Assembly: GCA_964589935.1 (NCBI GenBank)
Contig: CAZPVD010000008.1
Coordinates: 48,596-112,595 of the forward strand
Length of the DNA: 64,000 bases
Reading direction: 5' to 3'
Source: an uncultured Verrucomicrobiota bacterium
GTDB taxonomy: Bacteria > Verrucomicrobiota > Verrucomicrobiia > Limisphaerales > VHCN01
Shown: piece by piece, positions 1-64,000 of the stretch
Layout of the letters: each line of letters starts with the position of its first letter
Position numbering within the stretch: the first letter of the stretch is position 1
Program-made: the position numbers and the translations under genes
The notes under the pieces: generated by a model
Seen by the model: only the letters and a program-made list of their open reading frames with translations
Database searches by the model: none
What the model was told of the DNA's origin: nothing

Positions 1-676
1 ACCGCGCGGCGTTGCTGGCCCGCTGATGCTCCTGCCCGACTTGAGCTTCCTCGTCCGCACTTAGGCGCGCGTCGGAGATCTCTTTCACTTGAAAACGAAG
101 CAGATCGAGTTGCTGGGCGTAAGTTTTTTCATCCACGATCAACGCGGACTTTTCCGACTCGATCGCGACGCGCCGACGAACGAGTCCGGTGAAGGCCTCG
201 CGCTGTGGCGCAAGGCCGCCGAAGGCGTCGAGGATCGCGAGCTGCTTCGGCGCGTGCAGCAGGGACTGGTGATCGTGCGGACCGTGGATGTCCACAAGCC
301 ACTCGCCGATGGACGCGAGCGCGGCAAGCGTGGCGGGCGAGCCGTTGACGAACTGCCGGTTTGCGCCCGCCGCGGTGAAGGTTCGCTTGAGCACGAGCTG
401 GCCGTCCTCGCATGATTCTAGGCCGTTTTCTTCGAGGAAGTTTTTCAGCGGCGCGCGTAGGCTCGTCACGTCGAACACCGCCTCGACTGTGCAACTGTCC
501 GCGCCGGCGCGCAGTAACGTGCGGTCGGCGCGCTCGCCAAGCACGAGGTTCAGCGCGCCGATGAGGATGGACTTGCCCGCGCCGGTTTCGCCCGTGATGG
601 CGTTGCAGCCGGGCCGTAGCTCCAACGTGAGGTCAGAGACGAGCGCGAGATTTTTGATGCGGAGCGTTGTCAGCAC
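1..676 (-). CDS. recN: DNA repair protein RecN (5' part; runs off window start)
   Basis: Manual minus-strand translation from GTG at 676: [47 protein letters not shown] (Walker A) ..[14 protein letters not shown], typical of RecN; not in the ORF track because it is truncated. Confidence 0.93.
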
Positions 677-770
677 GGCGGCGTTTCGTCAGTTGGTTTC
701 GCTGGCCGCGAATTTGGACGTTGTGTTACCGTTCGGCAAAAGTTTTTTGTCGCTTCATCATCCGCATCGA

Positions 771-1553
771 ATGGCATTTGAGTTCACTTTCCTCGGCACG
801 GGCACATCCGTCGGCGTGCCGCTCATCGGCAAGGAGTATCCGCCCGAATACCTCGCGAACCCGAAGAACCATCGCACCCGCGCCTCGATCCATGTCGCGA
901 CGGACGCGATGCGGCTCGTCGTGGACACCACGCCGGAGTTCCGCCTGCAATGCCTGCGCGCGGGCGTCCGCTCGCTGGACGCCGTGCTCGTCACGCACGC
1001 GCACGCGGACCACATCATGGGCATGGATGACTGCCGGCGCTTCTGCGACGGGCCGGAGCAAAAGCCACTGCCCATCCACGCCGCCCCGCCGACGATGGAC
1101 GTGCTGCGCCGCGTTTTCTTCTACGCGTTCCACGACGGGCCTCATCCGCGCGGCTACTTCGTCCCGGCGCCACGGGTGATTGAAGGGCCGTTCGAGTTGG
1201 GCGATTTGCGCGTGACACCGCTTGAGGTGATTCACGGCAAAACCCACACGCTCGGCTTTTTGTTCACGCAGGCCGGGCGCAAACGGCTCGCATACATTCC
1301 CGACGCCAAGGAAATCCCGATGCCGGTCGTCGAAGAAATCGAGGGCGTCGAAGTCGCCGTGATTGACGGCCTGCGCAAGACGCCGCACTGGACGCACATG
1401 AGCCTCGACGAGGCGCTCAGCGCCGCGCGGCGCATCCGCGCGGGCCGCACGTTTCTCACGCACCTCGCTGATTACTACGATCACGATGTTGATCAGGCCG
1501 AACTGCCGATGGGCGTCGAACTGGCGTGGGACGGGTTGAAGGTGAAACTTTGA
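771..1553 (+). CDS. MBL-fold metallo-hydrolase (PhnP/YycJ-like)
   Basis: [13 protein letters not shown] start, THAHADH (HxHxDH) motif, HLADYYDH; ATG at 771 within ORF 288..1553. Confidence 0.88.
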
Positions 1554-3169
1554 ACACGACGAGCACTCGCGGAGCATTCACTGCGGCAGCACTCCTGCTG
1601 TTTTCCGCCGCCTTCCCCTGCCCTGCCGCCGAACCGGGCGAGTCGGTCGTTGTCGTCTTCAACCCGCGCCAGCCGGAGTCTAAGGTTGTCGCGCGGCATT
1701 ATGCGGAGAAACGCAAGGTGCCATCCGCACAAGTGCTGGCGCTGCCGATGCCGACGGGCGACGCCATCACGCGCGCGGAGTTTCGCGAACAGCTCCAAAC
1801 ACCGCTACTCAAGGCGCTGGAAGAGCGAAAGCTGTTCACTTTTGGCGAGAGTAACAAAGTGACGGCTGCGAAGGTGCGCTATCTCGTTTTGTGCTTTGGC
1901 GTTCCGTTGAAAATTTCCCACGATTCAAAACTGGACGAGCCAGCCGCCGAGAAAATCCCGTCCGCGGCACGCCGCAACGAGGCGGCCGTGGACAGCGAGC
2001 TCGCGCTCCTGCCGCTCGCCCGCGCGGGCTACATGCTCGCGGGGCCATTGAGCAATCCGCATTTCGGCACGACCAATGCCACTGCACTGCACCCGACGAA
2101 CGGCATTCTGCTTGTCGCGCGGCTTGACGGCCCGACCGCGGACATCGCACGCGGCCTCGTGGACAAGGCACTGCAAGCCGAGACCGACGGACTGTGGGGC
2201 CGCGCCTACTTCGATGCGCGCGGGCTGACAAACGGACCTTATCTCCTGGGCGATGAATGGATTCGCGGTGCGGCGAACTCGGCGCGGCGGTTTGGTTTCG
2301 AGACTGTGCTGGACGACAAACCTGAGACGTTTTCCGCTGCATTTCCAATGAGTCACATCGCGCTCTACGCGGGCTGGTATGACGCAACCATGTCCGGCCC
2401 GTTTGCCCGGACGCAGGTCGAGTTCGTGCCGGGCGCGATTGCGTATCATCTGCACTCGTTTAGCGCGCAGACGCTGCGGACCGGCAGCGACCACTGGGTT
2501 GGCCCATTGCTCGCGCGCGGCGCGGCGGCGACGATGGGCTGCGTGGACGAGCCGTTTCTGACCGGCACGCCAAATCTGCACGTGTTCTTCGATCGGCTGA
2601 TGCAGGGCTTCACGTTCGGCGAGGCGGCGTATGCGTCGCAGGCAGCGCTTTCGTGGCAGACAACCGTTGTGGGTGATCCGATTTACCGGCCTTTCGGCAA
2701 ATCACCTCGCGAGCTGCATGAATCCCTCGCGGCGCGCAAAAGCCGGCTCCTCGACTGGTCGCTGATGCTCATCGTGAACCGAAACCTTGCGATGGGCACG
2801 AGCACCGCTGAAATGGCGGGCTTCCTCGAAGCCCAACCACAAATGCGCACAAGCGCCGTGCTGCTCGAAAAACTCGCGGACCTGTATCAGACGCTCGGCA
2901 AACCGTCGTCCGCCGCCGACACAACGGCGACGGCGCTACGTCAGGAACCAAGCCCGCAGCAGAAGATCCGCCTGCTGCTCGCGCTTGCGGAACGGCGGCT
3001 CGCGTTGCACGACGACGCGGCCGCGTATGATGCGCTCAAGCAATTGGCGGTCGAAGCACCGGACTACGCAGATCGCCGCGCCGTGCTGGAACGGCTCATC
3101 GGCCTCGCGCAAAAGCTGGGCAAGACCGATGACGCGACTCGATGGCAGGAGGAACTAAAGCGCCGTTAA
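1550..3169 (+). CDS. TIGR03790-family secreted protein with C-terminal TPR-like helices
   Basis: Signal-peptide-like N-terminus, [42 protein letters not shown] motifs; TTG start overlaps the upstream TGA (TTGA). Confidence 0.75.
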
Positions 3170-3198
3170 GCGCATTCACGCGCTGTTTTGGAAACGGC

Positions 3199-4380
3199 TC
3201 AGTTCAGATTCATCGCGACTTTTTTGCGGAACTCATCCGCGCTCAATTTCCCGCCGGCAAATTCGTCCACGTCGGATTTTTTGACGCGCAGAGTGAGCGT
3301 GGCTTGACGCGGCCCTTCTTGCTGAGGACGCGGATATCTGTCGAAGACTTGGGCCGCGCCCGGCGCGGTGGGTCCCGGTCCGCCAAAACCAGCGCTCCAT
3401 CCAGCCGTCGCTCCGGCTGTGTGATACGTCACTTCAAACGGCCCGCCCGTGCCGCCGCCGGCCTGCACCACGACGGTGATGTAATCCTCCGGCTTGAGAT
3501 GCCGTATGTTGCTGGCGTTCTTGAGCGCCTCGACGAGCGATTTCTTGAACTCCTCGACCCTGCCAGCGTCGTATTTGAATTCCCCCCGGCTCTTGTCATT
3601 CCCGCCGGAATAATACGGATCCGGCAGCGTGGTGATGGTATAGGAACCGGCTCCGGGTTCGTGCGGGCCGAACAATTCGCGTTTGGTTTTTTCCCAGACC
3701 GAGTCGGGCGCCTGTTCCTTCTTTGGCTCCTCCGGCTTCGCCGGCGTGGGGGCCAGCGGCATGCGCGTGTTGAGCAGAAACAGCGCGCCGTAGCCTTCGA
3801 TGAACATCGCCTGCGGATGCCGCGAATCGCCCGAAGCCATGAGCCAGATGCCCATCGCACGATCCGGTCCTTCCTGCCTTGTTTCGCGGCTCGTCTCCTT
3901 TTCGAACACGCGGGTCATGATGTTCAAATCCTCCTCCATCTCGCCTGCAAACTTGGCGTCGGTCGGCTTCGAGCTGACGATGAGCGTGTGCATCGGTCTC
4001 TGGGCAAAACGACTCATGCCAACTCCACTGCCGCCGCCCATGGCACGCTTTGGCGTCGTGGTGCGTGTCGGGTCGGACGAACCGCCGCTTTCACTTCCCG
4101 GCGGCGCAGGCGCGAACGCGGGAGTGGGAGACTTCGGAGCCGGTGCCGGCTTTGGCGGCGCGGCTTGTGCGATGCGGAACTGCACCGTGTCGGAATCCAA
4201 TGCCTGCGCGGCCCGGACAAACTGCTCCCGCCGTTCATCAAACGAATGTTGCGCGACGTCGCGGGCCGATGCGACCTCAGCTCGGGCGCGCTGGAGTTGG
4301 GTTTCAGCAGTTTGCGCTGATGCCACGGCTGGCAGCGCGAACGCGGCGAACAAGGCGGCCGTTGGGATGAATGATTTCAT
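3199..4380 (-). CDS. Secreted hypothetical protein, third gene of ECF/anti-sigma operon
   Basis: MKSFIPTAALFAAFALPAVASAQ Sec-type signal peptide; Pro/Gly-rich linkers; co-oriented directly after the anti-sigma gene. Confidence 0.75.
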   Translation of the reverse strand: MKSFIPTAALFAAFALPAVASAQTAETQLQRARAEVASARDVAQHSFDERREQFVRAAQALDSDTVQFRIAQAAPPKPAPAPKSPTPAFAPAPPGSESGGSSDPTRTTTPKRAMGGGSGVGMSRFAQRPMHTLIVSSKPTDAKFAGEMEEDLNIMTRVFEKETSRETRQEGPDRAMGIWLMASGDSRHPQAMFIEGYGALFLLNTRMPLAPTPAKPEEPKKEQAPDSVWEKTKRELFGPHEPGAGSYTITTLPDPYYSGGNDKSRGEFKYDAGRVEEFKKSLVEALKNASNIRHLKPEDYITVVVQAGGGTGGPFEVTYHTAGATAGWSAGFGGPGPTAPGAAQVFDRYPRPQQEGPRQATLTLRVKKSDVDEFAGGKLSADEFRKKVAMNLN

Positions 4381-4424
4381 GGGATGTGCTGGTTGGAGTT
4401 GAATGTTGATGATGGCTGCGAAAA

Positions 4425-4979
4425 TCACTTGTTGCCCTGCGACGACGGCAGATCGGATGCCGGCTGTGCGATGCTCGCCAGCTCGCCAATCTGGAAGGCC
4501 GCGCTGCGAAAGCCATTCTCGGCGTTGACGGCGACGGTTTCCAATGCGCTGCGCAAGGCGGCGAGATCGGTATCGTGCCGCGTCTGCATCGTCTTCAGGA
4601 TGTCCACGATGGCGGCGCGATCCTCCTCGCGCTTTGCGTCGTAGCCGCGCGCAAGCTGGTCAATCTGCGTCTGCACCAACTCGTGAACAGCCGCGGCGTC
4701 CGCACGCGGCGCGGTGGAGCGCCCGATGCCGATGCCGACGGCAAGTGCAATCGCAGCGGCGGCTGCCCACTGGAGGGCGGGTTGCGCCCAGACGCGGACG
4801 TGGCGGCGCGGCGCGGGCAATTTCCAGCCGTCCAGCTCGCTCATCACGCTGCGGAGTTCCTCCGCCGTGGCGCGGCATTCGGGACAATCGGCGAGATGCG
4901 TTGTCAATTCCACGCGGCGGGCGGGCGGCAGTTCGCCGTAGAAGTGGGAAACAATTTCTTCGTGGGTCGGGTGGTTCAT
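4425..4979 (-). CDS. Zinc-finger (ZAS, zf-HC2) membrane anti-sigma factor
   Basis: MNHPTHEEIVSHFYGEL..HLADCPEC (HxxxCxxC), then one TM helix (WAAAAAIALAVGIGIG); overlaps the sigma gene stop. Confidence 0.85.
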   Translation of the reverse strand: MNHPTHEEIVSHFYGELPPARRVELTTHLADCPECRATAEELRSVMSELDGWKLPAPRRHVRVWAQPALQWAAAAAIALAVGIGIGRSTAPRADAAAVHELVQTQIDQLARGYDAKREEDRAAIVDILKTMQTRHDTDLAALRSALETVAVNAENGFRSAAFQIGELASIAQPASDLPSSQGNK

Positions 4980-5632
4980 ATCAGGAGTCGTTCGCCGGTC
5001 AGGCGGTTTGGGGTTGGCAGCGGAGACGGCATCGGCACGGGGCGCGAATCTTCGAGCGCCGGCTTCAACAGCTTGGCGATCTGCGCGAGTGCCTCGGACA
5101 TGCGGGACTTGACGGTGCCCTCGGGCACGCCGAGCACGTCGGCGATTTCGCGGAATTTCAAGTTCTCGTAGTGTCGCAGCACAAGCACGGAGCGGTAATG
5201 TTCCGGCAGCCGCAGCAGCGCGCCGCGCACGATGTCCGCGCGCTCGCGTTCCACCATGCGCTCCGCCGGTGTCGGCTCGAAGACCGCGAAATCCGAATTG
5301 TGTTCGCCGTCGGGCAACGGCTCTTCGCCGTGACGATGCCGGCGGCGCAGTTCGTCGTGGCACAAATTCAGCGCGATACGCCAGAGCCACGTCGAGAACT
5401 TCGCCGTCGGCTCCCAGTCCTTGCGCCGTGCGAAGACGCGCGCGAAGGCCTCCTGCGCCACATCCTCGCCGCGATGCGAGTCGCCGGTCATGCGAACGCA
5501 AAGCCGGCGGATCGGGTCCTCCCATCGGCGCACGAGCTGGGCGAACGCATCCGGGTCATCGTGCGCGCGGACACGCCACATGGCTCGCTCATCACTGACG
5601 GCCGAAAACTGCGCGAAGAGGTTTCCAATCAT
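4976..5632 (-). CDS. ECF RNA polymerase sigma-70 factor
   Basis: DAFAQLVRRWE, EDVAQEAFARV, FSTWLWRIALNLCHD, region 4 LKFREIADVLGVPEGTVKSRM; start chosen at MIGNLF (5632). Confidence 0.9.
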   Translation of the reverse strand: MIGNLFAQFSAVSDERAMWRVRAHDDPDAFAQLVRRWEDPIRRLCVRMTGDSHRGEDVAQEAFARVFARRKDWEPTAKFSTWLWRIALNLCHDELRRRHRHGEEPLPDGEHNSDFAVFEPTPAERMVERERADIVRGALLRLPEHYRSVLVLRHYENLKFREIADVLGVPEGTVKSRMSEALAQIAKLLKPALEDSRPVPMPSPLPTPNRLTGERLLI

Positions 5633-5713
5633 GGGCGAGGCACCGCGCCGGGCACGGTTCGTTTGGCTGGCGTGAAGGTCATGTCTTGGCCTGCGTCTCG
5701 GTTCAGAGGATGA

Positions 5714-5738
5714 AACGTTGAAACGGGCGGAATGGTTC
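5714..5738 (-). promoter_or_regulatory. Putative ECF-sigma promoter (GAACC-N16-CGTT)
   Basis: Minus strand reads GAACC attccgcccgtttcaa CGTT about 80 nt upstream of the ECF gene; fits the general ECF AAC...CGT pattern. Confidence 0.5.
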
Positions 5739-5843
5739 GGAAAATTTTCGCGCGGCCTTGACCCCGGCGACAAATCTCAAATCCGCGCGCCTGAAAGCCC
5801 AGACCAACCGCGCAGCAAAGTGGTTCGTGGCTGAACGCCAGAA

Positions 5844-6320
5844 CTACGGATTGTTCGTGCGGAAGGTCGCGTTGCGTGGCGCTTGAACGCCATCAACCCC
5901 GGTGCCGGGCGTGACGAGGAAGCCGGGCGGAGTGCCGTTTGAAGGCGTGGTGTCATTCGTGCTTCCAAACGCGATGGCAGGCTGGCCGGGCGCGAGCATG
6001 GGCTGAACGATTGAATCCTTCACCGGTTGCGGCGGCTGTTGCGTGAAACTCGGCGCTGGCTCCGGCTTGACGAGTAAGTTCACCGCAAGCAGCAACGCGC
6101 CGCCAACGGCGAGACCGTAGGCACCCGCGAGCATCGGACGCGCGTCGAGCGTTTCGAGGAGCCGCTGCCACCACGAGGCGCTTGGCTCGCTCTGCGGCCC
6201 CGCGATGCGCGCGCGCACTTGCGCCGGGAAGCGCTCGAAGAAGCCGTGCGGCGGCTGTTCGTGCCGCTTCAGGGCGAGCAGCTTTTGCAATTTGTCGAAG
6301 TTCTCAGGAGCCGGGTCCAT
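5844..6320 (-). CDS. Putative membrane anti-sigma factor
   Basis: Directly follows the sigma gene; LQKLLALKRHEQPPHGFFERF N-terminus plus single TM helix (MLAGAYGLAVGGALLLAV). Confidence 0.7.
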   Translation of the reverse strand: MDPAPENFDKLQKLLALKRHEQPPHGFFERFPAQVRARIAGPQSEPSASWWQRLLETLDARPMLAGAYGLAVGGALLLAVNLLVKPEPAPSFTQQPPQPVKDSIVQPMLAPGQPAIAFGSTNDTTPSNGTPPGFLVTPGTGVDGVQAPRNATFRTNNP

Positions 6321-6321
6321 A

Positions 6322-6954
6322 TCACTTCAGGTAATCGGTCAGCCACGCCTGCAACTGTTGCCGGGCGTAAAACAGTCGTGAGCGCACCGTGCCAGGGTTG
6401 CAGTCCAGAATGCGCGCGATTTCGTCATGCGGCAACCCCTGGACATCGTGCAGCGTCACAACCAATCTGTGATCTTCCGACAGCTTCATCAGGGCGGCGT
6501 TCAATTTTTCCTGCAACTCGTTCAGCGCGGCGTCCCGGCGCGGCGTTTTGTCCGAAATGAGCGCCACGATTGACGGATCGTTTTCCACGCCGGAGTCGAG
6601 GTCGTTGAGGCTCGTGTGGTGCTTGTTCTTCCTCGACTTGAGGAAGTTGATCGTCTTGTTGACGGCGATCCGGTAAATCCAAGTGAAAAAACTCGACTGG
6701 CCCTTGAAGTTTTTGAACACCTGCCACGCCTTCACGAACGTCTCCTGCGCGAGATCGGCGGCGTCCTCGTGGTTCGACGTCATGTGATAAATGGTGCCAT
6801 AGACGCGTTCCTGATAGCGCCGCACCAGCTCGTCGAAGGCATCCAAGTCGCCGCCCTGCGCGCGGCGGATCAGCTCCGGCTCATCCGAGGGCACGGTCGC
6901 CGGCGCTGCTGAGGTCGGCCCAGTCGCGGGCTTGTCGCTGCTCATCACGCTCAT
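6322..6954 (-). CDS. ECF RNA polymerase sigma-70 factor (RpoE/SigW-like)
   Basis: AFDELVRRYQ, DLAQETFVKAW, FFTWIYRIAVN, HDEIARILDCNPGTVRSRLFYAR. Confidence 0.92.
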   Translation of the reverse strand: MSVMSSDKPATGPTSAAPATVPSDEPELIRRAQGGDLDAFDELVRRYQERVYGTIYHMTSNHEDAADLAQETFVKAWQVFKNFKGQSSFFTWIYRIAVNKTINFLKSRKNKHHTSLNDLDSGVENDPSIVALISDKTPRRDAALNELQEKLNAALMKLSEDHRLVVTLHDVQGLPHDEIARILDCNPGTVRSRLFYARQQLQAWLTDYLK

Positions 6955-8003
6955 GCCTGCTTGCCCAAGGACTCCGTCGCCCGCGCAAGAAATTCCGTCA
7001 ACGCCACCAGCGCGAGGCGGCTCTCGCTCAACGGCAGCGCGTCAAGGCTCGCCTGCGCGTCCGCGACAAATTGCCCGATGACCGCGCGGGATTCGGCCAG
7101 CGCGCCGTGCTTCTGCATCAACTCCAGCACGCGCGGGAGATAATGCGGACGCCACGTCGTCAGCCATTCCTTGAGCTGCTCGCGCTCGGTTGCGCTCGCG
7201 CGTTCGAGCACGACCAGCACGGGCAGCGTGAGCTTGCCGCTGGCGAGGTCGGTGCCGAGCGACTTGCCCGCATCCGCTTCGGAACCGAACACGTCGAGGC
7301 AATCGTCATACACCTGATACGCCGTGCCGAGCGCGAGGCCGTAGTCGCGCAACCCGACGCGCTGCGCTTCCGGCACCGCGTTGAGCCGCGCGCCGAGATC
7401 GCACGAAAGCGCGAAGAGTTCGCCGGTCTTCATCGCCACGACCTTGAAATAATCCGCGCGAGTCACGGCGAAGTTCAGCCGGCGGTGTGACTGGAGAATT
7501 TCACCGGAACACACCGTGTTCGTCGCCGCGGAAACCTCACGGCACACGACGGGCGTGGGAAAGCTCGCCGCCAGTTGCAGCGAATGCGCGAAAAGACAGT
7601 CACCCACGAGCACGGAGATCGAGTTGCCCCAGTTTGCCGCGAGCGTCGGGCGGCGGCGCCGGATTTCCGCGGCATCCATGATGTCGTCATGCACCAACGT
7701 CGCAAGATGCACCATCTCGATGATGACCGCGACAGTGATGTGCGGGTCGGTGATGCGGCCGGTCGCGCCCGCTGCAAGCGCGACCAGCGCAGGCCGGAGC
7801 TGCTTGCCCTGGTTCGTCAGCGCGTATTTTGCGTAGGCCGCGATTTCCGGGTCGAACGCCTCGACTTGTTCGCCGAGCCGTTTGCCCACGTCGTCGAGAA
7901 ACGGTTGCACCGGCTCCACAATCTGTTTCCAGACATCGGTGGAACTTTCGGCGCGGGCGGGAGAAACGGCGTGCTCCGCCGCTTTGCTGCGGGCAGCGAA
8001 CAT
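6951..8003 (-). CDS. Polyprenyl diphosphate synthase (IspB/HepT-like)
   Basis: GKQLRP, first Asp-rich motif LVHDDIMD, KTGELF, second motif QVYDDCLD. Confidence 0.92.
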   Translation of the reverse strand: MFAARSKAAEHAVSPARAESSTDVWKQIVEPVQPFLDDVGKRLGEQVEAFDPEIAAYAKYALTNQGKQLRPALVALAAGATGRITDPHITVAVIIEMVHLATLVHDDIMDAAEIRRRRPTLAANWGNSISVLVGDCLFAHSLQLAASFPTPVVCREVSAATNTVCSGEILQSHRRLNFAVTRADYFKVVAMKTGELFALSCDLGARLNAVPEAQRVGLRDYGLALGTAYQVYDDCLDVFGSEADAGKSLGTDLASGKLTLPVLVVLERASATEREQLKEWLTTWRPHYLPRVLELMQKHGALAESRAVIGQFVADAQASLDALPLSESRLALVALTEFLARATESLGKQA

Positions 8004-8009
8004 GCCGCG

Positions 8010-8037
8010 AGCCTATCCGCGCCGCACGCGGAGTCAA
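8010..8037 (-). promoter_or_regulatory. sigma70-type promoter, likely leaderless (TTGACT-N16-TAGGCT-N6-ATG)
   Basis: -35 at 8032-8037, -10 at 8010-8015, 6 nt before the ATG at 8003. Confidence 0.6.
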
Positions 8038-8132
8038 ATACGTAACGGCACCAAACCCATGCAGGAAAATGCGTATCCGCTCAACGCATCGTTGCCAAAT
8101 GTGCCTGCCACCGCCACAGTCGCGCGCGTTCC

Positions 8133-9686
8133 ATGAGCCACTTCAACGCCGCCGACTGGTTCGTCATCGTTGCCTACCTGCTCGGCATCATCGGGCTGGG
8201 CGTGTGGTTCGGCAAGGACCAGCGCAACACGCGCGACTACTTCCTCGGCAGCCGCAATATCCCGTGGTGGGGCATCGGCTTCTCCATCGTCGCGGCGGAG
8301 ACGAGCGCGCTCACCATCATCGGCGTGCCAGCCATCGCCTACGGCGGCGACATCGCGTTCATCCAGATGATCGTCGGCTACGTCATCGCGCGCCTCATCC
8401 TCGCGGTCGTGATGGTGCCGCACTACTTCAGCGGGGAGATTTACTCGCCGTATCAACTGCTGGAGAATCATCTGGGCCAGACGCCGCGGCGCTTCGCGGG
8501 AGCCGTGTTCCTGCTCATGGAAACGATGGCCGCGGGCGTGCGCGTGTATGTGGCGTGCATCCCCATCCGGCTGATGCTCGGTGATTCGCTTTTGAGTTTT
8601 GGCGGGCTGATGAATCCGATCCTCGGCGCCATCGTGCTCTTCGTCGGGCTGTCGCTCATCTACACTTACATCGGAGGCGTGAAGGCCGTCATCTGGACCG
8701 ACGCGGTGCAGTTCGGCCTGTTCCTCGCGGGCGGGCTGTTCGCGTTGTTCTACATTCCAACGCTCGTCGAAGGCGGCTGGAGCGGCGCGTTTGCGCAGGC
8801 AGCCGATGCGGGAAAACTCCACTGGCTCAACGCGAAGTTTTCCTTCTCCGCACCGTTCAACATCTGGATGGGCGTCATCGGCGGCACGGTGCTGGTAATG
8901 TCCTCGCACGGCGCGGAACAGCTCATCGTCCAGCGCGTGCTCGCATGTCGCAACGTCACCGATGGCCGCAAGGCGCTGGTGCTCTCGGCGGTGGTGATTT
9001 TTCCGCTGATGCTCATCTTCCTGCTCGTGGGTGCACTGCTGTTCGTGTTCTACAAATCACATCCCTTTCAGATTCCTCTGCCCGAAGCGCGGCCCGGCAT
9101 CGCGGCGAACGACTTCATATTTCCCATCTTCATGATGACCGAGGTGCCGCACGTGCTGCGCGGGTTTCTCATCGTCGCGATTTTATCCGCGGCGATGTCC
9201 AGCATCAGTTCGGCGCTCACGGCGCTGGCGTCGGTGTCCACGATGGACTTCATAAAACGCATGATGCCTGCGCGCGGCGAAGAGTTTTTTCTGCGCTTCA
9301 GCCGTAACTCGACCGTGTTCTGGGCGGCGGCACTCGTGGGCGTGGCGTGGTTGACGCGGCAGGTGGACTTCGTGCTCAACGCCGCCTTCTCGCTGCGCGG
9401 GCTGACAAGCGGCGCCCTGCTGGGCAGCCTGTTCATCGCAGTGTTCTGGAAGCGCCTCGGCGCAGTCGCCGCGATGTGCGGCATGGCGGCGTCGCTCGTG
9501 GTGATGAACCTGATGTTCTGGCCCGCAAAGCTGGATGCAACGAAGGCGTGGTGGATAAACACATTTCACGGCGAAGTCTTCTGGCCGTGGTTCACGCTGA
9601 TCGGCACGAGCGTGACGCTGGGAGTGGCGTTTGCGGTGAAGGCGGTGATGAAGAAAGACAGGGTGCCCGCGAATGATCGCGCTTAA
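8133..9686 (+). CDS. Sodium:solute symporter (SSS family)
   Basis: DYFLGSRNIPWW, SIVAAETSALT, GGVKAVIWTDAVQ, AAMSSISSAL; about 13 hydrophobic segments. Confidence 0.9.
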   Translation: MSHFNAADWFVIVAYLLGIIGLGVWFGKDQRNTRDYFLGSRNIPWWGIGFSIVAAETSALTIIGVPAIAYGGDIAFIQMIVGYVIARLILAVVMVPHYFSGEIYSPYQLLENHLGQTPRRFAGAVFLLMETMAAGVRVYVACIPIRLMLGDSLLSFGGLMNPILGAIVLFVGLSLIYTYIGGVKAVIWTDAVQFGLFLAGGLFALFYIPTLVEGGWSGAFAQAADAGKLHWLNAKFSFSAPFNIWMGVIGGTVLVMSSHGAEQLIVQRVLACRNVTDGRKALVLSAVVIFPLMLIFLLVGALLFVFYKSHPFQIPLPEARPGIAANDFIFPIFMMTEVPHVLRGFLIVAILSAAMSSISSALTALASVSTMDFIKRMMPARGEEFFLRFSRNSTVFWAAALVGVAWLTRQVDFVLNAAFSLRGLTSGALLGSLFIAVFWKRLGAVAAMCGMAASLVVMNLMFWPAKLDATKAWWINTFHGEVFWPWFTLIGTSVTLGVAFAVKAVMKKDRVPANDRA

Positions 9687-10939
9687 CCGACAAACTTCTT
9701 CGCGCAAATCGTCGCGTTGTGGCCGCCGAAGCCGAATGAGTTGTTGAGAATGGCATTGACCTTCAGCTCGCGCGCCGTGTTTGGCACGTAGTCGAGGTCG
9801 CACTGCGGATCGGGATTCTCGTAGTTGATCGTCGGCGGGGCGATGCCCGTCTCGATGGCCTTTGCGCAGAGAACCATTTCCACCACGCCGGCAGCACCAA
9901 GCATGTGGCCGGTCGCGCCCTTCGTTGAACTCACCGCAAGCTTCCTCGCGTGCTCGCCGAAAACTGATTTGACCGCCTGTGTCTCGCACACGTCGCCCTG
10001 CGGCGTGGAGGTGCCGTGGGCGTTGATGTAGGAAATGTCAGACGGATTCAATCCGGCGCTGCGCAGCGCCATTTTCATGCAGCGCGCGGCACCCTCGCCT
10101 TCCGGCGCGGGTGCGGTGATGTGGTTCGCATCGGCGGTGTTTCCGTAGCCGACGATTTCGCAATAAATTTTCGCGCCGCGCTTCTTCGCGTGTTCAAGTT
10201 CTTCGAGCAGCACCACGCCGCCGCCCTCGCCCATCACGAAGCCGTCGCGCTGCGCATCGAACGGGCGCGAGGCGCGCTTGGGTTCGTTGTTGCGGGTGCT
10301 GAGGGCGCGCATCGCCGCGAAGCCGCTCATGCCCAGCGGCACGATGGCCGCCTCCGCGCCGCCTGCAAAAATCGCCTGAGCGTCGCCCATTTTGATCGTG
10401 CGCCACGCCTCGCCGATGGCGTGCGTGCTTGTCGCGCAGGCGGAGCACGTCGCGACATTCGGCCCGCGGAGCTTCTGATACATCGAGAACATGCCCGAGG
10501 CCATGTTCAGGATGAGCATCGGGATCATGAACGGCGACACGCGGCCGGGGCCTTTGTTCAGCAAAACTTTGTGCTGTTCTTCCGTCGTGGAAAGTCCGCC
10601 GATGCCGGAGCCGATGAAGCAGCCGATCTCGTCGCGGTTGCACTTGTCGAGGTCAATGCCGGAGTTCTTCAGCGCCTGCCAGCCCGCATAGACGCCGAAC
10701 TGTGTGAAGCGGTCCGTGCGGCGCACGTCTTTCGGTGTAGGGAACGCGGGCGTCGGATCGAAGTTCTTCACCTCCGCCGCGATCTGGCAGTCGTAGCCGC
10801 TGATGTCGAAGAGCGTGACGCGGTCAATGCCGCACTGTCCCGCAATGATATTCTTCCAAAACGTGTCCGCGTCGTGGCCGAGCGAGGAAACCACGCCCAG
10901 CCCCGTGACAACGACCCTGCGTTCGGACCAGTTTGCCAT
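9683..10939 (-). CDS. fabF: 3-oxoacyl-ACP synthase II
   Basis: RRVVVTGLG, active-site SACAT, YINAHGTSTP, KGATGHMLGAAG, NSFGFGGHN. Confidence 0.96.
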   Translation of the reverse strand: MANWSERRVVVTGLGVVSSLGHDADTFWKNIIAGQCGIDRVTLFDISGYDCQIAAEVKNFDPTPAFPTPKDVRRTDRFTQFGVYAGWQALKNSGIDLDKCNRDEIGCFIGSGIGGLSTTEEQHKVLLNKGPGRVSPFMIPMLILNMASGMFSMYQKLRGPNVATCSACATSTHAIGEAWRTIKMGDAQAIFAGGAEAAIVPLGMSGFAAMRALSTRNNEPKRASRPFDAQRDGFVMGEGGGVVLLEELEHAKKRGAKIYCEIVGYGNTADANHITAPAPEGEGAARCMKMALRSAGLNPSDISYINAHGTSTPQGDVCETQAVKSVFGEHARKLAVSSTKGATGHMLGAAGVVEMVLCAKAIETGIAPPTINYENPDPQCDLDYVPNTARELKVNAILNNSFGFGGHNATICAKKFVG

Positions 10940-10949
10940 AAATACAATC

Positions 10950-10984
10950 GGGGCAGCTCGTGCTGGCGTCAGCCGGGCTGCCCC
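10950..10984 (-). terminator. Stem-loop between acpP and fabF (partial terminator or stabiliser)
   Basis: GGGGCAGC/GCTGCCCC outer stem with inner GCTG/CAGC; followed on the minus strand by GATTGTATTT. Confidence 0.5.
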
Positions 10985-11001
10985 TCAAAATTGCGCGCGG
11001 C

Positions 11002-11244
11002 CTACTTGGATTTCTCTTCGATGTATTTGATGACATCGCCGACGCTCTGGAGCTTCTCGGCGTCCTCGTCCGGCACTTCGATGCCGAACTCCTCCTCGAG
11101 CGCCATGACCAGCTCGACCGTGTCGAGCGAGTCCGCACCGAGGTCCTCGATGAACTTGGCGTCGGGCGTGACCTGGTCTTCCTTCACGCTCAGGTTTTCG
11201 ACGATGATTCCCTTGACCCGCTGTTCGATGGTTTTGTCGGCCAT
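11002..11244 (-). CDS. acpP: Acyl carrier protein
   Basis: [20 protein letters not shown] phosphopantetheine motif; 80 aa, acidic. Confidence 0.97.
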
Positions 11245-11336
11245 GTTTCGTTTGTTTTTCTGGTTCTCTATGCGACGCGCTTGGGGGCGTCAAGCCCCGA
11301 AAGGTGAAGTTTTTTTCAGCCACGTCAACTGCGGAA

Positions 11337-11349
11337 TTGCATCATGCAA
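11337..11349. promoter_or_regulatory. Perfect palindrome TTGCAT-C-ATGCAA upstream of acpP (candidate operator)
   Basis: 6-1-6 inverted repeat between the fabG stop and a minus-strand TTGACG box upstream of acpP. Confidence 0.3.
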
Positions 11350-11382
11350 AACTTCTGCGAATTCGCCCCGATTCCCGCTGCT

Positions 11383-12126
11383 TCACATCACCATCCCGCC
11401 GTCCACCGTCAGCACCTGCCCGGTGATGTAACGCGCCGCCGGCGACGCGAGGAACGCCGCCGCGTGCGCGATGTCGTCCACGTGGCCGAGCGCGCCGAGC
11501 GGAATCTGTTTCAACAGCTCCGCCTTCATGTCGTCCTTGATCACGGCGGTCATGTCCGTCTCGATGAAGCCCGGCGCGATGGCGTTGACCGTGATGCCGC
11601 GAGAGGCCAGCTCCTTCGCCGCCGACTTCGTGAAGCCGATGAGCGCGGCCTTGCTCGCGGCGTAATTGCACTGGCCCGCGTTGCCGATCAGGCCGATGAC
11701 CGACGCGATGTTGATGATGCGGCCCGCGCGCTGCTTCAGGAAACTGCGCGCGAACGCCTTTGTGAAGAGGAACGCGCCCTTGAGGTTCGTGTCGAGCACC
11801 GTGTCCCAATCCTCGTCGCTCATGCGCATGAGCAGGCCGTCGCGCGTGACGCCGGCGTTGTTCACGAGGATGTCCACCTTGCCGCAATCCTTGAGAATTG
11901 CCTCGGCGGCGGCGGCGACCGATGCGGAATTGGAAACATCCACCGCGTGCGCCCATGCGCGGCGGCCGAGCGCGCGGACCTCGGCGGCGACCTTCTCGGA
12001 ATTCTCCGCCGTGCGTGAAACGCACACGACATCCGCGCCCTCGGCGGCAAATCTCAGCGCGATACCGCGTCCGATGCCGCGCCCGGCACCGGTGACGACG
12101 GCGATTTGATTGGCGAGTGAACTCAT
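11383..12126 (-). CDS. fabG: 3-oxoacyl-ACP reductase
   Basis: VTGAGRGIG, LVNNAGVTRD, YAASK (YxxxK), LTVDGGM; ATG at 12126. Confidence 0.96.
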   Translation of the reverse strand: MSSLANQIAVVTGAGRGIGRGIALRFAAEGADVVCVSRTAENSEKVAAEVRALGRRAWAHAVDVSNSASVAAAAEAILKDCGKVDILVNNAGVTRDGLLMRMSDEDWDTVLDTNLKGAFLFTKAFARSFLKQRAGRIINIASVIGLIGNAGQCNYAASKAALIGFTKSAAKELASRGITVNAIAPGFIETDMTAVIKDDMKAELLKQIPLGALGHVDDIAHAAAFLASPAARYITGQVLTVDGGMVM

Positions 12127-12175
12127 AAGCTCAACGAGTGTCTGGCAGAATTGAAAAGATGAACAGAAATTTTCA

Positions 12176-12265
12176 GCCACGGATTGAACACGGAAGAAAC
12201 ACGGAACTGATCAACGCTAAAGAATCCGTGTTCAATCCGTGTTCAATCCGTGTTTCATCCGTGGC
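12176..12265. repeat. Palindromic element of 11-bp ACACGGA-N4 modules (3 forward, 4 inverted)
   Basis: gccacgga-ttga-acacgga-agaa-acacgga (12176-12205) faces tccgtgt-tcaa-tccgtgt-tcaa-tccgtgt-ttca-tccgtggc (12225-12265); overlaps the fabD stop. Confidence 0.85.
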
Positions 12266-13187
12266 CGAGAGCGTTGACCGTTGCTTCGAGGCTCGGCGCA
12301 TCGGCGACGTTGAGCATCTGCGCGGTCTTATCAATGCGCTTCATAAAGCCGCTCAAGGCCGTGCCCGGCCCCAGCTCGATGAAGCGCGTGAAGCCTTGCG
12401 CGAGCAGATGGCGCATGGACTCCTCCCAGCGGACGGACGCCGTGACCTGCTCGACGAGCCGCTGGTGAATCTCACCGCACGTGCCGTGCGGCTGCGCCGT
12501 GACGTTCGCGATGACCGGCACAGCGGGAAGATTCAGCGGAATCGCCGCGAGAGCGTCGCGCAGTTTCGGCTGCGCGCTCGCCATGAGCCGCGAGTGATAC
12601 GCGCCGGCAACCGATAGCGGCAGCGCGCGCTTCGCGCCGCGCGCTTTCGCGAGTTCGCACGCCTTCGCGATTTTTTCGGCTTCACCGGAAATGACGAGCT
12701 GGCCGGGACAGTTGAGGTTCGCGAGCTCCACGCCAGCTTCGGCGCAGACTGCGCGCGTCGGCGCTTCATCGAGGCCGATGATCGCGGCCATGCCGCCCTT
12801 CGTGACTTCGCACGCCTCCTGCATGAAGCGCCCGCGCTGGCGGACGACCTTCAAGCCATCCTCAAAACTCATCACGCCCGCCGCGGTGAGCGCGGTGAAC
12901 TCCCCGAGTGAAAGCCCGGCGGTCGCGTCGAACTTCAGCGAGGGCGAGCGCTCCTTAAGCAGTTGAAAGGCGACCCAGCTCACGAGGAAAATGCCCGGCT
13001 GGGCGTTCTCGGTTTTGGTGAGTTCAGCCTCGGGGCCGTTGAAGCACACGCCCGCCAGATCATAGCCGAGCGCGGCGTTGGCGCGGTCGAACAGCGCGCG
13101 TGCCGTTGGAAATTGTTCGGCCAAGTCCTTCCCCATGCCGACGACCTGCGCGCCCTGGCCCGCAAACAACAAAGCAGTCTTGCTCAT
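12255..13187 (-). CDS. fabD: Malonyl-CoA:ACP transacylase
   Basis: LFAGQGAQ, GLSLGEF (GxSxG), LANLNCPGQ, AGAYHSRLM, FIELGPG. Confidence 0.96.
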   Translation of the reverse strand: MSKTALLFAGQGAQVVGMGKDLAEQFPTARALFDRANAALGYDLAGVCFNGPEAELTKTENAQPGIFLVSWVAFQLLKERSPSLKFDATAGLSLGEFTALTAAGVMSFEDGLKVVRQRGRFMQEACEVTKGGMAAIIGLDEAPTRAVCAEAGVELANLNCPGQLVISGEAEKIAKACELAKARGAKRALPLSVAGAYHSRLMASAQPKLRDALAAIPLNLPAVPVIANVTAQPHGTCGEIHQRLVEQVTASVRWEESMRHLLAQGFTRFIELGPGTALSGFMKRIDKTAQMLNVADAPSLEATVNALGHG

Positions 13188-13241
13188 AAGCGGCGGGGAA
13201 TAGACACGAACGGCGGGCGGGTGAAAAGCGCGAAATGCCGG

Positions 13242-14228
13242 CTATTTGCGCGCATCCGGCCGTTTGCACTTGAACAGCGTGGGCCGCGTGTCGCGCGAAT
13301 CCTTCCAACGACCGCGACCGTTGTTGTCGGTGACGAGCCAAAACCAGTCGCGGTCAACGGCGAGACCCTCCATTGCGCCGGAAGACGGGCGTGGCGTGTA
13401 GACGACCTCAGGCGCGCGTTCCATCGAAGCGTAATCATATTCCGCAAGCACGCGCTTCGTCTCCGGGTTCACACGCAGCACGCAATGGTGGTCGCGACAC
13501 AACACCCACAGTTCACCGTCGAACCAGCTCAAGTCCGAGTAATGCGCGTCACGCGCCCGGCTGGCCGAAGGCTTCACGATGAAATCATCCAACACTTTCA
13601 GCGTCGCCAAATCCACGACGATGATGATGCCCTGCTGCCGCTCATTTGCGACGTAGAGTTTGCCGTTGCCGATGGCCACGCCCTCGAAGGACGCGTTGAG
13701 ATCGGTCGGGTGGAAATATTTCGAGACCGGCGACCAGTCAATGTTCAAGCGTTCGAGTGTTTCGTTCTTCGGGTCGAAGCGCAAAATCCATCGGTTTGCC
13801 TCCTCACAAACGTAGAGCCGGCCCTGCTCGTCGCGCGCGATGCCTTCGCAGTCATAACGATGAATCTTCTCGCTCGAAAAAGGCGCGAGTTGGTCGGGCG
13901 TGAATGCGTTGCGCAAGCGGAGGAGTTCCGCGACATTCGTGCCTTTCAGAAACTCAATTCGCCAAATGCCCGGCGCGCGGTCGTTCACCGTGAGCAAGCC
14001 GCCGTCTGGCAGAAGCACCAAGCCCGACGCGTCAAAGCGCTGGTCGTTCGGCAGGTTGAGCAGCCACCATTGCTCGGCGCGCAACGTGAAGTATTCCGGT
14101 TGCGATGCGGAAGGCTCGGCGACATCAGCTTTCGCGGGCGAAGCAGATCGCGGCGGCGTCTGAGCAGCGGCAACGTGCGCAACGCCGCACGCGGCGAGCA
14201 TCAACGCGAGGAGCCTTCCCTGACGCAT
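13242..14228 (-). CDS. Secreted beta-propeller protein (SdiA-regulated/phytase-like)
   Basis: Signal peptide; repeated blade motifs DASGL, CEGIA, FEGVA, YSDLS, MEGLA. Confidence 0.65.
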   Translation of the reverse strand: MRQGRLLALMLAACGVAHVAAAQTPPRSASPAKADVAEPSASQPEYFTLRAEQWWLLNLPNDQRFDASGLVLLPDGGLLTVNDRAPGIWRIEFLKGTNVAELLRLRNAFTPDQLAPFSSEKIHRYDCEGIARDEQGRLYVCEEANRWILRFDPKNETLERLNIDWSPVSKYFHPTDLNASFEGVAIGNGKLYVANERQQGIIIVVDLATLKVLDDFIVKPSASRARDAHYSDLSWFDGELWVLCRDHHCVLRVNPETKRVLAEYDYASMERAPEVVYTPRPSSGAMEGLAVDRDWFWLVTDNNGRGRWKDSRDTRPTLFKCKRPDARK

Positions 14229-14234
14229 GATGGC

Positions 14235-14262
14235 GTTCTAGCAAACGGCGCGGCAAAGGCAA
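14235..14262 (-). promoter_or_regulatory. sigma70-type promoter, likely leaderless (TTGCCT-N16-TAGAAC-N6-ATG)
   Basis: -35 at 14257-14262, -10 at 14235-14240, 6 nt before the ATG at 14228. Confidence 0.45.
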
Positions 14263-14415
14263 GCACGGCCTCATTCGACTTGGCGCGAGTGACGCTTCAC
14301 GTTTCAATCCCGTCCCGCGAGCCATCCGATTGCACCCATGCCGTGATTGTTCATTGCCAATCCCCGATGGCGGATTGAAACTCACGCAAGCTTTCCAGAA
14401 ACGGCAATTGTCATT

Positions 14416-15903
14416 TTGCAAGCGGCGACGCCCACACACTACCTTGCGGTTGACCTCGGCGCTGAAAGCGGCCGGGTGATGCTCGGCTCCCTCCGCAACG
14501 ACCGGCTCGCCGTCGAGGAGCTTCACCGCTTTCCAAACATTCCGCTCAAAACCGATGCCGGCCTGCACTGGGACGTGCCCGCGCTGTTCGACGGCGTGAA
14601 GGAGGGCTTGAAAAAGGCCGCCGCGCTCGGCGAACCCATCGCGAGCGTGAGCTGCGACTCGTGGGGCCTCGATTGCGTGCTGCTGGACGAGCGCGAGCAG
14701 ATCATCCCGCCGACCTTTCACTACCGCGACGCGCGCACCGAGCGCGGCGTCAAGACGCTGCTCGCGAAAGTGCCGTGGGAAACCGTGTTCGCCGAGACGG
14801 GCATCCAGTTCATGCCCATCAACACGCTGTTCCATCTCGCCGCGGAATCGCCGGAGCGGCTCGCGCGTGTGGCGAAGGTGCTGCCCATCGGTGACGCATT
14901 CAACTGGATGCTTTGCGGTGCGGCGCGCGCCGAGATTTCACTCGCCAGCACCACACAGCTCTACAATCCGCACACGCGCGACTGGTCGCCGTTGCTGCTG
15001 GAAGCCGTCGGGCTTTGCTCGGAAAAATTTCCTCAGCTCGTGCCACCCGGCACGCGGCTCGGACGATTGTTGCCGGAGATTTCGAGCGAAACCGGCCTCG
15101 GCCCGATCGAAGTCATCGCAACGTGCTCGCACGACACTGGCGCGGCCGTCGCCGCTGTTCCCGCGTCGGTCAACTCCGAGCCTCCGTCATGGGCTTACTT
15201 GAGTTCGGGCACGTGGTCATTGATGGGTGTTGAAATTGCCGTGCCCGTCATCACGGACCGCAGCCGCAAACTGAACTTCACCAATGAAATCGGCTTCGCC
15301 AGTTCCGTGCGCCTGCTCAAAAACATCAGCGGCCTCTGGCTCGTGCAGGAATGCCGCCGCGCGTGGACGGGCACGGGGCAGGACTTCGATTACGGCACGC
15401 TGACGGCGCTCGCCTCGGCCGCACCGCCGTTCACCGCGCTCATCAACCCGGCCGACGCGCGCTTCCTCGCGCCGGAAAACATGCCAGCCACCGTCGCGGA
15501 ATTCTGCCGTGAAACGGGCCAGATCGAGCCGCGCACGCCCGGCGCGTTCGTTCGCTGCGCGCTCGAAAGCCTCGCTCTGCTTTACCGCCGCACGCTGCGG
15601 CAGATCGAGGAGCTTCTTGGAGCGCGCATCGAGCGCCTGCACATCGTCGGCGGCGGGAGCAGGAACGCACTGCTGAACCAGTTCGCCGCGAGCGCCTGCG
15701 GCGTGCCTGTGTTTGCCGGCCCCGTCGAGGCCACCGCCATCGGGAACATTCTTGTGCAAGCCATCGCGCTTGGGCAGTTGCCATCGCTCGCCGCCGCGCG
15801 CGAGGTCGTCCGCAATTCAACCGCCATGCAAATATTTCGTCCGTGTGACATGGAGAAGTGGAACGAAGCGGCCGTCCGCTTTGAAAAATTCTTCGGCACG
15901 TGA
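14416..15903 (+). CDS. FGGY-family sugar kinase (rhamnulokinase-like)
   Basis: YLAVDLGAESGRV, CDSWGLD, FHYRDART, TGIQFMPINT, CSHDTGAA, LSSGTWSL, IVGGGS, GPVEATAIGN; start uncertain (TTG 14416 chosen; ORF opens at 14347). Confidence 0.88.
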   Translation: MQAATPTHYLAVDLGAESGRVMLGSLRNDRLAVEELHRFPNIPLKTDAGLHWDVPALFDGVKEGLKKAAALGEPIASVSCDSWGLDCVLLDEREQIIPPTFHYRDARTERGVKTLLAKVPWETVFAETGIQFMPINTLFHLAAESPERLARVAKVLPIGDAFNWMLCGAARAEISLASTTQLYNPHTRDWSPLLLEAVGLCSEKFPQLVPPGTRLGRLLPEISSETGLGPIEVIATCSHDTGAAVAAVPASVNSEPPSWAYLSSGTWSLMGVEIAVPVITDRSRKLNFTNEIGFASSVRLLKNISGLWLVQECRRAWTGTGQDFDYGTLTALASAAPPFTALINPADARFLAPENMPATVAEFCRETGQIEPRTPGAFVRCALESLALLYRRTLRQIEELLGARIERLHIVGGGSRNALLNQFAASACGVPVFAGPVEATAIGNILVQAIALGQLPSLAAAREVVRNSTAMQIFRPCDMEKWNEAAVRFEKFFGT

Positions 15904-17072
15904 GCGCAGCAAGCCGCTCGATTATCGTCGTCGGCGCCGGCATGTTCGGCGTCACCGCCGCGCTCGAACTGCGCCGCCGCGGCTGGCGCGTGACGCTGCT
16001 CGATCCCGGCCCGATTCCGCGCACGACCGCCGCCTCGACCGACATCAGCAAGGTCGTGCGCGCGGACTACGGCAGTGACGAACTCTACACCGCACTTGGC
16101 GAAGCGAGCCTCGCTGGCTGGCACTTGTGGAACCGCCAGTGGGGCGAAAAACTTTACCACGAGGACGGCTTTCTCGTGATGCGCCGCGATGCAATGCAGC
16201 CGGGCGGCTTCGAGCACGAAAGTTTTTCAACGCTGGAGAAGCGCGGCTTTCCGTTGCGCCGCGTCAACTCCGCCGTGCTGCGAGAAGCTTTCCCGGCGTG
16301 GGCGGCAGAGAGGTTCCCCGACGGCTACTTGAACTCGCGCGCGGGCTGGGCTGAAAGCGGCAACGTCGTCGCGCGTCTCGCCATCGAGGCGAAGGCAAGC
16401 GGCGTGAACGTGCGTGAAGGCGCAGGCTTTGCGCGCTTGATCGAGCACGGCTCGCGCGTTGTTGGAGTGACGACTTCAAACGGCGAAGAGTTTCGCGCGG
16501 ACTTCGTGCTCGTCGCCGCCGGCGCGTGGACGCCGACGTTGCTGCCGCATCTTGCCACGGTGATTTGGGCAACCGCCCAGCCCGTGTTTCACTTCAAAGT
16601 CGCCAACCCCGACGAGTGGCAGTCGCCGCGCTTTCCCGTGTGGGCCGCGGACATCTCACGCACCGGCTGGTATGGCTTCCCTGCTCTCGCAAATGGCACG
16701 CTCAAGGTCGCGAATCACGGCCCGGGCCGCCGCGTGCAACCCGACGAGCCGCCGGTGGTGTGGTCCGGCGAGGAGGAGCGCTTCCGCAATTTTTTGCATG
16801 ACACATTTCCCGTGCTGGCCGACGCACCGCTGCTCGCGAGCAAAACCTGCCTCTACTGCGATTCGTTCGACGGGCATTTCTGGATTGACCACGATGCGCA
16901 GCGTGAAGGTCTCGTCGTCGCGGCCGGAGACAGCGGGCATGCATTCAAGTTTGCGCCGGTGATGGGCGGCCTCATCGCGGATGTCGTGGAACGAAAACCG
17001 AATGCGTTCACCGCGCGCTTCGCATGGCGTGAAAAAAGTTCCATTGCCAAGGATGCCGCGCGGGCCAGATGA
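15900..17072 (+). CDS. FAD-dependent amine oxidase (sarcosine/pipecolate/fructosyl-amine oxidase family)
   Basis: IIVVGAGMFG Rossmann motif, STDISKVVRADY, GDSGHAFKF; GTGA overlap with the kinase. Confidence 0.85.
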   Translation: MSAASRSIIVVGAGMFGVTAALELRRRGWRVTLLDPGPIPRTTAASTDISKVVRADYGSDELYTALGEASLAGWHLWNRQWGEKLYHEDGFLVMRRDAMQPGGFEHESFSTLEKRGFPLRRVNSAVLREAFPAWAAERFPDGYLNSRAGWAESGNVVARLAIEAKASGVNVREGAGFARLIEHGSRVVGVTTSNGEEFRADFVLVAAGAWTPTLLPHLATVIWATAQPVFHFKVANPDEWQSPRFPVWAADISRTGWYGFPALANGTLKVANHGPGRRVQPDEPPVVWSGEEERFRNFLHDTFPVLADAPLLASKTCLYCDSFDGHFWIDHDAQREGLVVAAGDSGHAFKFAPVMGGLIADVVERKPNAFTARFAWREKSSIAKDAARAR

Positions 17073-17133
17073 CCGCTGCTTTTTGTTGGCCTGCAATGCG
17101 TGTGAAAGGTAAAAACTGGGAGAACGACCAGAC

Positions 17134-20115
17134 ATGAACCGGCCCAGCACGGAATCGCTCGTTCGGCAAATCGCGGGCATCGCCTCGCCGAAGGAGCGCG
17201 CCGCCTTCATCGAGCGAGCCTGCGCGGGTGACGATGAGCTGCGCGAGCGAGTCATGTCGCAGCTTGATGCCGTTGAGCGGACGAGAAGTTCTCCCGTGGA
17301 TGCCGCGCCGGCAAAGGCCGAGGTTTATTTTCCTCCCATCAATCGCGGTGCAGAAGCGGTCACGACCGAACAGCGCGGCGACACGATTGGCCGATACCGA
17401 TTGATCCAAGAAATCGGCGAGGGCGGTTGCGGCACGGTGTTCCTCGCTGAACAGGAGGAGCCGGTCCGACGCCAGGTCGCGCTCAAGGTCATCAAGCTCG
17501 GCATGGACACGCGGCAAGTGGTGGCGCGCTTTGAAGTCGAGCGTCAGGCGCTGGCGATGATGGATCATCCGAACATCGCGCGGGTGCTGGATGCCGGGGC
17601 CACCGACACGGGGCGTCCGTTCTTCGTCATGGAGTTGGTCCGCGGAATCAACATCACCGAGTTCTGCGATCAAAACCGCCTGAAGCAGAGCGAGCGCATC
17701 GAGTTGTTCATCAAAGTTTGCCGGGCGATTCAACACGCGCACCAGAAGGGCGTCATCCATCGCGACATCAAGCCGTCGAACATTCTTGTGTCGCTGCACG
17801 ACGGCGTGGCGGTGCCCAAGGTGATTGACTTCGGCATTGCCAAGGCGATGGACGAGAGCCTGCCCAGAAACACGCTGCTCACTCCGTATCAGGCGTTCAT
17901 CGGCACGCCGGCTTACGCAAGCCCGGAGCAGGCGGATGCCGCCGGACTGGACGTGGACACGCGCAGCGACATCTACAGTCTGGGCGCCGTGCTTTATGAG
18001 TTGCTGACCGGATACCAGCCCTTCGATCAGGACAAATTTGTGGAGACTGGCCTCGTCGGTGTGCGCCGCGTCATTTGCGAAACGGATCCGCTCCGGCCCT
18101 CGACCCGCCTGCGCAATCTTGACCGCGCGAAGCTCGCCGCCGTGGCTCGAACGCGACACGCCGAACCGGAGCGACTGCCCACGCAGATGCGCGGGGATTT
18201 GGATTGGATCGTGATGAAGTGTCTGGAGAAGGACCGGGCGCGGCGTTACGAAACCGCCAACGGCCTCGCGGCGGATCTCAGGCGATATTTGCAAAACGAA
18301 CCGGTGGTCGCGCGGCCACCGACCACCACCTACGTCCTGCAAAAGCTCATGCGTCGGCACCGGCTGGTTTTTGCCGCTGGCAGCGCCGTGGCCGCTTCGC
18401 TTGTGATCGGCCTGGCGACTTCCATGTCGCTTTATTTTCGCGAGCGGGCCGCGAAACACCAGCAGGAGCTTCTCCAGAAGGAGGCCGATGTGAACGCCAG
18501 GCGTGCCGGAATCAATGCCGAGAAGGCGCGCAGTGAGGCAGCGAAAAGCCGCGAGGTTTCGCTGTTCATGAAGGAAATGATCGAGAGCGTCGGGCCGGTG
18601 GCCATGGCCAGCGAATCCACGGCGTGGCGGCAGATCGTGGACAAGGCCGCCGAGCGCATCGGCACGGACGAACTTCATCCGGCGGTTGAATGGGAACTGC
18701 GGACCACGCTCGGCGAGGTCTACTCCAGCCTCGGACAGCGTCGGCGCGCCATTGACATGCACCGCGAGGCGCTGCGGCTGGCGCGCCGACACGCGGAACT
18801 CGCGCCGTTCAAGGTGATTGATTCGCTCGTCAATCTCGGCTGGCACCTGAGCCAGGGCGGGCAGGCGCAGGCCGCCGACCCGCTGTTGCGCGAAGCGGTC
18901 CAGCTCGGCGCGCAAAGTTATCCCCAAAGCCACCCGCGGCTTACGTGGATCAAGGGCCGCCTCGGGTGGAACCTGATGTCCCTGCGGCAGATGGACGAAG
19001 CGGAAGCCGTGTGCCGCGAGGCGCTGGAGAAGGCGCGCCAATACTGGAAAAGCCCCGGCGCCTCACGTGACGAACTGCCCGCCAGCCTTTCCTCGTTCGC
19101 CACCGCACAGGCTTACGTCATGCAACTCCGCGGCAGAACGGCCGAAGCAGAGGCGCTCTTCCGGGAGGCGCTCGACGCCGCCCGGCGCGACAAGGGCGAC
19201 GACCATCCCGACCTTCGCGCATGGATGCACAACCTCGCCTCGTTCCTGCTCGCCAACGGCAAGCGCGACGAGGCCGAAATCCTTTTTCGCAGCGCGTGGG
19301 ACATCGCCCAACGCCACACTCCAAATCATCCCGGCCAAATCTCCGGCGCGGGCAGCCTCGCCATGATGCTGCGCGAACGCGGCGACGACGCCGAGGCGGA
19401 TGAAATCATCTCGCGCCTGATCGCCACAGCGAAGTCGCTTGCCGAGCGTGACCGTTTTGTCTGGGCCAACGGCCTCGCCTCACTCGGCATGACGGCCGCG
19501 TGGCGCGATTACTCGAAGGACGCCGTCCTGCTGCTCGAAAGCGCGTCCCAACTCGGCAGCGACAACGAGCAAATCCCGGCCTACCTGATGGCAGTTTCAT
19601 GGTCGAGGAAGGACGCGCCGGCGCTTCGCGCGGCGTTCACGGATTTCGTCTCCCGCCTCGGCAAACCCGGCCTCCCGGACCTCGCGTTGAGCGCGTGCGA
19701 GGCCCTCGCCATGTCACCCTCGGCCACGGGCGACGCACAGGCCCTCCGACGGCTGGCGGACGCGGCGCGCGCCTCGACCGAACCGGCTGGTTGGAGATTC
19801 GCCGCGCTGGCCCTCGCCGACTACCGGCTGGAACAGTTCGACACCGCCGCAGGAATGGCAGCGAAGGCGGCCGTCGAATCTGAACCGGGACCGCGCGCGG
19901 CCGGAAACTGCGTCCTCGCACTCTGCCGCCGGCGGGCCGGCCAGCACGCGGAAGCCCGCGCCTCGCTCGCCGCGGCCCGCGAAGTGATTTCAACATGGCC
20001 AAGCTCTGATGCCGTCGGGCCAAACACGCGCTGGCTCGACTTGTTCGTCAGCCGCGTCTTGTTGCAGGAGGCTGCTGCGGCAGTCGAGGATGCCGGTTCC
20101 GCAAAGGCCCACTGA
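17134..20115 (+). CDS. Hanks-type Ser/Thr protein kinase with TM helix and TPR region
   Basis: IGEGGCGTV, VALKVIK, HRDIKPSN, KVIDFG, GTPAYASPEQ; TM near LVFAAGSAVAASLVIGL; C-terminal TPR-like repeats. Confidence 0.93.
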   Translation: MNRPSTESLVRQIAGIASPKERAAFIERACAGDDELRERVMSQLDAVERTRSSPVDAAPAKAEVYFPPINRGAEAVTTEQRGDTIGRYRLIQEIGEGGCGTVFLAEQEEPVRRQVALKVIKLGMDTRQVVARFEVERQALAMMDHPNIARVLDAGATDTGRPFFVMELVRGINITEFCDQNRLKQSERIELFIKVCRAIQHAHQKGVIHRDIKPSNILVSLHDGVAVPKVIDFGIAKAMDESLPRNTLLTPYQAFIGTPAYASPEQADAAGLDVDTRSDIYSLGAVLYELLTGYQPFDQDKFVETGLVGVRRVICETDPLRPSTRLRNLDRAKLAAVARTRHAEPERLPTQMRGDLDWIVMKCLEKDRARRYETANGLAADLRRYLQNEPVVARPPTTTYVLQKLMRRHRLVFAAGSAVAASLVIGLATSMSLYFRERAAKHQQELLQKEADVNARRAGINAEKARSEAAKSREVSLFMKEMIESVGPVAMASESTAWRQIVDKAAERIGTDELHPAVEWELRTTLGEVYSSLGQRRRAIDMHREALRLARRHAELAPFKVIDSLVNLGWHLSQGGQAQAADPLLREAVQLGAQSYPQSHPRLTWIKGRLGWNLMSLRQMDEAEAVCREALEKARQYWKSPGASRDELPASLSSFATAQAYVMQLRGRTAEAEALFREALDAARRDKGDDHPDLRAWMHNLASFLLANGKRDEAEILFRSAWDIAQRHTPNHPGQISGAGSLAMMLRERGDDAEADEIISRLIATAKSLAERDRFVWANGLASLGMTAAWRDYSKDAVLLLESASQLGSDNEQIPAYLMAVSWSRKDAPALRAAFTDFVSRLGKPGLPDLALSACEALAMSPSATGDAQALRRLADAARASTEPAGWRFAALALADYRLEQFDTAAGMAAKAAVESEPGPRAAGNCVLALCRRRAGQHAEARASLAAAREVISTWPSSDAVGPNTRWLDLFVSRVLLQEAAAAVEDAGSAKAH

Positions 20116-20144
20116 AGCGAAACGCACCCCCTTGCTGTCGCCGC

Positions 20145-20624
20145 TTAAAGTTCGAGCGCGTAGGCTTGGTCACAACGGCCGGGGAAGTGGTCGCACGGAA
20201 TCGGCTTGAAGCCGGCTCGCTCGTAAAGCCGGACCGCCTCCTTCAACACGTTTGCTGTGCCGAGCGTCACGCGCCGGAAGCCCAGTTCGCGCGCGCCGGC
20301 CACGGCAGTTTCGAGCAACTTACGGCCCAAGCCACGTCCACGGACGGTCTGCGCAAGATACATCTTTCGCATCTCGCAGTCGCCGCTGGCTTCTGGGTGC
20401 AGCCCGACGGAGCCGATGATTTCGCCCGCGCCATTTTGCACGACCCAAAACGCGCCGCCGGTTTTGAAATAGTTCGCCTCGATGTCGGCGAGGTCGGAAT
20501 CCGTCGCGTGCGGCTCTGGCGTGAGGCCGTATTCGCGCAGCACGCCGAACACGAGCGCCTGCACCGCGGCGCAATCCGCATTCGTCGCGGCGCGGACGGT
20601 GAATTCGCCGAAGGTCTCGCTCAT
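20145..20624 (-). CDS. GNAT-family N-acetyltransferase
   Basis: EMRKMYL..VRGRGLGRKLL acetyl-CoA motif, AVRLYERAGF. Confidence 0.88.
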   Translation of the reverse strand: MSETFGEFTVRAATNADCAAVQALVFGVLREYGLTPEPHATDSDLADIEANYFKTGGAFWVVQNGAGEIIGSVGLHPEASGDCEMRKMYLAQTVRGRGLGRKLLETAVAGARELGFRRVTLGTANVLKEAVRLYERAGFKPIPCDHFPGRCDQAYALEL

Positions 20625-20625
20625 T

Positions 20626-21198
20626 TCAAAACCACTTCGGTTCAACGGGCGCAGGCTGGTGATTCGCCAGCCACTCGATGACTTCATGCGGATGGGCGGC
20701 GATGTGATAAAGGTTCGTGTTGTCGGGCTTCTTGAAGCGCAGTTCCACGAGCCGGCGGAACATCTCGATCAACGGATCATAGAAGCCGTCGGTGTTCAGG
20801 AACGCCACGGGCTTGGCGTGCTGCTGAAGCTGCTTGAGCGTCAGGATTTCGAGGATTTCCTCAAGCGTGCCCCAGCCGCCGGGCAGCGCGATAAACGCAT
20901 CCGCGCGCGCTTCCATCACGGCTTTCCGCTCGCGCATCGTTTCGACGACGATGAGTTCATCCGCCGCGCGATAGGCAAGCTCCTTGTCCACCATGAAGCG
21001 CGGGATGACGCCGACGACCTTGCCGCCGTGGCGATGAACAGCGTTTGCCATCGCGCCCATGAGGCCGACGTTGCCGCCGCCATAGACGAGCGTGATCCCG
21101 CGCTGCGCGAGCAACGCGCCGAGTTCCGCGGCGACATCAAAATAACGGCGGTCAATGGCGCTGCTCGACGCGCTGTAGACACAAATAGCCCGGTGCAT
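20626..21198 (-). CDS. LOG-family protein (TIGR00730, nucleotide phosphoribohydrolase)
   Basis: ICVYSASS, LVYGGGNVGLMG, MRERKAVM, ALPGGWGTLEE (PGGxGTxxE). Confidence 0.92.
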   Translation of the reverse strand: MHRAICVYSASSSAIDRRYFDVAAELGALLAQRGITLVYGGGNVGLMGAMANAVHRHGGKVVGVIPRFMVDKELAYRAADELIVVETMRERKAVMEARADAFIALPGGWGTLEEILEILTLKQLQQHAKPVAFLNTDGFYDPLIEMFRRLVELRFKKPDNTNLYHIAAHPHEVIEWLANHQPAPVEPKWF

Positions 21199-21251
21199 GG
21201 CGGAACGATTGTCGGAACATGCGGCGCAGGCAAGAACACTTGCGGCACGAT

Positions 21252-21479
21252 TCACAACGTCCGCCACCTACCCGACGTGCGAAGTTTCGCAAGCGAGGCG
21301 TCTTTGGCAAAAAATCGGGTCAGCCCGCAGTCGCCGCAGACGATGATGTCCACGTCTGTTCCACCAAACCAGCGCCACAAACCCGGCCACAGCGCGGCCG
21401 CGTGCCCAAGCATCGGGGACTTGGAGATGTAGAGTGAATCACGTCCGCACTCGGGACATTTATGTGAAGCGTCGTTCAT
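21252..21479 (-). CDS. Small Zn-ribbon-like protein
   Basis: 75 aa with CPECG and CGDCG knuckles. Confidence 0.6.
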   Translation of the reverse strand: MNDASHKCPECGRDSLYISKSPMLGHAAALWPGLWRWFGGTDVDIIVCGDCGLTRFFAKDASLAKLRTSGRWRTL

Positions 21480-21497
21480 AACTTTCGGGAAGTTTCA

Positions 21498-21530
21498 GCG
21501 GGCGCGGCGGCGCGAGGCCACCGCGCCCGC
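21498..21530 (-). terminator. GC-rich stem-loop downstream of the SPFH gene
   Basis: GCGGGCGCGG (21498-21507) / CCGCGCCCGC (21521-21530); U-tract poor. Confidence 0.4.
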
Positions 21531-21550
21531 CTCATTGGTGTTGATCGGTT

Positions 21551-22885
21551 TTACTTCACCAAGTTCGTTCCAGGCGCAGGCACCTGCACGAGCAGGTTTG
21601 GAGCGCCGTTGCCCATGAACCACGTCGGGTAGCGGCCGTCCCACTTCTCGACACGCGACTTCTCGACTTCGAGCTGCTTCAACTGGAGCAGCAGCGGATT
21701 GGCCTGCGCTTCCTGCGAAGCGCGGTTCACTTCGCGGATCGCCTCGGCCTCGGCAAATGCGGCGGTCTTGCGCGCATCGGCCTGGCCTTGTGCCTCGCGG
21801 CGGGCTTTTTCCGCAGTCGCGTTGGCTTCGAGTTCAATACGCTCGTTCTCTTTTTTCTGCGCTTCGAACTTCGCCTCGGAGACGACCTTGAGTTGCTGCG
21901 CAATGAACGTCTCGTCAATCGCCTTCTGGATTGCCGGGTTCTCGTAGGTCATGCCTCCGAACATGCCGACGGTCGTAATGCTCACGCCGCGCGTAGTGAA
22001 GAAGTTTGTCACGTCGGCCTTCACAGAATCGGCGATTTCCTGTTTCTTCGACCGCAACGCGTCGAGCGCATATTTCGCGGCGACCTCGGCGGCGGATTGT
22101 TGGATGCGCCCGCGCACCTCGTGATCCATCACGTCGGCAAGCGAGCCGCTCGGATACCAGTAGAGGAACTTCGCCGCGTCGTCCTCCGCGATGAAGGCCG
22201 TGCAGGTGAATCCCATGCTGAAGCCGACGCTATCCGCACTCTCGATCCAGATGGCCTTGTCGGCGCGCTTGAGTTGGGCGTGGGCTGCGGGCATTTCAGC
22301 GGTCGTCCATTCGCGCGTGACGGGCGAGCGGTTCACTTTCACAAGGCGCACGGTCGAGATCCAGCGGCCGTCACTTCCAAGTCGGCCTTCCTGAGACCAG
22401 CGGTGCGTGATCTGCACCCGTTTGGCAGCGACCTTGCGCTGCTTCAGGTAGTCCTCGCTCTGGAAGCGCGCCTGTTGCGTCGTGTCGCCTTCGAGCGGAA
22501 TGAGGAAGCCCGTCTCCGACGTGTCAATCTCGACATACTCCGGCCGGTCGAAAGGCTTCATGCAGCCCGCAAAGGCCAGCGGCGTGAGCACGAGCAGGAA
22601 GAGTGCGGCACCGCGCGCAAAACGATCGCGCAATTTCGCGAACCCAGCCTGCGCCCACGCGCCAAAGCACAGCCACGAGGCCGCGAGCATCAGCACGGCG
22701 GTGATGATGTGCGCCGTGTCCTTGAACGTGTCGAACGCGCGCAGCGCCTGCGCGGCGGCGTCCCCGTTGTTGAATTGATTTAACGCAAGCTCGCGTGCCA
22801 ATGCGGCTTGATGTGTGTTCAACCAACTGTTTTCCACAGTCCACAAGGCGGCGATGGCCGTCACAAACAACACAATGCGTTTCAT
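21551..22885 (-). CDS. SPFH/band-7-like membrane protein with extended N-terminal membrane region
   Basis: N-terminal hydrophobic segments, internal lipobox-like FAGC, SPFH-like core (FFTTRGVSITTVGMF..YENPAIQKAID), coiled-coil tail and KWDGRYP end motif. Confidence 0.75.
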   Translation of the reverse strand: MKRIVLFVTAIAALWTVENSWLNTHQAALARELALNQFNNGDAAAQALRAFDTFKDTAHIITAVLMLAASWLCFGAWAQAGFAKLRDRFARGAALFLLVLTPLAFAGCMKPFDRPEYVEIDTSETGFLIPLEGDTTQQARFQSEDYLKQRKVAAKRVQITHRWSQEGRLGSDGRWISTVRLVKVNRSPVTREWTTAEMPAAHAQLKRADKAIWIESADSVGFSMGFTCTAFIAEDDAAKFLYWYPSGSLADVMDHEVRGRIQQSAAEVAAKYALDALRSKKQEIADSVKADVTNFFTTRGVSITTVGMFGGMTYENPAIQKAIDETFIAQQLKVVSEAKFEAQKKENERIELEANATAEKARREAQGQADARKTAAFAEAEAIREVNRASQEAQANPLLLQLKQLEVEKSRVEKWDGRYPTWFMGNGAPNLLVQVPAPGTNLVK

Positions 22886-23027
22886 AATTTGAGCTCAGCG
22901 TTGTGCGTCGCCGACTCACCGGGATATTCCTGGCAGAAACGCCAGATACAGCACGGCACGAGCGCGCGACGCGATTGTTTGCTACTGGGGATCATGGGCC
23001 ACGGCACACGCCGGGCTAGAGGATCGC

Positions 23028-23167
23028 CCTTCCAAATGCCTGCGAGGTTAGCTGACGGGCTTGGCCTTGAAAGTGGCCTTGGCGGCGGTTGTGACCCCGC
23101 GCGCCGTTCGCCCCGGCCGGAGTTTCCACTCCGGCATCTGGTTCCCCCGCGTCGTTCCGCAGGAAGG
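23028..23167 (-). ncRNA. c-di-AMP riboswitch (ydaO/yuaA class)
   Basis: Minus strand: CCUUCC-UGCGGAAC..GCGGGGGAACCA-[perfect hairpin GCCGGAGU-GGAA-ACUCCGGC]-CGGGGCGAAC..AAGCCCGUCAGCUAACCUCGCAGGCA..GGAAGG; matches ydaO landmarks GGGGGA(A/C)CCA, GGGGYGAA and CCGUCAGCUAACCUCG in the correct order, with closing CCUUCC/GGAAGG pairing. Confidence 0.88.
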
Positions 23168-23282
23168 CGGTCCGACTTCGGCTGCAACTTCAGACGCGCG
23201 ACAAATCGCACATTCCGCGGCCTTGTCAAGTGGAACTGGGACAGCCTTGCAAAACTCCCTGTGACAAAGGAACTTTCCCCGC

Positions 23283-26075
23283 CTACACCGCGTCAAGGCT
23301 GAGGATCGCTGTGCGCAGACGAGCCTCAATGGCGCGCTGGCGTTCGGGCGCGTTGATCTTTCGCCCGTCCACTTCGGTGACGTAAAAGGTGTCCTCAGCC
23401 GCGCCTTTTTCCGTGTTGATTTTCGCGATGGAAATGTCGAGGCCAAGCTCGCTCAACGCCTGCGAGATCACGAAGAGCAACCCAACGCGGTCCTCGGTCT
23501 CGATGTCAATGACGGTCCGCGTCTCGGAAACCTCGTTGTCGAAGCTGACGCGCGTGGGCATGCGGTCACCTTCGAGGGACTGATAGAGCGGCGCGGCGTG
23601 TTTTTGTTTGGCGATGAGCGCGTGAAAATCCACATGGCCGGTGAGTGTCTTGGCGAGCAATGATTCAAATTTCTCGCGGGCTTCGCGCGACGCCAGCGTG
23701 CCCGCGAGCGCGTTGGTCACGTGAAATGTGTCCAGGATGATGCCGTCGGCGCGCGTGAAAATCTGCGCGCTGAGGATATTCAGCCCGGCTGCCGTGAACG
23801 AGCCGGCGACCTTGCCGAACAGTCCCGCGCGGTCGAACGTGCAAATCTTTGCCATCGTGCAACTGCGGTCCGCATCGTCGTGCCAGTGGACGACCGGTTC
23901 GAGCGCGTGTTCCTCGTCGAGAAGCTGCCGCGACATGAAGTCGTGCGCGAGCTTCACGTCGGTCGCGATCTCGGCGGCGTTGTGAATCTGGAAGTAGCGG
24001 CCCGGCAGGTTCTCAAAGTGCGCCGCGGTTTCCTCGGCGGTGATGGGCTTTGTGACAAGTTTGACTACTTCCTCGGCCAGCAGTTGCCGCTGGCGCGCCT
24101 CGGCTCGGATGAACTCGGTGCCTCCGGCGAGCACTTCACGCGCGCGGTGGTGAAGCGTGAGAAGCAGGGTGTCCTTGAAGCCGTTCCACAATTTGTCACT
24201 CGTGCCGAGCGAATCAGCGAGCGTGTGGAGCGTGAGCATCGCCAGCGTCTCCCGCGTCTGCACGAGCTTGGCGAAGTTGCGGACCACGGCCGGGTCGTCG
24301 AGATCGCGCCGCTGCGAAATCTGCGCCATCGCAAGGTGATGCTCGACCAGCAGTCCGAGCGTGTGGGCGGTGATGCCGTCCAGCCCCATTCGCCGCGCGA
24401 TGCGTTGCGCAAGGTGCGCGCCGGCCTCGGAATGATCGCTGTGCTCGCCCGCCTTGCCCGCGTCGTGCAACAGCAGCGCGAGGTAGAGAACCTCGGTGTG
24501 CTCAACTTCCCGGAAGATTTCCGCGTAGGCGTTGAACGGCGGCTGCGCGGCGTGCCAGAGCTGGTCGAGCTTCTCCAAGCAAACGAGCGTGTGCTCGTCG
24601 GCGGTGTATTGATGATAAAACTCGTGCTGCACGAGGCAGGTGAGCTTGCCAAACTCCGGGACGTAACGTCCCAAAAAACCCACCTCATGCATCATGCGGA
24701 GAATGCGCGAGACGTTCCCACGCTGGCGGAGAATCTCAAAGAACGTCACACGCACGTGCGGATTGCGGAGGAACTCGGCGTCCACAAGCGTTTGAAGATC
24801 GTGGCGGATGCGCGCGGCAAGGTCGGGGTGGAGATTCAGATTGCGCTGCTGGCAGTGGAGGAAAACACGCATCAGCCGCGCCGGATCGTCCTTGAACACG
24901 CGCGGCGAAACGGCCTCGATGACTCCCTCGGCGACGCGAAACCCGTCCACAACCTGCTCCCGAACCTTGCGCCGCCCCGTGAGGAGCAGTTCGCGGAAAC
25001 TGGGAAGACGCCGGGTTTGAGGCAGCAGCGCGAGGCGTTGTTCGACTGTGCGCGTGATGAGGTCAATGTTCCGCGTGTGCGCGTAGAAATCTCGCATGAA
25101 CCGCTCAAGACGGCGGCTTGGAGAACGATCCGTGTAGCCGAGGTTGTGCGCCACGTGAGGCTGGACGCTTTTCGTCAGCACGTCGGCGGCGCGGTTCGTG
25201 TGGTAATGCAGCTCGTTGCGCGCGCGCATCAGGTAGTCATAAGCCTCGGCAAGGTCCTGCGCCTCGCTCTTGCTGATGAGTTCCTTGGCTTCGAGATCGG
25301 CGAGCGAGCGCGTGCGGTATTTCACGAACGACATCCACAGCAGGTTCTGGTAATCACGCAGGCCGCCGCTGCCGTTCTTGATGTTCGGCTCCTGCATGAG
25401 CGGCGAGTTGCCGTGCTTCGTCCGGCGGGCGGCCTGGTCCGCGATGCGCGCGGCGATGTAATCATCCTCGAAGCCGCGGATGCACTTCGTCAACACCACG
25501 GCCTGCATCCGCTTGAAAAGTTCCGCGTCCCCGGTGATAAGCCGCGCCTCAATGAGCGAGGTCTTGGACTGCATGTCCTCATTCGCGGCTTTCATGCAAT
25601 CCTCGACCGTGCGCACGGACGAGCCGACCTTGAGGCCGATGTCGTAAAGCGTGTAGATCAAGCCGCCCGGCCCGGTGAGCGCGGCGAGTCGCGGATGAAG
25701 TTTGCCGCGCACCGCGGCGAGGCTGTCGCTGTCGTGCAACAGCATGATGTCAATGTCGCTGAACGGATTCAGTTCCCCGCGCCCATAACCGCCGATGGCG
25801 ATGAGCGCGATGCGCACGGGCGCGACACGCGGCGTGGCCGGTGCGCCCGCGATGACGGCGTCGAAGATGTTCCGCAGCACGGCGTCGAGCACTGCGGCGC
25901 GAGCGTGGCAGATGGCGAGGCCGCCCTGGCCCGAACGGTGAAGAAGTTTGAGCCGGTGGGTCTCGACCTTGAGGAATGTCTTGTAACGCTGCAGTTCCTG
26001 CGCGGGCTGGCGGCCCGGCGGAAGCGGCAGGCGCTTGGCGGCATTCGCTTCGATTCGTTCCCTGAGGTTCGGCAT
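23283..26075 (-). CDS. glnD: [Protein-PII] uridylyltransferase
   Basis: AIGGYGRGELNPFSDID NTase motif, EPNIKNGSGGLRD, HQYTADEH, LLHDAGK (HD), two C-terminal ACT domains (DRAGLF, DRVGLL). Confidence 0.95.
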   Translation of the reverse strand: MPNLRERIEANAAKRLPLPPGRQPAQELQRYKTFLKVETHRLKLLHRSGQGGLAICHARAAVLDAVLRNIFDAVIAGAPATPRVAPVRIALIAIGGYGRGELNPFSDIDIMLLHDSDSLAAVRGKLHPRLAALTGPGGLIYTLYDIGLKVGSSVRTVEDCMKAANEDMQSKTSLIEARLITGDAELFKRMQAVVLTKCIRGFEDDYIAARIADQAARRTKHGNSPLMQEPNIKNGSGGLRDYQNLLWMSFVKYRTRSLADLEAKELISKSEAQDLAEAYDYLMRARNELHYHTNRAADVLTKSVQPHVAHNLGYTDRSPSRRLERFMRDFYAHTRNIDLITRTVEQRLALLPQTRRLPSFRELLLTGRRKVREQVVDGFRVAEGVIEAVSPRVFKDDPARLMRVFLHCQQRNLNLHPDLAARIRHDLQTLVDAEFLRNPHVRVTFFEILRQRGNVSRILRMMHEVGFLGRYVPEFGKLTCLVQHEFYHQYTADEHTLVCLEKLDQLWHAAQPPFNAYAEIFREVEHTEVLYLALLLHDAGKAGEHSDHSEAGAHLAQRIARRMGLDGITAHTLGLLVEHHLAMAQISQRRDLDDPAVVRNFAKLVQTRETLAMLTLHTLADSLGTSDKLWNGFKDTLLLTLHHRAREVLAGGTEFIRAEARQRQLLAEEVVKLVTKPITAEETAAHFENLPGRYFQIHNAAEIATDVKLAHDFMSRQLLDEEHALEPVVHWHDDADRSCTMAKICTFDRAGLFGKVAGSFTAAGLNILSAQIFTRADGIILDTFHVTNALAGTLASREAREKFESLLAKTLTGHVDFHALIAKQKHAAPLYQSLEGDRMPTRVSFDNEVSETRTVIDIETEDRVGLLFVISQALSELGLDISIAKINTEKGAAEDTFYVTEVDGRKINAPERQRAIEARLRTAILSLDAV

Positions 26076-26145
26076 CGCGTCCGGCGACGATAGGGCACAC
26101 GTCAGTTTCAACGCAAGCGCGGGGCCGCGGCCGGCGCAATCCGGC

Positions 26146-26173
26146 TTGTTTGGCGGGGCTTCTCTGCTACGTT
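26146..26173 (+). promoter_or_regulatory. sigma70-type promoter, likely leaderless (TTGTTT-N16-TACGTT-N6-ATG)
   Basis: -35 at 26146-26151, -10 at 26168-26173, 6 nt before the ATG at 26180. Confidence 0.5.
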
Positions 26174-26179
26174 CCCGCC

Positions 26180-26791
26180 ATGTCTGCCGCGCCGCAAGAC
26201 CCCGATGCCGCGCTCATGCTGCGCGTCAAACGCGGCGACCGCGCGGCTTTTGAGGCGCTCGTCGAAAAATACAGGCAGCCCGTCACGAACATCATCTACC
26301 GCACGCTGCCGGACGCGGCCGAGGCCGAGGACCTCGCGCAGGGCGTCTTCATCCAGGTCTTCAAGTCGCGCGAGCGTTACGAAGTCTCGGCGCGCTTCAG
26401 CACGTGGCTTTTCACCATCGCGCGCAATCTCTGCCTGAACGAAATCCGCCGCCGTTCGCGGCATCCGGCCGACTCGCTCGACGCACCGCACCCTGACAAC
26501 GACGACCAGCCGCTGCGGCAGTTCGAGGATGCGAAGACTTTCTCGCCGCCCGACGCCGTGCTCCACGGCGAACTCGAGCAGAAGATCGCCGAGGCCCTCG
26601 CCGCCCTGCCCGAAACACAGCGCACGGCCATCCTGCTTTACCGCGAGGAGGACATGTCCTACGAGGAGATCGCGAAGATTCTCGGCTGCTCGCTTTCGGC
26701 GACAAAATCGCTCATCCACCGCGGCCGTGAAACACTCAAGGCGCGGCTCAAGCCCTACCTGCGGACCGGCGTCTGGACTGGAAGCGATTGA
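26180..26791 (+). CDS. ECF RNA polymerase sigma-70 factor (SigW-like)
   Basis: AFEALVEKYR, EDLAQGVFIQV, FSTWLFTIARNLCLN, SYEEIAKILGCSLSATKSLIHRGR. Confidence 0.92.
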   Translation: MSAAPQDPDAALMLRVKRGDRAAFEALVEKYRQPVTNIIYRTLPDAAEAEDLAQGVFIQVFKSRERYEVSARFSTWLFTIARNLCLNEIRRRSRHPADSLDAPHPDNDDQPLRQFEDAKTFSPPDAVLHGELEQKIAEALAALPETQRTAILLYREEDMSYEEIAKILGCSLSATKSLIHRGRETLKARLKPYLRTGVWTGSD

Positions 26792-26842
26792 ACGAAGAAA
26801 CGAAACTTTTTGCGTGATACGGTTATTCCCTAACAGGTTGCG

Positions 26843-27355
26843 ATGAACAATTCCTGCCAGCAACTTCTCGAAGCCGCCCTCCGGCGTTCCCTCAACGCCG
26901 ACGAAGAGGCGCGGCTGCGAACGCATTTCCTCCTGCACCCGGAAGACCAGGCCGCGTGGGACGAGGAAATGGCGCTGCAACACGCACTGCGCCAGCTCCC
27001 GAACGCGCCGTTGTCCAGCAACTTCACCGCGCAAGTGTTGGCCGCTGTGGATCGCGAGGAACGCAGCATCGAGCCGGTCACCCGTTCTCATGACTGGCTG
27101 GCGTGGCTCCGCGGGTTGCGTTGGACGCAGGCAACCGCGATGGCCGCCGTGATCCTTTGCGTCGGCCTGTTCAGTTATCAGCATGTCCGTTCCCAGTCGC
27201 GCGTCGCGCTCGCGAAAGACCTTCAGGTCGTCTCCTCCGTCGCGAAGCTGCCCAGCGTGGACATGCTCAAGGACTTCGACGCCATCAACAGTCTCAGCCA
27301 GGCGCCGCGTGCGGACCTCGACCTGCTCGCCGCGTTCGCGCCCGAACCGCGTTGA
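26843..27355 (+). CDS. Putative membrane anti-sigma factor
   Basis: Follows the sigma gene; short N-terminal helical domain, LPNAPLSSNFTAQV linker, single TM helix. Confidence 0.72.
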   Translation: MNNSCQQLLEAALRRSLNADEEARLRTHFLLHPEDQAAWDEEMALQHALRQLPNAPLSSNFTAQVLAAVDREERSIEPVTRSHDWLAWLRGLRWTQATAMAAVILCVGLFSYQHVRSQSRVALAKDLQVVSSVAKLPSVDMLKDFDAINSLSQAPRADLDLLAAFAPEPR

Positions 27356-27358
27356 ACC

Positions 27359-28318
27359 ATGCGCGCGTTGCTCGCCATTTTCATCCTGAGTGCGGGCGTG
27401 ATGGTCGCACAAGACCCACCTACTCCCTCGAAGAGTGCGGCCGGCGCGGCCAGCGCGCGGCAGGATACGAATTCGCCGGTTGAATTCTTTCGCAAGCTGC
27501 TCGCGATGAATCCCGCCGAGCGCGAGAAGGCCCTTGCCGAGAAGCCCGAAAAGCGCGCCTACCTCAAGGTGAAGCTCAAGGAATACGACGCGCTCACGCC
27601 CGCCGAGCGCGAGGTGCGCCTCCGCGTCACACAGCTCCGCTACTACCTCACGCCGCTCCTTTCACTGAAACCGGACGAGCGCGCCCCGCACCTCGAACTC
27701 ATTCCAGCCGAGGACCGCAAGTTCATCGAGGAGCGCCTCGCGCAGTGGGACGGCCTCCCCGCCGAGCTTCAGCGCGAAGTCCTCGAAAACGAGTGGCTCA
27801 TCCACACCGTCCTGCGCCTGCAATCCAGCTCGCCCGCGCACCAGAAGGAGCTGCTCGACGCCATGTCGCCCGACCGGCGCGAGCGCCTTGAGCATGATCT
27901 CGCCAAGTGGAGTAGCCTCGCCGCCGACAAGCGCGCCCGGATGCTCGCCAACTTCAACCAGTTCTTCGAGCTGAACGAAAAGGAGAAGTCAAAGATCCTC
28001 AAGACCGTCCCGGGCAGCGAACGTTCCGAGATCGAGAAGACACTGCTCGCCTTCGAGCAGCTCCCGCCCGAGCAGCGCACGCTCTGCATCAACTCGCTCA
28101 AGCGCTTCGCCAGCATGACGCCCGAACAGCAGCTCCAGTTCTTCTCAAACGCCGAGCGCTGGGCGAAACTGTCCGATGTCGAGAAACAACTCCTCCGCCA
28201 GCTCGTCGTGAAGATGCCACCGCTCCCGCCGATGCCCACGGCCTTGCCGCCGATGCCGCCGGGCTTCGGCGAACCGCCCGCGGCACCGTTGCCCGTCCTC
28301 GGCACGACGAACCGCTAG
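27359..28318 (+). CDS. Secreted helical-repeat protein (DUF3106-like)
   Basis: Signal peptide; repeated units like WDGLPAELQ, FEQLPPEQR, FASMTPEQQ; Pro-rich tail. Confidence 0.7.
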   Translation: MRALLAIFILSAGVMVAQDPPTPSKSAAGAASARQDTNSPVEFFRKLLAMNPAEREKALAEKPEKRAYLKVKLKEYDALTPAEREVRLRVTQLRYYLTPLLSLKPDERAPHLELIPAEDRKFIEERLAQWDGLPAELQREVLENEWLIHTVLRLQSSSPAHQKELLDAMSPDRRERLEHDLAKWSSLAADKRARMLANFNQFFELNEKEKSKILKTVPGSERSEIEKTLLAFEQLPPEQRTLCINSLKRFASMTPEQQLQFFSNAERWAKLSDVEKQLLRQLVVKMPPLPPMPTALPPMPPGFGEPPAAPLPVLGTTNR

Positions 28319-28387
28319 CCCGTTTGACGCTCCCGCCTTTGTTTGCCGCTTTGCCTCGTTCCCTCCACGCGCTACGCTGACACCGAC

Positions 28388-29209
28388 GTGCACGAGAACG
28401 CGTTCACAATCGGCTCCCTTGAGATCAAGTGGTATGGCGTCCTCGTCGCGCTCGGCCTGCTCGCGGGCATGTGGACAGCCACGCGCCGCGGGCGCAACGC
28501 GGGACTCGCCCCGGAGGCCGTCGCGGACACCATCTTCTGGCTCATCGCGGGCGGCATTGTCGGCGCGCGGCTCTTCTACGTCGTCACATACTGGCGTGAG
28601 GAGTTTGCGGGCAAACCGCTTTGGAACATCTTCGTCTTTCGCAGCGGCGTGGTGTTCTACGGCGGGCTGATCGGCGCGACACTCGCGGGAATAATTCACC
28701 TGCGGCGGAAGAAACTTCCCGTGTGGAAGTTCGCCGACGTGCTGGCGCCGAGCGTCGCACTCGGACACGTCTTCGGACGCGCCGGGTGCCTGATGACCGG
28801 CTGCTGTTATGGCCGCGTCGCGCAAGGGTTCGCCTGCGCGGTGCGCTTCCCGCCCGGCGCACCGGCGGCGATGCAGCACGAACAGCTCGGTCTTGTGCCG
28901 CCGCACTCGCCTTCCCTGCCCGTCCATCCGACACAGGTGTATGAAGCGCTGCTGAACCTCGCGCTCTACCTCGCGCTGGCGTGGGCATTCCGGCGGCGGA
29001 AGTTCGACGGGCAGGTGTTCGCCATTTACCTCATGGCGTATGCGCCGCTGCGCGCCTTCGTCGAGCATTTCCGCGGCGATTACGCGCCGGCAAAACACTT
29101 CCTCGGCCTCACACCTGGGCAGTTCGTGAGCATCGGCATCTTCTCGGCGGGCGCGGTGTTGTATTGGCGGCTGCGCGCGGCCCCGGCGGCGGCAGACGCA
29201 AAACCGTGA
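28388..29209 (+). CDS. lgt: Prolipoprotein diacylglyceryl transferase
   Basis: IKWYGVL, GARLFYV, GVVFYGG, GRAGCLMTGCCYG, HPTQVYE, FVEHFRGD; GTG start at 28388. Confidence 0.94.
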   Translation: MHENAFTIGSLEIKWYGVLVALGLLAGMWTATRRGRNAGLAPEAVADTIFWLIAGGIVGARLFYVVTYWREEFAGKPLWNIFVFRSGVVFYGGLIGATLAGIIHLRRKKLPVWKFADVLAPSVALGHVFGRAGCLMTGCCYGRVAQGFACAVRFPPGAPAAMQHEQLGLVPPHSPSLPVHPTQVYEALLNLALYLALAWAFRRRKFDGQVFAIYLMAYAPLRAFVEHFRGDYAPAKHFLGLTPGQFVSIGIFSAGAVLYWRLRAAPAAADAKP

Positions 29210-30150
29210 GCGACGAACGCACAGAGACCTTCCACATCAAGCGCACGCTGCCCGGCGAGCGGCTCGACAAACATCTCGCCGAGATTTACCAGGCCGCCTC
29301 GCGCGGCACGCTCCAGCGCCTCATCGAGAACGGCGACATCCTCGTGGACGGCCATGAAGTGAAGCCCACGCACACGCCGCACGCCGGCGAAGTCGTCACC
29401 ATCCACTGGCCGAAACCCGTCGCGGACAAGACGCTGCCCGAGGACATCCCGCTGGACATCCTTTTCGAGGACGAATGCCTGCTCGTCCTGAACAAGCCGC
29501 CCGCCATTGCCACGCACCCCTCCTCCGGCCACGAGACGCACACGCTCGTCAACGCCCTGCTGCACCATTGTCGCGGGCAGTTGAGCGGCATCGCCGGCGT
29601 GGCGCGGCCCGGCATCGTCCACCGGCTCGACCTCGACACGAGCGGCTGCCTCGTCGTGGCGAAGAACGACGAGACGCACCTCGCGCTGTCGGGACAATTC
29701 GCGAAGCGGAACGTCGAGAAGATTTACCACGCCATCGTGTGCGGCGAACTGGTGAACGCCTCCGGCCGCATCGAGGCGCCCATCGCCCGGCATCCGAACC
29801 AGCGCAAGAAGATGGCCGTGCGCGACGAGGGCCGCGAATCCCGCACCAGTTTCCGGCTTCTTCAGAGGCTCAACGAGGCCTCCTTCGTCGAAGTCGAGTT
29901 GCACACGGGCCGCACGCACCAGATACGCGTCCACTTCCAGCACATCGGGCACCCCGTCCTCGGCGACACGACCTACGGCAAGCGCCAGAGCGCGCGCGTG
30001 ACGGAGCTGACCGGCTACACCGCGCCTCGGCAACTGCTCCATTCCCGCTCGCTGCTCTTCACGCATCCGCGCACCGGCCGTGAAGTGGCCTGCCAGGCCC
30101 CGTGGCCGGACGATTTCAGGGACGCCCTGCAAGCGCTGAAGTTGCGCTGA
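29206..30150 (+). CDS. rluD: RluA-family 23S rRNA pseudouridine synthase (RluD-like)
   Basis: N-terminal S4-like domain (RLDKHL), GIVHRLDLDTSG catalytic motif, LHTGRTHQIRVH; GTGA overlap with lgt. Confidence 0.88.
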   Translation: MSDERTETFHIKRTLPGERLDKHLAEIYQAASRGTLQRLIENGDILVDGHEVKPTHTPHAGEVVTIHWPKPVADKTLPEDIPLDILFEDECLLVLNKPPAIATHPSSGHETHTLVNALLHHCRGQLSGIAGVARPGIVHRLDLDTSGCLVVAKNDETHLALSGQFAKRNVEKIYHAIVCGELVNASGRIEAPIARHPNQRKKMAVRDEGRESRTSFRLLQRLNEASFVEVELHTGRTHQIRVHFQHIGHPVLGDTTYGKRQSARVTELTGYTAPRQLLHSRSLLFTHPRTGREVACQAPWPDDFRDALQALKLR

Positions 30151-30164
30151 ACTGGTCAAAACCG

Positions 30165-30196
30165 GTTTTATCAATGGCAGCCTGTGTTTTATCAAT
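30165..30196 (+). promoter_or_regulatory. Direct repeat GTTTTATCAAT x2 at 21-bp spacing (candidate TF site)
   Basis: Identical 11-mers at 30165-30175 and 30186-30196, upstream of the lipoprotein gene. Confidence 0.45.
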
Positions 30197-30232
30197 TCAC
30201 CGGGCGGAGCGCGGCCGTGCTATCGAGCCGGC

Positions 30233-31123
30233 ATGAAAAACGCAAGTTCCACCCACTCCTCAACCCACAAGACAACGACTGCCGCGAGTATTGCCCGCGC
30301 CATCGTCAAGAGCAACCTCGTCCTCCTGCCGTTGCTGGCGGCGGGTTGCGCCACTCAGCGAGCGAACATCATCGCCTATGAATTGTTGCCACCGCCGCTC
30401 CCGGTCGAGCGGCGAGTGAGTCTCGGGACGATCAAGGTGGTTGGCGGCGACACCAAGCCCGTCTTTTGGTTTCGCCGGCCCACCGGATTCGGCGCGACCG
30501 CGGGCGACGGGTTCAAGAGTGGACTGGTGGCAGGCGGGCATATCGCCAACGTAGTCTGGAAGGTCCAACGAAGTGTCTTCGGCGAATACGGTAATCACCC
30601 TTTTTTCCTCGCGGGGGATGTTGGCCTTAGCATGGCAACCAGCGTCGCTCTCGCCCCGGTCGGAGCCGTCGTCAATCTGCCCCAAGCGGTGCCGAAGGGA
30701 GAATCCCGGACCTTCGAGAATATGTTCGCGCGCGTCGAGGCCGACGGCGTCATCCAGGAATCCCTACGCCAGCGGACCTGCCAGATGGCCAGCCAAAAAG
30801 CCGCTCGCGTGTGCGGTCCGACGGCATCCAACGCTGCGTCAGACGAGACGGAAGAAGCCGACACCCTTTTGATCATCCAAGTGCGGGAAGTCAACGTGGC
30901 CGCCCTGGAGGGCTGGGGTTCGCCGCTGATGCTGGTCATCAAGGTGAACGCGCGATTGGTCCGCGTCCGGGATGGGCTTGAGCTATACCGTTGCCCGTTG
31001 GAATATCGCAGCAAATCCGAACGCTTCACCGAATGGTCTGCTCATGATGGCGCAGGGTTCCTGCGGGAGCTGGATCACGCCTGCGAATCCCTGGCGGCAA
31101 AGATTGGCAGGCAGATGTTCTGA
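30233..31123 (+). CDS. Hypothetical lipoprotein
   Basis: LVLLPLLAAGC lipobox; codon usage looks less GC3-biased than neighbours; true start may lie downstream of 30233. Confidence 0.65.
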   Translation: MKNASSTHSSTHKTTTAASIARAIVKSNLVLLPLLAAGCATQRANIIAYELLPPPLPVERRVSLGTIKVVGGDTKPVFWFRRPTGFGATAGDGFKSGLVAGGHIANVVWKVQRSVFGEYGNHPFFLAGDVGLSMATSVALAPVGAVVNLPQAVPKGESRTFENMFARVEADGVIQESLRQRTCQMASQKAARVCGPTASNAASDETEEADTLLIIQVREVNVAALEGWGSPLMLVIKVNARLVRVRDGLELYRCPLEYRSKSERFTEWSAHDGAGFLRELDHACESLAAKIGRQMF

Positions 31124-31160
31124 AGCGCGCGGGGATGCACCTCCATGCGTCTGCCGTTGC

Positions 31161-31195
31161 AAATAATAAGCGGGGCCGGCTTGCGCCGGCCCCGC
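31161..31195 (-). terminator. Rho-independent terminator of groEL
   Basis: 11-bp perfect stem GCGGGGCCGGC / GCCGGCCCCGC with 4-nt loop, followed by TTATTATTT on the minus strand. Confidence 0.85.
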
Positions 31196-31228
31196 GTGAG
31201 GTTCTCGGTTCCTTTTGATTACGGACGA

Positions 31229-32896
<1,668 letters not shown>

Positions 32897-33190
32897 TTAG
32901 CCAATGACGCCGAGGATGTCGTCGGTGTTGAGGATCTTGAGTTCCTTGCCGTCGAGCTTCACATCGGTGCCGCCGTATTTGCTCATGAGGATGCGGTCGC
33001 CAACCTTGACTTCAAACGGCACTTTCTTGCCGTTGTCGTCGGTCTTGCCTGTGCCGAGGGCGACCACTTTGCCCTCCGTGGGTTTTTCTTTGGCGGTGTC
33101 GGGGATGATGATGCCGCCCTTGCGAGTTTCTTTGTCCTCGATGGGCTCCACAAGCACCCGGTCGCCGAGGGGTTTGAGGTTCACTGCCAT
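32897..33190 (-). CDS. groES: Co-chaperonin GroES
   Basis: [31 protein letters not shown]. Confidence 0.98.
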
Positions 33191-33352
33191 ACTTTTTATC
33201 GTGTTTGTTGTTTCGTTTGTTTGATTGCTTCTGAATCAAATCCCGCCACACCCGCAGCGGGAAAATTGTTTTTCATCTTCTGATCGAAGGCGACGCCTCC
33301 GGCAGCGCGGGCCCGAACCCGCGGGTGAACCGGGGGAGAATCGCCCCTGTCG

Positions 33353-35296
33353 CTACTTGCCTTTTTTCTCGTCCACGACCTCAGCGTCAATGATCGGGAC
33401 TTCTTCGTCTTTCTTGCCCGCCTCGCCGGGACCGGCCTGCCCCGCGCCGGGACGCGTGCCGCCCGCCGCCGTGCTGCTGGTGTTCGACGCGCTGCGATAC
33501 ATTTCGGTCGAGACGGCCTGCCAGACTTCGTTGAGCTTCTCGGTCGCGGAACGGATGCCGGCCGTGTTGTTCGTGTTCATCGCGTCCCTCGCTTCCTTGA
33601 CGGCGGCTTCGATCTTGGACTTGTCGCCGCCGGACATCTTCGCGCCGTATTCCTTCAGGAGTTTCTCGGAGCGATACACGGAGCTGTCGGCCTCGTTGCG
33701 CGCCTCGATCTCTTCCTTGCGGGCCTTGTCCTCCTCAGCGTGCGACTCGGCGTCGCGGCGCATCTTCTCGATCTCATCCTTCGCGAGTCCGCTGCTGGCC
33801 GTGATGGTAATCTTCTGTTCCTTGCCCGTCCCGAGGTCCTTTGCGCCGACATGGAGAATGCCGTTGGCATCAATGTCGAACGTCACCTCGATCTGCGGGA
33901 CACCGCGAGGCGCGGGAGGAATGTCAATCAACTGGAATTTGCCGATGGTCTTGTTGTCGCGCGCGAACGGCCGCTCGCCCTGCAACACGTGAATCTCGAC
34001 GCCGGGCTGGTTGTCGCTCGCGGTGGAGAAGATTTCCGACTTGCGCGTCGGGATGGTCGTGTTGCGCTCGATGAGGCGTGTGAACACGCCGCCGAGCGTC
34101 TCGATGCCGAGCGAAAGCGGCGTCACGTCGAGCAACAGGACATCTTTTACATCGCCCTTGAGCACGCCGCCCTGGATGCCGGCACCCACCGCGACGACTT
34201 CGTCGGGGTTCACGCCCTGATGCGGCGGCTTGTTGACGAGCGAGCGCGCGGTTTCGACCACGCGGGGCATGCGGGTCATGCCGCCGACGAGGACGAGTTC
34301 GTCAATGTTTGCAGCCTGCACGCCTGCGTCATGCAGGCAGTTCTTCACCGGCGTGATGGTGCGCTCAAAAAGTTCGTCGCAGAGCTGCTCCATTTTCGCG
34401 CGGGTGAGCTTCATGCTGATGTGCTTCGGGCCGGAAGCGTCCGCGGTGATGAACGGCAGACTGATCTCGTATTGCTGCGCGCTGGACAGGGCGATCTTGC
34501 CTTTCTCGGCCTCCTCCTTGATGCGCTGTAACGCGTCGGGCTGCTTGCGCAGGTCAAGGCCGTGCTCTCGGCGGAACTCCTCGAGAATCCAGTCCATGAC
34601 GCGGTTGTCCCAGTCGTCACCACCAAGGTGCGTGTCGCCGTTCGTGGCCTTCACCTCGAAGACGCCGTCACCGATTTCCAAAACTGAAATGTCGAACGTG
34701 CCACCGCCGAGGTCATACACGGCGATCTTCTCGTCCTTCTTCTTGTCGAGGCCGTAGGCGAGCGACGCGGCGGTCGGCTCGTTGATGATGCGGAGGACTT
34801 CGAGGCCCGCGATGCGGCCAGCGTCCTTCGTCGCCTGGCGCTGCGAGTCGTTGAAGTAAGCCGGCACGGTGATGACGGCCTGCGTGACCTTCTCGCCGAG
34901 GCGCGTCTCGGCGTCGGCCTTGAGCTTGGCGAGAATCATCGCGGAAACTTCCGGCGGGCTGAACTGCTTGGGCTTGCCCTCGACTTCGACCTCGACCCAC
35001 GCGTCACCGTTGGACGCCTTCACGACCTTGTAGGGCACGCGCTTGATTTCCTCCTGCACCTCTTCAAATTTCCGGCCCATGAAGCGCTTGATGGAATAGA
35101 CCGTGTTGCGCGCGTTGGTGACGGCCTGCCGTTTGGCGGCCTCGCCGACGAGCCGCTCGCCCGCCTTCGTGAACGCCACGACCGACGGCGTCGTGCGCTT
35201 GCCTTCGGAGTTTTCCAACACCACCGGCTCGCCGCCCTCCATCACGGCCATGCAGGAGTTCGTGGTGCCGAGGTCAATGCCGAGAACTTTTGCCAT
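33353..35296 (-). CDS. dnaK: Chaperone DnaK (Hsp70)
   Basis: [40 protein letters not shown]. Confidence 0.98.
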
Positions 35297-35343
35297 AAAA
35301 TCGTTGGTTGATGGTTGCGCGCTGCCCGAATGTCCACTTCCTT

Positions 35344-35359
35344 AGCAAGCCCGCTGCCA
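35344..35359 (-). promoter_or_regulatory. sigma54 (-24/-12) promoter upstream of dnaK
   Basis: Minus strand TGGCAGCGGGCTTGCT = GG-N10-GC with TGGCA and TTGCT flanks; about 47 nt upstream of the dnaK ATG. Confidence 0.72.
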
Positions 35360-35476
35360 GAGTTTGAATTTACCGAAATCCCTTGGAATTCACTGAAAAA
35401 TGCCGCTTCCTGTGAAACGCCGGACATCCGGTGTGGTCAGGATTCGCGCCACTGTGTCACGAATGCCGACGCCCTG

Positions 35477-35911
35477 TCACACTCCGCGCCCACTTGCGGC
35501 CTCGCGAACAAACGGCGCCAGACGCGCGGCCAGTTCCGTGGGAACGCGCTGCGGCTTTTCGTCAAGCCCGGTGCAGGCGTGCAATGTTTCGCCCTCGATC
35601 ACGAGTTCGCCGTCCGCCTTTGTGACGCAATACCCAAAACCAATCCGCACACGGCCCAGTTCCGTCAGCCACACTTCCACGTCGAGCACATCGTCATAGC
35701 GCGCCGCCGAACGATACCGCACGCGACACTCGACCACCGGGAAGATTACGCCGCGCTCCTGCCACTCAACGAACGTGACGCCAAGCGATCGGAAGAACTC
35801 GCCGCGCGCCGCTTCGAGCACGTCGAGATAGCGCGCATAATAAACGTGGTTGCCGACCGTGCACTCCGAGTAAGTGACACGATGACGGTGATGAAAAGTT
35901 TGCGGGGCCAT
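35477..35911 (-). CDS. Acyl-CoA thioesterase (YbgC/FadM hot-dog family)
   Basis: RVTYSECTVGNHVYYARYLDVLEAARGEFF, YRSAARYDD. Confidence 0.85.
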   Translation of the reverse strand: MAPQTFHHRHRVTYSECTVGNHVYYARYLDVLEAARGEFFRSLGVTFVEWQERGVIFPVVECRVRYRSAARYDDVLDVEVWLTELGRVRIGFGYCVTKADGELVIEGETLHACTGLDEKPQRVPTELAARLAPFVREAASGRGV

Positions 35912-35972
35912 GTCCGCGAGACAAGTTGACCGAAACCCCGCGGCAAAGTCGAGGACGCGCGTTGCGAATCCC

Positions 35973-38900
35973 CTACTTCTTCTTCGCGCCCTTTTTGTCG
36001 GGCTTTGCCATTACAGGCAGCGGGGCCTGCGTGATGGCGGACGCGCCCTCGACTTTTGGCGGCTCAAACGCGGCGAGGAGGTTGCCGTTCGCGCCGTTCC
36101 AGATGCGCAGCACGCTGTCCTGCCCGCCCGCCACGACGAGCTTGCCGTCGGGCTTCACCGCGGCGGAATAAACGAAGTCGGATGAACCGCTGAAGTTGCG
36201 CACGTCGCTGCCGTTCTCGTTCACGAGGCGCACGCGCGCGTCGCCGGAGGTGGCGACGAACTGGTCCGTCGTGCCGACGTAGCAGAGCGAGGTGACCTCC
36301 TTCTGCGAGCCGCCGATGGTCTTCTTGCCTTCGCCGGTTTCGAGGCTCCAAATCTTGATGTTGTTGTCCGCGCCGGCGCTCGCAATCGTGCGGCCCTCGC
36401 GGCGGAAGCTCACGCCGAGCACCTGATGCGTGTGGCCCTCGAATGACTTCACCAGTTTGCCTTCCGCGATGTCCCAGACCTTCACGAATTTGTCCGCCGC
36501 GCCGGACACGAGCCGTTTGCCGTCGGGCGAGAAGTCCACGCCGAGGACGGTGTCGCTGTGGGCATTCTTGATTTCGGTCATAAGCGAGCCGTCGGCGACG
36601 TTCCAGATTTTCAACTGCCCGCTGCGCGACGGGTCACCAGAGCCGGTCGCAAGCAATTTCCCGTCGGGGCTGAAGTCGAGCGAGTTCACGCGCCCGCTCA
36701 ACGGCGAGCCGGCCTCGCCAGTGCCGATGACGCGCTCAAGCGTCCACGCCGGGTTCAAGTCCCACAGCACGGCGCTTTTGTCCGCCGAGCCGCTCGCCAG
36801 AACAGCCGCCCGCGTGAAGGCCAGCGAAGCCACTGAACCGCCGTGTCCCTTGAGCACCTCTACAGGCGCGCCCGTCTCGGCGCTCCATGTGTGAACCAGT
36901 CCGTCCTCGCCTGCTGTCGCCACCGTGCGGTTGTCGGGCGAGAACGCGATGGCGCGAATCGCCTTCTCGGTTTCGGTCGCGGCCTTCTTTGCCGCCGCGG
37001 CCTCCGCGTCCGCTTTCTTTTGCGTTTCTTCCGCTGACGCAAGCTCGCCCTTTGCGGCGGCGGTGGCGTCCGCGGTCTTCTTGGCCGCGGTTTGCGCGAG
37101 CTGCAAATTTTCCTCGGCGGTCGTGAACTTCTTCACTTCTTTCTCCGCATCGGTGAATGTCTTGGCGAGCGGTGTGAGCTTGTCGTTTGATTCCTTGAGC
37201 TTCGCGCTGGCGTCGGTGAACACCTTGTCGAGGTTCGTCTTCGACTCGTTCGCAGCCTTGATCTTTGCCGTCAGGTCGGCGACGGCTTTCTCGGCCTCCG
37301 CGAGCGATTTCTGCGCGGCTTCCTTGTCCTTTGCCTTCGCTTTTTTGTCCGCTGCGATTTTTTCGACTTCGGACTTCGCCATCGCGACCTTGTTCGTGGC
37401 GGCCTTCGTGTCCGCATCGGCGCTCGCGAGAATCTTGTCGTTTGCGTCCTTCGCCTCTTTTGCCTTTGCTTCAGCGGCCTTTGCTGTTTCGACTTCCTTC
37501 TCGACCGGGTCTTTCTTCGCCTTGGCCTCGTCGAGCGCCTTTTTCTTTTCGGGCAACGTTTTCTCCAGCGCGGCTTTTTCGTCCGTGGCCTTCTTCACGG
37601 CGTCGTCGCGCTGTTTCTGGTTGTCCTCCGCCGTCTTGAGGTTGCCCTTGCGATACGTGACCTCGCCCGCGGCGAACGCGGCGTCCGCTTCGCGCGCGGC
37701 CTGCGCCTCCTGCGCGTAACGGTCGCCCTTGAGGTCGGCAATCAGTTTGCCGTCCGCGGCGTTCCACAGTTTCGCCACGCTGTTCGTCAGGCCTGCGGAG
37801 GCGAACGTCTTGCCATCCGCGCGCGATGCGACCGCGACAACAGGCCCGCCCTGCGACATCGAGCGAATCGCCGTGCCTTTCTCCAAATCCCACAGCGTCA
37901 CGTTGCCATCGGCGCTGCCGGAGAGAAGCTGCGCGCCGTTCGTGCCGACGGTGTCGAGCGCGGTGACGGCCTTGGTGTGGCCCTTGAGTTCCTTCACGGC
38001 TTCGAGCTTGCCGCCCGCGGCGTCGGGAAGTTTCAGCACGCGAATCAAATTGTCCGCGCAGCCTGCGGCGACCTGCTTCGCGTCCGCGGCCCATGTGACG
38101 GCGTTGACCTCGGCGGGCAGCTCGGCCTCGGCGAAGACCGCGCCGTCGGCGACGTTCCACACGCGCACGAACTTGTCCGTCGAACCGGAGATGAGCTTCG
38201 CAGAATCGGGCGTGAACTTGAGGCTCGTGACCGGCGCGGAATGCTTCGCGAGCGTCTTCGCAACTTTGCCGCTGACGAGGTTCCAGAGCTTGATGCTGTT
38301 GTCGTCGCCCGCGCTCGCGAGCCACTGGCCGTCAGGGCTGGCGGCAACGACGCTGAAGGATTTCTCCGCCGCGCCGGCGAGTTTCTCCTTCTGCACGTTC
38401 ACCGGACGCCGCCACAATTTCACCTGCCGGTAATCGCCGGACGCGAGCAGCGTGCCGTCGGGACTGAACGCGAGCGAATGCACCATGTCACGGTGCGCGA
38501 CGCTGCCCTTGCCGGGAATCTTCGCCATCGCCGGGTCCACGAGGCGCGTGACGAGGTTGGACGACGGAACGTGATAGATGAAAATCTGGTCCGCGCGGCC
38601 CGCGGCGGCGAACTGCCCGTCACTGGTGAGCGCCACCGAATAAATCGGGTTCAAGCCCGGCGGCAACGGCTGCCACGCGATCGGGCCGGCGCCCTTGACC
38701 TCGCCCTTCGCGCCCTCGTCAATCCACAGCGCGATGAGGCCAAGTTCCTCGGAGGTGAGATTCGCTGCGCCGACCTTGTTTTTCGGCGGCGGCATGTAGG
38801 GCTTCTTCTGCTGCGACGCGAGCTTGATGAGGAGGCTGTCGGCGGACTTCCTCGCCTTCGCAGCGGGGCCGGAATCACCGCCGCGCAGGATGTCCTTTGG

Positions 38901-39224
38901 GGTTTCGAGCACGAGTTTTTCCTCGGCGGTAGTTTCGTTGTGGCATGCGAGACATTTCGCGCGGAGGATCGGCAGCACTTCCTTCTCGAAGTCCACAGCC
39001 TTCGAATGCTTGATCTTCGCGATGGCGATGGACTGGTGCGCGTCGGATTTTGGCGCGTCCTTCGGCTCATCCTTCGTGGCTTCCTTCTTCGGCGAAGTTT
39101 TTGAATCGGCGGCGAACGAAGCCGCAGCGGCGAACGCCAGCGCGAGCGCCAACGAAACACACATTGCGGGTGAATGAACGACGGATTTTTTGGATGGCAA
39201 CGACTCGGTCATAAATGGAAACAA
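35973..39224 (-). CDS. Secreted planctomycete-type cytochrome c domain + WD40-repeat protein with long coiled-coil insert
   Basis: Signal-like ALALAFAAAASFAA, VDFEKEVLPILRAKCLACH (CxxCH), many WD40 blades (..SPDG..ASG..D..VKLWD), Ala/Lys/Glu-rich insert of about 250 aa; start uncertain. Confidence 0.85.
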   Translation of the reverse strand: MFPFMTESLPSKKSVVHSPAMCVSLALALAFAAAASFAADSKTSPKKEATKDEPKDAPKSDAHQSIAIAKIKHSKAVDFEKEVLPILRAKCLACHNETTAEEKLVLETPKDILRGGDSGPAAKARKSADSLLIKLASQQKKPYMPPPKNKVGAANLTSEELGLIALWIDEGAKGEVKGAGPIAWQPLPPGLNPIYSVALTSDGQFAAAGRADQIFIYHVPSSNLVTRLVDPAMAKIPGKGSVAHRDMVHSLAFSPDGTLLASGDYRQVKLWRRPVNVQKEKLAGAAEKSFSVVAASPDGQWLASAGDDNSIKLWNLVSGKVAKTLAKHSAPVTSLKFTPDSAKLISGSTDKFVRVWNVADGAVFAEAELPAEVNAVTWAADAKQVAAGCADNLIRVLKLPDAAGGKLEAVKELKGHTKAVTALDTVGTNGAQLLSGSADGNVTLWDLEKGTAIRSMSQGGPVVAVASRADGKTFASAGLTNSVAKLWNAADGKLIADLKGDRYAQEAQAAREADAAFAAGEVTYRKGNLKTAEDNQKQRDDAVKKATDEKAALEKTLPEKKKALDEAKAKKDPVEKEVETAKAAEAKAKEAKDANDKILASADADTKAATNKVAMAKSEVEKIAADKKAKAKDKEAAQKSLAEAEKAVADLTAKIKAANESKTNLDKVFTDASAKLKESNDKLTPLAKTFTDAEKEVKKFTTAEENLQLAQTAAKKTADATAAAKGELASAEETQKKADAEAAAAKKAATETEKAIRAIAFSPDNRTVATAGEDGLVHTWSAETGAPVEVLKGHGGSVASLAFTRAAVLASGSADKSAVLWDLNPAWTLERVIGTGEAGSPLSGRVNSLDFSPDGKLLATGSGDPSRSGQLKIWNVADGSLMTEIKNAHSDTVLGVDFSPDGKRLVSGAADKFVKVWDIAEGKLVKSFEGHTHQVLGVSFRREGRTIASAGADNNIKIWSLETGEGKKTIGGSQKEVTSLCYVGTTDQFVATSGDARVRLVNENGSDVRNFSGSSDFVYSAAVKPDGKLVVAGGQDSVLRIWNGANGNLLAAFEPPKVEGASAITQAPLPVMAKPDKKGAKKK

Positions 39225-39233
39225 ATCAGTGCG

Positions 39234-42185
39234 TTACTTCTTTGGCTTCTCGACCGCCGCGACCTTGAGGGCGAGCGGCTGGTCCACGGTGAGGTTCTGG
39301 TTGTTGAGCTTGAGCTGGGCCTGCACGGTGAGCTTGTGCTCGCCGGGCGTGGCGTCGGCTGACGCATCGAGCACGAGCTTCGCCTGCGTCTGGTCCTTCG
39401 CTATGGTGACTTTTGCGGCGCTCACGCCCTTGACGCCGCCGGGCAATGTGAGCGCAACATCAACCGGATCAGCATAGCCGTAAAGGCGCGTGATTTTCAC
39501 CGGCACCTCAATTTTCGCGCCCTGCGAAACCTGACCTGAAGGCGTGCCGAGTTCGAGCGTGATGGGAGCCGGCGCGATCTTGATGTGAATCGGCGGCGAA
39601 TAAACCGAGGCAAGCACATCCTTGGGCTTCGCGACATCCGCGGCGGCGGTGGCCTTGGCCTTGAGCATGTCGCGCTTAGCTTCTGCGGCCTTTTGTTTTG
39701 CGACGGCCTCCGTGTTCGCCTTTTCTGCCGCGGCCTTTGCATCGGCCGCAGCCTTTGCCTTTGCAGTCGCGTCCGCAGAAACCTTCGCGGCATCCGCGGC
39801 AGCCTTCGTGAGATTTTGGTCCTGCGCGCTTTTCTCGGCGGCGCTCTTGGCTTGCGCGGCTTTTTCTGCCGCAGCCTTCGCGGCGGCATCGGCTTCCGTC
39901 TGCGCCTTCACCGCGGCGGCAAGTGCGTCTGCCGCCTTCTTCGCGGCGGCGGCAAGATCGGTGGCTGTTTTCTCCATCGCCTTCGCGTCGTCGTCCGCCT
40001 TCTTTGCGCCTTCGGGGTTGTTGCGATATTTGCCCTGCGCCTGCGTCTGGAGGTAGAACACATGCTCGCCCGGCGGAATCTTGAACTGCGCGAGGTCAAT
40101 CTCCAGCGTCGCGTTCGTCGCCTTGCCGTCCACGGCCAGTTCCTTCATCGGATCGAGCGCCGCGATGCCGACGGCCTTGAGGTTGAGGTTCTGCGCGAAA
40201 TCGCCGCGCCGCACGACGCGCAGCGGAATCTGCATCTTCGCGGCGACGGAATTTTCAAACGTCTTGCTCTCGACCGGCTCGACCGAGATGGGCGCGGCCT
40301 CGACGCCGCTGACGGACAACACCACATCGCGCACGAGCCGCGAATACACAGGCTCGGCCTGCATGTCGGCAACCGTCCAGACTGGCGAGCCACCGCGCGC
40401 CTCGCGCGCGACCTCCGCGTCGCCGACCTTCGCCTTGCCGATAATTTTCAGCGGACCGGTCCACGCGTCGGCGCTTTCGCTCGCGGTGAGCAGCAGCGTG
40501 CCGACGTTCTTCCCGCCGGGAATGACCGCCGTGCTCGCGGTGACGCCCGCGGGCAGGCCCTCGGCGTTCACGGTGATGTCGCCGCCGAAATTGTCGCGGC
40601 GGAACGCGATCACGCGGACGGGCTGCGTCTCGCTCCGGCGCAACAGCGGCTTGCCGAAGTCCACGGATTTCGTGTCCTTCTTCACCGGCATCTGCGCGGC
40701 GGGCATGGCGACAAGGCGGAAGTCCGGCTGCTCCTTGCGGATCGCGAGCCGATACACAAAACGCGGATCACTGATCGTGTGGTTGAACATGTCGCGCACG
40801 ACGATGCGATACGCGCCGTCCTCCTTCGCCTCGAAGCGCCCAGCCGGGTCGCGCGAGGACGTGTTGAAATCCGCCGAAGCGCTCAAGTTCACGTCCTGGT
40901 CCGAAAGTTCGAGCACTTCGCCCGCCGTTTCCTCGCCCTTGTCGTTCTTCGTCACGCGCTGGATGACGACAATCGGGTCGGTCGGCAAACCAAGCCGCGA
41001 CGAGATGACCTCGACCCAGAACACGTCGCCCTTCTTCGCGTCGAAGGCGAACCAATCCTCGTCGCGCGCCGGGTAAAGCTGGCCGACGATTTCCGCCGGC
41101 AATGAAATCTTCTGCGCCTGCACTGGCTTGCTATTAGGCTCGGCCTCGTGAACGACCGGCGCGGTGGCAAAGGTGATGAGCGCGGGATTCGAGACACCCT
41201 GCGGCGTGCTCACGCGATACTCGAAGCCGTCGAGCGCGGCATCGCTCGGCCGCATCTGCGCGCTGCTGGCGAGACGCAGGCGCATCGCGGGATCCGCCGG
41301 AACGTCAATGTCCACCGTAATTTTTTCAAGCGGCTTGCCGTCAACGGCCTTCAGATTCGCTGGCATTCCGCCGGGAAGATCTCTTCCGTAGAGCGTGAAC
41401 TTCGTCTTCGTGCCCGGCTGGCCACACGGCGGGAAAACGAAATCAATCCACGGCCCCGTCGTGACCGAGAGCCGGTAGAAATACTCGCCGCCGCCGCCGA
41501 ATGTGACGTCATGCACCTTCGCAACGAGCGTCATGTCCGCCAGCGCCGTGAAGTCGAGCAGGCCGCCGCGGCGCGCGCGGTCCAGTTCGCGGTTGTCCGC
41601 ATCGTAGAGCACAAGCACGGCGTCCATGCGCGAGTCAATTTCACGCGAGCGGCACTCGATGAGGACGCGCTGGCCCTTCTTCGCGGCGAACTTGTAGTAG
41701 TCCGCGTTGTTCGCGTCCGCGCGGCCGTTGACGGTGGAGTTCATCGCCAGCTCCATCGCGCCGGCAAACGTGTTGTTTGTCGTGGCCTCGTTCACCTCGG
41801 CCAGCGCGCCGACAACGAACGCGCGCGGGTTCGAGATGCCGAACCGGCCCACGACGCGCGCCTCATACACGCCGGGAGGGACGTTCGCGGCGATGTTCGC
41901 GGTGAACGTGTTTGCCACGGGCTGGTCGCCGTTCTTCTTCTGTATCGCGGTGATGCTCGCGTGTGAAAACACAATCCGGTCAGCCTCGTCGAGGTCCGCG
42001 CCGGTGATCGCCAGCTCGATTCCCGCGCCCGCCTTGCCGCCGGGCGGAAAGACGGTGAAAAGCTTGGTTTGAGGCAGCGTCGTCTGCGCCTGCACGGTGG
42101 CAACGAGAAGCGCGGCGGACAACACGAGGAGCGCCGCGCGCGGCGACAATTTAAGTTGGATGATCGGCTTCTGCATGGCTGTCAC
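39234..42185 (-). CDS. Secreted PPC-domain / Ig-like repeat protein (planctomycete type)
   Basis: Signal peptide, VFPPGGKAG, RFGISNPRAF, EAEPNS, DEDWFAFDAKKG, YRLAIR PPC-like motifs; Ala/Lys-rich insert. Confidence 0.8.
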   Translation of the reverse strand: MTAMQKPIIQLKLSPRAALLVLSAALLVATVQAQTTLPQTKLFTVFPPGGKAGAGIELAITGADLDEADRIVFSHASITAIQKKNGDQPVANTFTANIAANVPPGVYEARVVGRFGISNPRAFVVGALAEVNEATTNNTFAGAMELAMNSTVNGRADANNADYYKFAAKKGQRVLIECRSREIDSRMDAVLVLYDADNRELDRARRGGLLDFTALADMTLVAKVHDVTFGGGGEYFYRLSVTTGPWIDFVFPPCGQPGTKTKFTLYGRDLPGGMPANLKAVDGKPLEKITVDIDVPADPAMRLRLASSAQMRPSDAALDGFEYRVSTPQGVSNPALITFATAPVVHEAEPNSKPVQAQKISLPAEIVGQLYPARDEDWFAFDAKKGDVFWVEVISSRLGLPTDPIVVIQRVTKNDKGEETAGEVLELSDQDVNLSASADFNTSSRDPAGRFEAKEDGAYRIVVRDMFNHTISDPRFVYRLAIRKEQPDFRLVAMPAAQMPVKKDTKSVDFGKPLLRRSETQPVRVIAFRRDNFGGDITVNAEGLPAGVTASTAVIPGGKNVGTLLLTASESADAWTGPLKIIGKAKVGDAEVAREARGGSPVWTVADMQAEPVYSRLVRDVVLSVSGVEAAPISVEPVESKTFENSVAAKMQIPLRVVRRGDFAQNLNLKAVGIAALDPMKELAVDGKATNATLEIDLAQFKIPPGEHVFYLQTQAQGKYRNNPEGAKKADDDAKAMEKTATDLAAAAKKAADALAAAVKAQTEADAAAKAAAEKAAQAKSAAEKSAQDQNLTKAAADAAKVSADATAKAKAAADAKAAAEKANTEAVAKQKAAEAKRDMLKAKATAAADVAKPKDVLASVYSPPIHIKIAPAPITLELGTPSGQVSQGAKIEVPVKITRLYGYADPVDVALTLPGGVKGVSAAKVTIAKDQTQAKLVLDASADATPGEHKLTVQAQLKLNNQNLTVDQPLALKVAAVEKPKK

Positions 42186-42259
42186 TCCAGTTCAGACCCC
42201 GCACGGGCGGAGTTTCTTCGACGAAATTTTGCGCGTGACACGGCGAACAACACGCGGCC

Positions 42260-43654
42260 TCACGAAGTCAGTTCGTCAATCGGCGTGCCATACGGCAGCA
42301 CCGGATGCGGACGGCCCTGATGATCTTCATACTGCGCGGTCACGTCCACGCCGAGGTGGCGATACATCGTGGCGAGCACGTCCTGCGGTTTCTTCGGGTT
42401 GTCCTTCGGCTCGCCACCCTTCGCGTCGGACGAGCCGACGACGCGGCCGCCCTTCACGCCGCCACCCGCGATGGCCGCGCTGAAAACATTCGGCCAATGG
42501 TCGCGTCCGCCGGTGCCGTTGACCTTTGGCGTGCGGCCGAACTCGCCCCACGCGATGACCATCGTCGAGTCGAGCATTCCGCGCGCCTCAAGGTCCTCGA
42601 TGAGCGCGGTGTAAGCGCGGTCCCAGCGCGGCAGGAAACCGTCGCGCATCGTCTCGTAGCCCTTCACGTGCGTGTCCCACCAGCGCAGGTCCACGGTCAC
42701 GAGCCGCACGCCATACTCGACGAGCCGGCGCGCGAGCAGGATGCGCTGGCTCCACGCGGGCACGCCGCAGCGGTCGGGCGTGGGCGCCTTGTATTCGGCC
42801 ATGAATCCGTAACGGTCGCGAACCTTCTGCGGCTCGGCGTCGAGATTGAAGCCGTCGCGCGCCGCGGCACCGGTGACAATGTCCCACGCCTGCTGTTGAA
42901 AACTGTCAAGCGCCTCCATCTGCCCGCTGGCGTCGGCCTCGCGGCGAATGCGGTCAATGCCGCTGATCAAAGATTTGCGCTCCGCAAGACGGTCGAACGA
43001 AAGCCCGTCAGCCAGCTCGAAGTTCGGCACGCTGAACGGACCGTCCTTCGCCGGGTCGGCCTGCGTGGCGAACGCGGCGTATTTCTGCCCGAGATACGCC
43101 GAGCCGCTGCCGGGCAGGTCGCGCGGGATGATGACGTAGGGCGGCATCTTCGGGTTCAGGTGGCCGAGTTGTTTCGCCACGATGGAGCCGCAGCTCGGAT
43201 AGACGTTCACGTCCGGCTGCCCCGCGTTGGGCGGATAACCTGTGAAGAGAATCTGGTCGCCCGCCGAATGCCCCGCGTCCGTGTGATACAGGCTGCGGAT
43301 GATGCTGTATTTGTGCTGAATCTTCGCGTGCATCGGCAGCAAATCACAAATCTGGATGCCGGGCACGCTGGTGCTCATCGCGCCGAATGCGCCGCGATAA
43401 TCCTCCGGCGCGTCGGGCTTCGGATCCCACGTCTCATGCTGGCTCGGCCCGCCGCGCATCCAGAGGATGATGACGGACTTGTCGCGCGAGGTCGGCTTGC
43501 CCGCGGCGCGTGCCGACGACTCGAAGCGAAGCAGGTCCGCGAGGCCGAATCCGGCGCAGCCGAGAAATCCAGCCTTCAAAAAGCCGCGCCGGTTCTGCCG
43601 CAGCAAGCGGCGGAACTCGGGGCAACCGATGCGATTGGGCTGTTCCGAACTCAT
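42260..43654 (-). CDS. DUF1501-family protein, Tat-type signal (divergent copy 6)
   Basis: QNRRGFLKAG twin-arginine motif, [31 protein letters not shown]; real start at 43654 within ORF 42260..44671. Confidence 0.88.
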   Translation of the reverse strand: MSSEQPNRIGCPEFRRLLRQNRRGFLKAGFLGCAGFGLADLLRFESSARAAGKPTSRDKSVIILWMRGGPSQHETWDPKPDAPEDYRGAFGAMSTSVPGIQICDLLPMHAKIQHKYSIIRSLYHTDAGHSAGDQILFTGYPPNAGQPDVNVYPSCGSIVAKQLGHLNPKMPPYVIIPRDLPGSGSAYLGQKYAAFATQADPAKDGPFSVPNFELADGLSFDRLAERKSLISGIDRIRREADASGQMEALDSFQQQAWDIVTGAAARDGFNLDAEPQKVRDRYGFMAEYKAPTPDRCGVPAWSQRILLARRLVEYGVRLVTVDLRWWDTHVKGYETMRDGFLPRWDRAYTALIEDLEARGMLDSTMVIAWGEFGRTPKVNGTGGRDHWPNVFSAAIAGGGVKGGRVVGSSDAKGGEPKDNPKKPQDVLATMYRHLGVDVTAQYEDHQGRPHPVLPYGTPIDELTS

Positions 43655-43665
43655 GCGATTGTCGC

Positions 43666-46203
43666 TCAGTGGTTGAACAAAAATTCCTTGCTGCTCACAA
43701 GCGCCCACACGATGTCTTCGTAGGCTTGGCGCTTGGCGGCGGGTTTCTTCGCGGCGTCCTGCTCCTTCTTCATCACCTTCTCGATGTGCTGCTTGGCCAT
43801 CTCGGTCTCGTAGGATTCGGGGTTGCGCGCGTAGGCCCACTCGTAGAGTTCGCGAAGCTTGTCGTCGTCGCTGCGCTTGTCGTCCGTGGCGAGCAGGGCT
43901 GCGCGGCCGTTGTTGTCGGCGAGCTTGTTCTGGATGTCCTTTGAGTTGAGCAGGTGCAGGCTCTGCGCAAGCGAGGCGTCCTGCGAGCGCTCGCATTCGC
44001 ACGAGCTGGAGGAATCGGGGCGGCCGAACACGGTCAGGAAGTAGGAGCCGGCGTTGAAGCTGTTGTCCGGCAACTGCACCGCGCGCGTGCCGGGCGGCAG
44101 GCCGCCCCAGCTTGGCTCGGACTTTGTGACGGTGTTGATGGCGTCGAAGAGCACCTCGGCGGTGAGACGCTTCGGGTAGTAGCGCGAGTAGTATTGCTTG
44201 TCCACCTTGTTGAAGTCGTTCGGGATCGCACTCAACTGATACGTCGTCGAGCGGCAGATCACACGCACGAGGTTCTTCATGTCGAAGCCCGACTCGACAA
44301 AATACTTCGCCACCGCATCGAGCAGCTCGGGATTCGTCGCCGGATTCGTCTCGCGCATGTCGTCCTCCGGCTCGACGAGGCCGCGGTTGAAGAAGTGCTT
44401 CCAGTAGCGGTTCACGAGCGACTGCGCGAAGAAGCGGTTGTCCTTCGCGCTCATCCAGTCCACGAGCGACTGGCGAGCGTCGTCGTCGGGAATCACATCC
44501 AGCGGCACCGCGCCGAGGCCGGCGGGCTTCACGGTCTGGCCGTTCTTCTTGTTCTGCGCGGACGGCGTGGAGCGTTTCGTGAAAACCACTTCCTCGCCCG
44601 GCTGGCTGCTCGGCTTGCGGCTGACCTGCGAGAAGAACGCGCCGAAGCTGTAGTAGTCGGCCTGGCTCCACTTTTCATAGGGATGATGATGACACTGCGC
44701 GCACTGGAGGCGCGTGCCGAGGAAGAGCTGCGCGGTGTCCTCAAGCTGCGTGGTCATGGTGTTGACCTGGCGATACCACGCGACGGGCGGGTTGTTCCCG
44801 ATGTCGCCGGACGCCGCGAGGATTTCGCGCACGAACTGGTCGTAGGGCTTGTTGACCATGAAGCTGTCGCGAATCCAGTTGTAGAAGGCATAGGTGCCGT
44901 GCGTGTGCGTGGGCTGGGCGCGCTTGTTGCGCAGCAACGCGGCCCATTTGTTCGCGAAGTAATCCGCGTAGTCCGAGCTGTCGAGCAACTGGTCAATCCA
45001 CTTGTCACGCTTCGCCGTGTCCTTGTCCGCGAGGAACTTTTCCACTTCAGCCGCGGTTGGCGTGCGGCCCGCGATGTCGAGCGTGACGCGGCGCAGGAAC
45101 GTCGCGTCATCGCAAATGCCCGACGGCGGCATGCCGACCTTCACGAGCTTCTTGAAGACCAGTTCGTCAATGAAGTTGTTCGCCACGGGCAGACGCTCGA
45201 CCGGCGCGCCGAGCGGCACCGTCGCGCGGAACGTGGTGACCCTGCCCTGATAACGCACCATCACGGCCACGTCGCCCGTCTGGCCGGTCATCTTCACGCG
45301 GCCGTTGTTTTCCGTGGAGGCGATGTCCTTGTCGTTCGGTTCGTAGAGAGCGCCGCGCGTGACATCCTCGTAGTGGCCGTCGGTGTATTGCGCAAGCACG
45401 AGGAGCTGCTGGTCGCCGTCCTTGTCCATCGTGCGTTCCTTCGGGAAGACTTCAATGCGCGACACCGTCGGATCCTTCGCGTCGCCGTAGGGCATCCCTT
45501 GCGCAATCCAACGCTTGACGAGTTCATAATCAAAGGAGCCAACCTCAAGCCGTTTGCCGCCGCCGTGCGGAACAACCGATGCGCCCTTCACGAGAAGCAG
45601 GCTCTGGTCCGGCGCGGGCGGGAACAGGCGGCGTCCGCGCGACTCCTTCACGAGATGCTCGTAATCCTCCGTCGGCTCGAAGCCGAGGAGTGAGAGCTTG
45701 AAGCCGTTCTGTCCGCTCGCCTTGCCGTGGCATCCGCCGCCGTTGCAGCCGCCCTTGGTGAAGATGGGCACGATTTGGTTCGGAAAGTTCACCGGGTTGA
45801 CGAGCTTCGCATTTTCAACAGTGACCTCAATCATCGCGGACGCGCCTTCCTTCGCCTTCGCGGTGATGACCGCCTTGCCGTCGGCGACGGGTGTCACGAG
45901 GCCGTCCCTGTCAATCTTCACAATGTTTGCCGGCGCGACGGTGTAGGTGACGGCTCGCGTGTAGTCGCGTTCCATGCCGCCGGCGAACTTCGCGGTCGCA
46001 AGCAATTGCTGCCGCGCGTCGCTGCCTTTGAGGTGGATGCCCTTGGTATCGGCGGCGTCGCCAGCTTGCAGGACGAGCGAGCCAAGTTTATCAACGGGCT
46101 TCGGCGCGTCCTTTGATGCGGCGAACGTCGTCACTGCAAACGTGGCCGCAATGCAGACAGCGCCCGCCGCCGCGGAGCGGAATGAACAGTTCTTCAGTGC
46201 CAT
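43666..46203 (-). CDS. DUF1549/DUF1553 (PSCyt2/PSD1) protein with Ig-like (Big_2) domains and heme-binding motifs
   Basis: Sec signal, GCNGGGCHG, FLRRVTLDIAGRTP, LQCAQCHHHP, NRYWKHFFNRGLVEPEDD, FGRPDSSSSCECER, SSKEFLFNH end. Confidence 0.9.
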   Translation of the reverse strand: MALKNCSFRSAAAGAVCIAATFAVTTFAASKDAPKPVDKLGSLVLQAGDAADTKGIHLKGSDARQQLLATAKFAGGMERDYTRAVTYTVAPANIVKIDRDGLVTPVADGKAVITAKAKEGASAMIEVTVENAKLVNPVNFPNQIVPIFTKGGCNGGGCHGKASGQNGFKLSLLGFEPTEDYEHLVKESRGRRLFPPAPDQSLLLVKGASVVPHGGGKRLEVGSFDYELVKRWIAQGMPYGDAKDPTVSRIEVFPKERTMDKDGDQQLLVLAQYTDGHYEDVTRGALYEPNDKDIASTENNGRVKMTGQTGDVAVMVRYQGRVTTFRATVPLGAPVERLPVANNFIDELVFKKLVKVGMPPSGICDDATFLRRVTLDIAGRTPTAAEVEKFLADKDTAKRDKWIDQLLDSSDYADYFANKWAALLRNKRAQPTHTHGTYAFYNWIRDSFMVNKPYDQFVREILAASGDIGNNPPVAWYRQVNTMTTQLEDTAQLFLGTRLQCAQCHHHPYEKWSQADYYSFGAFFSQVSRKPSSQPGEEVVFTKRSTPSAQNKKNGQTVKPAGLGAVPLDVIPDDDARQSLVDWMSAKDNRFFAQSLVNRYWKHFFNRGLVEPEDDMRETNPATNPELLDAVAKYFVESGFDMKNLVRVICRSTTYQLSAIPNDFNKVDKQYYSRYYPKRLTAEVLFDAINTVTKSEPSWGGLPPGTRAVQLPDNSFNAGSYFLTVFGRPDSSSSCECERSQDASLAQSLHLLNSKDIQNKLADNNGRAALLATDDKRSDDDKLRELYEWAYARNPESYETEMAKQHIEKVMKKEQDAAKKPAAKRQAYEDIVWALVSSKEFLFNH

Positions 46204-46252
46204 AATTTTCCTGTGCTTCGTTTATTTGTGACGCTCGCGCGACAAGGTTTAA

Positions 46253-47545
46253 TCAGAGAAGTTCCTTGATCGGCTCATAATTATCCACGAGGTAGTGCGG
46301 CCGGCCGGCGAAATCGGCAATGGTCTGCGTGTTCGGATCGAGGCCGCAGTTGCGATAAAGCGTGGCGATCACCTCGCAAAGATGCACGGGACGGTCGTTC
46401 GCCTCGCCGCCGAGCCGGTCGGTCTGGCCGAGCACCTGGCCGGTCTTCATGCCGCCACCGGCGAGCAGCGCGCTGCCGACGCGCGACCAGTGGTCGCGGC
46501 CTGCGGTGCCGTTCACGCGCGGCGTGCGGCCGAACTCACCCCACACCACGACGCTTACGTCCTTCGCGAGGCCGCGCTCGTGCAGTTCCTCGACGAGCGT
46601 CGTGACGCCGTGGTCAAGCTGTGGAAGCTGGTTGCGCAGGGTTTGGAAGTTCTGCTGGTGCGTGTCCCAGCCGCCGAAATTGAGCGTCACGCAGCGCGCG
46701 CCCGCCTCGACCAGCCGCCGGGCGAGGAGGAAGTTTTCCAGACCGCGCCTGCTCTGCACCGGCGCGTTGTAGCGCTCGACGACCTTCGGGTCTTCCTTCT
46801 TGAGATCGAGCGCGGTGACGAGCCTGCTGGACGTGATGACTTCAAACGCCTTCTGGTTGAAGCCGTCAAGTCCCTCCATCAACTTGCTCGCGTCCGCGTC
46901 GCGGCGGAATTTGTCGAAGCCCGTGAGGAGCGCCTTGCGGTCATCGAGACGGTCGAGCGTGACGCCGTTCAACACCATGTCGGTCTTGCCCGGTCCGCTC
47001 GGCTCGAATGAGCCGTGCGCCGCGCCGGCGTAACCGCTCGGCGCAGTCTTGCCACTCAACCCAATGAACGCCGGCATACCTTCGCCCGCCGGGCCTTGAA
47101 GCTTCGAAAGCGTCGAGCCAACCGAAGGCCATCCGCCGGGCGGCTGGTTCTGCTCGATGCGTCCGGTCATCGTCTGAAATGAACTGTGCTGGTCCACCTG
47201 GCCGACGAGCGCGCGGATGGGGACGAACTTGTCCATGTTCGCCGCGAGCCGCGGCATGTGTTCGCAGATGCGGATGCCGGGCACGCACGACGGGATGGCG
47301 TTGAACTCGCCGCGGATTTCCGAGGGCGCGTCCTCCTTGATGTCATACATGTCGAGGTGCGACGCGCCGCCGGGCAGGTAAATCATGATGACCGACTTGT
47401 TCGACGCGCCAAGGCCGGCCTGCGCGTCAAGCCGGAAAAGCGAGGGCAGCGAGAACGCGCCCATGCCGAGCGCGCCGATGCGGAGGAAGTTGCGCCGCGA
47501 GATGCCGTCACAGAACGGCTGCGATTTGCCAAGGATGGTCAACAT
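46253..47545 (-). CDS. DUF1501-family protein, Tat-type signal (copy 5)
   Basis: [38 protein letters not shown]. Confidence 0.9.
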   Translation of the reverse strand: MLTILGKSQPFCDGISRRNFLRIGALGMGAFSLPSLFRLDAQAGLGASNKSVIMIYLPGGASHLDMYDIKEDAPSEIRGEFNAIPSCVPGIRICEHMPRLAANMDKFVPIRALVGQVDQHSSFQTMTGRIEQNQPPGGWPSVGSTLSKLQGPAGEGMPAFIGLSGKTAPSGYAGAAHGSFEPSGPGKTDMVLNGVTLDRLDDRKALLTGFDKFRRDADASKLMEGLDGFNQKAFEVITSSRLVTALDLKKEDPKVVERYNAPVQSRRGLENFLLARRLVEAGARCVTLNFGGWDTHQQNFQTLRNQLPQLDHGVTTLVEELHERGLAKDVSVVVWGEFGRTPRVNGTAGRDHWSRVGSALLAGGGMKTGQVLGQTDRLGGEANDRPVHLCEVIATLYRNCGLDPNTQTIADFAGRPHYLVDNYEPIKELL

Positions 47546-47629
47546 AGGTTTTGTGCGTTTTCGTTTCGTTCAACTGCCCTGCCCAGCCGCGCCCGGCCAC
47601 TCAGCCGGACACACTCACTTCACCCGTGC

Positions 47630-48976
47630 TCACACGAGTTCTTTCATCACTTCATGCTCATAATCCACCAACGGATGCGGACGACCGGCGAAATCCGTGA
47701 ACTGCGTCGCGTGCGGGTCAATGCCGAGCCGCTGATACAGCGTCGCGAAGACTTCGCCGAAGTGGACGCCGCGTTCTGCGATCTCGCCGCCGAGCCGGTC
47801 GGTCGCGCCGATCACCTGCCCCGTGCGCAAGCCGCCGCCCGCAAGCAAACCGCAGCCGACGCGCGGCCAGTGGTCGCGGCCCGCATCTTTGTTAATAGTG
47901 GGCGTGCGGCCAAATTCGCCCCACGCGACGACGGAGACATCCTTGTCCAGCCCGCGCGCGTGCAAGTCCTCGACCAGCGCCGAGACGCCCTGATCGAAGT
48001 AAGGCAGATGCGTGTCGCGCGCCTCGCTGAAGTTGTTCGAGTGAAAATCCCAGCGGCCAAAATTCAATGTCACGACACGCGCGCCCGCTTCAACGAGACG
48101 ACGGGCCATGAGAAAGTGTTCGAGGTTGCGCGGAGCGCCGTCGCCGTAATTTTGCGTGAAGCCCTTGCCGTAACGCTCGCGGACTTTCGGGTCTTCCTTC
48201 GAGATGTCGAGCGCGGCAGCGAGACGACTTGAAGTCAACATGCCAAGGGCGCGTTGCTGGAAAGCATCCATGCCCTCGATGACGCCGCTCGTGTCCACAT
48301 CGCGACGGAACTTGTCGAAGCTCGCGAGGAGCTTCTTGCGGTCGTCGAGACGGTCGAGCGTGACGCCGTTGAGCGTGAGGTCGTCCATCGTTTCGCCGGA
48401 CGGACGGAAGGCAGAGTGCGGCACGCCGAGAAAACCCGGCAGGCCCGGCGAGCCATACGGCGGATGCCCCGCGCGTGGCGCGAGTCCGACAAACGGCGGG
48501 ATGGCTTCGGCAGTCGGGCCTTTCAATTTCGACATCACGGAACCGAGTGACGGCCAGCCGCCGGGAGGCTGGTTGCGCTTGCTGCGGCCGGTGTAACAAA
48601 TGAACGAATCGTGATCGCCGTCGGGCGAGCCATAGACCGTGCGGATGGGCACGAGCTTGTCCATGATGCGCGCGAGCCGCGGCAGATGTTCGCAGATGCG
48701 GATGCCGGGAACGTTCGTCGGGATTTCCTTAAACTCGCCGCGAATTTCCGACGGTGCGTCCACCTTGATGTCATACATGTCCTGGTGCGGCGGCGCGCCG
48801 ACGAGGTAGATCATGATGACGGCCTTGTGCGAATTGCGGATGCCCGCCTTTGCTTCCGCTTCGAGCAACTGCGGCAGCGCAAGCCCGCCCATGCCCAGCG
48901 CGCCAACCTTCAGGAACTCGCGACGTGAAACGCCGTCGCAAAGCTTCGCTGAATTTTTTCCGTAAATGGTCAGCAT
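47630..48976 (-). CDS. DUF1501-family protein, Tat-type signal (copy 4)
   Basis: [37 protein letters not shown]. Confidence 0.9.
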   Translation of the reverse strand: MLTIYGKNSAKLCDGVSRREFLKVGALGMGGLALPQLLEAEAKAGIRNSHKAVIMIYLVGAPPHQDMYDIKVDAPSEIRGEFKEIPTNVPGIRICEHLPRLARIMDKLVPIRTVYGSPDGDHDSFICYTGRSKRNQPPGGWPSLGSVMSKLKGPTAEAIPPFVGLAPRAGHPPYGSPGLPGFLGVPHSAFRPSGETMDDLTLNGVTLDRLDDRKKLLASFDKFRRDVDTSGVIEGMDAFQQRALGMLTSSRLAAALDISKEDPKVRERYGKGFTQNYGDGAPRNLEHFLMARRLVEAGARVVTLNFGRWDFHSNNFSEARDTHLPYFDQGVSALVEDLHARGLDKDVSVVAWGEFGRTPTINKDAGRDHWPRVGCGLLAGGGLRTGQVIGATDRLGGEIAERGVHFGEVFATLYQRLGIDPHATQFTDFAGRPHPLVDYEHEVMKELV

Positions 48977-48978
48977 GA

Positions 48979-50313
48979 CTAAATGAGTTCGGGCATCGGC
49001 TGCAAATTGTCCGGCACGAGATACTGCGGGCGGCCGGAGAGGTCGTTGATCTTCACATCGTTCACGTCAATGCCGAGGTTGTGATACATCGTGGCGAAGA
49101 CTTCGCCGAAGCGCACCGGCCGCTCGACCGGCTCGGCGGCCTGCCGGTCGGTCGCACCGATGATCTGGCCGACGCGCATCCCGCCGCCGGAGAGCAGCGC
49201 GCACGATGCCTTGGGCCAATGATCACGTCCGGCGTCTTTGTTGATCTTCGGTGTGCGACCAAACTCACCCCACACAACGACAGTCACATCCTTGTCCAAG
49301 CCGCGGTCGTAAAGGTCCTCGACGAGCGCGCTCACGCCCTGGTCGAGCATCGGCAATTCCCGCCGCGCGTTGCGGAAATTCTGTCCGTGATAATCCCAAA
49401 ATCCAAACGCCACCGTCACCGCGCGGGCGCCGGCCTCGACGAGCCTTCGCGCAAGGATGAACTGCTCCATCATCATCGGCGCGGCGTCACCGTGCGGCTT
49501 GGGGTCGCCCTTGCCGTAACGTTCGCGAGTCTTCGCGCTTTCCTTGTCGAGGTTGAGCGCGTCCGCGAGGCCGCTCGACGTGAGCACGCCAAACGCCTGC
49601 TGCGTATAAGTGTCGAGTCCTTCCATCTGCCCGCTCGCGTCCACGTCGCGGCGAAATCTGTCGAAACTCGCAAGCAGTCCCTTGCGGTCGGCGAGACGGT
49701 CGAGCGAGATGTCGTTGAGCACCATGTCGGCCTTGCCATCGCCTTGCGGTTTGAAGCTCGCGTGCGAGGGACCGAGGTAGCCGCTTGTCGCCGCGTTGTA
49801 AGGCCGGTGCTGCATGCGCGGCTCAAGGCCGACGAACGACGGCACGCCGGGATCGGCGACGCCCTGCACTTTTGAAATCACCGCGCCAAACGACGGCCAT
49901 CCGCCGGGCGGCTGGTTCTGCTTCGTGCGGCCGGTGAGGCACATGTAATCCGTGTGGTCGTCGCGCGCGTCGGCGATGGAGCGGATGACCGCGAGCTTGT
50001 CCGCGCAGCGCGAGAGCCGCGGAAGCAGTTCACAAAATTGAACGCCGGGAACATTCGTTGAAATCGGCTGGAATTCGCCGCGGATTTCGCCCGGCGCATC
50101 TGGCTTGAGATCGAAGGTATCCTGATGCGGCGGGCCGCCGGGCAGGTAGATCATGATGACGGCCTTGTGCGATTTGCGCAGGCCGGAGGCGTTTTCTGCC
50201 TGAAGAATCTGCGGCAGCGCGAGGCCGCCCATGCCGAGCGCGCCAATGCGCAGGAAGTTGCGGCGGCTGACGCCGTCGCAAAACCGGTTCTTTCTTCCGT
50301 AGATGCTCAGCAT
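48979..50313 (-). CDS. DUF1501-family protein, Tat-type signal (copy 3)
   Basis: [39 protein letters not shown]; ATG at 50313. Confidence 0.9.
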   Translation of the reverse strand: MLSIYGRKNRFCDGVSRRNFLRIGALGMGGLALPQILQAENASGLRKSHKAVIMIYLPGGPPHQDTFDLKPDAPGEIRGEFQPISTNVPGVQFCELLPRLSRCADKLAVIRSIADARDDHTDYMCLTGRTKQNQPPGGWPSFGAVISKVQGVADPGVPSFVGLEPRMQHRPYNAATSGYLGPSHASFKPQGDGKADMVLNDISLDRLADRKGLLASFDRFRRDVDASGQMEGLDTYTQQAFGVLTSSGLADALNLDKESAKTRERYGKGDPKPHGDAAPMMMEQFILARRLVEAGARAVTVAFGFWDYHGQNFRNARRELPMLDQGVSALVEDLYDRGLDKDVTVVVWGEFGRTPKINKDAGRDHWPKASCALLSGGGMRVGQIIGATDRQAAEPVERPVRFGEVFATMYHNLGIDVNDVKINDLSGRPQYLVPDNLQPMPELI

Positions 50314-50315
50314 GT

Positions 50316-51650
50316 TCAGATGACTTCGCGGATGGGTTCCCATCCGTCCACGAGATACTGCGGCCGGCCGGAAAGGTCGGGCAGCGTGGTCTTGTTCGCG
50401 TCAATGCCAACGCGGTTGTAAAGGGTGGCGAAGACTTCTCCGAAATGCACCGGGCGCTCGTTGGCTTCGCCGCCGAGGTGGTCCGTCGCGCCGATGACTT
50501 GGCCGGTCCTCATGCCGCCGCCGGCGAGCACCGCGCAAGAGACGCGCGGCCAATGGTCGCGTCCGGCGTTCTTGTTGATGATGGGCGTGCGGCCAAACTC
50601 GCCCCACAGCACGACGGAAACATCCTTGTCCAAACCGCGCTGGTAAATGTCCTCGATAAGCGCGCTGAATCCCTGATCCAGCAACGGCAAGTCCTGACGC
50701 AGCGCGTCGAAGTTTTTCCCGTGATGATCCCAGCGGCTGAACGCGAGCGTCACGCAGCGCGCGCCCGCTTCGACGAGACGCCGCGCGATGAGCATGTGTT
50801 CCATGAGCTTCGGGCCGCCGTCATCGCGGTTCTTCGGGTCGCCCTTGCCGTAGCGCGCGCGGACCTTCGGGTCTTCCTTCTCGATGTCGAGCGCGTCAGC
50901 GACCTTGCTCGATGTGAGGATGCCGAAGGCCTGTTGCGTGAAGGCGTCGAGGCCGTCCATCAGCCCGCTCTGGTCCACGTCGCGGCGGAATTTGTCGAAG
51001 GAGCCAAGCAGCGCGCGGCGGTCTTCGAGACGGTCGAGGGTGATGTCGTTGAGCACCATGTCGTCCTTGCCGCGGCCCGACGGCTTGAACGGCGCGTGAC
51101 CAACACCGAGGAAACCGGGCGTGCCCGCGTCGGCCCAACGCATCTCGCCCATGCGCGGCGCGAGACCGAAGAACGGCGGCACGTCGCGGCTCGTCGGCCC
51201 TTGCAGCTTGGAGAGGACGGAGCCGAGGGAGGGCCAGCCGCCGGGCGGCTGGTTGCGCGCAATGCGGCCGGTCTGGCATTGGAAGGCGTTGTGGTCGTCA
51301 ATCGCGCCCACGAGCGAGCGGATGAGGACGAGCTTGTCCATCACCTTCGCCGTGAGCGGAAGGTGTTCGCAAATCTGGATGCCGGGGACATTTGTCGGGA
51401 TCGGCTGGAACTCGCCGCGGATTTCCTTGGGCGCGTCGAGCTTCAAATCAAACATGTCCTGATGCGCCGGGCCGCCGGGCAGGAAGATGTTGATGATGGC
51501 CTTGTGCGAATGGCGGACGCCGGCCTGCGCCTCGGCTGCGAGCAGTTGCGGCAGCGCGACGCCGCCCATGCCGAGCGCGCCGATGCGGAGGAAGTTGCGG
51601 CGGCTTACGCCGTCACAAAAACGATTCTTGCTGCCGTAGATTGTCAGCAT
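50316..51650 (-). CDS. DUF1501-family protein, Tat-type signal (copy 2)
   Basis: [39 protein letters not shown]. Confidence 0.9.
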
Positions 51651-51686
51651 GGACTTTAATTCTCGCCGTCAAACGCGACCCGCAAC

Positions 51687-51704
51687 GGCAGCCGAAGGGC
51701 TGCC
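51687..51704. other. Intergenic stem-loop between DUF1501 copies 1 and 2
   Basis: GGCAGCC-GAAG-GGCTGCC perfect 7-bp stem. Confidence 0.45.
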
Positions 51705-51737
51705 CGATGAGCGCCGGGACCTTGCCCCGGCTTCCGT

Positions 51738-53078
51738 TCAGACCAGCTCCCGCATCGGGTCGCAGTCAGGATCAACCAAGTGCTGCGGGCGCCCGCTGAG
51801 GTCGTTGATGTAGTGCTTGTGAACGTCAATGCCGAGGTTGTGATACAACGTCGCGAAGACTTCGCCGTATTTCACGGGCCGATCCACCGCCTCGCCGGCG
51901 ATGCGGTCGGTCGCGCCGATGACCTGACCGAGTTTCATCCCGCCGCCGGAGAGCAGCGCGAAGGAGACGTTCGGCCAGTGATCGCGCCCGCCGGAGTTGT
52001 TAATCTTCGGCGTGCGGCCAAATTCGCCCCAAACGACAACAGAGACATCCTTGTCCAGACCGCGCTGGTAGATGTCCTCGATGAGCGCACTGAGGCCTTG
52101 ATCGAGCAGCGGCAAATCCTGACGCAGTGCGCCGAAGTTATCGCCGTGATGATCCCAGCGGCTGAACGCCAGCGTCACGCAGCGCGCGCCCGCTTCGACG
52201 AGACGCCGCGCGGCAAGGAAGTGCTCCATCAGTTTCGGCCCGCCGTCGTCGCGATTCTTTGGGTCGCCTTTTCCGTAACGGTCGCGGTTCTTCGGGTCTT
52301 CCTTCGATATGTCGAGCGCCTCGAGAAGTTTGCTGGAAGTCAAAACACCAAACGCCTGCTCGTTGAACGTATCGAGTCCTTCCATCAACCGGCTTGAATC
52401 CACGTCACGGCGGAATTTGTCGAAGCCCGCCAGCAGCGCCTTGCGGTCGGCGAGACGGTCGAGCGTGACGCCGTTGAGCACCATGTCTTCCATGCCGCCG
52501 CCCTTGTTCGGCTGGAACGGCGAGTGCGCTGGACCGAGGAAGCCGGGCACGCCGTTGTCGGACCACGGTGTGTGGCCCATCTTCGGCGCAAGTCCGATGA
52601 ACGGCACCATGTCGCGCGAGGTCGAGCCTTCGAGTTTTGAAACAATTGAGCCGAGACACGGCCAGCCGCCGGGCGGCTGGTTGCGCGGCGAACGGCCCGT
52701 GAGGCACTGGAAGGCATCATGCCCGCCCGTCGAGCCGACCATCGAGCGGATGACCGCGCACTTGTCCATCAGCTTCGCCATGCGCGGCAGATGCTCGCAA
52801 ATCTGGATGCCGTCCACGTTCGTCGCGATGGGATTGAACTGGCCGCGAAACTCGGCGGGCGCATCGGGCTTGAGGTCGAACATGTCCTGATGCGACGGAC
52901 CGCCCGGCAGGAAAACCATGATGACGGCCTTGTGGCCGAGCCGCACGCCGGATTGCGATTCCGCGCGAAGCAACTGCGGCAACGCAAGCCCGCCCATGCC
53001 GAGCGCGCCAATCTTGAGAAAGTTGCGTCGCGACACGCCATCGCAGAAACGCTGTTTGGGTCCGAGGATCGTCAGCAT
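51738..53078 (-). CDS. DUF1501-family protein, Tat-type signal (copy 1, first in cluster)
   Basis: [39 protein letters not shown]. Confidence 0.9.
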
Positions 53079-53278
53079 AAGCCGGAGTGCTGGATGTCTT
53101 GCAAATCTATCACTGGTTGACGCGCGAACCGCAAGCCGAATTTAACGAAAACGGGAAAATATTTTGCCACGCCCCAGATTTATCACCCTGACGCGCAACG
53201 CCATTGCGCGATGAATTTCACCTTTTCCGGATTTCAAGCTTGCGTTTTCCGCGACTGCTCCAAAGATTTCCCGCCTTT

Positions 53279-54055
53279 ATGAATCAGGAACAAGCCGCAC
53301 CGCCGCAGACATCCACGCTGCTCGATTTCCTCGCGTGGGTCGAGGTGAACAAGAAACGCCTCCTCTACGGCGCGGGCGGCGTGCTCGTGCTCGGCCTAGG
53401 CATCTACACCTACCAGCACATCCACGAACAGGCCGAGGCCCGCGCGAGCGCGGCGCTGCTTGCACTCACCCAGCCCGGCGAATCGGGCGCGGCGGTCAAG
53501 CCCGACGCGGACAAACTCCTGCGAGTGGCCGGCGATTTCTCCGGCACCGCCGCGGGACGCCGCGCACTGCTGCTCGGCGCCAAGGAACTGTTCACCGAGA
53601 AAAAATTTGACGCGGCGCGCGCGCGCTTCGAGCAGTTTCTCGCGGAAAACCCCGAGGCTCCCGGCGCTCCCACAGCCGCGCTCGGCGTCGCCGCGTGCCT
53701 CGATGCCGCGAACCAACTCGACCCCGCCATCTCCGCCTACCAACGCGTCACCGGCGCGTATCCGACTTCGCCCGAGGCCGTGCAGGCGCAGCTCGCGACG
53801 GCATTGCTTTACGAGGCGAAGAACCAATCCGACCAGGCGCTGAAAATTTACGACGAAATTCTTCGCGCGCGCCGGCAGAGCGTTTGGAGTTCGGAAGCCA
53901 ACATGCGCCGCGATCTTCTCCTCTCGAAAAATCCGCAGCTCTCGCCGACGAACATCATCGTGCAGCCCAAGCCCGCGCTCACGCCACCAGCGGTCAGCAA
54001 CGCGGTGAAGGTTCCTCTTCCGGTTTCACCCGCAACTTCAACAAACAAGAAGTAA
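53279..54055 (+). CDS. Membrane-anchored TPR protein (YfgM-like)
   Basis: Single N-terminal TM helix (LLYGAGGVLVLGLGIY), then TPR-like helices; ATG at 53279. Confidence 0.75.
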   Translation: MNQEQAAPPQTSTLLDFLAWVEVNKKRLLYGAGGVLVLGLGIYTYQHIHEQAEARASAALLALTQPGESGAAVKPDADKLLRVAGDFSGTAAGRRALLLGAKELFTEKKFDAARARFEQFLAENPEAPGAPTAALGVAACLDAANQLDPAISAYQRVTGAYPTSPEAVQAQLATALLYEAKNQSDQALKIYDEILRARRQSVWSSEANMRRDLLLSKNPQLSPTNIIVQPKPALTPPAVSNAVKVPLPVSPATSTNKK

Positions 54056-54085
54056 CAACACCACGGGGAAACGCGCCGGGCCAAA

Positions 54086-54113
54086 CGCACCTCGCACTTC
54101 ACACCTCGCACTT
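54086..54113 (+). repeat. Heptamer tandem repeat x4 (CGCACCT CGCACTT CACACCT CGCACTT)
   Basis: Clear 7-bp periodicity ending 6 nt before the ugd ATG. Confidence 0.7.
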
Positions 54114-54119
54114 TTCCTC

Positions 54120-55418
54120 ATGAAGCTCTGCATCATCGGCACCGGTTACGTCGGCCTCGTCACCGGCACCTGCTTCGCCGAGGTCGGTCATCACGTCACC
54201 TGCGTGGACAATGACGTGAACAAGGTGAAGACGCTCCAGGCCGGCGGCATCCCGATCTACGAGCCGGGCCTCGATGAAATGGTGAAGAAGAACACCGCCG
54301 CGGGCCGGTTGCGCTTCACCGCGAGCACCGCGGAGGGCGTGCAGAATTCCGACGTGATCTTCATCGCCGTGCCCACGCCGCCGCAGCCGGACGGCTCCGT
54401 GGATTTGAGCTTCATCGAAAAGGTCGCGCGCGAAATCGCCGCCGCGATGACCGATTACAAGATCGTCGTGGACAAGTCCACCGTGCCAGTGAAGACCGGC
54501 GAGAAGGTCGCCGAAACCATCAAGCGTTACTGCAAGGCGAAGGTCGAGTTCGACGTGGTGAGCAATCCAGAATTTTTGCGCGAAGGCTTCGCCGTCGAAG
54601 ACTTGATGAAGCCTGACCGCATCGTCATCGGCGTCGCGAGCCAGCGCCCCGCGCAGGTCATGAAGGATGTTTACGCGCCTTTCAACGCGCCGATCATCGT
54701 CACGGACATCAACTCCGCCGAACTCATCAAGCACGCGAGTAATTCCTTCCTCGCGCTGAAAATTTCCTACATCAACGCCGTCGCGAACATCTGCGAGGCC
54801 AGCGGCGCGAACGTCGAGGAGGTCGCCAACGGCATGGGCATGGACGCGCGCATCGGCCGGCGCTTTCTCAACGCGGGCCTCGGCTTCGGCGGCTCGTGTT
54901 TCCCGAAGGATTTGAGCGCCTTCATCAAGATCGCTGAACAGCTCGGCTGCGACTTCCGCCTGCTCAAGGAAGTCCAGCGCATCAACGCGGAGCAGATGGA
55001 GCGCTTCATCAAAAAAATCACCGACACGCTCTGGGTGCTCAAGGACAAGAAGCTCGGCGTGCTCGGCCTTGCCTTCAAGCAGAACACCGACGACGTGCGC
55101 ATGTCGCCCGCCATCGAGCTGTGCCAACGTCTCGTGAGGGAAGGCGCCGCGCTGCGGGTCTTCGATCCCAAGGCAATGGAGAAGGCCAAGTCGCTCCTCC
55201 CCGAGGGCAAGTCCGTCACGTATGTCGCGGACATGAACGCCGTGACCGAAGGCTGCGACGCGCTCGTGATCGCGACCGAGTGGCCGGACTTCAAGCAGCT
55301 CGACCTCGACCGCGCGCGCAAGGGCCTCTCACATCCCATCATGTTTGACGGCCGCAACCTCTTCGATCCCGCCGCGATGGAAAAGGCCGGGTGGATTTAC
55401 AAGAGCGTTGGGCGATAG
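54120..55418 (+). CDS. ugd: UDP-glucose 6-dehydrogenase
   Basis: IIGTGYVGL, FIAVPTP, SNPEFLREG, GFGGSCFPKD, LAFKQNTDDVR, FDGRN. Confidence 0.95.
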   Translation: MKLCIIGTGYVGLVTGTCFAEVGHHVTCVDNDVNKVKTLQAGGIPIYEPGLDEMVKKNTAAGRLRFTASTAEGVQNSDVIFIAVPTPPQPDGSVDLSFIEKVAREIAAAMTDYKIVVDKSTVPVKTGEKVAETIKRYCKAKVEFDVVSNPEFLREGFAVEDLMKPDRIVIGVASQRPAQVMKDVYAPFNAPIIVTDINSAELIKHASNSFLALKISYINAVANICEASGANVEEVANGMGMDARIGRRFLNAGLGFGGSCFPKDLSAFIKIAEQLGCDFRLLKEVQRINAEQMERFIKKITDTLWVLKDKKLGVLGLAFKQNTDDVRMSPAIELCQRLVREGAALRVFDPKAMEKAKSLLPEGKSVTYVADMNAVTEGCDALVIATEWPDFKQLDLDRARKGLSHPIMFDGRNLFDPAAMEKAGWIYKSVGR

Positions 55419-55471
55419 ATCCGCTCAATGCGCTCGTTTGAAGAAGCGTCACGCCGTTGAATTGAACTAAC

Positions 55472-55834
55472 ATGCGCAGGCGACAGATCTACGTTGCGTT
55501 GGTGTTCGTCGCTGTTGGTGCGTTAATCATTTTTTCGCGCCAGCTCTACGTCTGCATCGTTTTCCTGCTCGGCTTGGCTTTGGCATTCTGCTCGATTCAC
55601 TGTCTGCTGCGAGTCTTCCGACCTAATCCCACTCAAATGAAAGGCTTCGGACGATCAGGTTCTTTGGCTGAATCTGTGGTCTTCGGCGTGCTGTGGGGAT
55701 GTGGCGCCGCTTACCTTTTCGCAAAAGTTTTTGGGGCCAACAAACCAACTACTTCGTTTCTATTCGCAGCGGTAATAACTTTGATCGTGCTCGTGTCTAT
55801 CGGGCAGTGGTGGGAGACGCGAAAGCGGAAGTGA
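55472..55834 (+). CDS. Small multi-TM hypothetical protein, atypically low GC
   Basis: 120 aa, four hydrophobic segments; uses TTA/CTA/ATA codons that are rare in neighbours. Confidence 0.6.
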   Translation: MRRRQIYVALVFVAVGALIIFSRQLYVCIVFLLGLALAFCSIHCLLRVFRPNPTQMKGFGRSGSLAESVVFGVLWGCGAAYLFAKVFGANKPTTSFLFAAVITLIVLVSIGQWWETRKRK

Positions 55835-55843
55835 CACTCACCC

Positions 55844-56251
55844 ATGAGAGCCGTTGAAGTAGCTGCTGGTCTTCTATTCGACGACGGCAAACTCCTCATC
55901 ACGCAGCGGCGTCCGCAGGATCACCTCGGCGGCTTGTGGGAATTTCCCGGCGGCAAGCGCGAGCCAAACGAAACCTTCGAGGAATGCCTCGTCCGCGAAC
56001 TGCGCGAGGAACTCGGCATCGAGGCGCGCATCGGCGAACTTGTTGAAACCATCACACACGCCTACCCGGAGAAAACGGTTCACCTCCGCTTCTTTCGCTG
56101 CGCGCTGAAGGCAGAAAGCACCGAGCCGCGCCCGCAGCATTGCCACGCGCTCGCGTGGGTCAGTGCGGATGAACTCGACCGCTACGACTTCCCCGCCGCC
56201 GACGCGCAGTTGCTCGCGCACCTCAAGTCCACGCCTGTGCTCTGGCGGTGA
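55844..56251 (+). CDS. mutT: 8-oxo-dGTP diphosphatase (Nudix)
   Basis: GLWEFPGGKREPNETFEECLVRELREELGI Nudix box; YDFPAAD. Confidence 0.9.
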   Translation: MRAVEVAAGLLFDDGKLLITQRRPQDHLGGLWEFPGGKREPNETFEECLVRELREELGIEARIGELVETITHAYPEKTVHLRFFRCALKAESTEPRPQHCHALAWVSADELDRYDFPAADAQLLAHLKSTPVLWR

Positions 56252-56288
56252 AGCTGCTGCTCTCTCGCCGCGTCGAAACTCGCACATC

Positions 56289-59096
56289 ATGACGCGCCTC
56301 CTGCGAACCCTTCCAGTTGCCCTTGCCGCATTGTCGCTTGCGGTGTTGCACGCGCCAGCGGCTGAGTCGTTCACGCCCGCGCAACTTGCCGCGTGGCAGC
56401 GCAGCCCGACGAACTTCACCGGCATCAGCACCGCGGCTGACAAGCTCGTGATGCATTCGGAGAATTGGGCTTCGCTGCTTGGCCCTTCCACACCGGAGCA
56501 CTTTGCTTTTGCCGCGACCGTCACCATCGAGGAGCCTGCGAAATCCGTGCGCTTCGCGGGCGAGGGGTGGACGGTGTGGACGGACTTCGGCTACAGCGAC
56601 GGCGGTTACGAGGCCGCGTTGCTCGCGCGCGTCAGCGACGGCCCCGACTGGCGCAGCAGTTCCGGCTATCGCGTGCAGCTCTCGCACAAGTTCCAGGAAG
56701 TCACGCTGCTCAAGTGGCCGATGGGCGGCTTCGTCCGCGTCGTGCCGTGCGAGGTGAAACTCAAGCAGCCGCATCGCGTCGAAGTCGTCGTCGCCGGGCC
56801 GTTCGTCACGGTGAAAGTGGACGGTCAGGAAAAAATCCGCTTCTTCGACCGCGAACTGCCTTTGCAGAAAGGCCGCGCGGGACTCGCTGTGAGCAGCGGA
56901 GCAAAAGTTTCGTTCAGCGATGTCACGCTGAATTCCGTCAGCGCGCCGCCGGCGGTTGCGGCGACGGTTCACGTTCCCGACTTCAAGCTCCGCGAGTGGC
57001 GCGGACGCCCGTGGGTCTTTGATGGCGCGGAACCGATCCTGCTTGTCGCGACGCCGCGCGCCGGCGACCCGTGCCACCAAAACGCCAAGCTGCGTCCCGG
57101 CCTCAAGCCGCTGCTGATGTGGAACGCGCACTGGGACCTCGCGAACCAGGGCGCGTTCAAGGAGGCGGACAGCAAGATCACCGAAGTCACCGCGAACGGC
57201 GGCGGCGACTCGCTCACGCTCTCGTGGAGCGCGCGGCACGTCGGCGACGCCTTCGAGGTTCGCTCGCGCATGAAGATTGGCTGGAACGCGGCGCAGCGGG
57301 TCTATGTTTATGACGTGGATTCGAGGCTGGAGATGCGGCCAGGCAAGCAGTTCACTTTCCGTTACGGTTTTGATTTTGAACATCACACAGCGCTCGACCC
57401 GTTCGCGTGGGAATCGCTTCTACTCAAAAGCGCCGACGGGCAAATGTTTCGCCGTCCGCTGACGCCTTACGACTCCGGCCCAATTGAAAATCTCGCGACG
57501 CAGGAAGGCTTCCGCGCGTGGGTCGGCCGGCGCGGCGAGCCGTTCATCGTCGGGCCGGTCGTGGAATACGAAATCAGTTCCGGCACGAGCACGGGCCGCA
57601 AACTCAACACCGCCGTGTGCGCGTGGGCCTACGACACGGGCGTGAGTTTCCCGACCGAGACACTCAAGGGCGGCGACAAGATTGAAGTGCGTTACCGCTA
57701 CACCGGTTTGCCTGCGGCGGAGTTGCTCACGATGCGCGAGCGAGCGACCGCGCCGCCGCTTCAGCGCACCGACCCGGCGCGGCATTTCATTTTCTGCGAC
57801 ACGTTTCCGAAAGTGGACTTCGCGCAGTTCGCGTCACTCGCGGACCCGTGGCCTTACGGGCGCGTGCCCTTCCTCAGCGGACACAACGCGCTGCCCCGCT
57901 ACGCGCTCGCGTCGAACACTGGTTTTCACGGCGGCTACGCGATGCGCCTCGGCCCACGCGGCCACGCCGTCGCGAACCTGCCGGTGAAACAGCCGCTCGC
58001 GCCGGGCCGCTACATCGTCAGTGCCTGGGCGAAGGCCGACAACCTCCTCGGCCCCGGTGCGAAAATGGAACTGCTGCTCACGAAGGACAACACCGGCCAC
58101 GGCTACGCGCGAATGAATTCGGCGAATGTGCTCAAGTCCGAGACGCACTACATCGGGACCGGCACGTTCGACTGGAAGCGTGTCGGCTTCATCAGTGCCA
58201 TCGCCAGCGGCGCGAAGAATCTCGCCGTCGAGTTCGACAATCCCGGCACAGGCGAAGTGCTGTTCACGGATTTTGAAATTCTGCCACTCGCGGAGCGCGC
58301 GCAACTCCCGCTCGGCATTTTATCCGCGCCAAATTCGGAACCCGCGCCGCTGCCGCCGAAGCCCGCGGGCGTTCTCGCGGACTACCGGATGCTCGAAGGC
58401 AAAGGACTGTTTGTTTTCGACAATGCAAACGGGCCGTTCGGCCTGCTTGAACTCGCGAACCTCGATTGGGTCGTCGCCGACGGCCATCACGCGCTGCGTT
58501 TCGCGGACAACACGAGCGGACGCCGCGAGTTCGCGACGTCGGGCGCGTTGGAGAACGGCTACTTCAACCATCCCTCTTACGCTGACAAGCACACGCTCCC
58601 CGTCGCCATTGCGGGTCTGCACGGCGGCGGTTTCGAGTTGCGCGGGCTGACAATGTCCGCCTTCATCAAGCCTGCGGCGGAAATGGGCAAGGCGCAGCAC
58701 GGCGGCAAGGGCGACATTCTCGGCGTGGGCGCGCGGCGATTCATCCTCGGACTTCACGGACAGAAGGCGCCGTATCGCCTCGCCGCCCGGCTGAACGCGA
58801 ATGACAAGGACATCTTCGAGGCACCCGACAATCTCGAAGCCGACCATTGGTATCATGTCGCGCTCACGGCGGAACCGGACAACGGCAAGTGGCATGTGAA
58901 ACTCTGGCTCGACGGCCGCATGGTCCGCGAAGGCGTCTCGCAGAAGTTTGACGCGCCCGCAAGCATCCCGCCCAGCATCGTCCTCGGCGCGGAGTTGTTC
59001 TATTTCCACGACGCGTATTTTCGCGGACTGATCGGCCGCACGACGGTCTTCGACCGCGCGCTTCCAGCGGAAGAAATCTCCACGCTCAAACCTTAG
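56289..59096 (+). CDS. Large secreted multi-domain beta-sandwich protein (DUF1080-like, CBM-like and C-terminal LamG-like regions)
   Basis: Signal peptide MTRLLRTLPVALAALSLAVLHAPAA; aromatic-rich beta segments; C-terminal WYHVALT..VKLWLDG..FRGLIGRTTVFDRAL LamG-like motif. Confidence 0.7.
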   Translation: MTRLLRTLPVALAALSLAVLHAPAAESFTPAQLAAWQRSPTNFTGISTAADKLVMHSENWASLLGPSTPEHFAFAATVTIEEPAKSVRFAGEGWTVWTDFGYSDGGYEAALLARVSDGPDWRSSSGYRVQLSHKFQEVTLLKWPMGGFVRVVPCEVKLKQPHRVEVVVAGPFVTVKVDGQEKIRFFDRELPLQKGRAGLAVSSGAKVSFSDVTLNSVSAPPAVAATVHVPDFKLREWRGRPWVFDGAEPILLVATPRAGDPCHQNAKLRPGLKPLLMWNAHWDLANQGAFKEADSKITEVTANGGGDSLTLSWSARHVGDAFEVRSRMKIGWNAAQRVYVYDVDSRLEMRPGKQFTFRYGFDFEHHTALDPFAWESLLLKSADGQMFRRPLTPYDSGPIENLATQEGFRAWVGRRGEPFIVGPVVEYEISSGTSTGRKLNTAVCAWAYDTGVSFPTETLKGGDKIEVRYRYTGLPAAELLTMRERATAPPLQRTDPARHFIFCDTFPKVDFAQFASLADPWPYGRVPFLSGHNALPRYALASNTGFHGGYAMRLGPRGHAVANLPVKQPLAPGRYIVSAWAKADNLLGPGAKMELLLTKDNTGHGYARMNSANVLKSETHYIGTGTFDWKRVGFISAIASGAKNLAVEFDNPGTGEVLFTDFEILPLAERAQLPLGILSAPNSEPAPLPPKPAGVLADYRMLEGKGLFVFDNANGPFGLLELANLDWVVADGHHALRFADNTSGRREFATSGALENGYFNHPSYADKHTLPVAIAGLHGGGFELRGLTMSAFIKPAAEMGKAQHGGKGDILGVGARRFILGLHGQKAPYRLAARLNANDKDIFEAPDNLEADHWYHVALTAEPDNGKWHVKLWLDGRMVREGVSQKFDAPASIPPSIVLGAELFYFHDAYFRGLIGRTTVFDRALPAEEISTLKP

Positions 59097-59167
59097 CGTG
59101 CTTCTCCGTTCGCCCCTTGTCTTCGATTGAATTCAGCGGCACCTTGTCTATGCGCCACGGCGCGGGC

Positions 59168-61507
59168 ATGAGTTCAACCGCAGCGACAACACCTTCACAA
59201 ACGAAGCCGCCAGCTTCGCCCAAATGCCTTGTCCGCTCCGTTGCGGGAACGATGCGCAACGAGCCGGCGCTCGAAGCGGTGACCATCACCCGCGGCGGCC
59301 AGCCCCGATCCATCGCACTCATGGGCAAACGCTCCGACCCAGAGCTGGAGCAGCGTGTCACTGTCGCAGTTGAGCAAGGCCGCGAGGCCAGCGAGCAGCA
59401 TCATTGCGCCCTGCTCGGCCGCGAGGGCGACTGCCACACGTGCGACATCCCACTCGGCGCGGACGAGGGCGCCGCAGTCACCGTCACGCGCGAGGCCGAC
59501 GGCCACACCGTCGCGCGCGTCACCTGCCCGACCGCGCCGCGCTTCTGGCACTGGCACGACCTCGCGTTGCCGAAGATCGTCCCGCGCGAGGTTGAAATCC
59601 CGGAGCCGGAAGACGACACGCACATCAACGAATGGAAACACCAGCTCGTCGCCGCGCTGATTTGTGGCGCGAGTGCGCTCGCGGCGCACTTCGCGGCGGG
59701 CGCAACGCAACTTGTCCTTTTCCTCGTGTCGTATGCCACAGGAGCGTGGTTCGCTGCCGAAGAAGTCTTGGAGCGACTCCAGCACCGCACGCTCGACGTT
59801 CACTTCCTCATGCTCGCCGTCGCGTTCGGCAGCGCGAGCATCGGCGCGTGGGCCGAAGGTGCGACGCTGCTGTTCCTCTTCAGTTTCTCCGGCGCGCTTG
59901 AACACTACGCGATGGGCCGCACGCAGCGCGAAATCCGCGCGCTCTTCAAGTCCGCGCCCAAAACTGCGACGGTGCTCGAAAATGGCCAGGAACGCGAAGT
60001 GCCCGTCGCCGAACTGCGTCCCGGCGCACGGCTGCTCGTGAAGCCCGGCGCGCAGTTTCCCGTGGATGGCGAAGTGGTATCAGGCCGCACCGCCGCCGAC
60101 GAATCGAACCTCACCGGCGAAGCCACGCCGGTTGAAAAAAGCGTTGGTGACAACGTGCTCGCCGGCACGATCAACGGCTGGGGCGTGGTTGAGACCATCG
60201 CCCTGCGGCCCGCGAGCGAGAGCGCGCTGGAACGCATCATCCGGCTCATCCGCGAGGCGCAGAAGATGCGCGCGCCTTCGCAGCGGTTCACCGACAAGTT
60301 CGGCACCGGCTACACATATGCCATTCTTGGCATATCTGCCGCGATGTTCCTCGTCTGGTGGCTTGCCTTCGGCCTGCCCCCGTTCGTCTCGACGGACACC
60401 GTGCGCAGCGCGTTCTACCGCACCATGACGCTGCTCGTGGTCGCGTCGCCGTGTGCGCTCGTGCTTTCGATTCCGTCCGCAGTCCTCGCGGCCATCGCGT
60501 GGGGCGCGCGGCGCGGCATCCTCTTCCGCGGCGGCGCGGCGGTCGAAGAACTCGCGGACGTGAACATCGTCGCGCTCGACAAAACCGGCACGCTCACGAC
60601 CGGCGAACTTCAAGTCGAGCGCGTCGAAAGTTTCCCGCCCGGACGTGAAGCTGAAGTTGCGTCGCTCGTGTTCTCGCTCGAACGGCTTTCCACGCACCCA
60701 CTCGCGCGCGCCATCACGCGGCACGGCAAACAGCACGCGCTGCCCGTCGTGAATTTCGAGCACTTCGAGTCCGTCACCGGCAGCGGCTTGAAGGCCGTGC
60801 GCGACGGCAAGACGTGCTGGCTCGGCAAGCGCGAGTGGGTCTGCGCGCAAGCCGGCAAAAGCGTCTGCGACACGGCAGAATCCCAGGCAGTCACAGCGGA
60901 ACCGGGCCACGCGGAAATCTGGTTCGCCGGGGACGGTCTGGTCGGACGCGTGCTGCTACGCGACGATTTGCGTCCGCAGGCGGCGGCGGTGCTCACGGAG
61001 CTTCGCCGCGAGGGATTGCACACGGTCGTGCTCACGGGCGACCGTCGTGACACAGCCGAATTGTTGAAGGAGCGGCTCCAACTCGAAGACGTGCGCGCCG
61101 AGTTGAAGCCCGAGCAAAAAGTCGCCGCCATCCGTGAACTTTCGCAGTCGGGCAAACGCGTCGCGATGATCGGCGACGGCGTGAACGACGCGCCAAGCCT
61201 TGCCGCCGCGCACGTCGGCGTGGCAATGGGCGCGCGCGGCTCGGACGCCGCACTCGAACAGGCCGCAGTGGTGCTGATGCACGACCGGCTGGAAAATTTT
61301 CTCGCCGCCTACCGCCTCAGCCGGCGCGCAAAGGCGGTCATCCGGCAGAACCTCGTCATCTCGCTCGGCACCGTCGCGGTGCTCGTCGCGTTGGCGATGT
61401 TCGGAATGATTCCGCTCACGCTCGGCGTCATCGGCCATGAAGGCAGCACGGTCGTCGTGGTGCTGAACAGTTTACGGCTGCTGTTTTCGGGAAGGGAGCA
61501 GAGTTAA
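59168..61507 (+). CDS. Heavy-metal-translocating P1B-type ATPase (P1B-4-like)
   Basis: ESNLTGE, VASPCAL (SPC), DKTGT, LTGD, MIGDGVNDAP, HEGST; start 59150 or 59168. Confidence 0.93.
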   Translation: MSSTAATTPSQTKPPASPKCLVRSVAGTMRNEPALEAVTITRGGQPRSIALMGKRSDPELEQRVTVAVEQGREASEQHHCALLGREGDCHTCDIPLGADEGAAVTVTREADGHTVARVTCPTAPRFWHWHDLALPKIVPREVEIPEPEDDTHINEWKHQLVAALICGASALAAHFAAGATQLVLFLVSYATGAWFAAEEVLERLQHRTLDVHFLMLAVAFGSASIGAWAEGATLLFLFSFSGALEHYAMGRTQREIRALFKSAPKTATVLENGQEREVPVAELRPGARLLVKPGAQFPVDGEVVSGRTAADESNLTGEATPVEKSVGDNVLAGTINGWGVVETIALRPASESALERIIRLIREAQKMRAPSQRFTDKFGTGYTYAILGISAAMFLVWWLAFGLPPFVSTDTVRSAFYRTMTLLVVASPCALVLSIPSAVLAAIAWGARRGILFRGGAAVEELADVNIVALDKTGTLTTGELQVERVESFPPGREAEVASLVFSLERLSTHPLARAITRHGKQHALPVVNFEHFESVTGSGLKAVRDGKTCWLGKREWVCAQAGKSVCDTAESQAVTAEPGHAEIWFAGDGLVGRVLLRDDLRPQAAAVLTELRREGLHTVVLTGDRRDTAELLKERLQLEDVRAELKPEQKVAAIRELSQSGKRVAMIGDGVNDAPSLAAAHVGVAMGARGSDAALEQAAVVLMHDRLENFLAAYRLSRRAKAVIRQNLVISLGTVAVLVALAMFGMIPLTLGVIGHEGSTVVVVLNSLRLLFSGREQS

Positions 61508-62358
61508 ACCCGGCGCTTCACCGCTCGCATCATCGCGCGCCAGTGCTTCGCGAGGAAGCGCGGATGTTCGAGGCTTTCGCGCGCATACTTCCCCGTAGCT
61601 TGCGCGAGTTCGAGATCGGCAACGATGAGCGATTCAGACAAGTTGTCCGCGAGCTTCAGCACGCTTCCGTCGGGCGCGACGATTTTGGAATCCCCCGCCG
61701 ACCACAGTCCACTGCCCTGCGGGCCAACCGAGTTGGCGAAAACATAGAAGATGGCGTTCTCCCACGCGCGCACCGTGATGCCGTCGCGTCCGCTGCGCTT
61801 GCGGCGTGAAACGGCCAGCGTGTCGAGGCCGGCGTTCGGATGAAAGAGCACACGCGCGCCGGCCATCACCGCGAGGCGCACCAACTCCGGATAGCGACGC
61901 TCGTGGCAGATAATCGCGGTGCAGCACACGCCATCGAGGTCAAAGAGCGCGATACCATCGCCCGGCGCGAAGAACTGCCGGTCGCGTTCCGTGAGCTGGC
62001 ACTTGGCGTAGGTGTGGACGACGCGCCCGCTACGGTCAAAGACCACGAGGCAATTTTGCCAGCGGCGTCCATAAGGAACGGGCGAGCCGATGAGCACGTT
62101 AATGCGATGCTTCAACGCAAGCAATCCGATGCGTTTCAATGCGGCCTGCAATTCCACGCGGTTGAGTTTGGAAAAGTCGCGGTTGTAGCCGGTCGTCGCG
62201 CATTCGGGAAAAAGGACTGCGTCGGCCCGGCGACGCGCGGCGTTGCGGATGGCACGCTCGATCTTCGCCAGATTTCCTCCAACCATCGCGGCAAACTTCA
62301 TCTGCACCGCGGCGACGCGCAGCGTGCGGGGCGAAGAGGCCGGGTTTGTCCGCGACAT
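61504..62358 (-). CDS. Carbon-nitrogen hydrolase (nitrilase superfamily)
   Basis: Catalytic triad in LFPECATTGY (E), YAKCQL (K), IICHERRYPE (C). Confidence 0.9.
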   Translation of the reverse strand: MSRTNPASSPRTLRVAAVQMKFAAMVGGNLAKIERAIRNAARRRADAVLFPECATTGYNRDFSKLNRVELQAALKRIGLLALKHRINVLIGSPVPYGRRWQNCLVVFDRSGRVVHTYAKCQLTERDRQFFAPGDGIALFDLDGVCCTAIICHERRYPELVRLAVMAGARVLFHPNAGLDTLAVSRRKRSGRDGITVRAWENAIFYVFANSVGPQGSGLWSAGDSKIVAPDGSVLKLADNLSESLIVADLELAQATGKYARESLEHPRFLAKHWRAMMRAVKRRV

Positions 62359-62364
62359 GAAGCG

Positions 62365-62393
62365 AGGCTAGTGGCTGCGCGGCGCGAGTGCAA
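62365..62393 (-). promoter_or_regulatory. sigma70-type promoter, likely leaderless (TTGCAC-N17-TAGCCT-N6-ATG)
   Basis: -35 at 62388-62393, -10 at 62365-62370, 6 nt before the ATG at 62358. Confidence 0.55.
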
Positions 62394-62478
62394 TCCGCGG
62401 GAGCTTGGACGACGATGCATTGTTCATTCGCCTCGCCCGCCGCTTTGTGCTTATTCTCCGGCATTCACGACATCATCC

Positions 62479-63210
62479 ATGCAACAGCAACCCAATTTCG
62501 ATCTCGGCCTCGACATCGGCCAGCTCATCGGCGGCGCGGTGTTGTGGATCGTTGGCGGATTCGCCGTCGCGATGCTCACTGCGTCCCTGCTGCATTTAAT
62601 CGGGCACGCGCTTGGTTTGTTTCAGCTCAAACGCATCGAGTCGCCGCGCAAGTTCCTCTGGTCGGTCGCGCTGATCGGCGTGTTCTTTTCGTGTATCGTC
62701 GGCGGATGGACGGGTCTCAAGGTCGGCGTGGTGCGCGCGGGCGGCGGGGCCCTGACGACCGCAGGGCCGAAGCTTTTGCAGTCGGGACTCGAACAAGGTT
62801 TGCGCTCGGCGGGCGTGACGAATTTCGCGGCCATCGAAGTAAAGCGCCTGGGCGAGCTCCTCGACGAGGCGGCCAAGGCCGAACTGCCGCCGATGGAGTT
62901 CCCCGGCGCGGACAAGTGGCGTGCGAAGGTGGAGGAGTTCCGCCGCAAGGCCATCGGGCAGGCGCGCGCCTTTCTCGATGCCAACGAAAAAAGGGAAACG
63001 CTTTCGCTCACCGACCTCGTGAACGACCTCTTCCCTAAACTCTCCGTCGAACTCGCAACGTGGACGCAGAACTTCACGCAACGGGAAATCAAATCGGGAC
63101 TGATTTGGATCGCAGGAATTGAAGCCGTCCTTGCTCTGATGTGCCTCATCGTTCGGGGCACGAGCGCGAAACCGAAAGCCGACGCCGCACCGCCGAAGTT
63201 AGCAGCCTAG
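62479..63210 (+). CDS. Hypothetical membrane protein
   Basis: MQQQPNFDLGLDIG start within ORF 61840..63210; two N-terminal TM helices, soluble helical region, C-terminal TM. Confidence 0.65.
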   Translation: MQQQPNFDLGLDIGQLIGGAVLWIVGGFAVAMLTASLLHLIGHALGLFQLKRIESPRKFLWSVALIGVFFSCIVGGWTGLKVGVVRAGGGALTTAGPKLLQSGLEQGLRSAGVTNFAAIEVKRLGELLDEAAKAELPPMEFPGADKWRAKVEEFRRKAIGQARAFLDANEKRETLSLTDLVNDLFPKLSVELATWTQNFTQREIKSGLIWIAGIEAVLALMCLIVRGTSAKPKADAAPPKLAA

Positions 63211-64000
63211 TGATGTGCCACGGTGACGAGCGCGTTTCGCATCGGCTCGATCAGCAAATCGGGGACGCAGCCGAGCACGATGACGCCGAGCGCCAGCGCG
63301 CCAAGCGCGATCCGCGCCGAAAGCGGCACGCTGATTTCGCCAGCCTCTCCCGGCGCCTCCACGACGAGCGCCTGTTTCAGCACCATCAGGTAGTAATAGA
63401 GCGACACTGCACTCATCGCGATGGCGACGATGACGAGCCAGAGCAGGCCGAGGTCCTTGGCCGAGTTCACCACGGCGACGAAAACGTAGAATTTCCCGAA
63501 GAATCCCGCCAGCGGCGGAATGCCCGCGAGCGACAGCATGAAGACCATCATGCACACCGCAAGCACCGGCGCGCGACGGCGCAGCCCAGCGAAATCCGTG
63601 AGCGTCGCGTCACCGCCTCGCTCCAGCACGCCCGCGACGCCGAGCGCGCCCACGACCGTCAGGCCGTAAGTGATGACGTAGTAGAGCAACGAGATGACGC
63701 CCTGCGCGTTGTTGCAGAGGATCGCGAGCAGCGCGTAGCCCGCGTGCGCGATGGCGGACCACGCGAGCAGCCGCTTGACACTCGTCTGCGCGATGGCGGC
63801 GAGGTTGCCGAGCAGCATCGAGAGCACGGCGAGCGTGGCGAGCAGCGGCATCCAGCCGGACGCAAACTGATGCCAGCCCGCGCTGCCTTCCGCGCCGTCG
63901 AAGCCGGTCATCATGACTTTCGCTAACAGGAAGAAGCTCGCGACCTTCGAGCCGCTCGCGATGAACGCCGCGGCCGGCGTCGGCGCGCCTTGATACGCGT
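63207..64000 (-). CDS. nuoN: NADH-quinone oxidoreductase subunit N (3' part; runs off window end)
   Basis: YQGAPTPAAAFIASGSKVA, LGNLAAIAQTSVKRLLAWSAIAHAGY, LSLAGIPPLAGFFGKF, SAVSLYYYL. Confidence 0.93.
   Translation of the reverse strand, partial: AYQGAPTPAAAFIASGSKVASFFLLAKVMMTGFDGAEGSAGWHQFASGWMPLLATLAVLSMLLGNLAAIAQTSVKRLLAWSAIAHAGYALLAILCNNAQGVISLLYYVITYGLTVVGALGVAGVLERGGDATLTDFAGLRRRAPVLAVCMMVFMLSLAGIPPLAGFFGKFYVFVAVVNSAKDLGLLWLVIVAIAMSAVSLYYYLMVLKQALVVEAPGEAGEISVPLSARIALGALALGVIVLGCVPDLLIEPMRNALVTVAHH

Follow-up and report, generated by a model that had tools for sequence, protein, structure and literature searches.

We propose that a functional class-I c-di-AMP riboswitch leads the SPFH gene described here and exerts OFF control throughout its regulon by way of a translation- or Rho/processive-type expression platform, a reading to which we give a probability of about 0.8. 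The aptamer would form the 5' leader of a monocistronic SPFH transcript that probably starts just downstream of a TTGACA box. Control would probably act at translation initiation, or by Rho-dependent or processive termination, and would operate through a conserved helix-hairpin element located directly behind the aptamer. Binding of c-di-AMP most likely turns expression off. Low c-di-AMP, as might arise when K+ is limiting or turgor is low, would then lead to joint production of the SPFH proteins and the K+ importers.

The window, meaning the whole 64-kb stretch of DNA that was analyzed, was searched on both strands against 4227 Rfam families. The sole match was RF00379, the c-di-AMP (ydaO/yuaA class) aptamer, at 23193–23022 on the minus strand. 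The score of 61.2 bits against a gathering threshold of 38, the E-value of 9.8e-12 and the lack of any other Rfam match in the window place this match far beyond chance, and it covers model positions 1–134 of 134. A first-pass annotation of the letters had recognized a ydaO riboswitch here from its landmarks and had suggested the RF00379 search, which bears the assignment out; all of the landmarks are present on the minus strand, at the positions that it gave. The 5' conserved core GCGGGGGAACCA (23139–23150) and the 3' conserved core CCCGUCAGCUAACCUCGCAGGC (23038–23059) were read directly and lie within the RF00379 match. A perfect 8-bp hairpin, GCCGGAGU/ACUCCGGC (23116–23135), and the GGGGCGAA landmark (23107–23114) were also read directly. 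The cores of both pseudo-symmetric halves (ACGCGGGGGAACC... GGGGCGAA ... CCCGUCAGCUAACC) are found at 23150–23139, 23114–23107, and 23059–23038, and their columns are invariant or nearly so among 66 related aptamers. The same is true of the CGGGG.A.CC columns of the 5' core, and the 3' core CCG.CAGCUAAC is invariant in this set. A CCUUCC hairpin loop (23162–23167, minus strand) and a GGAAGG segment (23028–23033, minus strand), both read directly, are the presumed 5' and 3' strands of a pseudoknot. The CCUUCC or CUUCC loop and the 3' GGAAGG or GGGAAGG tail are co-conserved and complementary in loci labelled Limisphaerales/Pedosphaera and Verrucomicrobiales; leaders of the Chthoniobacterales type have different loop and tail sequences. 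RNAalifold analysis of the 66 aptamers identified compensatory changes on both sides in 12 of 24 helix pairs, and in the 155–158/167–170 stem three of the four pairs change on both sides and none is broken. Based on the covariance-model score, the conserved core, and the covariation, the element at 23193–23022 genuinely belongs to the ydaO/c-di-AMP class.

No DAC motif (DGA...RHR) occurs in any of the six translated frames of the 64-kb window, and this lack of a cyclase within the window could point to a variant ydaO fold with specificity for a ligand other than c-di-AMP. We consider such a variant extremely improbable. The core matches the RF00379 consensus without deviation, Kup, KimA-like, and Kdp, all classical targets of c-di-AMP, are in the regulon, and, as an indirect answer to the cyclase question, a survey of gut Verrucomicrobiota finds DAC genes in 90.9% of the species (60 of 66) (PMC12901056). 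A Verrucomicrobia/Opitutae class of DAC has also been reported (PMC6741144).

The c-di-AMP aptamer occupies the gap between glnD and the SPFH gene, and domain searches agree with the original naming of both flanking genes. The upstream ORF (26111–23283, minus strand) is GlnD, with GlnD_UR_UTase, HD, and ACT domains, and the downstream ORF (21551–22885, minus strand) encodes a 444-residue SPFH/Band_7 membrane (lipo)protein in which Pfam Band_7 was detected. The SPFH ATG at 22885 is on the same strand as the aptamer, 136 nt beyond the end of the RF00379 match, close to the initial estimate of about 140 nt. The perfect TTGACA that had been noticed upstream is present at 23229–23224 (minus strand), and this -35-like promoter box is backed by its conservation at a fixed distance in related aptamers. 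Of 169 related aptamers, 128 (76%) have a TTGAC[AT] 70–89 nt ahead of the 5' core, compared to 3.6% of random 160-nt windows. A promoter scan gave no sigma-70-type promoter on this strand, and no convincing -10 hexamer follows TTGACA when the spacer in the window is read by eye.

The homologue loci place the module in the phylum that had been suspected for the host: 75 of 77 are in Verrucomicrobiota, a count that includes bins with the name of another taxon in their record titles. The other two are labelled Patescibacteria and have homologues without a riboswitch; no DAC is listed for Patescibacteria in the survey of PMC12901056. All 14 Verrucomicrobiota orthologue loci that were tested have an RF00379 match just upstream on the gene's strand, and the scores of orthologous leaders range from 44.6 to 67.2 bits. 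No operon partner (NfeD, protease, kinase) is conserved among the orthologue loci. GlnD, Ser/Thr kinase, LOG, and GNAT are not conserved neighbors of the SPFH gene, nor is the DUF4118 histidine kinase that adjoins the Pedosphaera parvula gene. Upstream DNA was usable at 70 species-level loci of Verrucomicrobiota. Since the complete riboswitch core (both motifs) precedes the orthologue in 62 of them while the flanking genes vary, sequence comparison indicates that the riboswitch and the SPFH gene are a mobile, self-contained module conserved across Verrucomicrobiota. The cultured organism P. parvula Ellin514 carries this module, with the riboswitch in the leader of EEF57345.1. Complete genomes that have it include OY969763.1, OY969715.1, OZ244652.1, and GCA_000172555.1. 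The association of an SPFH gene with a ydaO riboswitch proposed in the first-pass annotation is therefore real and conserved, but it is the norm within Verrucomicrobiota rather than the unusual pairing that it was taken for.

The 5' half of the aptamer is missing from two close relatives (L002 and L022), which keep only the 3' half and give no RF00379 match, so riboswitch control is dispensable in some lineages. These loci suggest that the aptamer in the window could itself be an evolutionary relic that no longer regulates, and the window leader is shorter than the leaders of its nearest relatives and has no recognizable Shine-Dalgarno (SD) sequence before the SPFH ATG. A relic is nevertheless very improbable. 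The 61.2-bit match is full length and near the top of the range for orthologous leaders, every conserved core nucleotide is intact, and neither the promoter box nor the post-aptamer helix has been lost.

The leader between the RF00379 match and the start codon spans 22886–23021 (minus strand). A conserved post-aptamer element (22987–23029, minus strand) was recognized from the MFE fold of the leader and from its recurrence in related leaders. It consists of GGGCGAUC (23029–23022), a hairpin CCCGGC-GUGU-GCCGUGG (23015–22999), and GAUCCCC (22993–22987), which can pair with GGGCGAUC; this helix forms in the MFE fold. The same arrangement is found behind aptamers that head SPFH, flotillin-like, and KimA-like genes. 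Compensatory variants of the GGGCGAUC helix are GUUC:GAAC (3/3), GAAC:GUUC (1/1), and AAUC:GAUU/GGUU (6/8). A fully pairing partner is missing in 29 of 141 cases, and 10 of the 12 listed without one have GUUC[A/U]CCC, a single mismatch. Related leaders are 128–297 nt long, and the sequence past the post-aptamer element is poorly conserved.

Two expression platforms were tried and rejected. A minus-strand scan identified no intrinsic-terminator-like site in the window leader. Terminator-like sites are slightly enriched overall (48 of 177 leaders versus 28 of 177 reverse-complement controls), and many of them are inside coding sequence. An intrinsic terminator was thus discarded as the general platform, and the Verrucomicrobiota platform appears not to depend on intrinsic terminators. 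The second candidate was SD sequestration, in which UCUCCCC of the post-aptamer helix would serve as anti-SD and pair with a GGAGA close to the start. This pairing looks attractive in flotillin-type leaders; it is not supported by covariation, as UCACC-variant leaders do not switch to GGUGA, and an SD matching UCUCCCC was not found in the window leader. An RNAduplex search of the leaders gave no consistent common partner of the ribosome-binding region.

The window leader also contains an open frame of 37 codons (22882–22995, minus strand). This frame opens with an AUG within the post-aptamer helix, on the GAUCCCC strand opposite GGGCGAUC, and closes with a UGA that overlaps the SPFH start codon (AUGA), which itself lacks an SD. 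These features would fit an indirect control of SPFH by translational coupling to this uORF, which we judge to be distinctly unlikely. The frame was not seen in the leaders of the nearest relatives (L001, L003, and L005) and so is not a conserved feature, and chance ORFs are common in GC-rich leaders.

c-di-AMP is a master regulator of K+ and osmolyte homeostasis, and its riboswitches are known to act on transporters of K+ and amino acids and on cell-wall enzymes. The genes downstream of riboswitch matches were surveyed with a metagenome scan specific to this riboswitch subtype. The SPFH pairing recurs, and a second SPFH family and K+ importers were added to it. Among the matches listed, SPFH-domain genes are downstream in ∼70% of the classifiable cases, with at least 15 cases of the 444-residue SPFH family and at least about 51 of a 600-residue flotillin/YqiK-like family. 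The remaining downstream genes among the matches listed are the K+ uptake systems KimA-like, Kup, and KdpA. Riboswitches of this subtype before Kup, KimA-like, KdpA, and flotillin-like genes all exceed the Rfam gathering score. A riboswitch-KimA unit adjoins a riboswitch-SPFH unit at two loci (L013 and L017), and the SPFH-444 gene adjoins a flotillin-like gene at another (L076). Judged from these gene arrangements, the SPFH families and the K+ uptake genes appear to form one c-di-AMP riboswitch regulon in Verrucomicrobiota. Because the same riboswitch heads classical K+ uptake genes in the lineage, the switch is best viewed as a standard c-di-AMP switch whose targets include an additional class.

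The polarity of the switch is most likely OFF, by analogy with the class and from the co-occurrence with K+ importers. With an ON switch, c-di-AMP would activate SPFH when K+ or turgor is high, the reverse of what holds for the K+ importers, a reading that we regard as unlikely. No conserved terminator or SD/anti-SD pairing fixes the polarity, and the post-aptamer helix, which overlaps the pseudoknot strand by only 2–3 nt, could stack on the bound aptamer rather than compete with it. However, every characterized member of the ydaO class is, to our knowledge, an OFF switch. The kimA and kdp genes, which c-di-AMP riboswitches control, are covered by PMC6488665, which also predicts such riboswitches ahead of K+ transporter genes in several phyla, Verrucomicrobia among them. 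The same post-aptamer element stands before the KimA-like importer in the same genomes, which makes an ON switch physiologically implausible because this importer would then rise with high c-di-AMP.

The 444-residue product of the SPFH gene is probably a divergent SPFH/band 7 protein that is lipid-anchored and faces the periplasm. Pfam Band_7 (PF01145) is matched weakly (30.8 bits, cut-off 23.6) by residues 216–345, which correspond to profile positions 54–174 of 176. There are 908 homologues at E<1e-5, most of which carry a precomputed PF01145 match, and they have names such as 'band 7 protein [Pedosphaera parvula Ellin514]' or 'SPFH domain-containing protein'. The protein has three N-terminal hydrophobic helices (residues 2–37, 43–89, and 93–106), and G107-C108 is invariant across 53 sequences in a lipobox-like context (LAFAGC). 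The AF2 model, calculated from 53 close homologues, is poor (mean pLDDT 57.5, and below 50 over residues 109–228); it places a long helix (317–395) after the Band_7 domain. A PDB sequence search with the protein gave nothing significant (best E 0.19, Pyrococcus horikoshii stomatin), and an NCBIfam search gave no family. Like the SPFH scaffolds HflK/HflC, flotillin/YqiK/FloT, and stomatin, it has an N-terminal membrane anchor and, behind the Band_7 domain, a long helix rich in Ala, Glu, and Lys, and it is detectably similar to the flotillin/YqiK-like protein (24% identity over 288 residues, E 3e-6). In contrast to these scaffolds, it is very divergent, as its Band_7 score indicates, and its N-terminal domain consists of two helices and leads into a lipoprotein-type signal with the invariant Cys. 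A further difference is that its gene has neither an NfeD partner nor an FtsH or protease gene as a conserved neighbor.

What bacterial SPFH, flotillin, and HflK/C-type proteins do in cell physiology is still poorly understood. The phylum-wide coupling, at the riboswitch level, of two SPFH families to the signal that governs Kup, KimA, and Kdp leads to the hypothesis that SPFH scaffolds take part in K+ or turgor adaptation. We suggest, tentatively and at somewhat less than even odds, that the Verrucomicrobiota regulon is dominated by two paralogous SPFH families, the 444-residue lipobox SPFH and the 600-residue flotillin/YqiK-like protein, that are co-regulated with K+ uptake, and that SPFH cages are K+/turgor effectors. 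If so, the cages could, for example, scaffold or gate K+ transporters or channels, or buffer membrane tension. This would be a new role for bacterial SPFH proteins and a class of c-di-AMP target not yet described. The hypothesis is genetically testable, with P. parvula Ellin514 as a cultured carrier of the module. A search of the full-text literature, with the supplementary gene lists of primary papers outside its scope, gave nothing relevant on c-di-AMP riboswitches together with SPFH, flotillin, or band 7. The riboswitch class is known, and the SPFH target class is absent from the searchable literature. Hardly studied so far in this Gram-negative-type phylum, riboswitch-based c-di-AMP signaling appears prominent there.

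The window switch has the same aptamer family (RF00379) and the same 5'-leader position as the switches of Bacillus subtilis kimA (ydaO) and ktrAB (yuaA) and of Bacillus thuringiensis kdpFABC (PMC6488665). Targets are also shared, since the verrucomicrobial lineage has the identical riboswitch type before KimA-like, Kup, and KdpA genes. The window switch differs from the Bacillus switches in its downstream gene, which is SPFH/band 7 rather than a transporter or a cell-wall enzyme, in having no intrinsic terminator after the aptamer, and in the extra conserved helix-hairpin element behind the pseudoknot strand. The host belongs to a Gram-negative-type phylum, Verrucomicrobiota. In high-GC Actinobacteria, ydaO-type riboswitches precede rpfA and cell-wall hydrolase genes. 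Their targets are resuscitation-promoting factor or NlpC/P60 proteins instead of SPFH, in another phylum, but the leaders are alike in being high in GC, with long spacers and no obvious terminators, and in both groups the target is an envelope-associated protein and not a transporter.

Direct reading of positions 22800-23400 confirmed, on the minus strand, the positions of all the landmarks from which the first-pass annotation had proposed a c-di-AMP (ydaO-class) riboswitch. These are the 5' core GCGGGGGAACCA (23150-23139), a perfect 8-bp hairpin, GCCGGAGU-GGAA-ACUCCGGC (23135-23116), GGGGCGAA (23114-23107), CCCGUCAGCUAACCUCGCAGGC (23059-23038), CCUUCC (23167-23162) and GGAAGG, the presumed pseudoknot strand (23033-23028). 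The whole window was compared with all 4227 Rfam families, and the sole match was the c-di-AMP riboswitch (ydaO/yuaA leader, RF00379) at 23193-23022 (-). The match spans the full model (positions 1-134 of 134) and is far above chance, at 61.2 bits where the gathering score is 38 (E-value 9.8e-12). The core nucleotides are invariant across aligned aptamers (n = 66), and 12 of the 24 RNAalifold pairs derived from these 66 aptamers show compensatory changes. The RNA is an ordinary RF00379 member rather than a new class. The upstream ORF encodes GlnD with UTase, HD, and ACT domains (26111-23283 (-)). The 444-aa SPFH/Band_7 gene (22885-21551 (-)) starts 136 nt past the aptamer, in line with the roughly 140 nt first proposed. 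A TTGACA at 23229-23224 (-) had been called as a promoter element. This call is supported in its -35 box because 128 of 169 aptamers have a TTGAC[AT] 70-89 nt before their 5' core, compared with 3.6% of random windows; no good -10 hexamer was seen after TTGACA in the window. The class-typical aptamer lies in a leader that is conserved, as is its -35 box.

The SPFH protein was scanned against one genome per GTDB species, which gave 77 loci with protein identities of 48%-82%. Almost all are from Verrucomicrobiota, with labels that include Limisphaerales/Pedosphaera, Chthoniobacterales, and Verrucomicrobiaceae. Rfam was applied to 16 diverse loci. RF00379 was present just upstream and on the strand of the gene in 14/14 Verrucomicrobiota loci (44.6-64.1 bits) and was not found by Rfam before the SPFH homologs in two bins labeled Patescibacteria. 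In a motif survey of the 77 loci, 62 carried the two core motifs of the riboswitch ahead of the SPFH gene. Upstream DNA was absent in seven loci, L036 was interrupted by a contig end, and the motif was not found despite upstream DNA in five (L059, L062, L068, L073, and L075). Two loci labeled 'Proteobacteria bacterium WB5/WB4', L002 (3658-3825) and L022 (3659-3826), encode SPFH proteins with 73-74% identity and keep nothing of the aptamer but its 3' half (roughly GGCGUGCGGGG onward), along with the tail. Unrelated sequence takes the place of the 5' half, and neither locus has an Rfam match to RF00379. At these loci the riboswitch seems to have naturally decayed or been lost, with the SPFH gene retained. 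The cultured Pedosphaera parvula Ellin514 has RF00379 (54.6 bits, L198:2731-2893) before its band 7 gene (EEF57345.1/WP_083809210.1). Because this genome was made public years ago, database listings surely include the riboswitch match. These data establish that the proposed gene association is real.

The genes around the pair are not conserved. Three same-strand ORFs follow the SPFH gene in the window (20145-21479 (-)); they encode a 75-aa Cys-rich product, a LOG/TIGR00730-family protein (201 bits), and a GNAT acetyltransferase. The LOG-family and GNAT genes, together with GlnD and a Ser/Thr kinase with TPR repeats, are missing at almost all other homolog loci. Because the riboswitch cores are kept in 62 loci and these neighboring genes are not, the riboswitch and the SPFH gene move together; they form a self-contained and apparently monocistronic module. 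In P. parvula, the band 7 gene is followed by the gene for a histidine kinase of DUF4118-HisKA-HATPase_c architecture whose membrane domain is KdpD-like (L198:4633-5832); the kinase gene adjoins the SPFH gene at only two other loci and is not a conserved SPFH neighbor. The 75-aa ORF (21252-21479), which has a weak TIGR04165-like match, has counterparts close to the SPFH genes of L064, L013, and L017. The 993-aa kinase, with C-terminal TPR repeats (17134-20115 (+)), converges on the SPFH region, and its neighborhood with the SPFH gene is unconserved.

At the genome loci, further riboswitch copies stand before a Kup transporter in L012 and, in L013 and L017, before a KimA-like APC permease (666 aa) that is directly upstream of the riboswitch-SPFH unit. 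Both of the latter loci (1124-4001 in each) carry, in this order on one strand, riboswitch-KimA-like permease, a homolog of the small Cys-rich ORF at 21252-21479, and riboswitch-SPFH gene. For a scan of metagenome contigs, the query was this riboswitch subtype's 3' half and tail, and the target was taken as the first long same-strand ORF downstream. The resulting sample of at least 120 loci covers one riboswitch subtype, and the downstream gene played no part in selection. Among the 120 loci listed, the targets were the 444-aa SPFH family (at least 15), a protein of roughly 600 aa whose Band_7 match is strong (89 bits; at least 48), other Band_7 proteins (at least three, plus one probable truncated), KimA-like permeases (at least 14), Kup (at least three), KdpA (at least two), and YmdB (at least one); four were unclear, and 29 contigs were too short for classification. 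Of the 91 classifiable targets among the metagenome matches listed, about 70% are SPFH-domain proteins, and K+ uptake systems account for most of the remainder. Representative leaders of every target class scored over the Rfam gathering threshold for RF00379. The roughly 600-aa proteins are named 'flotillin family protein [Verrucomicrobiae bacterium]' or 'YqiK' in their sources. They are only distant relatives of the 444-aa family (24% identity over 288 aa, E 3e-6), and the two families co-occur in genomes. In L076 (4001-7178), the 444-aa family gene, a 63-nt spacer with a stem-loop, and a flotillin-like gene follow one another on the same strand, and one riboswitch may head an operon of both SPFH genes. 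The original interpretation of an SPFH gene under c-di-AMP control is supported and broadened: the coupling is phylum-wide and takes in two SPFH families.

To our knowledge, every characterized member of this riboswitch class represses upon ligand binding. The kimA and kdp c-di-AMP riboswitches are covered in PMC6488665. Because the characterized members repress and the same leader architecture precedes K+ importers in the same genomes, we infer by analogy that the riboswitch is an OFF switch. Binding of c-di-AMP would repress the SPFH gene, and the K+ importers behind the same leader type would be expected to be repressed at high c-di-AMP. No intrinsic terminator was found in the window leader, and terminator-like sites are weakly enriched across related leaders (48/177 versus 28/177 controls). 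A conserved element directly follows the pseudoknot strand: GGGCGAUC and G[G/A]UC(U)CCC pair around a variable hairpin. In the window, 23029-23022 pairs with 22993-22987 around the hairpin at 23015-22999 (-), and the helix is present in the MFE fold. The element is common to SPFH, flotillin-like, and KimA-like leaders (L001-L027 and L078-L197). Rare variants of the 5' strand have compensating partners (GUUC:GAAC in 3/3, GAAC:GUUC in 1/1, and AAUC:GAUU/GGUU in 6/8). A fully pairing partner was not found in 29 of 141 sequences (~20%), and GUUC[A/U]CCC with a single U-U mismatch was present in 10 of the 12 such sequences listed. Because its 5' strand shares 2-3 nt with the pseudoknot strand, the helix is a good switching-helix candidate; the element may be either a switching helix or an extension of the aptamer. 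By eye, many flotillin-type leaders are compatible with a model in which the C-rich strand, once released, would sequester a GGAGA Shine-Dalgarno; this model failed the covariation test, does not fit the window, and is not supported. No obvious Shine-Dalgarno precedes the window SPFH start. Translation control by another route and Rho-dependent termination on the C-rich leader are the likeliest options. A 37-codon uORF (22995-22882 (-)) begins at an AUG within the post-aptamer helix and ends in a UGA that overlaps the SPFH start (AUGA); it is confined to the window and was not found in the nearest relatives.

The Band_7/SPFH match of the 444-aa protein is barely over threshold (30.8 bits versus 23.6), and NCBIfam and PDB sequence searches were uninformative. 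The N terminus has three hydrophobic helices. A lipoprotein-type signal at residues ~85-108, consisting of a positive loop (KLRDRFARG) and a hydrophobic stretch ending LAFAGC, is preceded by two of these helices and so is not N-terminal (residues 1-108, window 22562-22885 (-)). G107 and C108 are invariant (n = 53 homologs). The L065 homolog is without the first two helices and resembles an ordinary prolipoprotein with a simple signal peptide. The sequence suggests that the 444-aa protein is an internally processed prolipoprotein. The Band_7 region (216-345) leads into a long Ala/Glu/Lys-rich helix (317-395). The AlphaFold model is poor (mean pLDDT 57.5; <50 across residues 109-228). Judged from the sequence, the SPFH domain would be lipid-anchored and face the periplasm.

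No DAC motif was found within the 64-kb window. DAC genes are reported in 60/66 gut Verrucomicrobiota species (39 CdaA and 19 DacZ) and in no Patescibacteria (PMC12901056), and Opitutae/Verrucomicrobia have supplied a DAC class (PMC6741144). This distribution agrees with the presence of the riboswitch at Verrucomicrobiota loci and its absence in the two Patescibacteria-labeled bins. The literature already mentions c-di-AMP riboswitches, as predictions, ahead of K+ transporters in Verrucomicrobia (PMC6488665). In full-text searches of open papers, no text linking the riboswitch to SPFH, band 7, or flotillin genes was found, and 'c-di-AMP' and 'SPFH' appeared together in no open paper. As far as searched, SPFH genes are a new, phylum-wide target class of c-di-AMP riboswitches. 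A role in K+ or turgor adaptation is plausible by analogy, because stomatin-family SPFH proteins are described as regulators of ion channels, transporters, and membrane stiffness (PMC12344292 and PMC12407830). The riboswitch itself is ordinary; the useful, testable lead on bacterial SPFH function is the conserved tie between the c-di-AMP/K+ regulon and two SPFH families. Rfam also matched an Acido-Lenti-1 sRNA at L073:138-183 (52.9 bits) and bacterial RNase P class A at L095:4181-4591 (238 bits).
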